Source of the DNA: Eledone cirrhosa
Lineage: Eukaryota
Length of the DNA stretch: 64,000 nt
Reading direction: 5' to 3'
Assembly: GCA_964016885.1 (NCBI GenBank)
Contig: OZ024740.1
Coordinates: 67,952,001 to 68,016,000, forward strand
Position 1 is the stretch's first letter; each line of letters opens with the position of its first letter. Of the stretch, positions 1-64,000 are shown in pieces. The notes beneath the pieces were generated by a model that saw nothing but the letters and a program-made list of their open reading frames with translations, searched no databases and was not told the DNA's origin. The position numbers and the translations under genes were made by a program.

Positions 1-2425
1 AGTGGTTTCAAAGATTTCGAATCAAAACTGTTTAGGTATATGAACGCATTTAACCACTTGCAGTTTCACATACAAATATTCATGATCTACATAGTAAGGA
101 TTTCAAAGCAGAGGTTTAACTAATTCTTATTTTTCAGATGAACTAATACTGAATCTCAATAAAATGTAAGCAAATGAACATCAATTCATAGGCCACTTTT
201 CATAAGCCAATTTTGTTAAATATGCACCTAGCTCACAATCGTGAGCATGAAATAAAGCCGACTTTTGTGGCAAATGTTTTAGAATACGCTTTCAAGCGTA
301 TATCTACATCAAGCTGTATATATATATATAGAGAGAGAGAGAGGAAATAAAGAAAGAGAGAGAGAGATAGAGAGAGTGAGAGGGGGAGAGAGAGAGAGAC
401 AGAGAGAGAGAGTGTAAAGAGTGGAGATGGAATTGAGAAACAATTGTACCCACAAATAGGTACAGTCAGAAAAACTCACGCACAGACACAGACACAATTT
501 TGAACTTATAACGCACAGAAACGGAACGGATACCGACTTTGCAACTTCGGGAAATGTTTATATTTTTCTTGTATTTGGTTTGTGTGTGATTATGTGTGTG
601 ATTCTGTGTGTGTGTCTGTGTGTATGTGTCGGGGGGGGGGGGTTGCATGGGTGTGCGTATGTTGTTGAATATACAATTTATCAATCATATAATATATTGT
701 TAAATACGCTACCTAATTGAACGTTATTGATTACGGTTTCGATAGTGAAATAAATTAAAATTCTTTTCATGAATAACCAATGCAATTTCCAATTGTTAAT
801 TCTATGATATATATTTATATACGTTTTGTATTCAATTCAGTAATAAGAACCTGGCCATTCGCTTAACTTCGATTTATTTTATTGCCATTTATCCTATACA
901 CTTGAACATTTCCAATTTATCTTATTTCATAATGAAGCAACTGAGAGTTTTAACTTTGTCTAATACGCATATCTGATGCATTTGCAATAAATGAAGACCC
1001 ATCCAACGAACAGCTAAACTCGATTTTATTAACAATTCTGTATTCCCTTTGGATAATGCCAACGCATAAAAAAAAAACAGCATTAACTACACAAAAAATA
1101 AAACAATTTCTTCGGTACGTTGAAAACTTCTTATATATCTGCAGATGATGAAACATGTGTTTCGGAATAACATCCCACGTGTCATATAACAAAGTTGTTA
1201 CGATTCTTCTACTGCGTTTAATCACGAACATTTTACACGGATTCAAGATGAAAATAGAACCGCAAAGCAATGTCGAATTATATTGGAAAAATGGGGTGGG
1301 ATGAGGTGATGGTCTTGGGAGGGTTGGGGAAATGATTTCAACAGATGAAACAATCTAATGGATATATCAGATTTCCTGTTTCGAATCCCATTCTGCCCCA
1401 GATGTTCTCTCGATTAACTCCGAATCATCTGTTGCAGTGAACAGGTTAGTATCGTTCAGACGAGAACATGTTTGTATTACCGTGGAAAATAAGGTTTTAA
1501 ACATTGATTCGATAAGGTTTGCTGCAAATAGGGAAAATGATAATTATAAATTCCTGGAATTGCTAACTATTAGAAAAAATCTAAGACAACAAGGGATTCA
1601 ATTATGAGATGAGTAAAGTGCTGATGAAGTTCCTTGCATATCAACATAACATTTTCAGTTAGGTAATATAAGCAACAATGGGAATGGTTATAGATTGGTT
1701 AAAGAAGTACTGAAATAATTGTTAATTCTGGTAGACATTCTGCGATAACATGGGAATCAATTTAAAGATGCGTGCAGCAACGAGAGTATACGCATGAGGT
1801 TAAGGAGGTGGAGGAGGTCAAACGAGCGAAGTGTAGATGTGAGTAAATGAGAGCATCTTGTTTAAGTGACAGTCATTAGACGAATACAGACAATTCAATG
1901 CCTCAAGACTTTATAGTGTGTGCGTGAAATTAAACAATCATTGCAATGGTTGCATACTAGTAAATATAGCAGCGAGGCTTCAGATTACTATTGCAAGTTA
2001 ATGAAATATTTACATATTCCAATATGTCATTATGTAGGAATTATATTATAGAGAGCAATTACTGCCGCAGTTGATTGGTTATTGCGAAGAAGTATGCGAA
2101 GCAATCAAATGTTCTCGCTGACTCGTCCTAGCTTAACCCTTTCGTTACCATATATCTAATGACAATTACTGCCTATGGGTTTCAAATAATCAATAATTTA
2201 GGGAGATTTAGTAAGAATTACATTTAAATTTCTTATTATTAATCCACTACTTTCAAAACAGGAATCCTTTTTATATAAGATGATGATGGAATGTTTTTAG
2301 ACAGAGATACACACTTTAAAACGATTTACCGGGGTAGAACCAGATTTAGTTACAGTCAGTTTGTATTGAAAGAGTTAATTTATTTGGATATATTAGAAGT
2401 AGGGTTATTATTTTTGTTACTCCTA

Positions 2426-2642
2426 GGGCGGTGGATTGGCAGTATCGGTAGAGGGTCGGACGCCATGCTTTGCAGCATAGAGTTACGGCACTTTACGGTA
2501 TGAGTTCAAATCCCGTCGAGGTTAACTTTGCCTTTCATCCTTACGGGTCGGTAAAATAAAGGACTAGTAACGTACGGGGATTGATTTAATCGACTTTCCC
2601 CTCCCACCAAATCACTGGCATTGTGCCTATACTAGAAATAAT
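2426..2642 (+). mobile_element. tRNA-derived SINE with Meta-like central domain
   Basis: A-box-like tggcagtatcggtaga and B-box gagttcaaatccc, then gcctttcatccttacgggtcggtaaaataa and an AT-rich tail; the same layout recurs at least 7 times in the window. Confidence 0.8.
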
Positions 2643-3439
2643 TATCTTTTTTACTCCTGGTATTACACTACCTTAGCTGAACCGTTATCGGACAGATATA
2701 TGCTATAAACAAACCTCGTATGACCATCTAAAGTGTCCTTTATCAAAACGGTTAGGTGAGATTTTATAGATTTGATTGTTATGTCTAGGAGATCAGGTTA
2801 CAAAGGCGGATCCTTCGTTTCATATGCTTGACAACGTGATGTGTATGATGCCCATGGCAACGGCAATAATGATATTTTTTAAATATAGAAACAATGCCTC
2901 AATTTAGTGAGAAATCTATAACATATTATATCAACATACTATTTAACTGGCGCTTCTTTCGTCGGCAGATGGAATATGAAATTAAAGTCGAACACGTCAG
3001 CATTCGATCTCATATTATCAAGTTACGGGACATGATCATATATGGCGAAGTATTTTATACAAAATTCTAGGGAATCTACCATCTAACAGGCTTTCGAGTA
3101 ATAAAATATAATAGCATTGATTAATAGCATTAGTGCATTGTCACACATATTAAATTTGCAGAAAGTGACACGAATAAAATGACCTCGTTATTTGAATAAA
3201 AGAAGTTGCCCTCAGCTTGAGAGAGAGAAGCAATGAGGAAGAAAAAGGCAGATTAATATCAATCCACGGGATTCATTTTGATCAGCCCAGAAAACAAAAT
3301 GAAAACAACAAAACAAACACATCAGGAGAACATCTGAACAAGGAATCTAAAGGGAGAAAACCGCAGGGTGTTCTAATTATCTTGGTTCTAATTTTGCGAA
3401 TGCAATAACATTGCGATGATAAAATTGAATGCGCTAGAC

Positions 3440-3725
3440 GTAGGGGTTAGGTTGTTAGATTCACGATCATAATGTTAAGTTTGATTTCACACGGCACTTT
3501 GTGGCGTTCCACAAGATATTTTAACTTGCTTTGCTCTAGTCAATTCAGCTTGCGAAAATGAGTTGCACCTGAATATGAGCCACCTATGGCACAAACTTTG
3601 TCACGCTGAATATGCCTGTCCTCTATGTTAAATGTACTTATGTCTATAGAATGTTCAACCACTTGCAAGTAAATTTCCCGAGCAGGTTGTTCCATTCAGC
3701 AAACAACAAGAACAGCTATCGTCGG
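3440..3725 (+). mobile_element. Degenerate tRNA-head SINE (second family, related to 53735 copy)
   Basis: ggttaggttgttagattcacgatcataatgttaagtttgatttc resembles the head of the 53735 SINE; heavily diverged. Confidence 0.4.
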
Positions 3726-4514
3726 AACTGAGATATTTCGAACAAAACGAAAGAAAATATTGATTTCTCTCATACATTGGTATATGAGTATGTTGGAGTA
3801 GTAACAATCTATTGTACTGAGTGTAGTACTTCGGGGTTATTATACCTTATCGGCTCCCCCTCCCCAGATGAATGAATGGGAAATTTGACGAGGTTGGAAC
3901 ATTCAATATAAAGAACCATAACCACGAGGCATTCTCTCTTTGCAGTTTTTTCTGGAATTCACCGAAACATCTCTTTTATGATGAACAAATATTTTCATTG
4001 ATTCTGTTTTTGTTCATGCCGATGATGAGGAATATGTTGCTGCTATAAATAAGTCTATCGAAGTTCATGTTTGTCGTATATATTCTGTGCTGACGGTGTG
4101 GCGGATTATAGTGATGGTGTTAAAAAACGATGTTGATATGGATAGTGATGATGATGATTATATAGATGATGGTGATAATAAGGACGATGACTATAATCAA
4201 AATGATCATGATCATGACGATGATGATGATGGTGATGATGTTAGCGACAGTGAAGTGAGCGACAATTTAGATTGGAAAAGGCCTTTACTCCGAATACACA
4301 TGAAATAACATTTCGCAAGCAGCAGCAGCAGCAGGAGAAAACAACAATTGAACAACTGGTGTAAAGGAAGACATTTTCTTTTATCTAAGTCACTTTCACA
4401 AAGATAACCTTTTTCTCTCTTTTGTATTTATTCTGTGGTCTAAGAAGTACTCTCTTCTTTCCATGTCCTATCTCAACACTCAACGTTTCTTTCTGGTGAA
4501 TCTGTGTGTTTGTT

Positions 4515-4780
<266 letters not shown>

Positions 4781-5705
4781 TAAATCACACACCACACAGA
4801 CATAACATAATATAACTGCATTCTTATCCAGACCTTTTAATATCAGTTGAATACGGTAAACCAACACTAAGACATGATCAAGAATTTATTTCAACATCTT
4901 CGGCACCTCTTTTTAATTATATAGTTATTTATATATTGTATTTGTTCTTATCTATTCATTTTTTTTCTGTTTGTTTCTTTACATTTTCTTCGGTCTTTAG
5001 AGAAAAAGCTTTCGCTGTGTCGACGTCAGAAAACGGAGTGTTTTCTTAACCGAAGCAAACATATTGTTTTTGTAGATCTTTTACTGGTGGGATCATAATA
5101 ACCAGTAGCGATTTGTTCACTTGAAACCAGTTAGTATGATAGATAGAAGGTATAAGGTGAAGCAAGGATGGTGGCTTTGGTGGGTGTGGTGCTTGTGGCG
5201 ATGAAAAGGGGAAACACACGTCACAGCCCCCCCCCCCCCCCCCCCCCCATCCTCACAAAAATCTGCCTGGTTTAAATGTCAACCACATAGTTGTTTACGA
5301 TTCCAGTGCAGTTACGATGACAGACAGAGAAAATATAACGTTCGGCTGGTGGGCTGGCTGGTGGTATTATGGAATTAAACGCACCGATGTTATATATATA
5401 TATGTGTATATATTCATGCTTGTATGAATGAATGTGAGTTTGCACGTATGTATTATATTAGTATAAACGCTTCTACATACAACCGCACACAAATGTGTAT
5501 ATATACGAATGTATATATGTATATATATATACACTAATACACAAACACACGAATTATATATATTCATACGTGTATGTACGTGCCTATGTGTGTATGTGTG
5601 TGTATGTGTGTGTAAGTGTGCACGTATTCATATACAAAACAATCCATCAGAGATGTGTGCAAAAACATAAATTCACATCTGTGTAAACGTGTCACTGAAA
5701 TTTCA

Positions 5706-5762
<57 letters not shown>

Positions 5763-6483
5763 GTCAATTTCTTATTTTGTTTTTATCTCACCTCTCCAAC
5801 ACACACCGACTCAGACTACTACTCGCCAACACTCATTTCAATGCTGAGATGAGAAGAGACTCTTTTGCAAATCCTCTGAATTTATTTTGACACGCAGCAG
5901 CGACGTTATGATAGCAACTCGGGCCATCCACGTGGAAATGTGTGACTATGTGCTTTTAACTGGTCGAGTCTGCACACGTTGCCACTCCTCCACTGTTGTA
6001 GGACTTGTAAAGAAATATATGCATATAAAAAATGGCAATGCTACGTGATTTGTGGTACACAAATAGCACCCACTCCATTCTCGCTATATGTCCAGTGAGA
6101 AGCCAAGCCAAGATAACAAGGCATTTTTGAGAATCGCATGTGTTATTTGTATTGAGCTTAAACTCTCCAGGGGGTGCATCCGTACGCGACACGCTTGGCC
6201 AATTGCAGATTGGTGAGGAAACCCATAGCTGGGTTTCAAGGCTGTTGACTCCGTCGAGACTATACGTCCTTTGATGGAACTTATTTTTGTGCTGCTGGGT
6301 TCTTATTTACACTCCTCACCAGATCGGGGGCTTGTCAGAGTGGTGACGGTTTAATTGCCGACCACCGCCTAATTTATGAAATAGGTTTTAGTGAACCATG
6401 GTACAAGTTGCAAACCGGTACCGTGATTACACACACTCGTATATTAAAATACACAATATATATATATATATATATATATATAC

Positions 6484-8736
6484 ATGTGGGCTGCAAACTC
6501 TGCCAAGAGTATTGCAATCGCTTGTCAGTTTCGGATGTGGGGCGCTCGGATACGGCTTTTCAAGCCTGCTAGAGACTTGCACTCCGTCACACACTGACAA
6601 CAACTATGGGTCTCCCTGGCTTGAGGTCCCGTATCAGGTTGCCCGTGAACCCTCACAACACCGTGGAGATCATAGTTCACTGGTTTTCTTTGAACATGGC
6701 TGCGACTGTGGCTCCTGAGACCAGATTTGCTCAAGCAATTTTTTCACACTCAGGGCACTTCAATTCAATGGAGACACCGATCGTTTCGTGCGATACTAAG
6801 GCATTGCTTATGCACATCCCTTTTGATCTTCTCGTGCTCTATGCGCCTGTCCTCAAAATAATGGAGCCCATCATTTACCATTCCACGCCAAGTCTCTCTT
6901 TCAAGAGCTTCTATCTCATAGTCAGCCATCATGAAACCAGGTTTTTTCAATAAGTCCTTTACCCAATCCTAGAATCAAAGCTCGCATACAAGAATTGTTT
7001 TGGGACTCGTTCATTATCCAATCTGCAGAGGTGTCCGGTCCATCGCAAATGCCGTTGGTGGATGATACTCTAAATGCTCTGACACGCACTTCTCTCAAGG
7101 ACCTCAACATCACTCACATGCATCTGCCACTTGATACCAATCATCTTTCTGAGACACTGCTGGAGAAACCGTCCCAGTCTGTGGACATGCCTTTTGTAGG
7201 CAACCAATGTCTCACATGCATACAGAAAAGTTGACAGTACACATGCAGCATACACTCTCACCTTGGTCCTCATTGTCATTCCTCGCCTGCACCAAAGACG
7301 GTCGTTGAGTCTTCCAAATGACTCACTTGCCTTACTAACACGTAGACCATCTTCTGCATCCAGGGAGCAGGTCACACTGAGAGTTCTCCCCAAATACACA
7401 AATGTGTCAGCAGCCTTCAGCTTTTGACCGTATACGTGTATGGAGGGTTCATTGAAAACTTCATCCGGAGCAGGTTGGTACATGACTACAGTCTTCTTCA
7501 GACTGATTGTAAGTCCCAAAGCACTGCACGCATTGGAAAAAGAATCCATAAGGTGTTGCATGACACTCTGGGAGCGTGCAAAGAGATCACAATCATCTGC
7601 ATATAAAAATTATGTGATCAAGGTACTCAGTACCTTAGTGTTAGCAGTGAGATGCCTAAGGTTAAACAGCTTGCCAGAAGTACGATAGCTGAGATAGATA
7701 TCGTGTTGACAATCCTTGAAGGCCACGCAGAACACCATCGCAAAATACAAGGCAAACACAGTTGGTGCAGGTATATCACCCTGCTTGACACAATTTTCAA
7801 CCGAGATTGGCTCAGACAGTTTAGCTCCAACATTGATCCATGCCTGCATGTCATCGTGGAAGAGTTTCAGAATGTTTACAAATCTTGGTATAAGTTCATG
7901 CGCTGCCCAATGCATTTCCCTTGAAGTTGTTTGGCTGAGATCGTATCAACAGGGCCTCTACCATTCCTAAAGCCACATAGGGACTCAGAAAATACCTCAA
8001 TAGCAATTTGCTGTATCAATCTGTCCAACAATATCCTGTACAAGATCTTCCCAGCCACAGATAGCAGTGAAATACCTCTGTAGTTGCCACAAGCATCCTT
8101 GGCTCCCTTTCCTTTGTAAACAACCACCATCAATGCATCTTTCTAATCATGTGGCACATCTTCATTCCAAACATTCACAACAAGATCAGTGAGGCTGTTT
8201 AAAAAGTTATCACCAGCACACTTGAAAATCTCGGCACTCAGTCCATCCTTCGATGTGACTCGCCACTGTTTAATTTGGCAATGGCCTTCTCCACCTCATC
8301 AAATGCAGGGGGATCGGTCATTGCCAGCTTTGTAGGTCTGGATGGAATCGACCGGATGAACTCATCATCAATTTCTGATGGTCTGTTGAGAAGCTCATCA
8401 AAGTGGTCATGCCACCTGATCAGGATTTCCTTCGGATCTCTGAGCAATTCATTGCCGTCCCCGGAGCGAAGTGGTGATATTCGTGAACCGGTGGGACCAT
8501 ACACCTCCATGAGCAGACTGTATCATGTCTATCTGAAGCCTTTTGGATTTCATCAGCCTTTTGACTCCACCAGGTATCCTGCATGGTTCTCAATCGATGT
8601 TGCACTCGTGACTTGATCTACCTGAAGGTCCGTTCACTCCTGTCAGAACGTGTCTCACACAACAATGATGTCAGCACTTTTTGTTTCTCTTCAAGCAAGG
8701 TTTGGATCACTGGATCATTTTCATCGAACCAGTCTT
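6484..8736 (-). mobile_element. 5'-truncated, frameshifted RTE-clade (BovB-like) LINE, RT and C-terminal region
   Basis: Consecutive minus-strand ORF pieces with RTE motifs: DWFDEND, RWHDHFDELLN, YKGKG..CGNYRGISLLSVAGKI, VKQGDIPAPTVF, LGLTISLKKTVVMYQPAP, FVYLGRTL, terminal CxxC..KSLAGLKS; 3' end runs into (TA)n at ~6484. Confidence 0.93.
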
Positions 8737-8750
8737 TATATATATATATA

Positions 8751-9156
8751 CATGGTGGCTGCCAACTCGTTTTCGAGTACGGCCACTACTTTATATCCAT
8801 GTAGGAGAACTCCTACCGATGCGCTGAACGAGTGTGACTTTTTATTCCAGCCAGCGACTTGAAAATTCTGGTGTAAACACTACACTTGTGATAATTATTG
8901 ACACAGTGCTGGGCCCTTGGTACCATGTGACGACAAGTGCAGAGAGATCTCAAGATATAAAGCAATGCCTGTGCCGTGAAGCTTTTATAGTGACCAAAGG
9001 CACTGCACAAAGGCAGTCCCACTCTCTTAACCAAGATGATATTTACCAAAAAGAAGAACAAGTCAACATCATTGGATACCATCAGAGTTGCAGGTGTTAT
9101 ATCAGAGTTTTACTTCTCCTAGAATGCTGCCTTGACAAAGGCTAAGGGGTCATCTC
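8751..9156 (-). mobile_element. ~405-bp non-autonomous RTE-derived element, copy 1
   Basis: Inverted near-identical copy of 14133-14537; 5' part has aaggcagcattctaggagaagtaaaactctgat, resembling RTE 5'UTR motifs; 3' part encodes CSV..FKSLAG like the RTE 3' end at 6525-6734. Confidence 0.8.
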
Positions 9157-10304
9157 TCCCGGTGATTTTGGATGGAGTTTGTAGGTACAAGTATAATGTG
9201 GCGGCCAAAACAGGCGGCGCGGTGGGACCGGGGCAAAGCAACCCACTCCGAGTAATTTCGTTTACCGAAAGAGGAGAAATTTATTTTTCCGAGCACTCAA
9301 GGAAGGCTGACCTTTCCGAGTGCCCAGCGCGCAGCCTGGAAAAAGCCACCACACAAGTCGTATGTAGCAACCCAATGAAAAGTGCAAATAGACCAAAATT
9401 ATTTTAAAGTCCCAGTTAGTCCGGGTTATAAGTAGTGTGGTTCCTGGGTGTGTAGGGGGCTATGAAAGGTGCATAATGACCTGAGTGAAGAAAAGTTACA
9501 AAAAAATAATAAAAGCAGCATACAAAGATAAAATACCAATATACAGATAGAATACATTGATAAAAATATATTAATAAAATAATAAAAAATAATAAAATAA
9601 TAAAATAATAAAAAAAATATACATTAATGAAATAATAAAAAAAACATTGATAAAGGTAAATAAGAATCAATATATATCAAGTTGTAGTAAGATAATACAA
9701 GTTGTACATATAGATATAGATATAGAGGATGGAGGAGATGGAATGGTAACAGGTTGTAGCTAGTGTAAAGTTCGGGTCTCCGAATTTAGTGCGAGTCACA
9801 AAAAGTCCTAATGTATAGAGTAGAGAATTCAGTCAATACAATACATGTTTCAGTATAATACGTAGAGTTTTGTTGGAATCGGAATCATCCCGACAAGGAA
9901 GTAGTATCAGGTGGCAGTAGATAAGGCGCAGAGCAGCCACAATCCGAATGGTAAGTAGATCAGTTAATCCCATGCTGGCAATAGGTTTACACTGAAGTCA
10001 GTGCCGCTGTTCAATATTACATTTTGAAGTGCTCAACATTATAGGAGCATTATTTCTTTAGGTTTATTGGTTCACCACCGGACAGAACCGGTCACTCCGT
10101 ATGGTCAATACATTGACCATATATATACACACATACATACATACGATTGACCATATATATACATACAATTGACATACGATATACATACGATTGACCATAT
10201 ACATACATACATACATACATGCATACATACATACATACATACATACAATACATATATATATATATATATATATACATACATACATACATATATGTATACA
10301 TACA

Positions 10305-13300
10305 TTATTCAACGCGATCAGTCGCATATTTTGGCGTGGGAGACTATTTATTAAATTTAAGATGAATACTATCTACGACAGTAATGCCACAACTAGAGCC
10401 AGGTTGAATAACTGGTTATTCTTCTAACTACCCCTTCTGAAGACACCTTTTATTCGAATTCGTTGAGATATCCGAATAAATACATAATTCATTTTACAAG
10501 GATTTGCTACAAACAGCATGGCTAAACAGAACATCAACACAAAAATTAAGGAAGTATCGAAGACAAATAACAAAGAAGGTAATCAAACTTTCTTTAGTTA
10601 TAACTACAGAAGAAACCGAAATTATAAATCGCATTTCTCTTGGAGTTGCGAACTTAATAATGATTTATTTAATTGTTATAACATAGCAAAAACCAATCCA
10701 TCCATTGACTATATGAATAGTATGAAGCTACACTGGGACGAAATGCACCCAGAGCTAAATTATTTCACAGCGAAACAATTACGCCAACATGCGACGTTTG
10801 TTGAACGTAAAAATAAGATAAATATTATTAATTGTAAGTCCCCCACAACAAACATGGAATCAACAACACGTGCTACCGATCGCCATGCTACTAGACTTCC
10901 TAGCAGCCAGGTCGAACAGTGCCTTGAAACAACTATGCCTGTAAGAAACTTGACACCACCTGTACCATCTAAGTCTACCTCGAATGCTGGGGAAAACACT
11001 ATCGATAATAATAATAATCGAAGAAATAATAATAATAATCGAATAAATGTGACACCACGTATGCCATCCGCGTCTACCTCGACTGTTGTGGAAAATACTA
11101 TCGATAATGGTAATCAAAAGTATAAACAATTGAAAATTTTCCTCAACGAAATCTTCCAGAGAGAAATTAACTCATGTATAAATATCTCTCTGGCTGAACG
11201 TGTTAAAATGACAATGGTGAATAAAAAACCAAATAATGAAATACTACGTGTTATTGACGAAATAGGGGATGAATATTTACGACGGATAAAAACCCCAACA
11301 TTTTGGCAATTCAACGCCTGTTTATATGCCTTAGCAATGATAGTGAAGCATTATCTTGGTGATAGCAGAGATATTAACAAGAACAAAACACCACCAAAAA
11401 TACGATCATATATAACTAAAATAGAAAAAAGGAGTACTGACCTACGAAAAAACATAGGACATGTGACAATACTCCTTACATGCAAACAAACACAACAAAA
11501 CCTCACTCCTCACCAACAAAGAGTGAAAAATAAAATAGAGACGATGTTTGGTAACAGTAGAACCAGAACACTCCAATATAAGCTGATCACCCTCAAACAA
11601 GAATTGAGAGCTGTTAGCAAAAAACGCCGATACCCGAAGAAGGTAGATGAGAGAAAAATGCTTAATAAAAGATTCAGGCGAAACCAAACATCAGTCTATA
11701 GAGATATGAAGGGCAAAATAATAAGTGTTACCCAGAAAGACATAGATTCCTTTTGGAGAAAAATATGGAGTGAAAAGAAGAATTTCAACCAAGATGCAGT
11801 GTGGCTAAGAGAAATCAGAAAGAAATATTGCTCCTACACTACAACAAAAACATACTAAATAAGTGAGGGTACACTTGAGACTGTCATAGGAAAACTCCAA
11901 GATAAGAAAACACCAGAAAGAGACATGATTGTCGGCTACTGGTACAAAAAACTAATATTCTATCGGAGGTATCTTACTGAACTCTGCCAACAAGTTCTTA
12001 ATGGAGATACACCTATACCAGAATGGTTGACATTAGCACAAACGTTACTGGTCCCCAAGAACAAAGACACCCACTTGGCAAAACACTACCGACCCATTTC
12101 ATGCCAGAACCTGATGTATAAGATGTATACAGCCTGCCTGAACCTATTCCTCCAAGATCATTGTGAAAATAATAACATCATCACAGATGAACAAGCAGCT
12201 GGAAAGAAAAGAGTTTGGGGATGTGCTGAACAACTCCTAATCAACAAAACTGCGATGTCGGAGGTGCGATAACTTAGGAGGAATATGACTACAGTCTGGC
12301 TGTACTACAGGGAAGCTTTCGGTTCAGTTCCCCACTCTTGGATGATAGAGGCCCTCCAACTTGCTAAAGTCCCAGACATTATGTCAGAGCCATAGAGAGG
12401 CTGTCTTCTTCTTGGGCTACTATCCAATGGTTAAAGACAGAGAGGGAGGACTCTATTTTCACTGATAAAATAAAATATTGCAGAGGTATATTTCAGGGGG
12501 ACAGTCTCTCTGTGATATTGTTCATCTTGTCATTAAACCCCTTATCCTTTCTGCTCAAGAAATGTGAGGTATACATCATTGGCTCACAAGAGGACAGAAA
12601 TACGAACCTAACCCATAACTTCTTTGTGGACGATCTGAAACTCTATGCTAAGAACATGGATGGGATGAAGAAAAATCTTGAGCTGGTTACAACGTTCTCT
12701 AAGGATATAGGAATGGAGTTTGGCCAAGATTAATGCTCATACATGAATGTAAATCGGGGAAAAACAACAACCCGATCTAGCAACATTGTCATCAATGGTC
12801 TAATTGTTTCACCGATATCTGATGAGGACTGCTACAGATACCTGGGGATAGATGAGAACATATCCTATAATGGTATCTGTAATAAAGAACGCGTAAACAG
12901 AGAATACTACACCCGATTAAGAAAGATCTGGTCATCGAAACTCTCTGCCCAAAACAAAACAGTGGCTCACAATGTGTTTGCTGTGCCTGTCCTAACACAT
13001 TAAAAGCTACAACAATGTGGAAGACATCCATGTACATAATATGAAAGAGTACTGGTGGAATGTTCCAGTAAAAACACCAATAAAATGCAGGCATAACAGA
13101 CCAGAAAATATGATATGGGACAGGGAGAAGAAAACCTGCACAGTAGTGGAAATTAGCTGCCCAGCAGATGCCAATATAATATAAAAGATTAGTGAAAAGG
13201 AGAATATTTATGCAGAAGTTATGAGAAATCTGCAGATACTCCACCCTGATTACACCTTCAGATTTATGCCTGTCATTATTGGGGCACTGGGATATGTTAG

Positions 13301-13658
13301 TAACTGCCTCAATACAAATCTTGAGAAGCTAGGCTTCACAGGAACAGAAAGAACACAACTAGTTAGGAAACCACAAGTACAATCGATTAATGGAACAGTA
13401 GAAATATGTAAAACATTCCAAAAATATGGCATCTAATAACTGCATATACACCTGTACAGATACAAAGCATATACACATGCACACATACAACTCAAAACAT
13501 ACACATCTACACATACAATAACATCCATATCTACACATGCATACATACATATCTACCTAGTTGATGTTGTGTAAATTCCAATGAGAGGGATTTGTGTCTA
13601 TGTTAGAAACCGACTCTCTCTCTATTGGTAAAACTTTGTGAAATTATAAAACAAGAAG

Positions 13659-13660
<2 letters not shown>
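10305..13660 (+). mobile_element. R4/Dong-clade non-LTR retrotransposon (family A), inactivated, with an internal deletion
   Basis: ORFs 10518-11858, 11925-12272 (YRPISCQNLMYK, EQAAGKK..GCAEQLLINK), 12512-12733 (FFVDDLKLY..IGMEFG), 12743-13003 (YRYLGI); RLE endonuclease remnant (HNRP..W, PVIIGALG) at ~13090-13436; the thumb/Zn-knuckle region is missing near 13000. Confidence 0.9.
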
Positions 13661-13700
<40 letters not shown>

Positions 13701-13717
13701 TACATACATACATATAG

Positions 13718-13915
13718 GGCGGGTAAAATTCCGGAGAACCATGGACGAGTTCTCTCCAGCGATCTCTGTCCCTCATTATCGCTGCTATTCCTGCGTCTCC
13801 AACATACCAGTTTCTGTTCTTAGGGCATCAACATACGGTAACCTTGGTCTTCCTCTTCCAGTGTGTCCATGTAGGGGCTCCCACAGGAGCACTGAGTGCA
13901 ATGTCAACTCTGGAT
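13718..13915 (-). mobile_element. 3' fragment of an RTE/RTEX-type LINE
   Basis: Minus strand translates LWEPLHGHTGRGRPRLPYVDALRTETG, a typical RTE/RTEX C-terminal motif. Confidence 0.65.
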
Positions 13916-14015
13916 ATACATACACACACACATATATATATGTATGTGTGTTTCAGAAGATCCCGTTAAGAGTGTAAGCAGCGACTCTCTGCTTAAACTT
14001 TAATCTGTTATTTTA

Positions 14016-14067
<52 letters not shown>

Positions 14068-14132
14068 GCATTTATGTATGTATGTATGTATGTATGTATG
14101 TATGTATGTATGTATGTATGTTTGTATGTATG

Positions 14133-14537
14133 AGATGACCCCTTAGCCTTTGTCAAGGCAGAATTCTAGGAGAAGGAAAACTCTGATATAACACCTGCAA
14201 CCCTGATGGTATCCAATGATGTTGACTTGTTCTTCTTTTTGGTAAATATCATCCTGGTTAAGAGAGTAGGACTGCCTTTGTGCAGTGCCTTTGCTCACTA
14301 TAAAAGCTTCACGGCACAGGCATTGCTTTATATCTGGAGATCTCTGCACTTGTCGTCACATGGTACCATGGGCCTAGCACTATGTGTCAATAATTGTCAC
14401 AAGTGTAGTGTTTGTACCAGCGTTTTCAAGTCGCTGGCTGGACTAAAATGTCAAACTCGTTCAGCGCATCGGTAGGGGTTCTACTACATGGATATAAAGT
14501 AGTGGCCGTACTCGAAAATGAGTTGGCAGCCACCATG
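14133..14537 (+). mobile_element. ~405-bp non-autonomous RTE-derived element, copy 2
   Basis: Matches the reverse complement of 8751-9156 end to end; starts gagatgacccc, ends gagttggcagccaccatg followed by microsatellite. Confidence 0.8.
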
Positions 14538-14843
14538 TATGTATATATATAAATATATGGTTTGGTATGGTTCCGTAGCTCATGGTGGAGTCGTATGGGA
14601 GTTTCTTGTGTATTTTAACCCTGCGGAGCCTATTCCTCTCCAGGTCTTAACACAGCAGAAGTTAAGCAAAAGAAGGATAGAAAATGAGAGAATTCAAGTA
14701 AGAAAGAGATATAGAGCAAAAATAGACCCCAGTACAAAGCTGGTTTCTTTTTATCGTACTCAAAATGGTGGAAAGCAAAGTTGGTGTCGATGGTATTTGA
14801 ACCTAGAGACCAGTGAGCCGAAACGAATATACCAAATACTCCA

Positions 14844-17105
<2,262 letters not shown>

Positions 17106-17129
17106 CACACACATATATATATATATAAA

Positions 17130-17440
17130 TTTTGAGTATATGTTGGTGGTATACCACACCTCAATATGCAGATTGGACCACTCGACGAAGTGCGCAGGTT
17201 GGTTTGGTTACTCCGGAGTAATGTAAAATAAAATAAAATAAATAAGTCAAATGTTTAAAATTTGGCTTCGTTTATTACTGCTACATATATTTCGGTGACA
17301 GCCATCTTTAGATGTGACCTCTTTAGGCAGTCCGAATTAGTGTGGTAAAGACGAGTACACATGTTGTTGAGGTGTATAACTTTGTCAATACTCTGATATG
17401 CCCAGTTCCTGGTTGGGTTGTTATTTCACTGAGGAACTTT
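17130..17440 (-). mobile_element. PLE pLTR-like repeat with degenerate hammerhead (second copy at 53328-53640)
   Basis: ~310-bp dispersed duplicate; minus strand actgc-CTAAAGA...GAAA-tatatg-TA-gcagt at 17277-17331. Confidence 0.6.
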
Positions 17441-17478
17441 TGACTTATTTATTTTATTTTATTTTATATATATATATT

Positions 17479-17558
<80 letters not shown>

Positions 17559-17799
17559 GGACACACCATACATATATCTTTATATATATATAGATAAAGA
17601 TATATACATTCCGCCCTGCCCGTATCCTCAATCTTTTTCTTTCTTCTTTATTTTCTAATTCCTCCTTCTGATGAAAGACAAGCGTCCATGTCGTTAAGAC
17701 CCTTTTCCTGCTATCTGAAGCGTTAAACTAATATATTCCTTCCATGTAGTGTTCCGTTTGATTTCTTATTTTTGTTATTTCTGTTTACCTTCTACATAC

Positions 17800-17882
<83 letters not shown>

Positions 17883-18029
17883 CGTATATATATATATATA
17901 TATATATATGCAAAAGTTCTATATAAAGTTGTTGGGATACAACAAGTAAATATTTTTATAACTGATATAAAGCACTCGTCTTTTTTCTTTTTCTTTTTCT
18001 TTCGCTCCGTCTTTTTCTAATTGTGCTTA

Positions 18030-18250
18030 ACACTATGACTTATTAATATAATATAAACAAATCACTATCCAGACAGCCTCCAAAAGTAATGGTTGCATTT
18101 TAAAAGGGTACGTCAAATCTATTTGTAAAACTGTTATATATTGTATTTTGTCTGATGAAGGCATACCATAATTTAATGTGGTATCCCTGAGATATGTATA
18201 ATGAAATAAATATGGTTTTATAAATATAGTTTCCATTTATTAATATCGTA
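18030..18250 (+). mobile_element. PLE pLTR-like repeat with degenerate hammerhead (family of 52461-52775 and 20040-20137)
   Basis: CTGATGA, atacca..tggtat hairpin, ctGAGA; the tail aataaatatggttttataaatatagtttccatttat is shared with 52724-52760. Confidence 0.6.
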
Positions 18251-18282
<32 letters not shown>

Positions 18283-18799
18283 AATATATATTTATTTATA
18301 TACATATAGGTGTGTGTGTGTGTGCATGTGTGTGTGTGTGTATGTGTGTGTGTGTGTATGTGTGTGTGTGTCTGTGTGTGTATCTGTGTATGTGTGCGTG
18401 TATGTTTGCGCTCTTTGTTATTGGCTTCGCCATCCCCATCTAATAAATATTGTTTTTGTAACGGAAATTAGAATGTATATATTCGCTGAAAATATATTAA
18501 CTGACATATCCTCTGCATAATAATTCAATTTTTCAATCTAATGACATAATCTTATCATCTGGTTGCAATTTGTTTTCAAATCGAATAATGCATATTCAGA
18601 GACAATGATTGAATGATGTCGAAGTTTTATATCGGCTGTATGTTTAATTTTTAATAATTATTATTTTAGAATGTTAAATTCTGTAAGTTTGTTCGGTACC
18701 TTCTTTGAATAAATATGTGCAGAGCAATACTCAATTTGTGTTGCTCTGCAATCTTTCTTAATATGTCAGTGATGAATCGTCTTTCAGCGCTCTAATTTG

Positions 18800-19090
18800 C
18801 ATGATGAGTTCACAAGTGTTAAGCTAAAGAAGAAACATCTGCTCGTATCTGAGAAGCAGAAGTTAGAACATATAAAAAAGATACAGCTGGTCTTTCGATG
18901 CCGAGATTTTGTGAAGCGAATAGAGTTTAAAACCAAAAAGCTTGAAACATATGAACAGCTAAGTACAACACCGTTTCATTTTCTTTGAAATAGTATGCTG
19001 ATGTAAATTTTATATCGGCATATGTTGGTAGAAAAAGCAAAGAGAATGACAAACGCAAGAAATCTGGAAGTAGTTTATACAACAACTATC
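18800..19090 (+). mobile_element. Possible degenerate pogo/Tigger-like transposase N-terminus
   Basis: KKKHLLVSEKQKLEHIKKIQ resembles the CENP-B/psq HTH start of Tigger-type transposases; frameshifted, no TIRs seen. Confidence 0.3.
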
Positions 19091-19801
19091 CAAGTTAATT
19101 TATATAGGTATCAACAATATTGAAACTATTTCCGGGTTGCTTATAAGGATTATATATTGTCATCAAGTCTTAAATTATACTTCCTACGCTACAGCAATCA
19201 GTGAATCAATCAATACTATCGAACAATCAAAGAAGGGTCCATATAATTCATTTAGTATGAAATACTATTAATTTCCGTAGTGTTAAATAGGGATAAAGCT
19301 GGGTTGTGTTAGCAGTCGTTAGCCTGGGACACCGAAGTTTCTAAAATTAAATACGCCGAAACGTGGTTGTATATTAATGAACATTTTCCGGTGTTATGTT
19401 GCAAAAATGCAGACTGTATGTACCATTGAACAGCTAGCGATGTAATATTATCATTTACATATAGATATGTTGAACTAGCATGCCTTTCATCCTTACCGGG
19501 TCGATCAAATAAAGTACCAGTAATGGACTGAGATAATTGCTGGCCTTGTGCCAAAAGTAGAAACGATTATTTAGTGATTAATTTTTTTCATGAATTGTAT
19601 TCCTGCACTGGACAAATACCAACCAGAAGTTCTTAAATATTCTGAAGACGAAGTTTTGAACAACGCAATTGCACACTTAATTAGTTAATTTGTCAGTAAA
19701 AGTACAACACCTTCTTACACACACACATATATAAGTGCGTATATATTATGATATATATTTACACACACACACACAACCACACATACACACACACATATAT
19801 G

Positions 19802-19835
<34 letters not shown>

Positions 19836-19876
19836 GAGTGTGTGTGTGTATGCATATATTCCTATATATATAATTG

Positions 19877-19943
<67 letters not shown>

Positions 19944-20297
19944 GAGGTTATATTTAATTTGCTGGGATTCAACAAGCTTAAACATTATTATAACTTTTAT
20001 AACGCACTCAACAAGTTAGTGGAGTAAATACACAATATATTAATAAATGGATATTTATAAAACCATATTTATTTTATAATACATAATTTCAGGGCAACCA
20101 AGACATAATATAGTGCGCTTTCATCATATAAAATACAGAGTGAGAAATGAAATTTCGTTTTCATTTTGTTTCAATTTATCGTTTTCGGTATGCCTGACCG
20201 ATTTAACTCACTCAATATGCAAATTAGGCTGCTCAGCCGTTAATTTTCATAAGGAAAGTATATACTTTCGAACGTTCAGCTATCTGGCAAATGGGTA

Positions 20298-20342
20298 AAC
20301 GGTGCTGATGATAGCTAACAAGCTTGAAACTAGTACATCGTT
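20298..20342 (+). ncRNA. Type I minimal hammerhead ribozyme
   Basis: aacggtg-CTGATGA-t-agct(aaca)agct-t-GAAA-ctag-TA-catcgtt: 7-bp stem I, intact core, palindromic stem III, GUA cleavage site. Confidence 0.85.
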
Positions 20343-20769
20343 CCTGTGTCAGTGTTGAACAAAAAGGTGACGTGGTTGCCTTAACACCGTATGGCATAAA
20401 CTCAGGCTGTTAAGTTTGTTTACAAACGAACAAAGCGACGTTATAATAAGCGCCGCTAAACTGATACGTGCATATATGTATGTGTACCTGTATGCATATG
20501 TATGTATATATGTATATATATATATATATGTGCATGCTACTGTACGTCTGTATACATATATGTATATACGTATACATGCATACTTACATTTAAGTAAGTG
20601 CCATACTAAGAGTGAGAAATGAAATTTCGTTTTCATTTTGTTCCAATTTATCGTTTTCGGTATGCCTGACCGATTTAACTCACTCAATATGCAAATTAGG
20701 CTGCTCAGCCGTTAATTTTCATAAGGAAAGTATATACTTTCGAACGTTCAGCTATCTGGCAAATGGGTA

Positions 20770-20814
20770 AACGGTGCTGATGATAGCTAACAAGCTTGAA
20801 ACTAGTACATCGTT
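20770..20814 (+). ncRNA. Type I minimal hammerhead ribozyme, second tandem copy
   Basis: Identical motif 472 bp downstream of the first. Confidence 0.85.
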
Positions 20815-21117
20815 CCTGTGTCAGTGTTGAACAAAAAGGTGACGTGGTTGCCTTAACACCGTATGGCATAAACTCAGGCTGTTCAGTTTGTTTACAAACG
20901 AACAAAGCGACGTTATAATAAGCGCCGCTAAACTGATACGTGCATATATGTATGTGTACCTGTATGCATATGTATGTATATATGTATATATATATATATA
21001 TATGTGCATGCTACTGTACGTCTGTATACATATATGTATGTACGTATACATGCATACTTACATTTAAGTAAGTGCCACACTAAGAGTGAGAAATGAAATT
21101 TCGTTTTCATTTTGTTT

Positions 21118-21156
<39 letters not shown>

Positions 21157-21235
21157 TAAACAGAAATGACAACACAATCGGTACAGTATATGGAAGGGAT
21201 ATATTAGGTTAACACTTGATATAGCAGGCAGAGGG

Positions 21236-21271
21236 TCTTAACATTTCGGACGCTCGTCCTTCTTCAGAAGA
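21236..21271 (-). ncRNA. Minimal hammerhead in a pLTR-like repeat (degenerate relatives near 17667 and 37600)
   Basis: tctt-CTGAAGA-a-ggac(gagc)gtcc-GAAA-tg-TT-aaga; stem III probably decayed from cg. Confidence 0.6.
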
Positions 21272-21393
21272 GAGAATGAGAAACAAGATAGATTGAGGGG
21301 ACGGGTGGGTTGGAATTCGAAAACCTGTCTTTAGATAAAAATAACAGGTCCATTCATGTTGACACCTGAAAGCTGGTCTGTGTGTGTGTATGC

Positions 21394-21545
<152 letters not shown>

Positions 21546-21790
21546 GTATACACACGCATACACACACAAAGCAGTGTTCACTCAGCTAGAGAAAAGAGTT
21601 GGATGTCATAGCTGCAAGATATGTGAAACTTTGCTTTTTCCATGGTCGACAAATTTGGCGTAGAGAGGGGAGAGTGGTGGTTTTCCATATTTCCTTAATA
21701 AGACATTACCCTGTCAACTGCCTCGGAGTGAAACTCTCTAGGTGCAAAATACATTGTCATTTCTGACTGAAAAGCTTATCTTTTGCTTTG

Positions 21791-21856
<66 letters not shown>

Positions 21857-22125
21857 TATCCTATATTTAGGCATCCTTGCTGATGAGTATAACAGCCCGG
21901 TTACGTAAGTATTTACACATAATACGTGATCTTTTGAACGTTTACGATCTATACCTACATTTGTGAAGATATGTTGCACAGAAACGATTTCGATGGGGCT
22001 TGAATATTTTACCTTCCTCAATACCAAAATACCGCCACCATATCTGCTCTTAACTAGATGTGCACACTTTGAACTGGTGATTGCAGTTGCATTGCTGTTC
22101 AGTGAACTAGATGCTGGCCGGGAAT

Positions 22126-22191
22126 CGCGTAACAGTTCGATACATAATAAATGTATTTTATATGTAAACGAAACTTCCTCACTTTTTCTAT

Positions 22192-22264
<73 letters not shown>

Positions 22265-22325
22265 GAAAAAGTGAGTTTTGTTTACATATAAAATACATTT
22301 ATTATGTATCGAACTGTTACGCGCG
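22126..22325. repeat. ~65-bp inverted repeat flanking a (TA)n tract; right arm continues into a hammerhead 3' half
   Basis: cgcgtaacagttcgatacataataaatg... versus its reverse complement at 22260-22323; minus strand continues GAAA-cgcgcg-TA-acag. Confidence 0.7.
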
Positions 22326-23312
22326 TTTCGCGATGTGACAAAAATATTAACCTCTAAATTGTGCTTCATCCAACAAACAAACAAACACACACTCATACAC
22401 ACACACACACACACACACACTATATATATATATATATATATATATGTGTATACAGAGAGAGAGGGGGTGGGAGAGAGAAGGCATCAAGTTACTATAGGTT
22501 CCCTATTGGATATATGTAGACGGAAATAACCTTAGGAACTGCAACTGCAATGAGAAACTATTAATGAGAAGGAAATATGGATGTTTATGTGCTTAATTAG
22601 TGCCTGATACTTCTGAGGATGTAAAAGCGAAATCATTGTTTATAAGCCTTAATGTTTGATCTAAATTTGATAGTCATATCAGTAGTTTAAGATAACATGT
22701 ATTTAATATCAGAATGTGAGTGGGGTCTATCAACAAAAATTAAAGGAATTATTTCTCTATTAGCTGCTAAAGACCTCCACTTTAATCACCTGAACACACC
22801 GAGTTGAAAATATTCCTCACTAATCTTCCCCACGTAGTTTCAATTCCATCTTTTTTTCAATAATCGTCAATTGTAAGCTGCATGCATATGTAGTATGGTT
22901 TTGATCAAATTTATTTCGGCCTGTACCACTTTAATATTTTAAGGATGTATCTAGAATTACATTATTCACTGTCCCTTTAAGATTATCGAATGATATCTAA
23001 CAGGTTCAATGACAAATTAGCTGATACACCTTTGTGTGTATGTTTACTTGTTGGTTTGGTATGCCCCAACACCACTTTATAATACCAGAATACGAGAAGT
23101 TCAAAATGTTACATAAAAATAGATAGCCACTTCTCCAATAAACAATATTGTATAAATATATATATATCGTAGATATGATTAATATATACTTTTCTCAGAC
23201 ACGGTTTCAGATTGCTAAGATCTTATAACGCAACTATCGTAGTACCATGAAACTAGATTATGAAAAGTTTATATGTTTAGTTGAAATACATATTACACAG
23301 TATCTTCCTTGG

Positions 23313-23376
<64 letters not shown>

Positions 23377-24669
23377 CACACACACATATAAACATATATG
23401 TATATATTTATATACGTATATGTATGTATACCTGTGGGTGTGTGTTTGTTTTTGTGCATGTGGATACGTGTGTGCATGTATGTGTGTGCGTGTGATAGCG
23501 TGTATAGCCTTTCTAAATACACATGTGAATGCAGTATTCTGTATGGTCTACCTATTGCCTATACACCCGTGATCTCATAATTATACGCAATTTATTCCCA
23601 AATTAATCACGAGTATTCCACATTCAACTATGGAATCTTTTAAATTTGACCTGTAAAGGTGATGTCAAGCTGGTTTAAAATTACTAAATGCACGTGCCTT
23701 ATTATCCCTAGTCATTTTTTTCATACCTTTACTTCAGTCTTGTTTTACAGTGTTGGGATAGCTATTGATTTGGCTTTATTATAAATAAATCACAAAGTGG
23801 ATTATAATGTCTCAAGCTTCCTGTTGATAGAAAAAATAAATAAATAAAAATAAGTCAATGAAAAAAGAACATTAGCATTGACAAAATATTAAAATACAAA
23901 TATCACAGCAGTCTCCATCAAAAATATAATTCGTAAATTCACAGAACAGCCTTTATTCGTTGTATAAAAAAAAATGCAGAACGAAATTGAAATTAGAAAA
24001 AAGAAAGAAACCTCGAGAATGCAACAGCTTTTTTGTGAATATATAAATATATACGAATACAAAACCAAATTATGTTGAAAAAGAGATTTTCTTCAACAAT
24101 TCCTTGTAAAAATCAATAAAATTATTTGTATTCTTCTATAAAATATTTTATATGAATATTTTTATTGTGTATTGAGAGAATGAATGTCTAGAGAGTTTAG
24201 GTTTTTACAAATAAAATATGTATATATGTATTGACAATTTCCTTCCAGGCTGTTGAGAGAAATTATAGATGCAGACATACATAAATACATACATACCTAC
24301 ATACATATACATACACAAATGGATACATACACATACACATACATACATATATACATAGATATATACATATATATATTTACACATGTAAACATCCATACAC
24401 ACAAAAACACACCGTGTATATATATATATATATATATACATTGTGAAAGAGAAGGGGGGGAGGGGTTGAGAACGAAAGAGAGTGAAATAAAAAATACAGG
24501 AAGATAGATAGATAGGTGGATAGAGGGAGCCACTGAGACATCTACGCACACAAAGGGTAAGAATAGGAATCAGATAACAGTGACCTTGCAATTAAGAAAA
24601 AGGATATTCCAGTCTGACTAAGACATCCATTTTGTTTACATTTATATCTTTTATATAGTTGCCTCCCTT

Positions 24670-24857
<188 letters not shown>

Positions 24858-25498
24858 CATATACAGAAACAATATGGTTCTTTTTTTTTTGTTCAAAATA
24901 TATTTTTTGCCTTGAAAATTTATTTCCTGGACAGAGTGAAAAGAAAAATGTCTGCCACGGTAATATGGCTACGCATAAATATACAAACATAAAAAGAAAA
25001 TATTAAATAAAACAAAGTTAACCACAGACAAATAGCTTTTTGGTGTTATAAATTTGACAGGTATTGGTGAGGAAGACATGTATAACACCCTACCATTTAA
25101 GTCCCTCCGTCACGCGAAATGCTTATTTATTTCATACACACACGAAGACACACGCACATGCATGACATATATATATACATGCATAAATACATACATACTT
25201 ACATACATATATACATACATGCATACATACAAGTATTCATACAAAAATGCATACACGCATATATATATATACATACACACATACATTCATACACATAGAA
25301 GCTTCATAACTAAGCTCACATACATAAAGACACCGCATAACCCTACAAAAACATGTATCTGTGAATATATGCAAAAACGCTAGTCTTCAGTTTCTCGGAT
25401 GTTCATCTTAAACCAACGTGCGCCTACACACGCAAACACATACACACATATATACACACATGCAAACTTATACGCACACACGCACAAACATACAAACC

Positions 25499-25533
<35 letters not shown>

Positions 25534-25695
25534 TTAGAAACACACAGATACATGCGGATACACACAAATATACATGAATGCATCCGCACCCAACTGTTTC
25601 TCGACCGTTATATCGCGTGACTATCTCCCCCTCCGCCTTTTGGGATTCTTTCTCACGTCGTGTAGACGCGTTCTTGAGACTAGTAAAATGAGGTA

Positions 25696-25783
25696 TCCTC
25701 TTGATAAGTTGGCAGACCTCGCAAGGACTCTATATCTTTGATATATTGTTTTTGTTTATGCCACGAAACTACGTAGTCGAGGA
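25696..25783 (+). ncRNA. Type I hammerhead with U3:A8 variant core
   Basis: tcctc-TTGATAA-gttggca...tgccac-GAAA-ctacgtag-TC-gagga; 5-bp stem I, GUC site, palindromic stem III. Confidence 0.75.
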
Positions 25784-26286
25784 ATTTAGGAGCAGTTTAG
25801 GTATGATACATTTTATTACTAATTATATCTAAATGTTTCTTCTATCTTCATAATGTATTTTTAACTCTGATACTGGTTCAGTCTGGTTCAAACTGAATTG
25901 GTCTGTCCCAGTCATTCATTGAGCAACATCGGTGAAGTTGGCACCCTTAACTCACAGTTGGGTGCGGATGCATTCATGTATATATGTGTGTGTCCGCATG
26001 TATCTGTGTGTTTCTAAATATATTAATAACTCCCTCTGGTCGAGCAATCTTTGAAGTGTGGCGACAACTGGAAAGCTTCCATTACTCATACTTCTCGCCT
26101 TCTTCACTACCTCTTCTACGGCCTCGATATGAATACCCCCTCCGCCTCCGTGGTATTTTCTTCGTGGTTATAAGAGGCTTAGCTCTGTTTCTCGACCGTT
26201 ATATCGCGTGACTATCTCCCCCTCCGCCTTTTGGGATTCTTTCTCACGTCGTGTAGACGCGTTCTTGAGACTAGTAAAATGAGGTA

Positions 26287-26374
26287 TCCTCTTGATAAGT
26301 TGGCAGACCTCGCAAGGACTCTATATCTTTGATATATTGTTTTTGTTTATGCCACGAAACTACGTAGTCGAGGA
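26287..26374 (+). ncRNA. Type I hammerhead with U3:A8 variant core, second copy
   Basis: Identical motif 591 bp downstream. Confidence 0.75.
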
Positions 26375-26446
26375 ATTTAGGAGCAGTTTAGGTATGATAC
26401 ATTTTATTACTAATTATATCTAAATGTTTCTTCTCTCTTCATAATG

Positions 26447-26479
<33 letters not shown>

Positions 26480-26679
26480 ATTCCGAAGAGATTGTTTCGG
26501 TAAAAACAGGAGCAGGAGAAAGTTCTTAACATTCGTAGTTTGTATTTACGATGGAGATTCAGCATAATAATTGTTTCTACTTTTGGCACAAGGCCAGCAA
26601 TTATCCATAAAGGACTATTTGCTGCAAAAAAGATGGTGATGAAAAAACGATTTTTGTAACATCAGCATTTTATATTAAT

Positions 26680-26799
<120 letters not shown>

Positions 26800-27301
26800 T
26801 AAATGTACGGCAACACTCATATTCTTCCATTTCTCCGAGGTTATAAACCCCACTCTCAGGCTAGAAATTTCTTTAGTCTCACATATGGTGAAAGCTTATA
26901 ATTTCTAATTTCTAATTTCAAACTCGCACACCGTTTCAAAAACATACTTACATGTTTACGTTTATAATTTGCTTGTTTATATATATATATATATATATAT
27001 ATACTTATACACGTTTGCTTACAAATGTTGGATTCACATTATATAGATATATAAATATGTATATATATAAGCAGATATACATATATATACACAGGCAAAT
27101 ACACACACATGCACATAAATGCAGAATCAACCATAATTGCGTTCTCAATGCATTGACATAGAGAGACACAGGTACATACACAAACACACATACACAGAAA
27201 CATGAAACACACGACGACAAATCAGTTAACATCCCAGTCTTAAGTTGTCTTGGGTACATATCATGAATATAGGACTTGTAGTTATTCTATAAGGTGCATG
27301 A

Positions 27302-27486
27302 AGGTGGATTGGCAGTATCGGTAGAGGGTCAGACGCCATGCTTTGGCGCATACAATTACAGCTCTATCCATTCTGAGTTCAAATCCCGTCGAGGTTAACT
27401 TTGCCTTTCATCCTTATGGGGTCGATAAAATAAAGTACCAGTAATGCACTGGGTAATTGCTGGCATTGTGCCAAAAGTAGAATCAA
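27302..27486 (+). mobile_element. tRNA-derived Meta-like SINE
   Basis: Same head, B box and gcctttcatcctt..ggtcgataaaataaagtacc core as the 2426 copy. Confidence 0.8.
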
Positions 27487-27542
27487 TTGTGTGTATATAT
27501 ATATACATACACACACACACATATGTATATACACACGCACAA

Positions 27543-27602
<60 letters not shown>

Positions 27603-27619
27603 AATAAATAAATAATAAT

Positions 27620-27658
<39 letters not shown>

Positions 27659-27779
27659 ATGTCTATATAATAAATATAGTAAATATATTTATATATTGAA
27701 AATAGAATTAAAAGGTTTTATCGATCATTGGTTGCATGAAGCAGCCTTCTGAATGCAATTGTGTCGCTCAACAATAGGG

Positions 27780-28697
27780 TCATCCATGTCACCCTGGACG
27801 CTCACGCCCGAGGCCTCTTTTTTTCGGCAAGCCTCACCGTTCTCTAGATGAAAGAGGGTGGAATACGCACCATCGCCGCGGACAAGGACTTCCGGAGGCT
27901 GGCTGCCAAGGTGGTCTGTAGGTCCATAAAACCCGACATGGGTGAGGAGTTCAGTTTGGTGCAACTGGCTGTCGGCGTGTCCGGTGGCTGTGAGAGGCCG
28001 CACATGCAACCAGGAAGTTCTTCAGCCGCTGCCCACCGGAACCGGCATCCAGGGACTCCAGGTACCTCATTATCAAGCTTGACTTTGATGAATGCCTTTA
28101 ACTGCTTTCGCCGGGACCATCTGTTCGAAGCCTGCTTCAGCCGAGCCCCCTTTGCCTACCCGCTGGCCTTCCTGTCGTATGGAGTCCCGAGCATGCTGAT
28201 ACGGTCATAACTTCGGCCACTGGGATCCAAAAGGGTGACCCTTTGGGACCCCTCCTGTTTGCCCTTGGTATAGACCACATCGCTCGGAGTATCACGGCCT
28301 CTCTCAATGTTTGGTATATGGATGATGCTACGTTGGGCGAGCCCGTACAGACTGTCTGCCATGACCTACAATCCATGGTTCCTGCCCTGGCAGAATGGGC
28401 CTCCAGGTCATCTCGGCCAAGTCCGAGGTAGTGAATGTCAACCACGATGCTGAGAGCTTTGCAGCCTCCGTCTTGGACGTGAAGTCCATTCTCCACCAGG
28501 TACAACTGACCACCAAAGAGGATGTCCTCATCCTCAGGTCACTGATCCACCCACCGGCCATCCGCTCCACCATCAGGTCCAGGCTTCAACAACTCCAGAC
28601 CCTGTCGAGCCGACTGGGCTTGATTGACTGCCACCCGGCCCTCTTTCTGTTGAGGAACTGCTTCGCCATGCCGAAGCTCCTCTATACCCTTCGCACG
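27780..28697 (+). mobile_element. CRE-clade non-LTR retrotransposon RT fragment (pseudogene)
   Basis: GC-rich block translating KEGGIRTIAA...FRRLAAK, QLAVGVSGGCE, NAFNCFRRD, GIQKGDPLGPLLFALGI, VWYMDDATLG, ALFLLRNCFAMPKLLYTLRT, all typical of CRE-like RTs; frameshifted. Confidence 0.8.
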
Positions 28698-29528
28698 TAA
28701 AATAAGAAAATGATAGTAATTAACTTACTTAAATTTCAACTCAAACTAATTTCACTCCAACTAATTAGTTTCTGAAAGGGGATATACATAGTCTTCAAAT
28801 GGAGACCATGGAGAATCCTTTCAGAAACTAATTAGTTGGAGTGAAATTTAAGTAAATAAGTTAATTACTATAATTTTCTTATTTTACGTCTTTTATATAA
28901 TTGTCCTACATCTCTTTGTATTGAACCACACATTTACTAAGACAAAACCTATATCTTTACTAGCGTAAGTATACATCTGTATAAATATGTTGGTAGATAT
29001 ACTAATTCTTTATAATTATCTCCAAATTATTTTGTTGAGAAAAAATTTGTCTGAATTACTACTATGGTTCATAGTATTAGTTTGGCTACTGTCTTTTCAA
29101 CACCACACTCCTCACTAATTAACCTCGATGTCACGTGATTGATTCTTTTGAATTTGCTACTGACCAGAAAGGCAGTGAAATGTTCATTGTCTTGGAATTT
29201 AGTCCGCACTTTCTTTTTTCCATCCACTGAATTATTTTTGTATGAGTTCCCTGTGTCCGCCTATTGCCAGGAATCTTAGCCAAGAATGTCTCCCTGATGA
29301 AGAAAGGATTCTCCATGGTTTCCATTTAGAGACTATGTATATCCCCTTTCAGAAACTAATTAGTTGGAGTGAAATTTAAGTAAGTTAATTACTATAATTT
29401 TCTTATTTTACGTCTTTTTTATAATTGTTCTACATCTCTTTGTATTGAACCACAAATTTACTAAGACAAAACCTACCACTTTACTAGCGTAAGTATACAT
29501 CTGTATAAATATGTTGGTAGATATACTA

Positions 29529-29535
<7 letters not shown>
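28697..29535 (+). mobile_element. Hammerhead-bearing pLTR-like element with direct and inverted partial duplications
   Basis: 28697-28825 is the reverse complement of ~29302-29412; 28816-29010 is a direct copy of ~29345-29535. Confidence 0.75.
29290..29369 (+). ncRNA. Type I minimal hammerhead ribozyme
   Basis: ctcc-CTGATGA-a-gaaagg...cctttc-a-GAAA-ctaattag-TT-ggag. Confidence 0.8.
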
Positions 29536-29602
<67 letters not shown>

Positions 29603-30268
29603 ACAAATATATCATCTATTTGATCTACAAATGTGTCAATCCCTAAATATATACTTTAGTGTAATTTTTAAAGACATAGTCACATACAACAATTATATAC
29701 AGCACATAAAATGTCTTTAATTACCGACCGACAAATGTGTGAAAAATATTGGTTGCAGCGATAAAATGTAAATAAAGTTTTTTCTAAAGTAATCGAAGGT
29801 TGTAATTTTTTAGAAATATTTAACTCGACAGAGTTAAATATTAAGAAATAAACCATTAAATAATCAAGCAATTCCCACCTTCCATAAATTTAGAAAACAA
29901 CTCTGATTGTATTTTCTCCGTGCAAATATTGTGATATGCGCATATATCGGTCGGTAATTAAACATTTCTTATATGTTATAGGTAATTGGTCCTCTATAAT
30001 ATGATCTCTCTATAAACGTAGTGTAAATAAGATCGGTAGGGAATGATCTATGTGTAGAACAATTAAATAATGTATTAATTGTTGTTATTCGTGATCTATT
30101 TGATATGTACATATATAATCTAAGATTATAAGTCTAAAATGGGCGGAATTGTACAAAATGGATTTACTTCTGAAATACTATTTGCTAATCTGGATGTAGA
30201 ACATGTCACATCTGACCTGTATATAGCTAAACGCCTTACTGTTGTATTATCAAATTACTGAATTTAGC

Positions 30269-30333
<65 letters not shown>

Positions 30334-30450
30334 CGTGTGTGTGTATGGGTAGGTGTAGGTGTGTGTGTGTGTGCGTGTGTTTGTGTGTGTATATATATAT
30401 ATACATAGACACACACACACACACACACACATATATTTATATACATATAT

Positions 30451-30494
<44 letters not shown>

Positions 30495-30994
30495 GTAAAT
30501 AATTAAATGCATATATATATATATATATGTGTGTCCGCACGTGTGTGTGCGCGCACGAGCGTGTGTGTATGTGTGTATGCGTGTTTGTATTGCGTAAAAT
30601 GATTCCCAATGGTGTATATATACACACAAGACCAACGTCATGGGCCACCGTTTGAGTGAAGAATGTCAGACAATCTACCACTTCAATAATGACGGCCTTT
30701 CTCTTCATGTTTCTCTATACAATTCAACCTGGGATCGATATTATTTTGTAGGTTCAAAGTCAAGAAAATATACGTTGCTAACAGTGTCACAAGTGAAAAT
30801 AATTTGATTATATCGATCCCAGGACTTGACAGTTACTTTATTTTATCCCCACTACATACATCACACCCAAACACACCACTCTCTCTCTCTCTCTCTCTCT
30901 CTCTCATCTCACATACACACATACGCACACACACACACACACATATATATATATAATATATGTTTGTGTACATAGTTAAATATAATAGTAATAA

Positions 30995-31180
30995 TTCTTT
31001 CTACTTATGGCACTGGGCCAGCAAATACCCAGTATGTTACTGGTACTTTATTTTATCGACCCCGCAAGGATGAAAGGTAAAGTTAACCTCGGCGGGGTTT
31101 GAACTCAGTCCGTAAAAGGACGTAACTATGCCACAAAGCATAGCATCGGACCCTCTACCGTAACTGCCAATCTACCGCCC
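30995..31180 (-). mobile_element. tRNA-derived Meta-like SINE
   Basis: Reverse complement of the 2426/51951 family. Confidence 0.8.
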
Positions 31181-32147
31181 TATAATAATATATAAATATG
31201 TGTATGTGTGTGTGTTTGTAATCACAGGTCTATATATGTATATATGCACACACACACACACACACACACGCATATATATATATATAGATATACAATATAT
31301 ACAATATATAAAAATATATACACACACCCGGCATAGTTACACATTTTTTCTGTTATGCTATGTAAAACATATCTTCCTAGGCACTCAAAATATATGAACC
31401 GGCCCATATAATCCACAAACTAAACTGAATTATAATTCTGACGAATAGAAGTTATTATTTCTTCCGACCTACTGCCATTGTTGATTAAACTAAAAGATTC
31501 ATGATCAGCAAAATCTTTACTCCATTTTTATGGTTGATTTTTTATAACTCTGTTGGAATTTACTGCCGTTTATCTAATACTAATTTAATGGATGTCAAAT
31601 GTTTATACTCTATCTTTGATCATTGTTTCTTTTATTTCGCTCATTTTATTCCAGCTCAATCAAGATTATAGACCATAATCCCAAATCATAATATGTATCC
31701 AATCTGAAGGGCATTGGAATTGAATATAAATACAATTATATAAAGTGTGTCTGTGAGCAAGATAAAAATGAATCAGCCTATGTTTTTAAGTGTAAAACAC
31801 GTCAGTTTTGAGTCATACCGGTATAAAATAATAGATTATAAACCTAAGCCGACATGTTTTACATTTAACCAAGAAACAGACACAAAATCCCCGGATTGAG
31901 TGCTCTACCTGCTTGCATATTTATTACAAAATTCAACTACCCTATATATATATATACATATATATATGAAGTGTTTCCGTAGGAAAGATAAAGGAAAGGA
32001 GAGTGCTCCTTTCCTTTTTCCTTTTCCTTTTCCTTTACCTTTCCATAATCGAGAACCAAAAACCGAAAAGCGAAAACCAACAAAACAGTGAGTGTGTTCT
32101 GTTACTAATTCTGGCAATATTGCACAAATATGACCCTCCCCAAGTAT

Positions 32148-32220
<73 letters not shown>

Positions 32221-32677
32221 TAGTGCATTTTTGCATGGATATGTAACAATTTGTATCCGTTTCAATGGAATATATACAAACGTTCATATTTGAATGACTA
32301 CGTACGTATGTGTGAATAGTAGTAGTAGACGAAACGAAAAATAATATACCAAACTTTATAAAATATAATGGACGTCACTAAATTCTAATACTTTTCGTGC
32401 TGTCAACTGGCTGAGTTTCGCAAACACATCAAAGGCTCCATTGTCCTGGCATTCCCGTTAAAATACATTGCCAATTGCATGACTGACTTCGTAAACCAGC
32501 ATGAAATTAAAGCTAGCTTAGCAGGCTGGATGAGTGGAACACATTGCAGGCGATATAAGCGATATATATCTATATGCTTATGTTTATATCTTCCTATCTT
32601 TAAAGTTGGACGCAAACGACTGAAAAATAAGTAAATGGTAAAAAAATGTATCATTACAACAAAACAGTATCTTGGGA

Positions 32678-32712
<35 letters not shown>

Positions 32713-33359
32713 CTATGTATGTATGTGTGTGTATGTATGTGTATGTTAGTGTTTGTATATGTTAGTGTGTGTATGCATACATATACATAAGTATAGGCAT
32801 ACATACATACACATACATAAATACATATATACATATAAATAGATACATATGTTTAAATATTTCTTTACTTTTCATTTAACATACTTTTTTCTATACTCTT
32901 TTCTTTTTTATTCTGTCTGTTGATGGTTTTAGGATTAGGATGTTTGAAAATAACAATTAGTAAGCAGAGTATAATATCAGAAAAAACTATGGTAGTAAAA
33001 TACAAATATATGGTTATTTTACTTGGCAGGGCGCTAAAAGCATGTTATACTCCAAAATGAAAAAATGTGAAATGTTATATATCTAAGAATAGAATCTGGC
33101 TCAAGCTCAGTGTTTCATTAGACAGGTGCTCATTCCGATTTTCTTGGCGTTAAGCGACTGAATGTACAAGGCCCCACCATGCCAATAACATGCAGGTTTA
33201 AACCTCCATTTAATGATTTTATTGATCTTCAGCCGGGATTATAGGCCAAGCGGGAAATAAATTGTTTTTTCGAGAACACAACACAAAACCATATCCAGAA
33301 ATCAAACAAACGACATTATGATCATATTTCCAACACCCTAACCACTATACCACACACTT

Positions 33360-33390
<31 letters not shown>

Positions 33391-33419
33391 TCACGCACCC
33401 ACACACGCACATGCCCACA

Positions 33420-33491
<72 letters not shown>

Positions 33492-34894
33492 ACACATGGA
33501 TTTGAGTGTGTGGTTTAGGTTTGGTTTCGGCCGGTTCCGACAAAGGTGATTCCAATTGTTTGATCAACGAACGAGCCTGCACATGAAATTAAGCTAAAGA
33601 GGCCTAGCATTCTACAGATACGTGTAATCATTAACGTAATTCTCTGAGAGATTATATGAAAATGGTAGGCATTCGAACTACAGTTTCAAATCACTTGTTA
33701 TCAACTGAATGGACGGTAGCAAATGGAAATATAACATCCTGCATAAAAACACAACGCAACACCGGGAATTGAACTCTCGATCATACGCGACTGAACCAAA
33801 CACCCAATCCACTAAACCCGGTGCTATTCGTTTGTCTAGATGAAAGATGTTGCTGCTACAAACAAACTTAAATCACAGACATAGAAGTAAATGTGATTTG
33901 CGTCGTGATACACATATCTGACATATGTTCAGAGAGGCGAGAGAAAATTGTAGTGAAATATCTAAATATGTGTTTAAAAATGAATGGTTATAGCCAAATA
34001 AAATAATATATTAATACATTAGTGTTGAAAATGGAGAAAGATATATTGATTAAATGTGCTTTAGATTTAATATAACATGAACATTATTAGATGTTCTATC
34101 ATATAACATTGGCACGTGTTGCTAGTGTGTTCTCTCATTGCTTTTTAAAATAAAATGTGTTATCTCTAAACTTTGATCTATGTAGTGACTAATTAATTAC
34201 ATTAAATGTATTAAACTAATGTTTGACAAATGATTTTAGAAATATCTTGTGATATTGTATAAAACATGAGAAAATGGCTGAATGTTTAACTAGTTTGTTT
34301 CACAATAAATAATGTCGCAGGTTCGATAACATTGCTTGGCAACTTCGTTAAGTATCATTTACTATAGACCCAACTTAATCATTGCCAGTGAAATTGGGAA
34401 GAGGAAAAGTGTTTAGAAGCCCATGGAATCGATTGTATTTTCACTTCGAATGACCAGCCTTGACACGCTCTGTGTTACAGTTAGTCACACCGAGAATTTC
34501 GTCAAGCACACTCGCTGTTGTGAAATGATCAGTCACATAATAATACAAGGTATAGAGTGTGTGTAATTCAAAGGGAAAAGTAACATCAACTTTCACTGAG
34601 AATTACATTAACGGTAGACATAATTGTGGAATGCTCTCGCTATTGAAGAGTAAGTTAACGAGTATTCTGTTCCGTTGATCGACCAACTAGATCATTCATC
34701 GTCGAAAACTGCGGAGGTCCACGTGAACCTTATTAGAATGTCATCCATAACACATTTATATGTGATTCTAGAATGTTCTGCTAATATTTGAAAAATGATT
34801 TTCCAAATACCTTGAGGGGATTTATAAAAAATTAAGATATGGCCGAATAGTAGTTAGCTTCGCAATCGTGAAAACCCAGTTCTGATCATTATTA

Positions 34895-35115
34895 GGGCTA
34901 TGGATTAGCAGTATCGCTAGAGCGTCGGACAACATGCTACGCAGCATCGAGTTACAGCCCTTTACTTTCTGAGTTCAAATCGAGCCAAAGTTAGCTTTGC
35001 CTTTCATCCTTACAGGGTCGATAAAATAAAGTACTAGTTGCCCATTAGTTTTGAATTCATCGACTTTCCCCTCCTCCAAAAATTTGCTGGCCTTTTCCCT
35101 AAATCAGAAACAATT
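34895..35115 (+). mobile_element. tRNA-derived Meta-like SINE
   Basis: gagttcaaat B box and gcctttcatccttacagggtcgataaaataaagtac core. Confidence 0.75.
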
Positions 35116-36672
35116 ATTAGATATTCTTTCATAAAACATGATGCTGGAATATTTTCCGATTGTTTTTTATTATTATTATTATTATTATTTTTTTTTTTTT
35201 TTTTTTGTGTAAATAATTTATCTGTCAACTGTGATCTATGTAGTAATTAATTACATTAAATCTATTAAACTAATGTTTGAAAATTATTTTTGACATATTT
35301 TGTGATATTTTATAGACATCAGATATGGCCAAACAATTAAATAGTTTGTTTCACAATCTAAAAATCAAGGATCGTTACCACTGCTCTAGCATCTTTGTCA
35401 TGTGTCATTTCGCAAAGCCTTGTGTTTACATATGCCATGTGAGAGAAAACGGTAAGGGGAAGCAGTTTGGTTAAACCGTCGGATGTTCTGCGCCTATAAT
35501 TCAAAAGGTTCTATACGATTGCTTAGCAAGTGTGATTTATAATGGCTTCGAGTAGACACAAACCTGTTGTTTGAAATTGAGTAAACTGAGACTGTTGAGA
35601 AGAACCTCAGGTGCACTGAAAGTGACACAGGAGTAAGTACTATTTAATATAGTTTTTATAGATCCAAGACTTATGAGTGAAATTTGGTAGACTGAAACTG
35701 TTTAGAAGCACATCAGGTGTATTGTACTTGTCAATCATGTCATCCACTGTGTCACTCTGAATCCCCTTGAGCATTATAGTATGTCTACATATATCTCTGA
35801 TATGCCTAGTCATTCACACCATAATACAAGATAGATTGTACATAGAATTCAAATGTCTAAGCTTCTCACATATTGTGTCACACTGATGCTACCGAAAATC
35901 ATATTAAATTTAGGCGTGTCTTTGAAATGCCCAGTTATTTGAACGGCAATTACATAAGCAATCTCTTCCAGTGATTGAACAACTAAGACACTCGTGGTTG
36001 AACTTGATGAAGATCAATTCCATATATAATACATTTTATAACATGTTATGTTATACAATATTTTGGTGGAATTGCCTGTCGTTACTCTCAAAAAAGAATG
36101 TGTTATATATAAACATTGATTTACATACTGAGTAATTACTTATGTTAAATGTATTTAACGTAAAGTATAGTGTCGGACGTTGTAACAAGCCTGTAAATAC
36201 ACTGCCCTAGTGATAGTTGAAAGAGAGCTTTTAATCAAAGGTCTACAGAAGAAAGTTTGGCCTGCTTTTTAACAACCACAGTAGAAGAAGGGCCTGAAGT
36301 ATTGGCGGTGGCAGATTATGTTCCTCTGCGCAATTGATGTGATGTTTCAGTGCGGCAATACTAACGGTTTGAGTTATCGTTTTACGTCTCATTCCAGCTC
36401 TTACAAGTTTTAGAGAAGCCCAATGATCAAGGATTCAGGGGTGACAAACATTGAAGAACTAAACCTCCACTGTCACTCGTAAACTGTTTTAGATGAGCTA
36501 AATAAAGCAACGTGAAATAAAGTTCAATGCTTAAGAAAACAAGGCTCATGTCGTCTGAGAATCGAACACAAGACCTAATCATTGTGAGCCCAATCCCATA
36601 TTAATTACAGTAAAGGAGAGACGTTTATGAAAATGAGAAGAGAAGAGTTAAGAAGAATATTATAGAATAAAG

Positions 36673-36755
36673 GGAAGAAGAAGAAGAAGAAGAAGAAGAA
36701 GAAGAAGAAGAAGAAGAAGAAGAAGAAGAAGAAGAAGAAGAAGAAGAAGAAGAGG
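36673..36755. repeat. (GAA)n microsatellite
   Basis: Directly visible. Confidence 0.97.
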
Positions 36756-37365
36756 AGATATAATATTTGTTGTTATTACTATTATTGTTCTTGTAATAAC
36801 TGTTCTGCTGACAATCCAGCATCTGTCAAACATGAATCTTTACGTTTACTTGTGGCCTGCCAACTTCCGGAATTTGAGGACCTATCGACTAGATTCAGAT
36901 TTCAGGCTCTTTTGAACCAGGCATTATTCTACATTACCGTTTCCGATTCCTCAAATGAAGAGTTTTGGTGATATTGTGGCCTTAATACTTATTTCCGTAG
37001 AAGTCATTTGTATTGTTGTTTTTGCTATTGTCAACCGTAATCATGCAGATATAAATTGACCGTCCACACTTTATTTATACATAAAAATACGTGCCATTTC
37101 AGTTTTTAAAGCTGTTGAGATGTAAATCGAGAGTATTTTGGTTATTTCTAACTGTGTTGATGACTACTAGAAGATGATCAATTGTCCCGTAAGGTAGGTG
37201 GCATTTAGTCCCAGGACAATGGAAAGTCGTTCCACATGTGACGCTCCAGTCTTTTGTATTATCCTCGACTACATTTCCTCATTCATTAAAGGTGTGATTT
37301 CAGTAAGATTTACCTATTTCGTGCATATATATGTATATATAGAAAGAGAGATATATAAACAAATA

Positions 37366-37429
<64 letters not shown>

Positions 37430-37759
37430 CCAGCATGGCCTCAGCCGGATGGCTGAAACAGGTAAAAGAGTATACATATACATATTTATATATATATATA
37501 TGTATATATATTTGTGTGTGTGTGTGTGTTCTTTTTTATCTAGCCTTTCCTTTCCTGCATGCTCCCGATCACCCTGTCTCTTCGCTTTATTTACCTTCTC
37601 TTAAGAGTTTAGTATCTGAAATGTTAAGATTCGTTTCCAACTATATCATGCAGTTGTTTAATATGACACCAGTTTATTGTATGAATTAAGTGAAAGAACT
37701 GCGGGACGTGATGCAATAAAACGCCAGTTCCTATTCACGGACCAAAAGAAAAGTATGGT

Positions 37760-38215
37760 AAAAGCATTTCTCTTCAATTCGGTTTTCGTGACAAACCTTA
37801 CCTCTGGTTATGAATCTTCGGTAATGCGCGAAAGAATATGATCACGAATACAAGCGGCCGAAATGGGATTCCTCTTAACAGCATTCAGAGTGATGTTTAC
37901 TCGATAGATTGCATAGCTCAGGGATCAGGGTGTCGCTACTTCTCCACATTGAGAGTTCGCCAATCCGATATTAAGTAAATGAGGACAGAATGTTCCAGGA
38001 AAGAATCCCTGGAGAGATTTTACGGATAAACGCAACCGACAGATTACCCAGGGCTGGACCCCGATCAAGATTGTTGGATTTGGATGAAATCCATAAGCTT
38101 GCTTGATCTCGCTTGAATATTGAGCCGGTAGTATTGGAAATAGGAACCGCTTGAAGGCGTTCTTGAGGATTCTGCCCTAACGCACCTCCCATAAATATGT
38201 GGGAATAGAAGAAGG
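37760..38215 (+). mobile_element. Old 3' fragment of an RTE-clade (Expander/Rex3-like) LINE
   Basis: Translates FNSVFVTNLTSGYESSVMRERI*SRIQAAEMGFL, matching the RTE LTYGxE..RIQAAEMxFL motif. Confidence 0.65.
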
Positions 38216-38283
38216 AGAATATATACATATCGAAAGGAACCACACACACACACACATACGGACACACGTGTGTGTGTGTGTGT

Positions 38284-38336
<53 letters not shown>

Positions 38337-39679
38337 TGTGTATTCTTTTTTTATAATCGAGTGAAGTAAATATAGGATCAAATTGTTATAATTCAGAGGT
38401 TTCTCTATTTTTCATTGTGTTATATATATAGCTCTCTCTTTCAACTTCTTTCTCTTCCCCTCTCTCCCTTCAGGTGCTGGACCTAAGATCATAAGAGTGA
38501 AAGTTTGATTTCTGAACCATGAAGCACGTTGTATCTTGGGCGAGGCGCTTTATTTTAGGTTATTTCTCATAATAGGTCGCATTAAACAATCCCAGAAACA
38601 GTCGAAATGCAGAGTTTGAAAAATAAAAAGGATTAAAAAACTGGAGGTCAGCCAAATATAGAATGGGATGGGCTGTAATTATCATTTTTCTATCTATCCA
38701 TCTATGTCAGTCATCCTATCAATCTATCAATCAATCTATCTATGTTTCTATCTTTCAGATTTATCTTTGTTTATATTAATCTATGTGTAGTTATATAAGT
38801 CTTCATTTTCTTATTATTAGGGCGTAATTTTCTAGTTGATTGCCGAAATGGTTTCGGTCATTAGTTCATATTATTCTTATTTAACTCAACGTCAGCAGAT
38901 TTCTAGCAATCATATCAAACGTCTTCCAGCTACGACTGTCCTATTTTCACTCAAAAGTTTCTCAAACACTACATTACCAAATGTCATAGGCAATAGAGTT
39001 AGAATTTAGTGCGATGTAGCTGCTATTACTAGTAGGAATTAATTTCAACTTTAATTAGGTAAATTACTGGTATGTTCACAAAAATTCCACATCTGAAATA
39101 ACGATTGTTCTTTTCGCATTCAATTTTTATCATTTATTCCATATGTGTGCGTTTGGGCTGAACCTCTTACTCTCAAAACGAAGTATGTTCCTGCTGTTTG
39201 ATCAACTGAATAGATTGCTCTTGAAATGAAATTGTGAATGGGGGAAAATTTCTCAGACACATGTTCTCATGACTTTGATCTCATGGTGATTTAGCAGGGC
39301 AGTAAGTGAAAAGACTAATCAATTATATTACAGGTACAACTCATACTTTTCAGCTCATTAGAGTGTAGTAAAAGGAAAAAAAAAAACTTGCTGAAAGGAA
39401 CAAAAGCCGGCAGGTATCGAAATCACGACCTTACGAACAAGGGCCCAATACCCCTCACCACAAAGCCACGCACCTTCATGGTTATTATATAAATGAATAT
39501 TTTAAAAAAGAAGTTAAATAACGTATTTGAGTAGATATCTCTCAGCAACTATTTGATGAATACAGCAAAAAATCTTTTGACAAACCTGTCAAAAATCCTT
39601 ATTACAAAATTTATTAAGTAATAACTTACTGTGCATTATACAATTAAACGTATATGCATATATATACATACGTACATAT

Positions 39680-39766
<87 letters not shown>

Positions 39767-40402
39767 TATATGCATATATATATATATATACAAGCATATC
39801 TATCAATATATACATACACGCATACATTTTTTAATCTATATATAGAGCGATGAATAATAGAGGGGGAAATCTTATACACAAATCTTACAGAAAGGAAATT
39901 AAGAGAACGCGGTCCTGACATGAATGGCTGCCCTGAAGGGATGGAATCTCGGTTTGGCTCCTTAATGGCATCAGATGAAAATCATGACCACTGTTGATGT
40001 TTTCCGCGTAATGCAAATATAATGACCTTCCACACCAACACAAATCATAATAATAATTGTTCTGCATTAGGCACAAGGCTTGTAATTACCTAGTACATTA
40101 CTGGTGCCTTATATTACAGACCCAGTAAGGCAAAGTTAACCTGGTGGTATTTAAAATCAGAATGTAAAGGATCGCAACTCTAATGAGGATGCATATATAT
40201 ATATATATATATATATATAAACATGAGAAGAAAGAAGAATACTGCGTGGTTTGCACATGGGGTACATATGATAAAAATAGTCTTTCGTCAGTGATTTGCC
40301 AACCATCATTGGTATTTCATCGCATATATACATGAGGCAACCGGAATCAGAATCAGTATATCCAAGGCCGCTGCAATTACTCATTAAATATATATATGTA
40401 TG

Positions 40403-40464
<62 letters not shown>

Positions 40465-40494
40465 CCAATAGAGAGAACATTTTTGAAATAAATT

Positions 40495-41395
40495 TTTAAA
40501 AATTCGCTGGACTCACTGTATGTGCGTTTACCGCAGTCTCAAGTTCCAAAACAAAAGGATAATCCAAACGGAACTATCTTCAGAAGACTCTTCTCGCTCG
40601 GAGAATATAAAACTCCCGAGTTTAAAAATACAAACTGACGCCATATAAAACCATTCCCAGATGAGAGTAAATGATGAAAGAAATAATTATGTGTGGTGCC
40701 GTGTGCAAATACAAAAGGCAGGGTGGACAGGTCAATGTCCTGCCACTAGAAATAGCAGCAGTCCAAACGGCCAAGTTTTATCTCAAACTTAGGGGAGATT
40801 AATAATAATAAAGTATGTGTTCCTACGTGTAAAAAATACATATAGGGATACAAGTATTATCCAACGCGGTAAAGACACATATAGTCAGTACATCGAATTT
40901 TTTAAAATGTATTTAAACATGTTTTTCTCTATTTGCTAGACCTGGATTTTATATGTTCTGGCTTGTTAATTTATTAACCCGCCATAGAATCATATTGGCA
41001 TACGGTTGGATAATACTTGTATCCCTATAGGTTACAGGTATTTTTTACACGTAGGAACACATACATTATTATTATTAATCTCCGCTAAGGTTGAGATAAA
41101 ACTTGGCCGTTTGGACTGCTGTTATTTCTCGTGGCAGGACATTGACCTGTCCACTCTGCCTTTTCTATTTGCACACGGCACCAGACATAATTATTTCATT
41201 CATCATTCACTCTCATCTGGGAATGGTTTTGTATGGCGTCAGTTTGTGATTTAAACTCGGGAATTTTATATTCTCCGAGTGAGAAGAGCCTCCTGAAGGG
41301 AGTTCCCTTCTCAGTGGAGTTCCGTTTGGATTATCAGTTTATTTTGGAACTTGATACCGCGGTAAAGGCACATATAGTGAGTACAGTGAATTAAA
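40495..41395. repeat. Fold-back structure with ~370-bp diverged inverted arms, overlapping a ~495-bp direct repeat
   Basis: 40500-40866 is the reverse complement of 41005-41393; 40922-41070 repeats directly at 41415-41560. Confidence 0.85.
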
Positions 41396-41578
41396 AAAAA
41401 CATTTTTTTTTATTTTTTCTATATTTGCTAAACCTGGATTTTATATATTCAGGCTGTTAATTTATTAACCCGCCATAGAACCACATTGGCATACGGTTGG
41501 ATAATACTTGTATCCCTATATGTATTTTTTACACTTAGGAACACAAACTTTATTTTTATTATTATTATTATTATTACA

Positions 41579-42618
41579 GCTGCATTTATCTTGCTTTATG
41601 TTCATACGAGTTATCACCAAGTCACAACCAGTGACCTCAAGAGACAACAAGGTCCGCCATGTTCAAGAAAGAACATACATACTCACACATGCATCTTTAG
41701 GTGTTTAGACTTGTGATGTAGTTATATTGACAGAATCTTCCTTAGTATATGGGCAGTTCCCATTAGTACTAACTTTTGTATTTCTCCTATACGCGAGTTT
41801 CCTGGGATTAGCGATAAGTAATCATTAGACACCTTAGGTATCATTCCTAGAGCGCCTACAAACACTGGTATTGTTTTAGTTCTCAATTTCCACATTTTTC
41901 CAATTTTTATCTCCAGGTCCTTATATTTGCTCAATTTTTCAAATGTTTTTATAGATACATTCTTGTCTATTGGAACGGACATATCAATTAGCAGGCAAAC
42001 CCTCTTTTTAAAGTCCTTCAATATTATATCAGGTCTTTTTGCATCTATTTTTCGGTCTGTTTGGATGCTAAAGTTCCACAAGATTGCGATGTGACTTTTT
42101 TAAGTATGGGAGGTGGTTGATGCTCCCACCAATTCTTTTGATGGGGCAGGTCAACATGCTTACACATTATCCAATGTATGTATTGTGCAGCTCTGTCATG
42201 CCTGTTTAGGTATTCGGTTGGAGCTATAGGACTGCACATTGAAATTATATGGTCAATGGTCTCTGGTTGTTTTTTTACATACACGGCATAATGGGCTGCA
42301 TCCATTTTTTATTATTTTGGCTTGGTAATTTTTTGTTGGCAGACACTGATCTTGTGCTGATATAATCAGTCCTTCAGTCTCCGATTTCAGTCCAGAGGAT
42401 ACCAACCACTGATGGGTTAAAGTTTTGTCAACATCAGGATTGTTAGCTCGTTCTGGGTATTTTCCATACAGAGACTTTTCTTGCCATTTCTTAGCCAGTT
42501 TCTGTAGCAGTTCTTTCTTTGCAGTTACTTTTACCTGCTTTGCTTTTTCTGTGTTTTCCATTTCAGCAGTAAATGGGACTTCTGAAATTTGTAGTCCATT
42601 ACTGTATCTTTGTGCATC
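41579..42618 (-). mobile_element. 3'-terminal 1 kb of Dong family B (Zn knuckle, RLE endonuclease, 3'UTR)
   Basis: Closely matches 47179-48223; RPDI..LIDMSVP..EKLSKY RLE motif; ends in (TAA)n. Confidence 0.92.
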
Positions 42619-45600
42619 ACATCATGTCTCCAGCCCTTATAGTGAGTCTGGGCTAGTTGTTTACACTCGGATACAATGTGAGCCACAGTCTCCTCTCTCG
42701 CTCCAAAGATCCTGCACAGTAGGCTAGCCTCCTCCTTGTAAATATGGTGTTTCAACCACTTCGTTTTGAGGGCCTGCTCCTGCGAAGCCATTAACATTCC
42801 TTCTGTAACCTTTTTAAGGTCTCCTCTTTTCAACCACTTCCATGTCTGTGGATCTCTAAATTCAGTTTTCTCAAAGAAGGTACTATGAAGGGATTTTTCC
42901 TGAAGGCTGCTCTTTCTCCTTGATGTTATTTCCTCATTGGGATCTCCTGGCCTATTGTCCCCTCCTTCAGTACAGTTCTGAGCATTGGCTCCTTACTATC
43001 AGTCACGTATTTTTGTAGGTTGTTTTTCTCCATCTGAACACAGTCCTCTATGCTGATAAGACCCCTTCCACCTTCAGATCTCCTTAAGTAGAGTCTATCG
43101 ACATCACTCCTCTTGTGGAACATATTGTAGATAGTCAATAGCTTCCTAGTCTTTCTATTCATTTCTTTTTGTTCAGCAACATTTCATCTCAGAATTCCCG
43201 CACTGTACCTAATAATAGACACAACTCAGGAATTTACTGCCCTTATGGCATTCCTACTGTTCAGATGTGACTATAATACGCTCCTTACTCTCTGAATGTA
43301 TTCGGTTCTTAACAATTCCTTCATTTTTTTGTTCTTGATGTCATCAGCCTCCAGAACGCCCAAATACTTGTATCGTTCCTCAGAGTCAATTTCCTTTATC
43401 ATATCACCTGTTGGTATCTGGATTCCGTTACTTCTGCTCAACTTACCCCTCCTCATCACAATGACTCCACACTTACTAATACCAAATTGCATACATATAT
43501 CATTGCTGAAAATACGGACAGTGTCAACAAGCACATCCAACTCCTTCTCACTCCTCCCGGAGAGCTTAATATCGTCCACGAAGAGGAGGTGATTGATGGT
43601 AAGCCCTCCCTTTCCCAACCTGTATCCTGCTCTCACTTTTCGCAGTACACTGGTCAGGGGCATCAGGGCAAGGACAAACAACAGTGGGGACAGACTATCT
43701 CCCTGGAAGATACCTCTCTTGATCTTCACGCTTCCCAAGGATTCTGTAGTTGATGTTAACTCTGTTTCCCAGGACTTCATACTTTTGCCCAACAACTGCC
43801 TGATGTTATCTGCCACCTTGAAGATCTCCAGGCTTTTGGTGATCCAAGAATGAGGCACCATGTCAAATGCCTTTTTGTAGTCTATACATCCCATGGCAAG
43901 ACCAGTGTGTCTCCTCTTGCAATTCCTCATTACCATCTTATCAATAAGTAACTGGTCCTTTGTACCACGTGACTTCTTTCGGCATCCTTTCTGTTCGCCC
44001 GGTAACAAGTTGTTTGTGTGGAGGTGATGGTAGATTTCGTCAGACATAAAGCTTGTCAACAGTTTCCACATTACGGACAGACATGTGATAGGTCTATAGT
44101 TGGTAACATCATTACCCTTGATTCGGTCTTTCATTATCAGAACTGTGGTACCTTTTGTCAACCACTCTGGTACCTCACCTGACATCAAGCAGTCATTGAA
44201 CATGGTTGTCAGTTTTGGGTAGAGGGATGTTATGTTTTTAATCCAATACCCCTGCACACCATCCGGGCCAGGTGATTTCCAGTTGGTTAGTTCTTTGGCC
44301 TGCCCCTTAAGAGTTTCAACTGTGATACTCAAATCAGTTTGTTGGTGTGCCTGTTCACAGATCTCCTTGTGTACTGTCTCAATCCACACTGCCTTGTCAT
44401 TATGTTTAACTTCCTGCTCCCATATTCCTCTCCAGAATGTTTTAGTTTGTTCCGCCTCAGGGATCAAGTCGTTGTCTCCTTCTTTCCCTTCAAGCTGTCC
44501 AAACAGCATCTTCTGGTTGTTGTCGAATATGCGGTTCTGTCTATACTGGCTGACTCTGTTCTCGTATCGCCTGATTTTTGCACTCTTTGCTACAATGCGT
44601 TGCTTCAGTTCCTCTATGATCATATTTAGCTTTTTTCTCCTAGTTTTGTACTTTATTTCCAGTCTATTTTTAGTGTCTATGTTTTTTAGTGTCCCATTCA
44701 GTAGGGACTCAAGCTTTCCAATGTCATTTCTCATTTCCCTGATTTTACCACTCAGTCGTTTCTTCCACCAAGGCTCTGCTCTTTCTTGTCTGTTGTTTCC
44801 TCTCGCTTTTATACCAAGTAGTTTCCTCACCGTATTTGCTGTTGCTTTGAGGATATTGTTGCACTGGTGAAGGCTCCTCGCCTCAAGGTGTGGGATGACT
44901 TTGTTTACCTTAGCTGTTGTTTCTTTTAACTTTTTCCTGTCTACAAATCTTAGGTTCATAGGTCTCCCACTATTATTGTTCAATTAACCTACCACTAAGT
45001 TTAGGATATCTACCAAATCTTGTCCTAGCTCGTCAGCATTCATCTCTTCAGTGGCCGTATCTCTGTTCCAGGTATTATTTATCTCAGCATTCAGATGATT
45101 GTCTTTTTCGGGTGGTTCCTCCGTTCTCTCGACCTCTTCACCTTCATTTCCCACTGGCTCATTTGCCTGGCATACTCCACCCTCCATCTCCAAGCTAATC
45201 TCTCTGCTCAGTTCCTCCAGTTCCAGCTCACTTATCCACCCATTAGTTCTTATTACCCGAGCCTGCCCGGCCAGTTTTTGTTAATCTAATTTAAATGGAC
45301 CAATCTCGTTCCAGATGTTATGCATCCTTTTCCTATAGCCTTTCCTCTTGGGGTTACTCTTCAGGTAACATTGCATAACAGTTCTATTCAATTCTTTCGT
45401 CCAGTTGGTTCTGGTCCCTTTCCTTCTTCTTCTTCCTCCGACACCAGCAGTATTTGGTTGACAGCCAGGTCCCTGCTGCTGAGCCAGGGAGCAACTGTTG
45501 GGTGAGAGTCTGTCACATGACATTCTAGTCTCCATTTCACCGTTATTCGAACTGTTTAGGTTCGACATTTAAACACTCTTATCGAGGATTGGCAAATGTA

Positions 45601-45720
45601 TGGTTACTTAACCACCGGTGAATTACTTGTCTCCGGTGGTTTCGTCACTCCACGGGACTTTTGTGTGGCATTATCACGCTGTAGACGAACGCAAATAAAC
45701 AAACAAACAAACAGGCAGAA
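42619..45720 (-). mobile_element. R4/Dong-clade LINE family C lacking its own 3' end
   Basis: ORFs 45281-45568 (WTKELN..MQCY, Myb-like), 43271-44983 (570 aa; WKSPGPD, YRPITCL, IDYKKAFD, GIFQGDSLSPLLF, LLFVDD, YKYLG), 42926-43162 (DRLYLRRSEGGRGL), 42531-42833 (CRIFG..ETVAHIVSEC..RHD). Confidence 0.92.
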
Positions 45721-45879
45721 AAAATCCAAAAAATGAATAAGCATAATTTTCATTGTAATATAGTGTTTGAATGTCTGACTCAGTTTTTCCCTTCCCTTCT
45801 CTGTCCGTCCGTTTGTTTTTCTCTTCATTTTTATTTCCTTTACGTTTTTCGTTGTTGCTGTGCTGCTTTGATTTTTATT

Positions 45880-46670
45880 TTTGTTTTTTTTTATTTTGAC
45901 CGTGTCATCAATTGAGTCTATTTATATATTTTGATGCCTTCCTATTTTAGTGAGACTTCTACAATGTATCAGGTGCTAGCGGGAGAGAATAGCGGCGGTA
46001 GTGACAATGAGGCAGCGGCGGCGGCGGCGATGGCGGTGCTGTGCCAGCAGCAACTAGCAGAGGGTAGTGGGAGAGAATAGCGGCGGTAGCGATAATGAGG
46101 CAGCGGCGGTGGCGATGTGGTTGTATTACTGTAGCGATGGTGTTGAAGATGGAGTAGAAATTTGAGTCGACTTGACCAGAGTTTTCATCGTGGCAGTGGT
46201 GGTGGCACTGGTGGTGAAATTATCTTTAGTGAAATTATCATTAGTCGCGTATATGTGTTGACATATTTTCTTAATATTGGATTTAACCATTTTGTTAAAA
46301 CTAAAACTTGATTTTGAATATTGTTTTTTTTTAATTTTGACTGGGTCATCAAGTCAATCTATTTATATATTTTGATGTTTTCCTCTTTTAGTGAGAATTC
46401 TACAATGTAGCAGGGGGTAGCGGGAGAGAATAGCGGCGGTAGTGATATTGAGGCAGCGGCGGCGGTGGTGTGGTCGTATTACTGTAGTGATGGTGTTGAA
46501 GTTGGAGTAGAAATTTGAGTCGACTTGACCAGAGTTTTCATCGTGGTAGTGGTGGTGGTATTGGTGGTGAAATTATCTTTAGTGAAATTATCGTTAGTCG
46601 CGTATATGTGTTTACATATTCCCTTAATATTGGATTAAACATTTTGTTAAAACCAAAACTTGAGGCAATA
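45880..46670. repeat. Diverged ~430-bp tandem duplication with GCG-rich subrepeats upstream of Dong C
   Basis: 45890-46310 resembles 46330-46665 (gggagagaatagcggcggtag, gagtagaaatttgagtcgacttgaccagag). Confidence 0.8.
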
Positions 46671-47088
46671 GTAATAGTAATTATTATTATTATGCTGAGA
46701 TTGGTGGTGGTGGTGGTGAAATTGCCGTTATCTGGCTGTTCTGTTTAGTGTACACAGGGGGGTGATGGGGTAGGTGGTGTATCTAGTTTCTGATGTTGGT
46801 GAAATTGCTGTTATTTGGCTGTTCTATATAGTGTAGACAGAGGGGTTTTCTTCCATTTATAACCATTTTCTTTTTTGAATATAAAATGTATAATACAAAA
46901 TTGAATATTTGAGCGATATAACAATATATTGTGGATCCGAATTTTTTGGGACTCAAGCTGGATGTTTTATGCAACATTTGTACTAAGAATTGTTATTTCA
47001 CAATTGATTTAAATATGTTAAAAAATCAAAACTTACGGGAGCGATTTCTCGACATTCTATCCACAATGTGTGTCTTCTTATTATTATA

Positions 47089-47091
<3 letters not shown>

Positions 47092-47178
<87 letters not shown>
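47092..47178. repeat. (TAA)n microsatellite, Dong target array (others at 41556-41578 and 51521-51588)
   Basis: Directly visible; abuts the Dong 3' end. Confidence 0.95.
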
Positions 47179-47179
<1 letters not shown>

Positions 47180-50100
47180 AGTTGCATTTATCTTGCTTTA
47201 TGTTCATACGAGTTATCACCAAGTCACAACCAGTGACCTCAAGAGACAACAAGGTCCGCCATGTTCAAGAAAGAACATACATACTCACACATGCATCTTT
47301 AGTATTTAGACTTGTAATGTACTTATATTGACAGATTCTTCCTTAGTATATGGGCAGTTCCCATTAGTACTATCTTTTGTATTTCTCCTATACGCGGGTT
47401 TCCTGGGATTTGCGATAAGTAATCATTAGACCCCTTAGGTATCATTCCCAGAGCGCCTACAACCATTGGTATTGTTTTAGTTCTCAATTTCTACATTTTT
47501 CCAATTTCTATCTCCAGGTCCTTATACTTGCTCAAATTTTCAAATGTTTGTATAGATACATTCTTGTCTATTGGAACAGACATATCAATTAGTAGGCATA
47601 CCTTCATTTTAAAGTCCTTCAATATTATATCAGGTCTATTTGCATCTATTTTTCGGTCTGTTTGGAAGCTAAAGTTTCACAAGATTGAGATGTGATCTTT
47701 TTTTTTCAAGTATGGGAGGTGGTTGATGCTCCCACCAATTCTTTTGATGGGGCAGGTCAAAATGCTTACACATTATCCAATGTATGTATTGTGCAGCTCT
47801 GTCATGCCTGCTTAGGTATTCGGTTGGAGCTATAGGACTGCACATTGAAATTATATGGTCAATGGTCTCTGGTTGTTTTTTGCATACACGGCATAATGGG
47901 CTGCATCCATTTTTTATTATGTTGGCTTGGTAATTTTTTGTTGGCAGACACTGATCTTGTGCTGATATAATCAGTCCTTCAGTCTCCGATTTCAGTCCAG
48001 AGGATGCCAACCAGTGATGGGTTAAAATTTTGCCTACATCAGGATTGTTAGCTCGCTCTGGGTATTTTCCATACAGAGGCTTTTCTTGCCATTTCTTAGC
48101 CAGTTTCTGTAGCAGTTCTTTCTTTGCAGTTACTTTTACCTGCTTTGCTTTTTCTGTGTTTTCCATTTCAGCAGTAAATGGGACTTCTGAAATTTGTAGT
48201 CCATTACTGTATCTTTGTGCATCTTTTGTAATGGAAAATGATCTTTTGATGCTTTCGTGTTTCAAAACGAGTTTGATCATCCAATCATGTGATTCCCTTA
48301 GATATGTAGATAATCCAATTCGTGCAGTTTTCAACGCAATGTCTAACTGGATTAACCCACGTCCTCCTTCTTTCCTAGGGAGATATATTCTATCTATATC
48401 TGCATTAGGGTGATGCATTGTGTGCATGGTTAAGAATTTTCGAATGTTTGTATCGAGCCTACGGATCTCTGTGCTTGACCAGTTGATGACATTGTAACTG
48501 TAGGTTACTACTGGTATGGCAAGCGTGTTTATGGCATCGATCCTATTCCTTGCATTCAATTCCGTTCTTAAGATTTCTCTTATTCTGCGGTAACATTCCC
48601 TCCTTATCCTTTCCCTCATTGTCGAGTGCTTGATTCCGTCTCCTTCACAAACACCTAGATATTTGTAAGTTTTTTCTTGATCAAGTTCTCTTATCACGTT
48701 CCCCCGATCAAGATTAATGTCTGAACTCTTCAGCAGATTTCCTCTGGTGAATGTTGCTTTGGCGCATTTATCTAGTCCAAACTCCATTTTAATGTCATCA
48801 CTGAACTGCTCCGCAGTGGATAATAGCCCTTGCAATTGTTCATCATTTTTTGCAAATAGTTTCAGGTCATCCATGTAGAACAGGTGATTAATGGTTTTGT
48901 CATAGACTTTATATCCATGTTTTGTTTCATTGGGCATTTTACTTAATGGTATAAGTGCGATGCAGAATAAAAGCGGTGATAAAGAGTCACCCTGAAAAAT
49001 TCCACAATTAATATTAACTTCTCCAGCTTCCAGTAATTTTGTTTTACTATTCAAAAGGAGTGTCGTTTTCCATGTCTTCATACTGAATGACAAAAACCTC
49101 CTGACAACGGGGGATATTTTGAAAATCTCTAAACATTTTTCAATCCAACTGTGTGGCAAACTATCAAATGCTTTTTTATAATCTATCCAAGCAATCGATA
49201 GATTTTTGTGTCTATTATGACAATCTTCCAGTATCATTTTGTTAACCAGAAGCTGATCCTTACAGCCATATGAGCCTCGTTTACAGCCTTTCTGCTCAAT
49301 GGGAAATAGGTCATTTGTTATCAGGTGGTCATATGTGTATTCAGTTAGGTCTGATGTTAAAATGTTATACATTGTGGTCAAGCAAGTTATCACCTGTTGA
49401 TTTTATACTGTACTTTTTTTTCAATTTTCTAAGTTTAGTTTGTTTAACATGTTCACCTACTTTATAGTTTGTTAACATTTCTATGTCAGATCGGAGAAGG
49501 TTTATTTGGCGATTGATGTTCTCTTGCCAAGTAGATTTTTTGTGGGAATTCCTTTGTTTTTTCATCTTCACTCCTCATAAGTGAGTGGTAACTTTAGCCG
49601 TTGCATAATAGAGATGATTTAAATCAGTAATGTTTAGTTTGTTTGTGATGATAATGTTTTTGCTAATTATGTTAGTCTTGTGTATTATCTTTTGGTTCTG
49701 TTTGGAATTCTGGATCTTAGGGAGGGTGTCTCGTTGCCCCATGTCAGATTCTTTCATTTTCATCCATTCGATCATAATTTCATCCTTCAAGTTGGCAAGT
49801 TCATTCTCATTCATTTCTTTATCATTTACGATCTCATTATTTTCATTTGGAGTTTCATCTTGAGCATGCACTCCCTCCACTTTTTTTATCCTTTCTTTAA
49901 TTTGTTCTGTTGCCAGTGATTCCGCCCCAACACTGGGATTCGAAGTGTTACAGTTTACCTCGTTTTCACTGACACATGTTTCATTTTCCCTTCGCTGACT
50001 TTGTGCTAATAGCTTGATCTGATCAATTTCTATATCAGTTAGTAACTTTTTTCTTACAATATTTCTTCGTATATTGGCTAGTTTGTTACTGTCAATATAG

Positions 50101-50620
50101 CCTCTGTTTTCGGGATGTTTCTTTTTCCAGTTGATATATGTCTGTTCTGTATTCGATGTATTTGATGGGTAGTACATGGCAGTGTAGAAAGCCTCAAGGA
50201 CTTCTTTATTATCTTCCCTTGACCATTTTTCTCTCTTTTTCTTTGTATTTGTTGGTGGTGAGCATGGAGGGCCAATAGTAGGAGTATTCCGGTTATGGGA
50301 GGTCTCCAGCTCCGAAGTGATGGGAAGGTTTGAACCATTAGCTGATTTTTCGACCCCAGTCTGGTTCCTCTCTGAGGGACGCGGCCCTTTTTTACCCGGG
50401 TGACGGCCGATCCGGTATGAGATCTTATCATTAGACATTTACTTTATTTTGTCGCGTTTTATCCTCATCCGCCAAGGGGCAATCATTTCGTGTTACCACT
50501 TCTAGAACGAGTCTCAACCAAGGCTAGAGGGGTCGTTCTCCCCTAGAGACACGGCTATTCCCCGCCGGCCGCCATCCCGGTATTTCTTGGTCACGGGGTT
50601 TTCATTTTGTTGTTTTTTTA
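47179..50620 (-). mobile_element. R4/Dong-clade LINE family B, near full length, with an internal deletion at ~49393
   Basis: ORFs 49575-50438 (REKWSREDNKEVLEAFY), 47669-49393 (574 aa; QKGCKRGSYGCKDQLL, WIDYKKAFDS, GIFQGDSLSPLLF, FYMDD, CRVC..ETIDHIISMC, RHD), RLE in another frame to ~47326; the segment before ITCL that is present in family C is absent. Confidence 0.93.
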
Positions 50621-51520
50621 AATTGTTATTATCATGAGTGGTTCCTTAATGTGAGCATTGCGTGGCTTAAGAATGAAATTATTAATAATTGTCTCCTTTC
50701 CAGGCACAAGGCCAGCAATCACCCAGTGCATTACAATAATATAATATACTTTTTGCTGAAGTTGCCTGTTATTGTTGTTGGCTATGTCGGTGGTGGTGCC
50801 GGGGCTTTTTATATTGTTGGTGAGGAAGGGGTGAGCCAGCAATCCTATAGTTGTTGATGTTGACGTTTGGCCGGTGGCCAAATTTATATCTTTTGCTAGC
50901 CTCTCCCTTGTCTAGTGATACCGCCACCTTCCCCTTTTTCTCTCAAGTTAACAGGGGAATAGTGGTGGTAGCAATGAAGGAGTGGTGGCGGCGGTGATGG
51001 GATAGTGGTAGCAATGATGGATGGGGTGGTGGCGGCGGTGGCGTTGTCGTTACTGAGTTTTGTGATATGTAGTATCTATGAGTTTGTGTTCGTATGTTTA
51101 ATATATATTGTGTTGACATATTCCCGTAAAATTGGAATTAAACATTTTGTTAAAACTTGAGACAATAATAATAGTAATTATTATTATGATGCTGGGATTG
51201 ATGGTGGTGGTGCTGAAATTGCCGTTATCTGGCTGATATATTTAGTGTGATGGGATAGGGGGTGTATCAAGTTTCTGGTGTTGGTGAAATTGCTGTTATT
51301 TGGCTATTCTATATAGTGTAGACAGAGGGTGTTTTCTTCCATTTATAACCATTTTCTTTTTTTGAATACAAAATATATAATACAAAATTGAATATTTGAG
51401 CGATATAACAATATAATATGGAGCCTAAATTTTATGGGACTTGATTCGGTGGTTTATGCAACATTTGTACTAAGAATTGTTATTTTACAATTGATTTAAA
51501 TATGTTAAAAATCAAAAACA

Positions 51521-51589
<69 letters not shown>

Positions 51590-51591
51590 AT

Positions 51592-51782
51592 ATGAATTAC
51601 ACAATTATCAAAGTTATGTTCAAATCATTTTATTGGCGACAAAAGCTCCTTCCAAACTTTCGTTTGGAATCATCGGGGCATTACCAATGTTTCTACATCG
51701 GAGCATTAGCAAAGTTAGGAAGAAACGATTGTCAGCAATAAAATGATTTGAACATAACTTTGTCAATTGTGTGATTTATGTT
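51592..51782. repeat. ~55-bp inverted repeat enclosing a decayed hammerhead-like hairpin
   Basis: acacaattatcaaagttatgttcaaatcattttattg versus caataaaatgatttgaacataactttgtcaattgtgt; internal ttccaaac(tttc)gtttggaa hairpin beside tcatcgg. Confidence 0.6.
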
Positions 51783-51950
51783 CCTGCTCTGTAAAACACC
51801 ATGTTCTTACATTGAGCTATTTCATTGACTCGTAATATGGTTGTAATAAATTACTGACCTTTCCTGGTTATATTTGTTTATAGTATATACATAACTATAA
51901 ATAGTATCATTATTTTATATATATATATAAGGCAGTGGATATATATATAG

Positions 51951-52330
51951 GGCAGTGTATTGGCAGTATCAGTAGAGGGTCGGACGCCATGCTTTCCAGC
52001 ATAGTTACGTCCCTTTACGATCTGAGTTCAAATCCCGCGCAGGTGGAATTTGCCTTTCATCCTTACTGGGTCGATAAAATAAAGTACCAGTAATGCACTG
52101 GGTAATTGCTGGCCTTGTGCCTAAAGTAGAAACAATTATTTTATATATATATAAGGGCGGTGAATTGGCAGTATCGGTAGAGGGACGGACATGCTTTCCA
52201 GCATAGTTACGTCCCCTTATGATCTGAGTTCAAATCCTGCCGAGTGTTTCATCCTTACGGGGTCGATAAAATAAAGTACCAGTAACGTATTGGGTAATTG
52301 GTGGCATTGTGCCAAATGTAGAAACAATTA
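51951..52330 (+). mobile_element. Two tandem tRNA-derived Meta-like SINEs (51951-52140, 52156-52330)
   Basis: Two complete head-core-tail units separated by a short (TA)n. Confidence 0.85.
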
Positions 52331-52333
52331 TTT

Positions 52334-52364
<31 letters not shown>

Positions 52365-52460
52365 GTATGTATATATATAAGCAAAAGGGATATTTAATTT
52401 GTTGGTAATTCAACAAATATATATGTTTATAACTGTTTATAACATTTTCTTCTGGAGTAT

Positions 52461-52775
52461 AATATCAATGATATTAAATAAATGGAAACTATATTTATGA
52501 AACGATATTTATTCTATTATATATATTTCAAGGGTACCAAAACTTTGGTACGCTCTCATCAGATAAAATACAAAGTTTGTTTAATAAATATTGACATATC
52601 CAGGAAAAACTTGAACCGTTCAGATCTTTTTCCTGGATATGTTAATATTTATAAAACAAACTTTGTATTTCATCTGATGAGAGCGTACCAAAGTTTTGGT
52701 ACCCTTGACATTTATATAATAGAATAAATATGGTTTTATAAATATAGTTTCCATTTATATAATATCATTGATATA
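52461..52775. mobile_element. ~315-bp palindrome made of two divergent hammerhead-bearing pLTR ends
   Basis: Centre tgaaccgttca at ~52617; minus arm ttat-CTGATGA-gagcgtacca..tggtaccct-t-GAAA-tatata-TA-atag at 52515-52566; plus arm has GACA instead of GAAA. Confidence 0.85.
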
Positions 52776-53057
52776 TATATATATATATTAAAATAGAAAT
52801 TGCGTAGACAATACAGGAGGGGGAAACATAATAGTACCACTGATGATGTGGCAGATGTGCAACGAAAGAACTTTGATAGACTATAAATATATAATTATAT
52901 CTGTAAATTTAACCGCTGATCAATCAATGATAACCATTGATTGTCAAATAAACTAATTATGGAGATATAAAAGATACAGAAGCGAAAGCAACCAAACAGT
53001 GAGTGTGTTCTTTTATTATTTCTAGCAATATTACAACAACATGACCCTCCCCAAATA

Positions 53058-53105
<48 letters not shown>

Positions 53106-53264
53106 AACCAGTAAGACCCCGACAGCTGAGCTCAAGCCGTTTCGACGGCTAATTCTGGACTAACTGATATAGAAAGACTGGTTCCTATTACCCACTCTAC
53201 TACCTCAAGTATTGAGTACTTTGGTGCGTTATGGTCCACCTGGTTCCTTACCACATTTCCTTCG

Positions 53265-53327
<63 letters not shown>

Positions 53328-53640
53328 TTTTGAGTTTATGTTGAGTGTATACCAACACCTCAGTATGCAGGCTGGAGCACTCGACGAAGTGCGCAGGTTG
53401 GTCTGGTTACTCCGGAGTAGTGTAAAATAAAGTTAAATAAAAAGTCAAATGATTAAAATTAGGCTTCGTTTATCACTGCTATATATATATATCAGTGACA
53501 GCCATCTTTGGCTGTGACCTCTTCAGGCAGTTTGAATTAGTATGGTATAGACAAGTACATATGTTGTTGAGGTGTATAATATTGTCAATACTCTGATATG
53601 CCCAGTTCCTGGTTGGGTTGTTATTTCACTGAGGAACTGG
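53328..53640 (-). mobile_element. PLE pLTR-like repeat with hammerhead (copy of 17130-17440)
   Basis: actgc-CTGAAGA-ggtcacagcc..ggctgtcact-GATA-tatatata-TA-gcagt at 53475-53531. Confidence 0.65.
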
Positions 53641-53734
53641 AATCATATTATGATATGATTCCAGTTCCCCAGTGAAATAATTTTGACTCATTTGACTTTT
53701 TATTTAACTTTATTTTATATATATATATATATAT

Positions 53735-53855
53735 GGTGAAGGCGTGTGGCTGAGTGGTTAGAGAATTGGATTCGTAATCGTAAGGTTGTGAGTTCGATTC
53801 CTGGACCAGGCGATGCGTTATGTCCTTGAGCAAGACACTTTATTTCACGTTGCTC
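53735..53855 (+). mobile_element. tRNA-head SINE with CORE-like domain, 3'-truncated
   Basis: A box tggctgagtgg, B box gagttcgattcc, then gtccttgagcaagacacttta; degenerate relatives at ~33520-33820(-), 34270-34720, 38470-38560, 39180-39480(-). Confidence 0.7.
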
Positions 53856-53975
53856 TTTCTACCTGCAGTTGCGACCGATAGATAGTATTAGCAATTGGAA
53901 AGACCAAGGGAAACATTGTTCCCTCGGTCCGATTTGACGAAATTCGACCGTTAAAAATATCTATATATCTATATA

Positions 53976-54009
<34 letters not shown>

Positions 54010-54114
54010 AAAAGAGTCAGGACCCGGACGGTTGAGTTCCGGCCATTTCGACAGCTAGATCCTTCAATGGTCCACCTGGTTCCTTACCACACTTGTTATA
54101 CATATTATATAAAA

Positions 54115-54490
54115 CTGGTGTGACATTAATCGGTATGACTGCACCCTCAATGACTATGTCAAGTGTAACTCTATGCAGAGTGACTATGTCTGATATGAAT
54201 ATATCTGTTGAGACTCTCAAGACTGATAAAGTGACCGGATATAGTCACACAGAATATAGTCACATTCGATATAGTCACTCCAGTCATTGTCACTTCGGAT
54301 ATAAATATATTGTCATATACACACTGGACATAATCACACTGGAGATAGCAACTTCGGATTTAGTCACACCGAATATAGTTACACCGGATACATTCTCACC
54401 GGATATTGTCACATAATATATAGTCACATCGGATATAGTCACACCAGAGAGTCACACCGGATATAGTCACAACGGATACAGTCACATCCA
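54115..54490. repeat. 15-bp-unit minisatellite (agtcacaccggatat) in two oppositely oriented arrays
   Basis: Right part repeats gtcacacc.gatata; left part repeats the complement gtgactat. Confidence 0.75.
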
Positions 54491-54494
54491 TTTC

Positions 54495-54780
54495 AAAACG
54501 TCCATCACCCTTGGTGCCAAGTCCAGATGCATAAGGAATGAAGAGGAGCGTATCCGGAATAAATGCAGCACCACAGGAGACCGAGACACATTTCTTGGAA
54601 GTGCTTAAACTAAACGGTTACTCGACATCCACCGTGATTCACGTTAGAAATAACAAACACCACGTTCGAAGCACAAACGTTTGCTTCCTGAAGCTCCCAC
54701 ATTTCAGTGATGACCCAACAATAACCACCCACAGGGCTATCTGAAGAGAAGGACTAAACTTACAACTTGCATCGGACACT
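54495..54780 (+). mobile_element. Possible PLE RT thumb/linker fragment
   Basis: IRNEEERIRNKC / FLEVLKLNGYS...FLKLPHFSD resembles the L..NGY...LP(Y/F) motif of PLEs. Confidence 0.4.
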
Positions 54781-54968
54781 GGAATAGTTCCTTTATTTTC
54801 CTCAGTCGAAGAGTTACTAATATTGAAATATCAGGTCATATGAATAAATTAAGGAAAAAAAAACCAACCCAACATTTAGTGCTTTTTGCCTTTTGATTTT
54901 TTCTCTGTCCAAACCTGCATTGTCGTGGCTTTCCAAGTTCGAATTATATATATACATACATACATACC

Positions 54969-55048
<80 letters not shown>

Positions 55049-55112
55049 TATGTATATATATATACACATACATTTATATACATAAGTATATATAAATATA
55101 AATATATATAGT

Positions 55113-55173
<61 letters not shown>

Positions 55174-55229
55174 TATATATGTATATATATATATGTATAT
55201 ACATGTATATATGTATATAAATAATATGC

Positions 55230-55261
<32 letters not shown>

Positions 55262-55554
55262 AGTTAAAAGAATAGAGGTGTAACACACAAGTTATTATAT
55301 ATTGGTAAACGGAATAGAAAATGCTGACAAATTGTTCACAGTTGAAAAATGGTTTAATTAGGAATAAAAGAGTATTAGTGATTGTATGGGTTAGTATTCA
55401 GTTGTGGTTTTAAGTTTTTAAGTTTTTACCGGTTGCGCATTTCTAAATGCTTTTCAAAAATAATTTTGAGATAGAGTGTCCGTGCTGTTTGCTCTGATCT
55501 AATTAAACCATTTTTCAACTGTGAACAATTTGTCAGCATTTTCTATTCCGTTTA

Positions 55555-55560
<6 letters not shown>
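55262..55560 (-). mobile_element. Short solo pLTR of the 14886 family with a 60-bp inverted end
   Basis: 55262-55500 is essentially identical to 14886-15123; 55500-55560 is the reverse complement of 55300-55360; flanked by (TA)n. Confidence 0.85.
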
Positions 55561-55589
<29 letters not shown>

Positions 55590-55592
<3 letters not shown>

Positions 55593-58274
55593 TAAAAGGT
55601 ATTCCAACTTTGTCTGATTTACTCATTTTATTTACAATCCTTTAAAATTTATAATGTTATTATAATAAAATAGTATGATAGAATATTAAATGTTAAATGT
55701 TAAGTGTTAATTGAACAAGTACTTTCATGCTTTCGCAATCTTCAGGTTCGTAATGTGTGGTGACAGTCAAGTTTGCAATTTTCAACTGTAATGAGATGGG
55801 TAAATGTTGTACCTTATATACAGTGAAAATGGCTCTAGAATGCTAAATCTTGCAAACTGTATTTCGACCGCGGTGTGTAGTTTCACTGAATTACTAACGC
55901 TGATTGGTCTAGGCGTCACGGTTGGTTGAGCACTAACGACCACTATTTGATCCTATCCAAAGCATCAATTGTTTTGCTATTTTTAGAAATGATGAAAATA
56001 GCATTTTCTAGTAATCATTACTATCAACATCACTTTTATTATTATTATTATTTTTGTTGTTGTTGTTAGTGGTCGTAGTCATAGTTATTATTATTATTAT
56101 TGTTCATTTAGCTTGGGTTTGAATTTATTAATAAAATTCTTTTCTTTGATTTTTCGCTTGATTTCACTTGGGCTGGGTAATTTGTAGAATGGGAATATTA
56201 TAAATATTCGATGACCACATGTTGCTAGATGGTTACTTAGGGGTATCTGACGGACATTTGGGTCTCGTATTTGCTGTCGGTGTACCCGTGCACGTTCCGA
56301 TAGTGCATTTCCAGTTTGACCTACATATAGTTCTTCACAATTCGGGCATTTAATGCAGTAAGTTAGATTTCTGCTTTTGCAGTTCTTATTTGCATTTGGG
56401 AATTTGTTTCCAGTTTTTGTTTTCATATATTGACCGGCGTGTATAGATTGACATGTGCCGCATCGACTATCATTGCATTTAGATACAGTGAATGATTGGT
56501 CTTTTTTGTTAAGGTCAAAGTTTGCTTTTGTTAGTAATTGCTTCAAATTTTTCGGCTGTCATTTACTAAGCGTCAAAGATCGATCTGTGATTAAGCCTTT
56601 TAATTCATTACTTTGAGCAATGATCGGTAGGTTTGCTTTGGCAGTGTTGAAGATATTCTGGTGACATGGGTTGTGTGTCATTATAAATGGTATGACCAGT
56701 TCTTGGTTTCTTCTTCGTTGGGTTGTCCCAAGTTGTTGTATAGGTATTTTTATAGCCTGCTGTATGCCATTTTCTATAAGTAGAGATGGGTATTTTTGTT
56801 TGAGCAAAAATTCTCTTAGTTCTTTTAGGCGTTTGTACCTGGTATTTGTATCTTCTACAATGGTACAAATTCTTCTGGCCAGGCAGTATGGGATGTTGCG
56901 TTTTGTATGAGGTGGATGGCACGACTTAAAATTCAGATATTGATGGGTGTATGTGTGTTTATAATATATATCCGTGGTAATAGTGGTGTAGTTTTTGATT
57001 ATCATTATATCTAGGAATGGTAATTTGGTCCTACACATCTCTTTTGTGAATTGGAGTGATGGGTGTAGGTTATTTAGGAGGATATTGAACTCATCCAGAG
57101 TATCTAGAGATTCTGTCCAGATTATGAAACAGTCGTCAAGGTATCTCTACCAACATTTTTCAATGTACTTTCTAAAGTCAGTACTATATGTTTCCTCTAT
57201 TTCTTGGTAGAGTTTGTTCTAAGTATCCCATTACAGAGTTCACGTAAACGGGAGCAAACTTCGTTCCCATCGCTGTGCCTCTAATTTGGATGTAATTCTT
57301 TCTATTGTAAAGAAAGTGTTGTTTTCCAGAATAACTTTAACTGCGTCTAATATAAATGGCGCTGTGAATCTGATGAGAATCACTTCTCTATGTTTTTCCA
57401 CCCAGTATTTAACCGCCTTTATTCCCAAATCATGTGTAATGTTGGTGTAAAGGCTTACCACATCAAAACTAAGTAGAAGTAAATTCGTTTCCGTGGCTTT
57501 GGGAAGATGGGAGAGGAAGTCGATATCATTCCGAATGAAACTGGGAATGTGAATACATAGTGGTTTCAAAATAATGTCAACAAAATTGCTTAGACGGTGG
57601 GTGGGGCATGCTGGACCAGCTATAATAGGTCTATGTTTTAAGTCTTTTGGGTGTAGTAATTTAATGTACTCACTGTTTTGTTCTCTTACTGCCAGTTGTA
57701 TTTCTTTTGACTTATGAACTTTCGGTAGGCCATACAGGTTGCTGAGCTTTGGCTCAAATTGGTGATGTAGTCTCTTTCCATATCAGCAAGTGAGTTGTGG
57801 TATTTTGAAGCCAGGTTGTTGATCTTCTTCATGATGTTGTGGTCTATATTTGACGGTATTTCATGATAGAATGTTGTCTTTCTGTTGTTCCTCAACCAAA
57901 TCCTTGTAGTATTCAGCATCCATTATAACAACTGCACCCCCATTATCTGCTTGTTTAATTATTATTGTTTTATCATTTTGTATACGTTTAATTGAAGACA
58001 TTTCTGATTTGTTAATGTTTGGCCTAACATTAGTATTACGTCTAAGAGGAAATGTATACAGGATGTCAATGTATTGGTCGAGATAGATATTTCTTCCTTT
58101 TGGCGGAGTGAAATTTGATTTATTCTTTACTAGTGATTCATCACTCTCATTATTTTTATCAGCGAAGAATTCTACAAGACGTAATTTTCGACAGAATTCT
58201 TGGGTATCCTTCTTCAGTTCTTGGTGGTTGACTGTTGGTGTCGGTGTGAATTTCAGTCCTTTTGACAGAATTTG

Positions 58275-58280
<6 letters not shown>
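55590..58280 (-). mobile_element. Penelope-like element (Neptune-type), RT plus GIY-YIG, frameshifted and 5'-truncated, with 3' pLTR
   Basis: LSKGLKFTPTP, IIIKQADNGGAVVIMD, SFDVVSLYTNI, RYLDD, LPFLDI, YYKHTYTHQYL, Cys linker CNDSRCGTC, NLTYCIKCPNCEELYVGQTG (ORFs 56097-58385). Confidence 0.93.
55713..55749 (-). ncRNA. Type I minimal hammerhead in PLE 3' pLTR
   Basis: gaac-CTGAAGA-t-tgc(gaaa)gca-t-GAAA-gtac-TT-gttc. Confidence 0.85.
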
Positions 58281-58320
<40 letters not shown>

Positions 58321-58325
<5 letters not shown>

Positions 58326-59194
58326 GGAAAAATTTGAACAGGGACAAAACAGAGAGGCAGTACAATAAATGTTTATTAATTTCACGCTCAGGAGAGTGGG
58401 GGGTAGGTGGGGGACGATGTTTCGGGCATAAGCCCTTCCTCAGGTGAGAAGTATGTGGGAACAGAGTTCAAAAGGTGTGTAGGGGAGTGGTGGAGAGACA
58501 TATAGCGAAAGGAAACGGTGCGAATGAAAAAATAACAAATAAAGATAACAAATAAAAATAAAGCATGATCAAAATAAACTGAAATTAAAATGGGGGTAAA
58601 CAGGTGGTGGAAGAGTGTGGGGTGAGTAGGGGTGGTGGCGGGTGGAGTGGGGAGAGGGAGACGGGGTGCCGAGCGGGGAGGGCTGAAGGTGGTGTATGTG
58701 TGTAGGTGTTCGTGTGTGTGTGTGTGTGTGTGTGTATGTGAAAGTAAGGGTTGGGGGAAGAACGGGGTGGCATGTTCAGGAAGAGGTGTTTGTGGGGGGT
58801 GTTTTTGTGGGTCGGAGTGTCTGTGCGTGTGTGGATAGGGGGTGGGGGAGAGGAATCAGGAGGCTGGGGGTGTAAATATGTGGTGGGAAACACGTGTGTG
58901 TGGGGTTTAAGCGTGTTGTGGGTGTGGGTGGCGTGTGGAGAAAAACATTTTTTGGGGTGTGTGTGTGTGTGGGTGAGTTATATAGGTGATTACGTAAGAG
59001 GATGGTTGAAAAGTTGGTAAGTTCCAAGGATGTTTAGAGGATTGGTTGTAAGTCAATTTCTGCGTGTAGGTAATCCATGAAGCGGTGGTCGGAAGAGGAG
59101 AGATGTGGGGTGCGCGCGCAACAGGAAATGGTCAGCAGTGTGAGTGCTGTGGTCTGTTGGTGCTGGGAGGTGGTCAGAAGGGCATAGCTGCAGT
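58321..59194 (-). repeat. 3' pseudo-LTR of the GC-rich PLE, hammerhead at 58413-58446
   Basis: Direct repeat of 63109-64000; CTGAGGA-a-gggc(ttat)gccc-GAAA-ca-TC. Confidence 0.9.
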
Positions 59195-62100
59195 CGGTGG
59201 AATGGTAAGGGGGCGAGGATGGGTAGGTGTGGAAGTTGGAGTGAGGAGGGTGTGTGTGTGTGTGTATTAGTAGGGGTGTTAGAGGGATGAGTGAGTGTGG
59301 AGCGAGGGTGTGGGTGGAGCGGGGAGAGAAGGGTGTGTGTGGTTCTATGGAGGGAGTGTGGTGTACTGATGTGTGTGTAGTTTGATGAAGAGGTGTTAGT
59401 GTGTGTTAGTATACGGGAGGTGGGGAGGGGTTGAATGCAGGTGTGAGTGGGGGTTACTGGTGGTAGGGTGTGTAGAGTTGGTGGTGTACGAGGGTGTGTG
59501 GGTACGTGTGCGTGGGGTTGGGGGGTGTTAGTGATGTTAGTTGCGTGTGGGGTGGGTGGTGTAAGTGGGTGCGTGTGTTCGTGTGCTTGGGGTTACGGGG
59601 TGATAGTAAGGTTAGTTGCGGTGTGGTGGGATGGAGGTGCGGGGGTGAGAGGTGTGGGGGTGAGGGTTAGTGGTGGTAGTAGGGTGTGTGTTTAGTGTGA
59701 GCGTGTGTATATATGTGCCGGTGGGTGTGTGCGTGTGATAAGGCGGGGGGAGGAGGAGAAGAGGGGAGGGAAGGGATGTTAGTATGTAAGTTGGGGAAGG
59801 GTGGTCAGATGAGGGGTGGAGTGGAGGTGTTAGTATTGTTAGTGTGGGGTGGGCGGTGAAAAGGAGGGGTGTGTTAGTGGTGTTAGTGGGGGATAAGTGT
59901 GGGGGGAGGGGGGCGGTCGAACGCTAAAGGAATAAGGGTGGGGAATTCAGGCCGGGGGGAGTGTGGGTCTGTAAGATGAAGATAGTTCGTTGTTCGACCG
60001 TAAGGCGATGGGCGGGTGTTCCGTGGCACTGGAGTAGGCCACAGACTGTGAGATGGCGTGCGGAGTGTCCAGGGCCACCAAAGTGGCGGGCGATGGGGGA
60101 ACTGCCCCCGAGACGAATATCCCGGAGGTGCTCCGTGACTCGGTCCGCCAGGCGACGTCCAGTCTGTCCGTAGACTAGGTTGGAGGAGGTGGAGCGGAAG
60201 GCATGCCGGACCGAGAGAGAGTGGCCGTTGGGACTCTGGAAGGTGGTAGTGTTGGTGATGTGGGGACAGGTGTTGCAGCGGGGCCTAGAACAGGGTGAGG
60301 GACCGGTGGGGGGAACATAGCGTGGGTTGGGGGGTTGGGAGCTATGGACGAGGAGGGTGTGGAGATTGCGTGCGCGTTTGAAGGAGGGGAGTGGTGGGGT
60401 TGGGAAGATGTGGGAGGTGGAGGAGTAGGACTGGAGGCGTCAGAAGAGGCGGCGGAGGGTGCGGTGGAGGGGTAAGGTGTAGTGGTGGTAGGTGATGGGG
60501 AAGGGGAGACGGTGGGTGGGTGTGCGTTGGCGTGGGGTGAGGGTGGTGGAACGGGGGATAGCACGGGCGCGGGTGAGAGCGATGTAGACGAGAGAGGGTG
60601 GTAACCTCTGCGGATGAAATGGCTGACTAGGGAAAGGGCCTGGGACTCGAACTCAGCATCACGGCTACAGAGGCGGCGGATCCTGAGAAGTTGGGAATAG
60701 GGAATGGAGTGTTTAGTGTGGGTGGGGTGAGAAGAGGTGAAGTCGAGGTAAGAGTGGGAGTCGGTGGGTTTGAAGAAGGCGGAGGTGACGAGGGAGTGGT
60801 GGGAGGGGTCGAAGGCGACGGAGATGTCTAAGAAGTGGACGTGGGTGGTGGAGATAGAGATGGTGAAGTGGAGGGAGGGGTGGAAGGAGCAGAAGAAGGA
60901 GAGAAAGGAGTCGAGCTGTTCTCGGGTGAGGGTCGTGGCTCCGATATAGTCGTCAATGTAACGACCGTACAGTTCGGGCGTGGGGCCGGTGTACTGGGCA
61001 AAGATTTGGGCCTCAACATGGCCAACAAAAAGGTTGGCATAGTTCGGGCCCATTCTTGTGCCCATGGCTACCCCCGTCACCTGTTGGTAAAACTCACCCG
61101 AGAAGGAGAAATAATTTAGGGTGAAGACCAGCTCGGCGAGGCGAAGGAGGGTGGGTGTAGAGGGAATGGGGGAGGGGCGAAGTCGAGGTAGTGTTTGAGG
61201 GCGCGAAGGCCGTCGGCGTGGAGGATACTGTATAGAGGGACTTGATGTCTAGGGTGAAGAGGAAGGGCTGTGGGCCGATAGGTAGGTGAAGGAGTCGAAA
61301 AGGCGCAGGGCGTGGTTGGTGTCCGAGATGTGGGAGGGGAGGGTGGTGACAAGGGGGGCGAGGAGGGAGTCGAGAAAGACGGAGATGAGTTCGGTGGGGC
61401 AGTTGCAAGCGGAGACGATGGGGAGGCTGGTGTTGTCGGGTTTGTGGAGTTTGGGGAGGAAGTAGATGGTGGGGGTGCGGGGGGGTGCGGACGATGAGGT
61501 GGGAAGCGGTGGGGGGAGGAGGGAGGAGGCGATAAGGTCTTTGATGGTGGAGGAGACTTGCTGTTGGTAGAGGGGGGTGGGATCGGAGGGTAGAGGGCGG
61601 TAAAAGAGGGTGTTACAGAGCTGCCTGAGGGCTTCGGCCGTGTAGAGGTCCGCGCGCCATACCACTACGGCGCCTCCCTTGTCCGCCGGTTTGATGACGA
61701 TGTCATCTCGGCTACGGAGGGAGCGGAGAGTGAGGAGTTCGCCTCGTGAGATATTTTGCTGTTTGGAACGGTGGCGGAAGTCGAAACGATTTACTGCGCT
61801 ACGGCTGGCATCGACGAAGGCGTCCAGGGTGCTAAATTGCTCTGGGGCCGGCGTCCAAGAAGATGGTCGTCGGCCCAGGGCGAGAAACGGGTCTGGGGCG
61901 TCCGGAGCCGGTGGCGTTCGGCCGAAATGTGCCTGTAGGTTAGTGCGTCGCACGAATCGCTCGACTTCCGTTCGGGTGCGGAACTCGTCGCTGTGCGGAG
62001 TGTGGGGTATAAAGCGAAGGCTTCTACTAAGGAGTGAGCGCTTAGGTGCGGAGAGGGGGAGCTCAGGGGGTATGGTGACAACAAGGGGTGGGTTTGGGTG

Positions 62101-63108
62101 TTTGGGGGAGGGTGTGGTGAGGGGGTAGGTGGAGGTGTGGGTCGAGGGAGAGGTGGAGTGTGGTGGGCGTATGGGGATGGGCGGGTGGTGGTGGATGGGG
62201 GGTGTATTTTGCGGGCTTTGGTGGAGCTGAGGAACGAGAAGAGGTTGTGGTTGAGGTTGTGGATGAAGGAGAGGATGGCTTGGGCGAGGAGGGGGTGGCA
62301 GGTGGAGTAAAGGCGGTGGAGGGTGGGGGTCAGTTGGTGGTCAAGTAGGCGGAGGGTGGAACGGGAGGCGCGGATGGAGTTGCGCATCAGGAGGCGTGAG
62401 GATCGGGTGAGGATACGTTGCGTGGAGGGGGAAGCGGCGGGGGAAGGGGTGGAAGTGTAGACGGAAGCCGAGGGGGATAAGGTGGAAGCGGAGGCAGTGG
62501 CTGAGGAAATGGATCTTGCTGGAGTGCCGGGTTTTGGCGAAGAGAAGGTAGGAGAGTTGAAGGGCGGAGGGGAGATAGCAGGGTGGGAGGAGGGGGGTGA
62601 GGAAAAGTTTGAGGCGATTGTGTAGTTGGTGGAGAAAGGATCTCAGGTTGGGCATGATGGGCGTTGGGTGAAAGCAGGGGGAGGGATGAGAGGGCAGGGG
62701 TGTGAAGCGGGATGGAGTGAACGAAAGGGTGAGTGCGAAGGATAGGCAGATACGGGGAAGGGAAAATGAAACAGAAAAACGTAGGGGGGAGTAAACACAG
62801 GAAAATTAAAGACAAAAAATCATAAAGGTAAAAACACAGGCGATCGTGAACAAAAAATCATAAAGGTAAAAACACAGGCAACCGTGAACAAAAAATCATA
62901 GAAATACAATTCTAAGAACACAGGCAAAGAATCTTATAAGGAAAAAAATGTACGGTAACAAAATCAAACAGAGGTAATGCGTGGAATGAAAGACCAAGTG
63001 TGGGAAGGTGTGTAAAGTTTGGAGAAAGGTCACGGCAGATTAGATCGGGGTTGAGCCGGTTGTTAAGTTATGTTCCAAGGATGGAAGCCGTGTGAGCGTG
63101 TATTATAT
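58321..63108 (-). mobile_element. Full-length GC-rich Penelope-like element (Neptune-type), frameshifted
   Basis: ORF pieces 62655 to ~59930: IVIKPADKGGAVVVW, IYFLPKLHKP, LFTLDIKSLYT, GVAMGTRMGPNYANLFVG, RYIDD, FLDI, KPTDSHSYL, CSRPRCNTC linker, GQTGRRLADRVTEH. Confidence 0.92.
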
Positions 63109-64000
63109 ATAATGGAAACATTTGAACAGGGACAAAACAGAGAGGCAGTACAATAAATGTTTATTAATTTCACGCTCAGTAGAGTGGGGGGTAGGTGGGG
63201 GACGACGTTTCGGGCATAAGCCCTTCCTCAGGTGAGAAGTGTGTGGGAACAGAGTTCAAAAGGTGTGTAGGGGAGTGGTGGAGAGACATATAGCGAAAGG
63301 AAACGGTGCGAATGAAAAAATAACAAATAAAGATAAAAAATAAAAATAAAGCATGATCAAAATACAAGGGATGAGAAAATTAAAAAATAAAGGCATGATC
63401 AAAATAAACTGAAATTAAAAGGGGGATAAACAGGTGGTGTAAGGGTGTGGGGTGGAGTGGGGAGAGGGAGACGGGTGTCCGAGCGGGGAGGGCTGAAGGT
63501 GGTGTGTGTGTGTAGGTGTGCGTGTGTGTGTGTGTGTGTGTATGTGAAAGTAAGGGTTGGGGGAAGAACGGGGTTGCATGTTCAGGAAGAGGCGTGTGTG
63601 GGGGGTGTATTTGTGGGTCGGAGTGTCTGTGCGTGTGTGGATAGGGGGGTGGGGGGAGAGGAAGCAGGAGGCTGAGAGTATAAATATGTGGTGGGAAGCA
63701 CGTGTGTGTGGGGTTTAAGCGTGTTGTGGGTGTGGTTGGCGTGTGGAGGAAAACAATATTTTGGGGTGTGTGTGTGGGTGAGTTATATAGGTGATTACGT
63801 AAGAGGATGGTTGAAAAGTTGGTAAGTTCCAAGGATATTTAGAGGATTGGTTGTAAGTCAATTTCTGCGTGTGGGCAATCCATGAAGCGGTGGTCGGAAG
63901 AGGAGAGATGTGGGATGCGCGCGCAACAGGAAGTGGTCAGCAGTGGGAGTGCTGTGGTCTGTTGGTGCTGGGAGGTGGTCAGAAGGGCATAGCTGCAGTC
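63109..64000 (-). repeat. Upstream pseudo-LTR or tail of a tandem copy, runs off the window
   Basis: Matches 58321-59194 up to the last base of the window. Confidence 0.9.
63202..63234 (-). ncRNA. Minimal hammerhead in PLE pLTR
   Basis: ac-CTGAGGA-a-gggc(ttat)gccc-GAAA-cg-TC-gt; very short stems I and III. Confidence 0.7.

Follow-up and report, generated by a model that had tools for sequence, protein, structure and literature searches.

Insertions of EN+ Penelope-like elements (PLEs), which form the sister group of telomerase, consist, as described in PMC3846280 and PMC8557442, of a partial tandem accompanied by an inverted, 5'-truncated copy, with a tail of 30-40 bp at one end, and how the inverted arms and the one-end tail are made is treated as an open question in the texts of PMC8557442 and PMC11167929. 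In the in vitro work on an Anolis PLE (Frangieh 2024, PMC11167929), the tail is bounded by two reverse transcriptase (RT) start sites, both strands are nicked and extended, the protein is predicted to be a dimer, and the hammerhead ribozyme is reported to be protein-assisted and dispensable for insertion. Among the PLEs, the Hydra clade is described as having (TA)n targets (Craig 2021, PMC8557442). A hammerhead with a U3-A8 pair, represented by about 1,300 matches, has been reported from the Cercyon PLEs of Schistosoma (Cervera and de la Pena 2014, PMC4209133), and the cleavage of hammerheads as dimers is covered in PMC6765202. Non-LTR retrozymes and their origin from PLEs are the subject of two reports (Cervera and de la Pena 2020, PMC7229834; Li, Clavereau and Pollet 2026, bioRxiv 10.64898/2026.07.22.740005), both of which propose that retrozymes are non-autonomous PLE derivatives moving via circles; the published GC content is under 45% (PMC7229834), the published units span 51-972 bp, and eight of nine Xenopus retrozyme dimers are reported not to have cleaved (both from the bioRxiv report).

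Here we describe a repeat family with a 591-nt unit, one copy of which lies in the 64-kb window, that is, the whole stretch of DNA that was analysed. The family is a non-LTR retrozyme or, in other words, a non-autonomous PLE. Like the animal non-LTR retrozymes of the two reports, it is built of tandem units that are non-coding, contain a single type I hammerhead and have a GC content under 45%, the circle and expression being predicted. Unlike them, it has a unit about twice the usual 300 bp and a minimal, dimer-type U3:A8 hammerhead instead of the canonical one, and more than half of its insertions are head-to-head with two fixed ends, an arrangement that goes unmentioned in the available text of either report. 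What is new is a long-tailed U3:A8 retrozyme or non-autonomous PLE, the interest of which lies in the rule followed by its ends and in two hairpins, the core variant being known.

The locus and its family

The element consists of 1.45 units of the 591-nt repeat and a 70-nt inverted arm, embedded in a (TA)n run. The segment 25594-25858 recurs at 26185-26449 (265 nt, 1 mismatch, period 591), and 25954-26023 reappears in reverse complement at 25528-25597 (70 nt, 2 mismatches). By these two matches, the order inv(A)-B-C-A-D-B given in the preliminary description is present; what was called there a permuted repeat is a plain partial tandem, and what was called an inverted 5' cap is a second arm, the 3' end of which is turned toward the left flank. 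The features are as follows, S1 and S2 being the two 3' end sites discussed below.

25510-25527, no strand: left (TA)n target run, from the sequence
25528-25597, minus: second (inverted) arm, 70 nt, 3' end 25528 at S2, reverse complement of 25954-26023
25594-25597, no strand: 4 letters common to both arms at the 5'-5' junction (arm overlap)
25594-26449, plus: main arm, 856 nt or 1.45 units, 3' end 26449 at S1
25696-25783, plus: hammerhead 1, type I, predicted cut after 25778
25696-25700 with 25779-25783: stem I of hammerhead 1
25701 and 25706: U3 and A8 of hammerhead 1
25708-25764: helix II of hammerhead 1, with the bulge (T or C) at 25710
25765-25768: GAAA of hammerhead 1
25768-25777: palindromic stem III of hammerhead 1
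25779-26369, plus: monomer of 591 nt from cut to cut (predicted circle), GC content 41.5%, stop-free stretches of up to 86 codons
25859-26023, plus: 165-nt "tail" between S1 (25858) and S2 (26023), from the end map of 137 arms
25864-25924, plus: hairpin 1, RCTC-TG...CA-TW-GAGC, 5 nt past S1, common to Hydra-type PLEs
26029-26045, plus: hairpin 2, RCTC-CC-NNN-GG-TH-GAGY, 5 nt past S2, common to Hydra-type PLEs
26287-26374, plus: hammerhead 2, with no difference from hammerhead 1 and its partner in the double-hammerhead fold, cut predicted after 26369
26450-26473, no strand: right (TA)n target run, from the sequence

The family comprises thousands of dispersed, young, non-coding insertions, roughly 4,000 in number, with about 8,000 hammerhead copies. 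In the 3.0-Gb source genome, the 21-nt 5' core of the hammerhead has 765 matches with T at the bulge 25710 and 6,073 with a different base there (C in 100 of the 100 matches listed), and the 15-nt 3' core has 8,071 matches genome-wide; since reversed controls of the cores had no matches, compared with these thousands, the motif is not a chance occurrence. The T variant of the window is young (median identity of 99.2% among 56 full units), older subfamilies reach down to about 76% identity, and the layout of the unit is kept in subfamilies that are 76-85% alike. The monomer is 591 nt long in 48 of 76 distinct cut-to-cut monomers (range 581-607), which bears out the earlier view of a dispersed retrozyme-like or mini-PLE family with a unit of this size. 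Tandems reach 4.9 units per arm, and more than one unit is present in 74 of 137 arms. The unit, with no stop-free stretch longer than 86 codons, contains no ORF for an RT or a GIY-YIG domain; when folded as a circle, the monomer has a stability z of -5.2 against 40 shuffles.

Several minor observations pertain to the unit. At two loci, L257 and L258, a higher-order tandem duplication of about 2,987 bp is built of 591-nt units. Two runs labelled as other organisms (X3 and X5) contain the unit in its full length, 99% identical and of low depth, in contigs of 621 and 620 nt, without family Y (see below); these contigs equal the unit plus 30 nt and are accounted for by a tandem as well as by a circle. 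A search of the source genome did not recover a relative that one run had shown as a loose end. A word at 25882-25890, which we take to resemble a B-box, was discarded as a candidate signal: it is not kept in the old subfamilies. No tRNA is present within the 64-kb window.

A hammerhead with a U3:A8 core

Both B copies carry TCCTC-TTGATAA-stem II-GAAA-CTACGTAG-TC-GAGGA, with predicted cuts after 25778 and 26369, in agreement with the core N3 U G A N N8 A...GAAA...UH with its 3:8 pair. The two U3:A8 variant hammerheads recognized initially are accordingly confirmed by a scan of both window strands, in which the single other motif is an unrelated C3:G8 one at 52562. The suspected blind spot of searches for this form is real, in that Rfam yields no hammerhead among 87 matches at E<=10.

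The motif shares with the minimal PLE hammerheads described in PMC4209133 its type I topology, a 5-bp helix I, a long helix II, the G10.1-C11.1 pair, a loopless palindromic helix III and U3-A8. It differs from those described there in that the helix III palindrome has 10 nt and the helix II region 57 nt, and in that the extra base, the variable unpaired one at 25710, follows 10.2 instead of lying between 9 and 10.1. The 44-nt stretch between the stem II strands, initially taken for a long loop II, folds as a three-part helix and is an extended helix II, with mostly one-sided changes among the copies. Stem III is a 10-nt palindrome without a loop and so would form only between two copies. When the double-hammerhead fold is forced on 25681-26383, it lies 4.8 kcal/mol above the minimum, compared with 17.4 for two single hammerheads; a lone hammerhead region folds no better than shuffles (z -0.25).

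The U3:A8 pair is kept in 24 of 25 complete old cores that were chosen solely on their 3' half. Genome-wide, there are 14 copies without U3 (8 with C, 4 with G and 2 with A); because all of them have A8, each lies at its own locus and, at the 10 of these 14 loci where another full core is present, that core has U3, the 14 copies represent decay. The C3:G8 form is absent among them, the C3:G8 pattern having matched 3 unrelated places, and one U3:G8 copy was seen among 200 listed. The copy search for independent, non-compensatory changes at positions 3 and 8 thus revealed decay and not a refutation of the ribozyme. Across related PLE families, the 3:8 pair covaries, with U3:A8 in family Y and C3:G8 in F79, F73 and F71. 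The old cores, the small number of copies without U3 and the sister PLEs together sustain the interpretation of U3:A8 as a compensatory form.

The pattern of variation suggests that the hammerhead is under selection. Among 90 insertions, variants common to at least 3 of them occupy none of the 25 positions of the unselected 3' half, compared with 95 of 547 positions elsewhere (p=0.0096). In 34 hand-picked diverse sequences, a stem I pair covaries (U-A in 15, U-G in 8 and C-G in 9); none of 500 shuffles reaches the observed 11 double-change cells, a test that is inflated by the relatedness of the sequences. In the 34-copy alignment, 97% of the cells are paired, and the invariance of stem III and of U3:A8 is partly a product of the selection of copies. 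Across the 9 sources searched with a covariance model of the hammerhead, all matches are from the 591-nt family. A few insertions in which all units have changes that damage the core or a stem (A9U in the 2 units of L351, the 3 units of L260, both arms of L261) count against a strict need for cleavage.

The U3:A8 core itself is not the novelty because it has been published (PMC4209133) and is common in the source genome, where another 1,914 short-stem U3:A8 matches are found (control 49). The weight originally given to the U3:A8 core, described in 2014 and with those 1,914 further matches, and to the size of 591 nt, within the published range of 51-972 bp, was too great. The core matters mainly for annotation, as searches for CUGANGA and Rfam miss about 10,000 motifs in the source genome.

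Two 3' end sites and the pairing of arms

In the end map, 65 of 137 classifiable arms end at unit position 265-266 (S1) and 64 at 430-432 (S2), the two sites being 165 nt apart, and a TA run follows the 3' end in 132 of the 137. The first sample consisted of 91 insertions, 51 of them head-to-head and 40 single. The head-to-head insertions included 47 that combine S1 with S2, one S1+S1 (L049) and 3 with an arm ending elsewhere; L058 and L061 are duplicates, and with L061 dropped, 46 of 47 classifiable insertions are S1+S2. Three further insertions, none of them whole in a single locus, were excluded from this sample, and all three are S1+S2. A second sample of 71 loci, rich in old subfamilies, from which loci that overlap, a single complex locus and a higher-order duplication were excluded, contained 38 head-to-head insertions, namely, 28 S1+S2, 2 S2+S2 and 8 in which an arm stops at another position or at the edge of the locus. 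Both samples come mainly from contigs C1-C2 and consist of hammerhead-bearing copies; within this scope, S1+S2 was found in 74 of 77 classifiable head-to-head insertions, whereas independent choice of the sites predicts half. The classifiable exceptions are L049, a composite of an old S1/S2 pair and a new arm, and L127 and L221, both S2+S2; 11 more insertions have an arm that ends elsewhere. The single arms (n=40) end at S2 in 21 cases, at S1 in 18 and elsewhere in one. Among 39 single-arm insertions, tiny second arms were uninformative: 2 were clear stubs of the opposite site, and another 2, of the same site, were ambiguous. The two fixed 3' ends and their use, one per arm, are new and were absent from the preliminary description.

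The 5' ends are scattered and coincide with the cut site in 2 of 137 arms, with 2.5 expected. The insertions thus combine a fixed 3' end, variable 5' truncation, an inverted copy, a one-end tail and a microsatellite target, and they share with the EN+ PLE insertions characterized in PMC3846280 and PMC8557442 the partial tandem, the inverted arm, the one-end tail, the AT-rich target and the two start sites; unlike the 30-40 bp reported for those elements, the tail of the unit is 165 nt, and that of the Hydra-type PLEs found here is 92-166 nt. That the unit would be an ordinary satellite or a segmental repeat, spread by DNA-level recombination and containing a hammerhead by chance or as a dead look-alike, is hardly credible in the face of the end map, which refutes it: the 3' ends are fixed and the 5' ends random, the targets are (TA)n and the copies are dispersed genome-wide, all of which is at odds with such an origin, as are stem covariation and the motifs in common with PLEs, even if the hammerhead region scores z -0.25 against shuffles and has no Rfam match and one 2,987-bp higher-order duplication contains such units.

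The arms of one insertion apparently derive from a common template. They agree at 781 of 790 polymorphic calls, the agreement between insertions being 73%; rare variants occur in both arms in 26 cases and in one arm only in 68, and 31 of 164 private variants are present in all units. In L088, private variants are found in 7-8 of 7-8 units across both arms, and in L008, both arms show a two-allele pattern that is not given by a monomeric circle. The arms are of comparable standing: the longer arm ends at S1 in 25 of 47 insertions, which does not fit a division into a main copy and a cap, and both arms exceed one unit in 13 of 47. At the 5'-5' junctions, 32 of 45 share 1-7 letters, 7 are blunt and 6 contain extra letters.

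For the inverted repeats of PLEs, a fold-back or antisense origin is proposed in PMC3846280 and PMC8557442, in which case a single priming event would suffice, the second arm would arise through self-priming of the folded cDNA or from an antisense template, and the endonuclease would trim the tail from one end. Some of the data have the appearance expected of this process, one arm lying inside the other in 31 of 46 insertions, including that in the window, and a few junctions (L085 and L092) being palindromic at one position. However, neither arm lies inside the other in 15 of the 46, and the arms of L141 (171-265 and 336-430) have no sequence in common, which excludes copying of one arm from the other in these cases; moreover, the contained arm is S1 in 20 cases and S2 in 11, so that there is no fixed first site, and each end has its own conserved hairpin. 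We consider a fold-back origin distinctly improbable.

A stronger competitor, one that we nevertheless regard as unlikely, retains priming at two sites and places it on an uncleaved linear multimer, or on two RNAs of one source locus, so that the hammerhead is a passenger or acts at a different step and the circle is needless. It is in line with the dispensability of the Anolis hammerhead in vitro, with the existence of core-damaged arrays, with the differences from unit to unit in L008 and L106 and with the lack of 5' ends at the cut site. Against it speak the apparent selection on the core and the stems and the long arrays, which reach 4.9 units per arm and in which private variants can occupy 7-8 of 7-8 units (L088), as these would require a step that rebuilds identical tandems. 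Judging from DNA, a circle and a linear multimer appear indistinguishable, as a homogeneous source array would explain the shared haplotypes equally well.

Paired hairpins, candidate drivers and other elements

The search with the U3:A8 motif led to family Y, an autonomous PLE with ORFs of 877 aa that combine RT and GIY-YIG domains, which has sisters at 79, 73 and 70% RT identity (F79, F73 and F70). All four carry RWR, DKT, CxCX5C, CxxC and CxH, the marks of the Hydra clade according to Craig 2021. At E<=1e-30, family Y has 293 RT relatives, and in the search for Hydra-type RTs, 142 places were examined among 39,081 first-look candidates. The Hydra-type PLEs at L292, L338, L343 and L351 have ORFs of 832-877 aa with N-rich inserts, and their tandem spacing, in the three with the spacing in view, is 5.1-5.6 kb, compared with the elements of under 3 kb first described. 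In F70, the youngest of the Hydra-type families (L351:740 and 4939), the hammerhead core is CCGAAGA, the conserved U4 being replaced by C.

Each of the Hydra-type PLEs has two end sites, with a bulged hairpin, RCTC-NN...NN-TN-GAGY, 3-5 nt past each of them; both hairpins recur in the 591-nt unit, at the same distances from its ends. In 1.74 Mb of loci, the hairpin pair is confined to the 591-nt unit and the ends of Hydra-type PLEs. When the monomer was shuffled 5,000 times, one hairpin motif appeared 9 times and the other once; this test is optimistic given that the motifs were defined after the sequences had been viewed. The young copies show an A-C mismatch at the base of each hairpin, and hairpin 2, with -0.9 kcal/mol, is weak. 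S1 and S2 lie 165 nt apart in the unit, and the corresponding distance is 166 nt for F70, 106 for Y, 99 for F79 and 92 for F73; the tail measures 155-168 nt in 10 of the 12 monomer types that have both hairpins. With copies that are as young as those of the unit (98.8-99.8% alike) and near-equal spacing, F70 is the best candidate for the driver. A profile of the monomer has no significant match on the end region of family Y, and the alignment scores of the unit against Hydra-type ends are no better than those of AT-rich controls. The unit thus resembles the Hydra-clade PLEs, as described in PMC8557442, in its (TA)n targets and, by comparison with the elements found here, in both hairpins, and differs from them in having neither an ORF nor significant overall sequence similarity. 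As an invertebrate-type retrozyme, it seems to be tied to this clade by cis signals and not by overall similarity.

The use of one site per arm extends to autonomous elements. Family Y follows the rule in 7 of 7 cases (5/5 and 2/2, one mis-call, L373, being excluded), and so does PLE-A, an unrelated family, in 10 of 11 cases by script and 11 of 11 by eye; from these two families, the rule looks general to PLEs.

Two families were considered as parents and rejected: PLE-A, with its 775-aa ORF and a copy in the window, has no similarity to the unit, a C3:G8 core and no hairpin motif, and for family X, with U3:A8 and a short stem II, the alignment score stemmed from the AT-rich flank. The possibility that the unit is the truncated end (pLTR) of an undiscovered autonomous PLE, rather than an independent non-autonomous family, draws on the abundance of short hammerhead-bearing PLE end fragments and on the sampling of 142 of the 39,081 Hydra-type RT candidates. 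The structure of the unit makes it very improbable indeed: past S2, 346 nt without an ORF lead to the next hammerhead and the units are directly consecutive, none of 162 mapped insertions has an arm extending 5' into a shared coding region, the RT fragment in L238 adjoins the 3' side of the arm, and the layout is unchanged in subfamilies that are 76-85% alike.

We favor an independent non-coding 591-nt repeat for which a Hydra-type PLE probably supplies the RT-GIY-YIG protein in trans, both cut (TA)n strands being primed, one at S1 and one at S2 of the same RNA. The following sequence of events, for which we infer cleavage, the circle, the dimeric protein and the driver family, can be envisaged. 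A tandem copy would be transcribed, and two hammerheads would pair via the 10-bp palindromic stem III and release the 591-nt monomer, which could then be ligated to a circle. Two PLE subunits would bind the two bulged hairpins. As the DNA shows, the insertions sit in (TA)n and the 3' ends of the arms are at S1 or S2; the two arms of a head-to-head insertion divide these sites between them, with no fixed order of length, are of the same haplotype and may both exceed one unit. Both cDNAs would be extended around the circle, or else along a multimer, to random stopping points and be joined 5' to 5' through 1-7 common letters, and a very short second cDNA would produce a single-arm insertion. In the twin priming of L1, two target strands similarly prime on one RNA and the cDNAs are joined by microhomology, resulting in an inversion; there, the second site is found by chance base pairing, and the process is a side path. 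Unlike in L1, both sites are fixed here, and twin priming would be the main path.

Somewhat more tentatively, we propose that head-to-head PLE insertions and the one-sided tail could be the normal product of programmed twin priming, in which a dimer sits on two conserved bulged hairpins of one RNA (here, the putative ribozyme-cut 591-nt circle) and each subunit takes its own site and one target strand; the hairpins might then be the first defined RT-recruitment signal of Hydra-clade PLEs, perhaps enough to make any RNA a passenger. In the literature searched, mostly open-access main texts, we found no statement of an obligate one-site-per-arm rule, of the exclusion of fold-back or of paired hairpins. 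For the question of the inverted arms of PLEs, the family provides extensive natural data together with a protein-free substrate of 591 nt, and with start sites, RNA signals and intact candidate enzymes (ORFs of 832-877 aa) at hand, the question becomes directly testable.

Other elements of the window and the genome deserve a brief description. The window contains, at 55585-58282 on the minus strand, a decayed copy (93%) of the very active, 4,211-bp family PLE-A, which has a 775-aa RT-GIY-YIG ORF, an upstream frame of 476 codons, a C3:G8 hammerhead, a 61-nt tail and (TA)n targets; the script places its tail on a single arm in 10 of 11 inverted insertions. A second PLE-like ORF, GC-rich and without a Pfam match, survives as remnants at 59886-61248 and at about 58440, also on the minus strand, and a C3:G8 hammerhead-like motif lies downstream of this ORF. 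A short head-to-head insertion at about 52330-52700 carries the minimal C3:G8 hammerhead at 52562 (minus strand) and probably belongs to the other family implied in the preliminary description. Elsewhere in the genome, family X (L262-L291, L304 and L305) is an abundant U3:A8 hammerhead family with a 4-bp stem II and head-to-head and tandem copies, the two ends of which are about 35-40 nt apart, with no ORF linked to it so far. Finally, two LINE-type RT frames (Pfam RVT_1) are located in the window at 43274-44983 and 47672-49402 on the minus strand.
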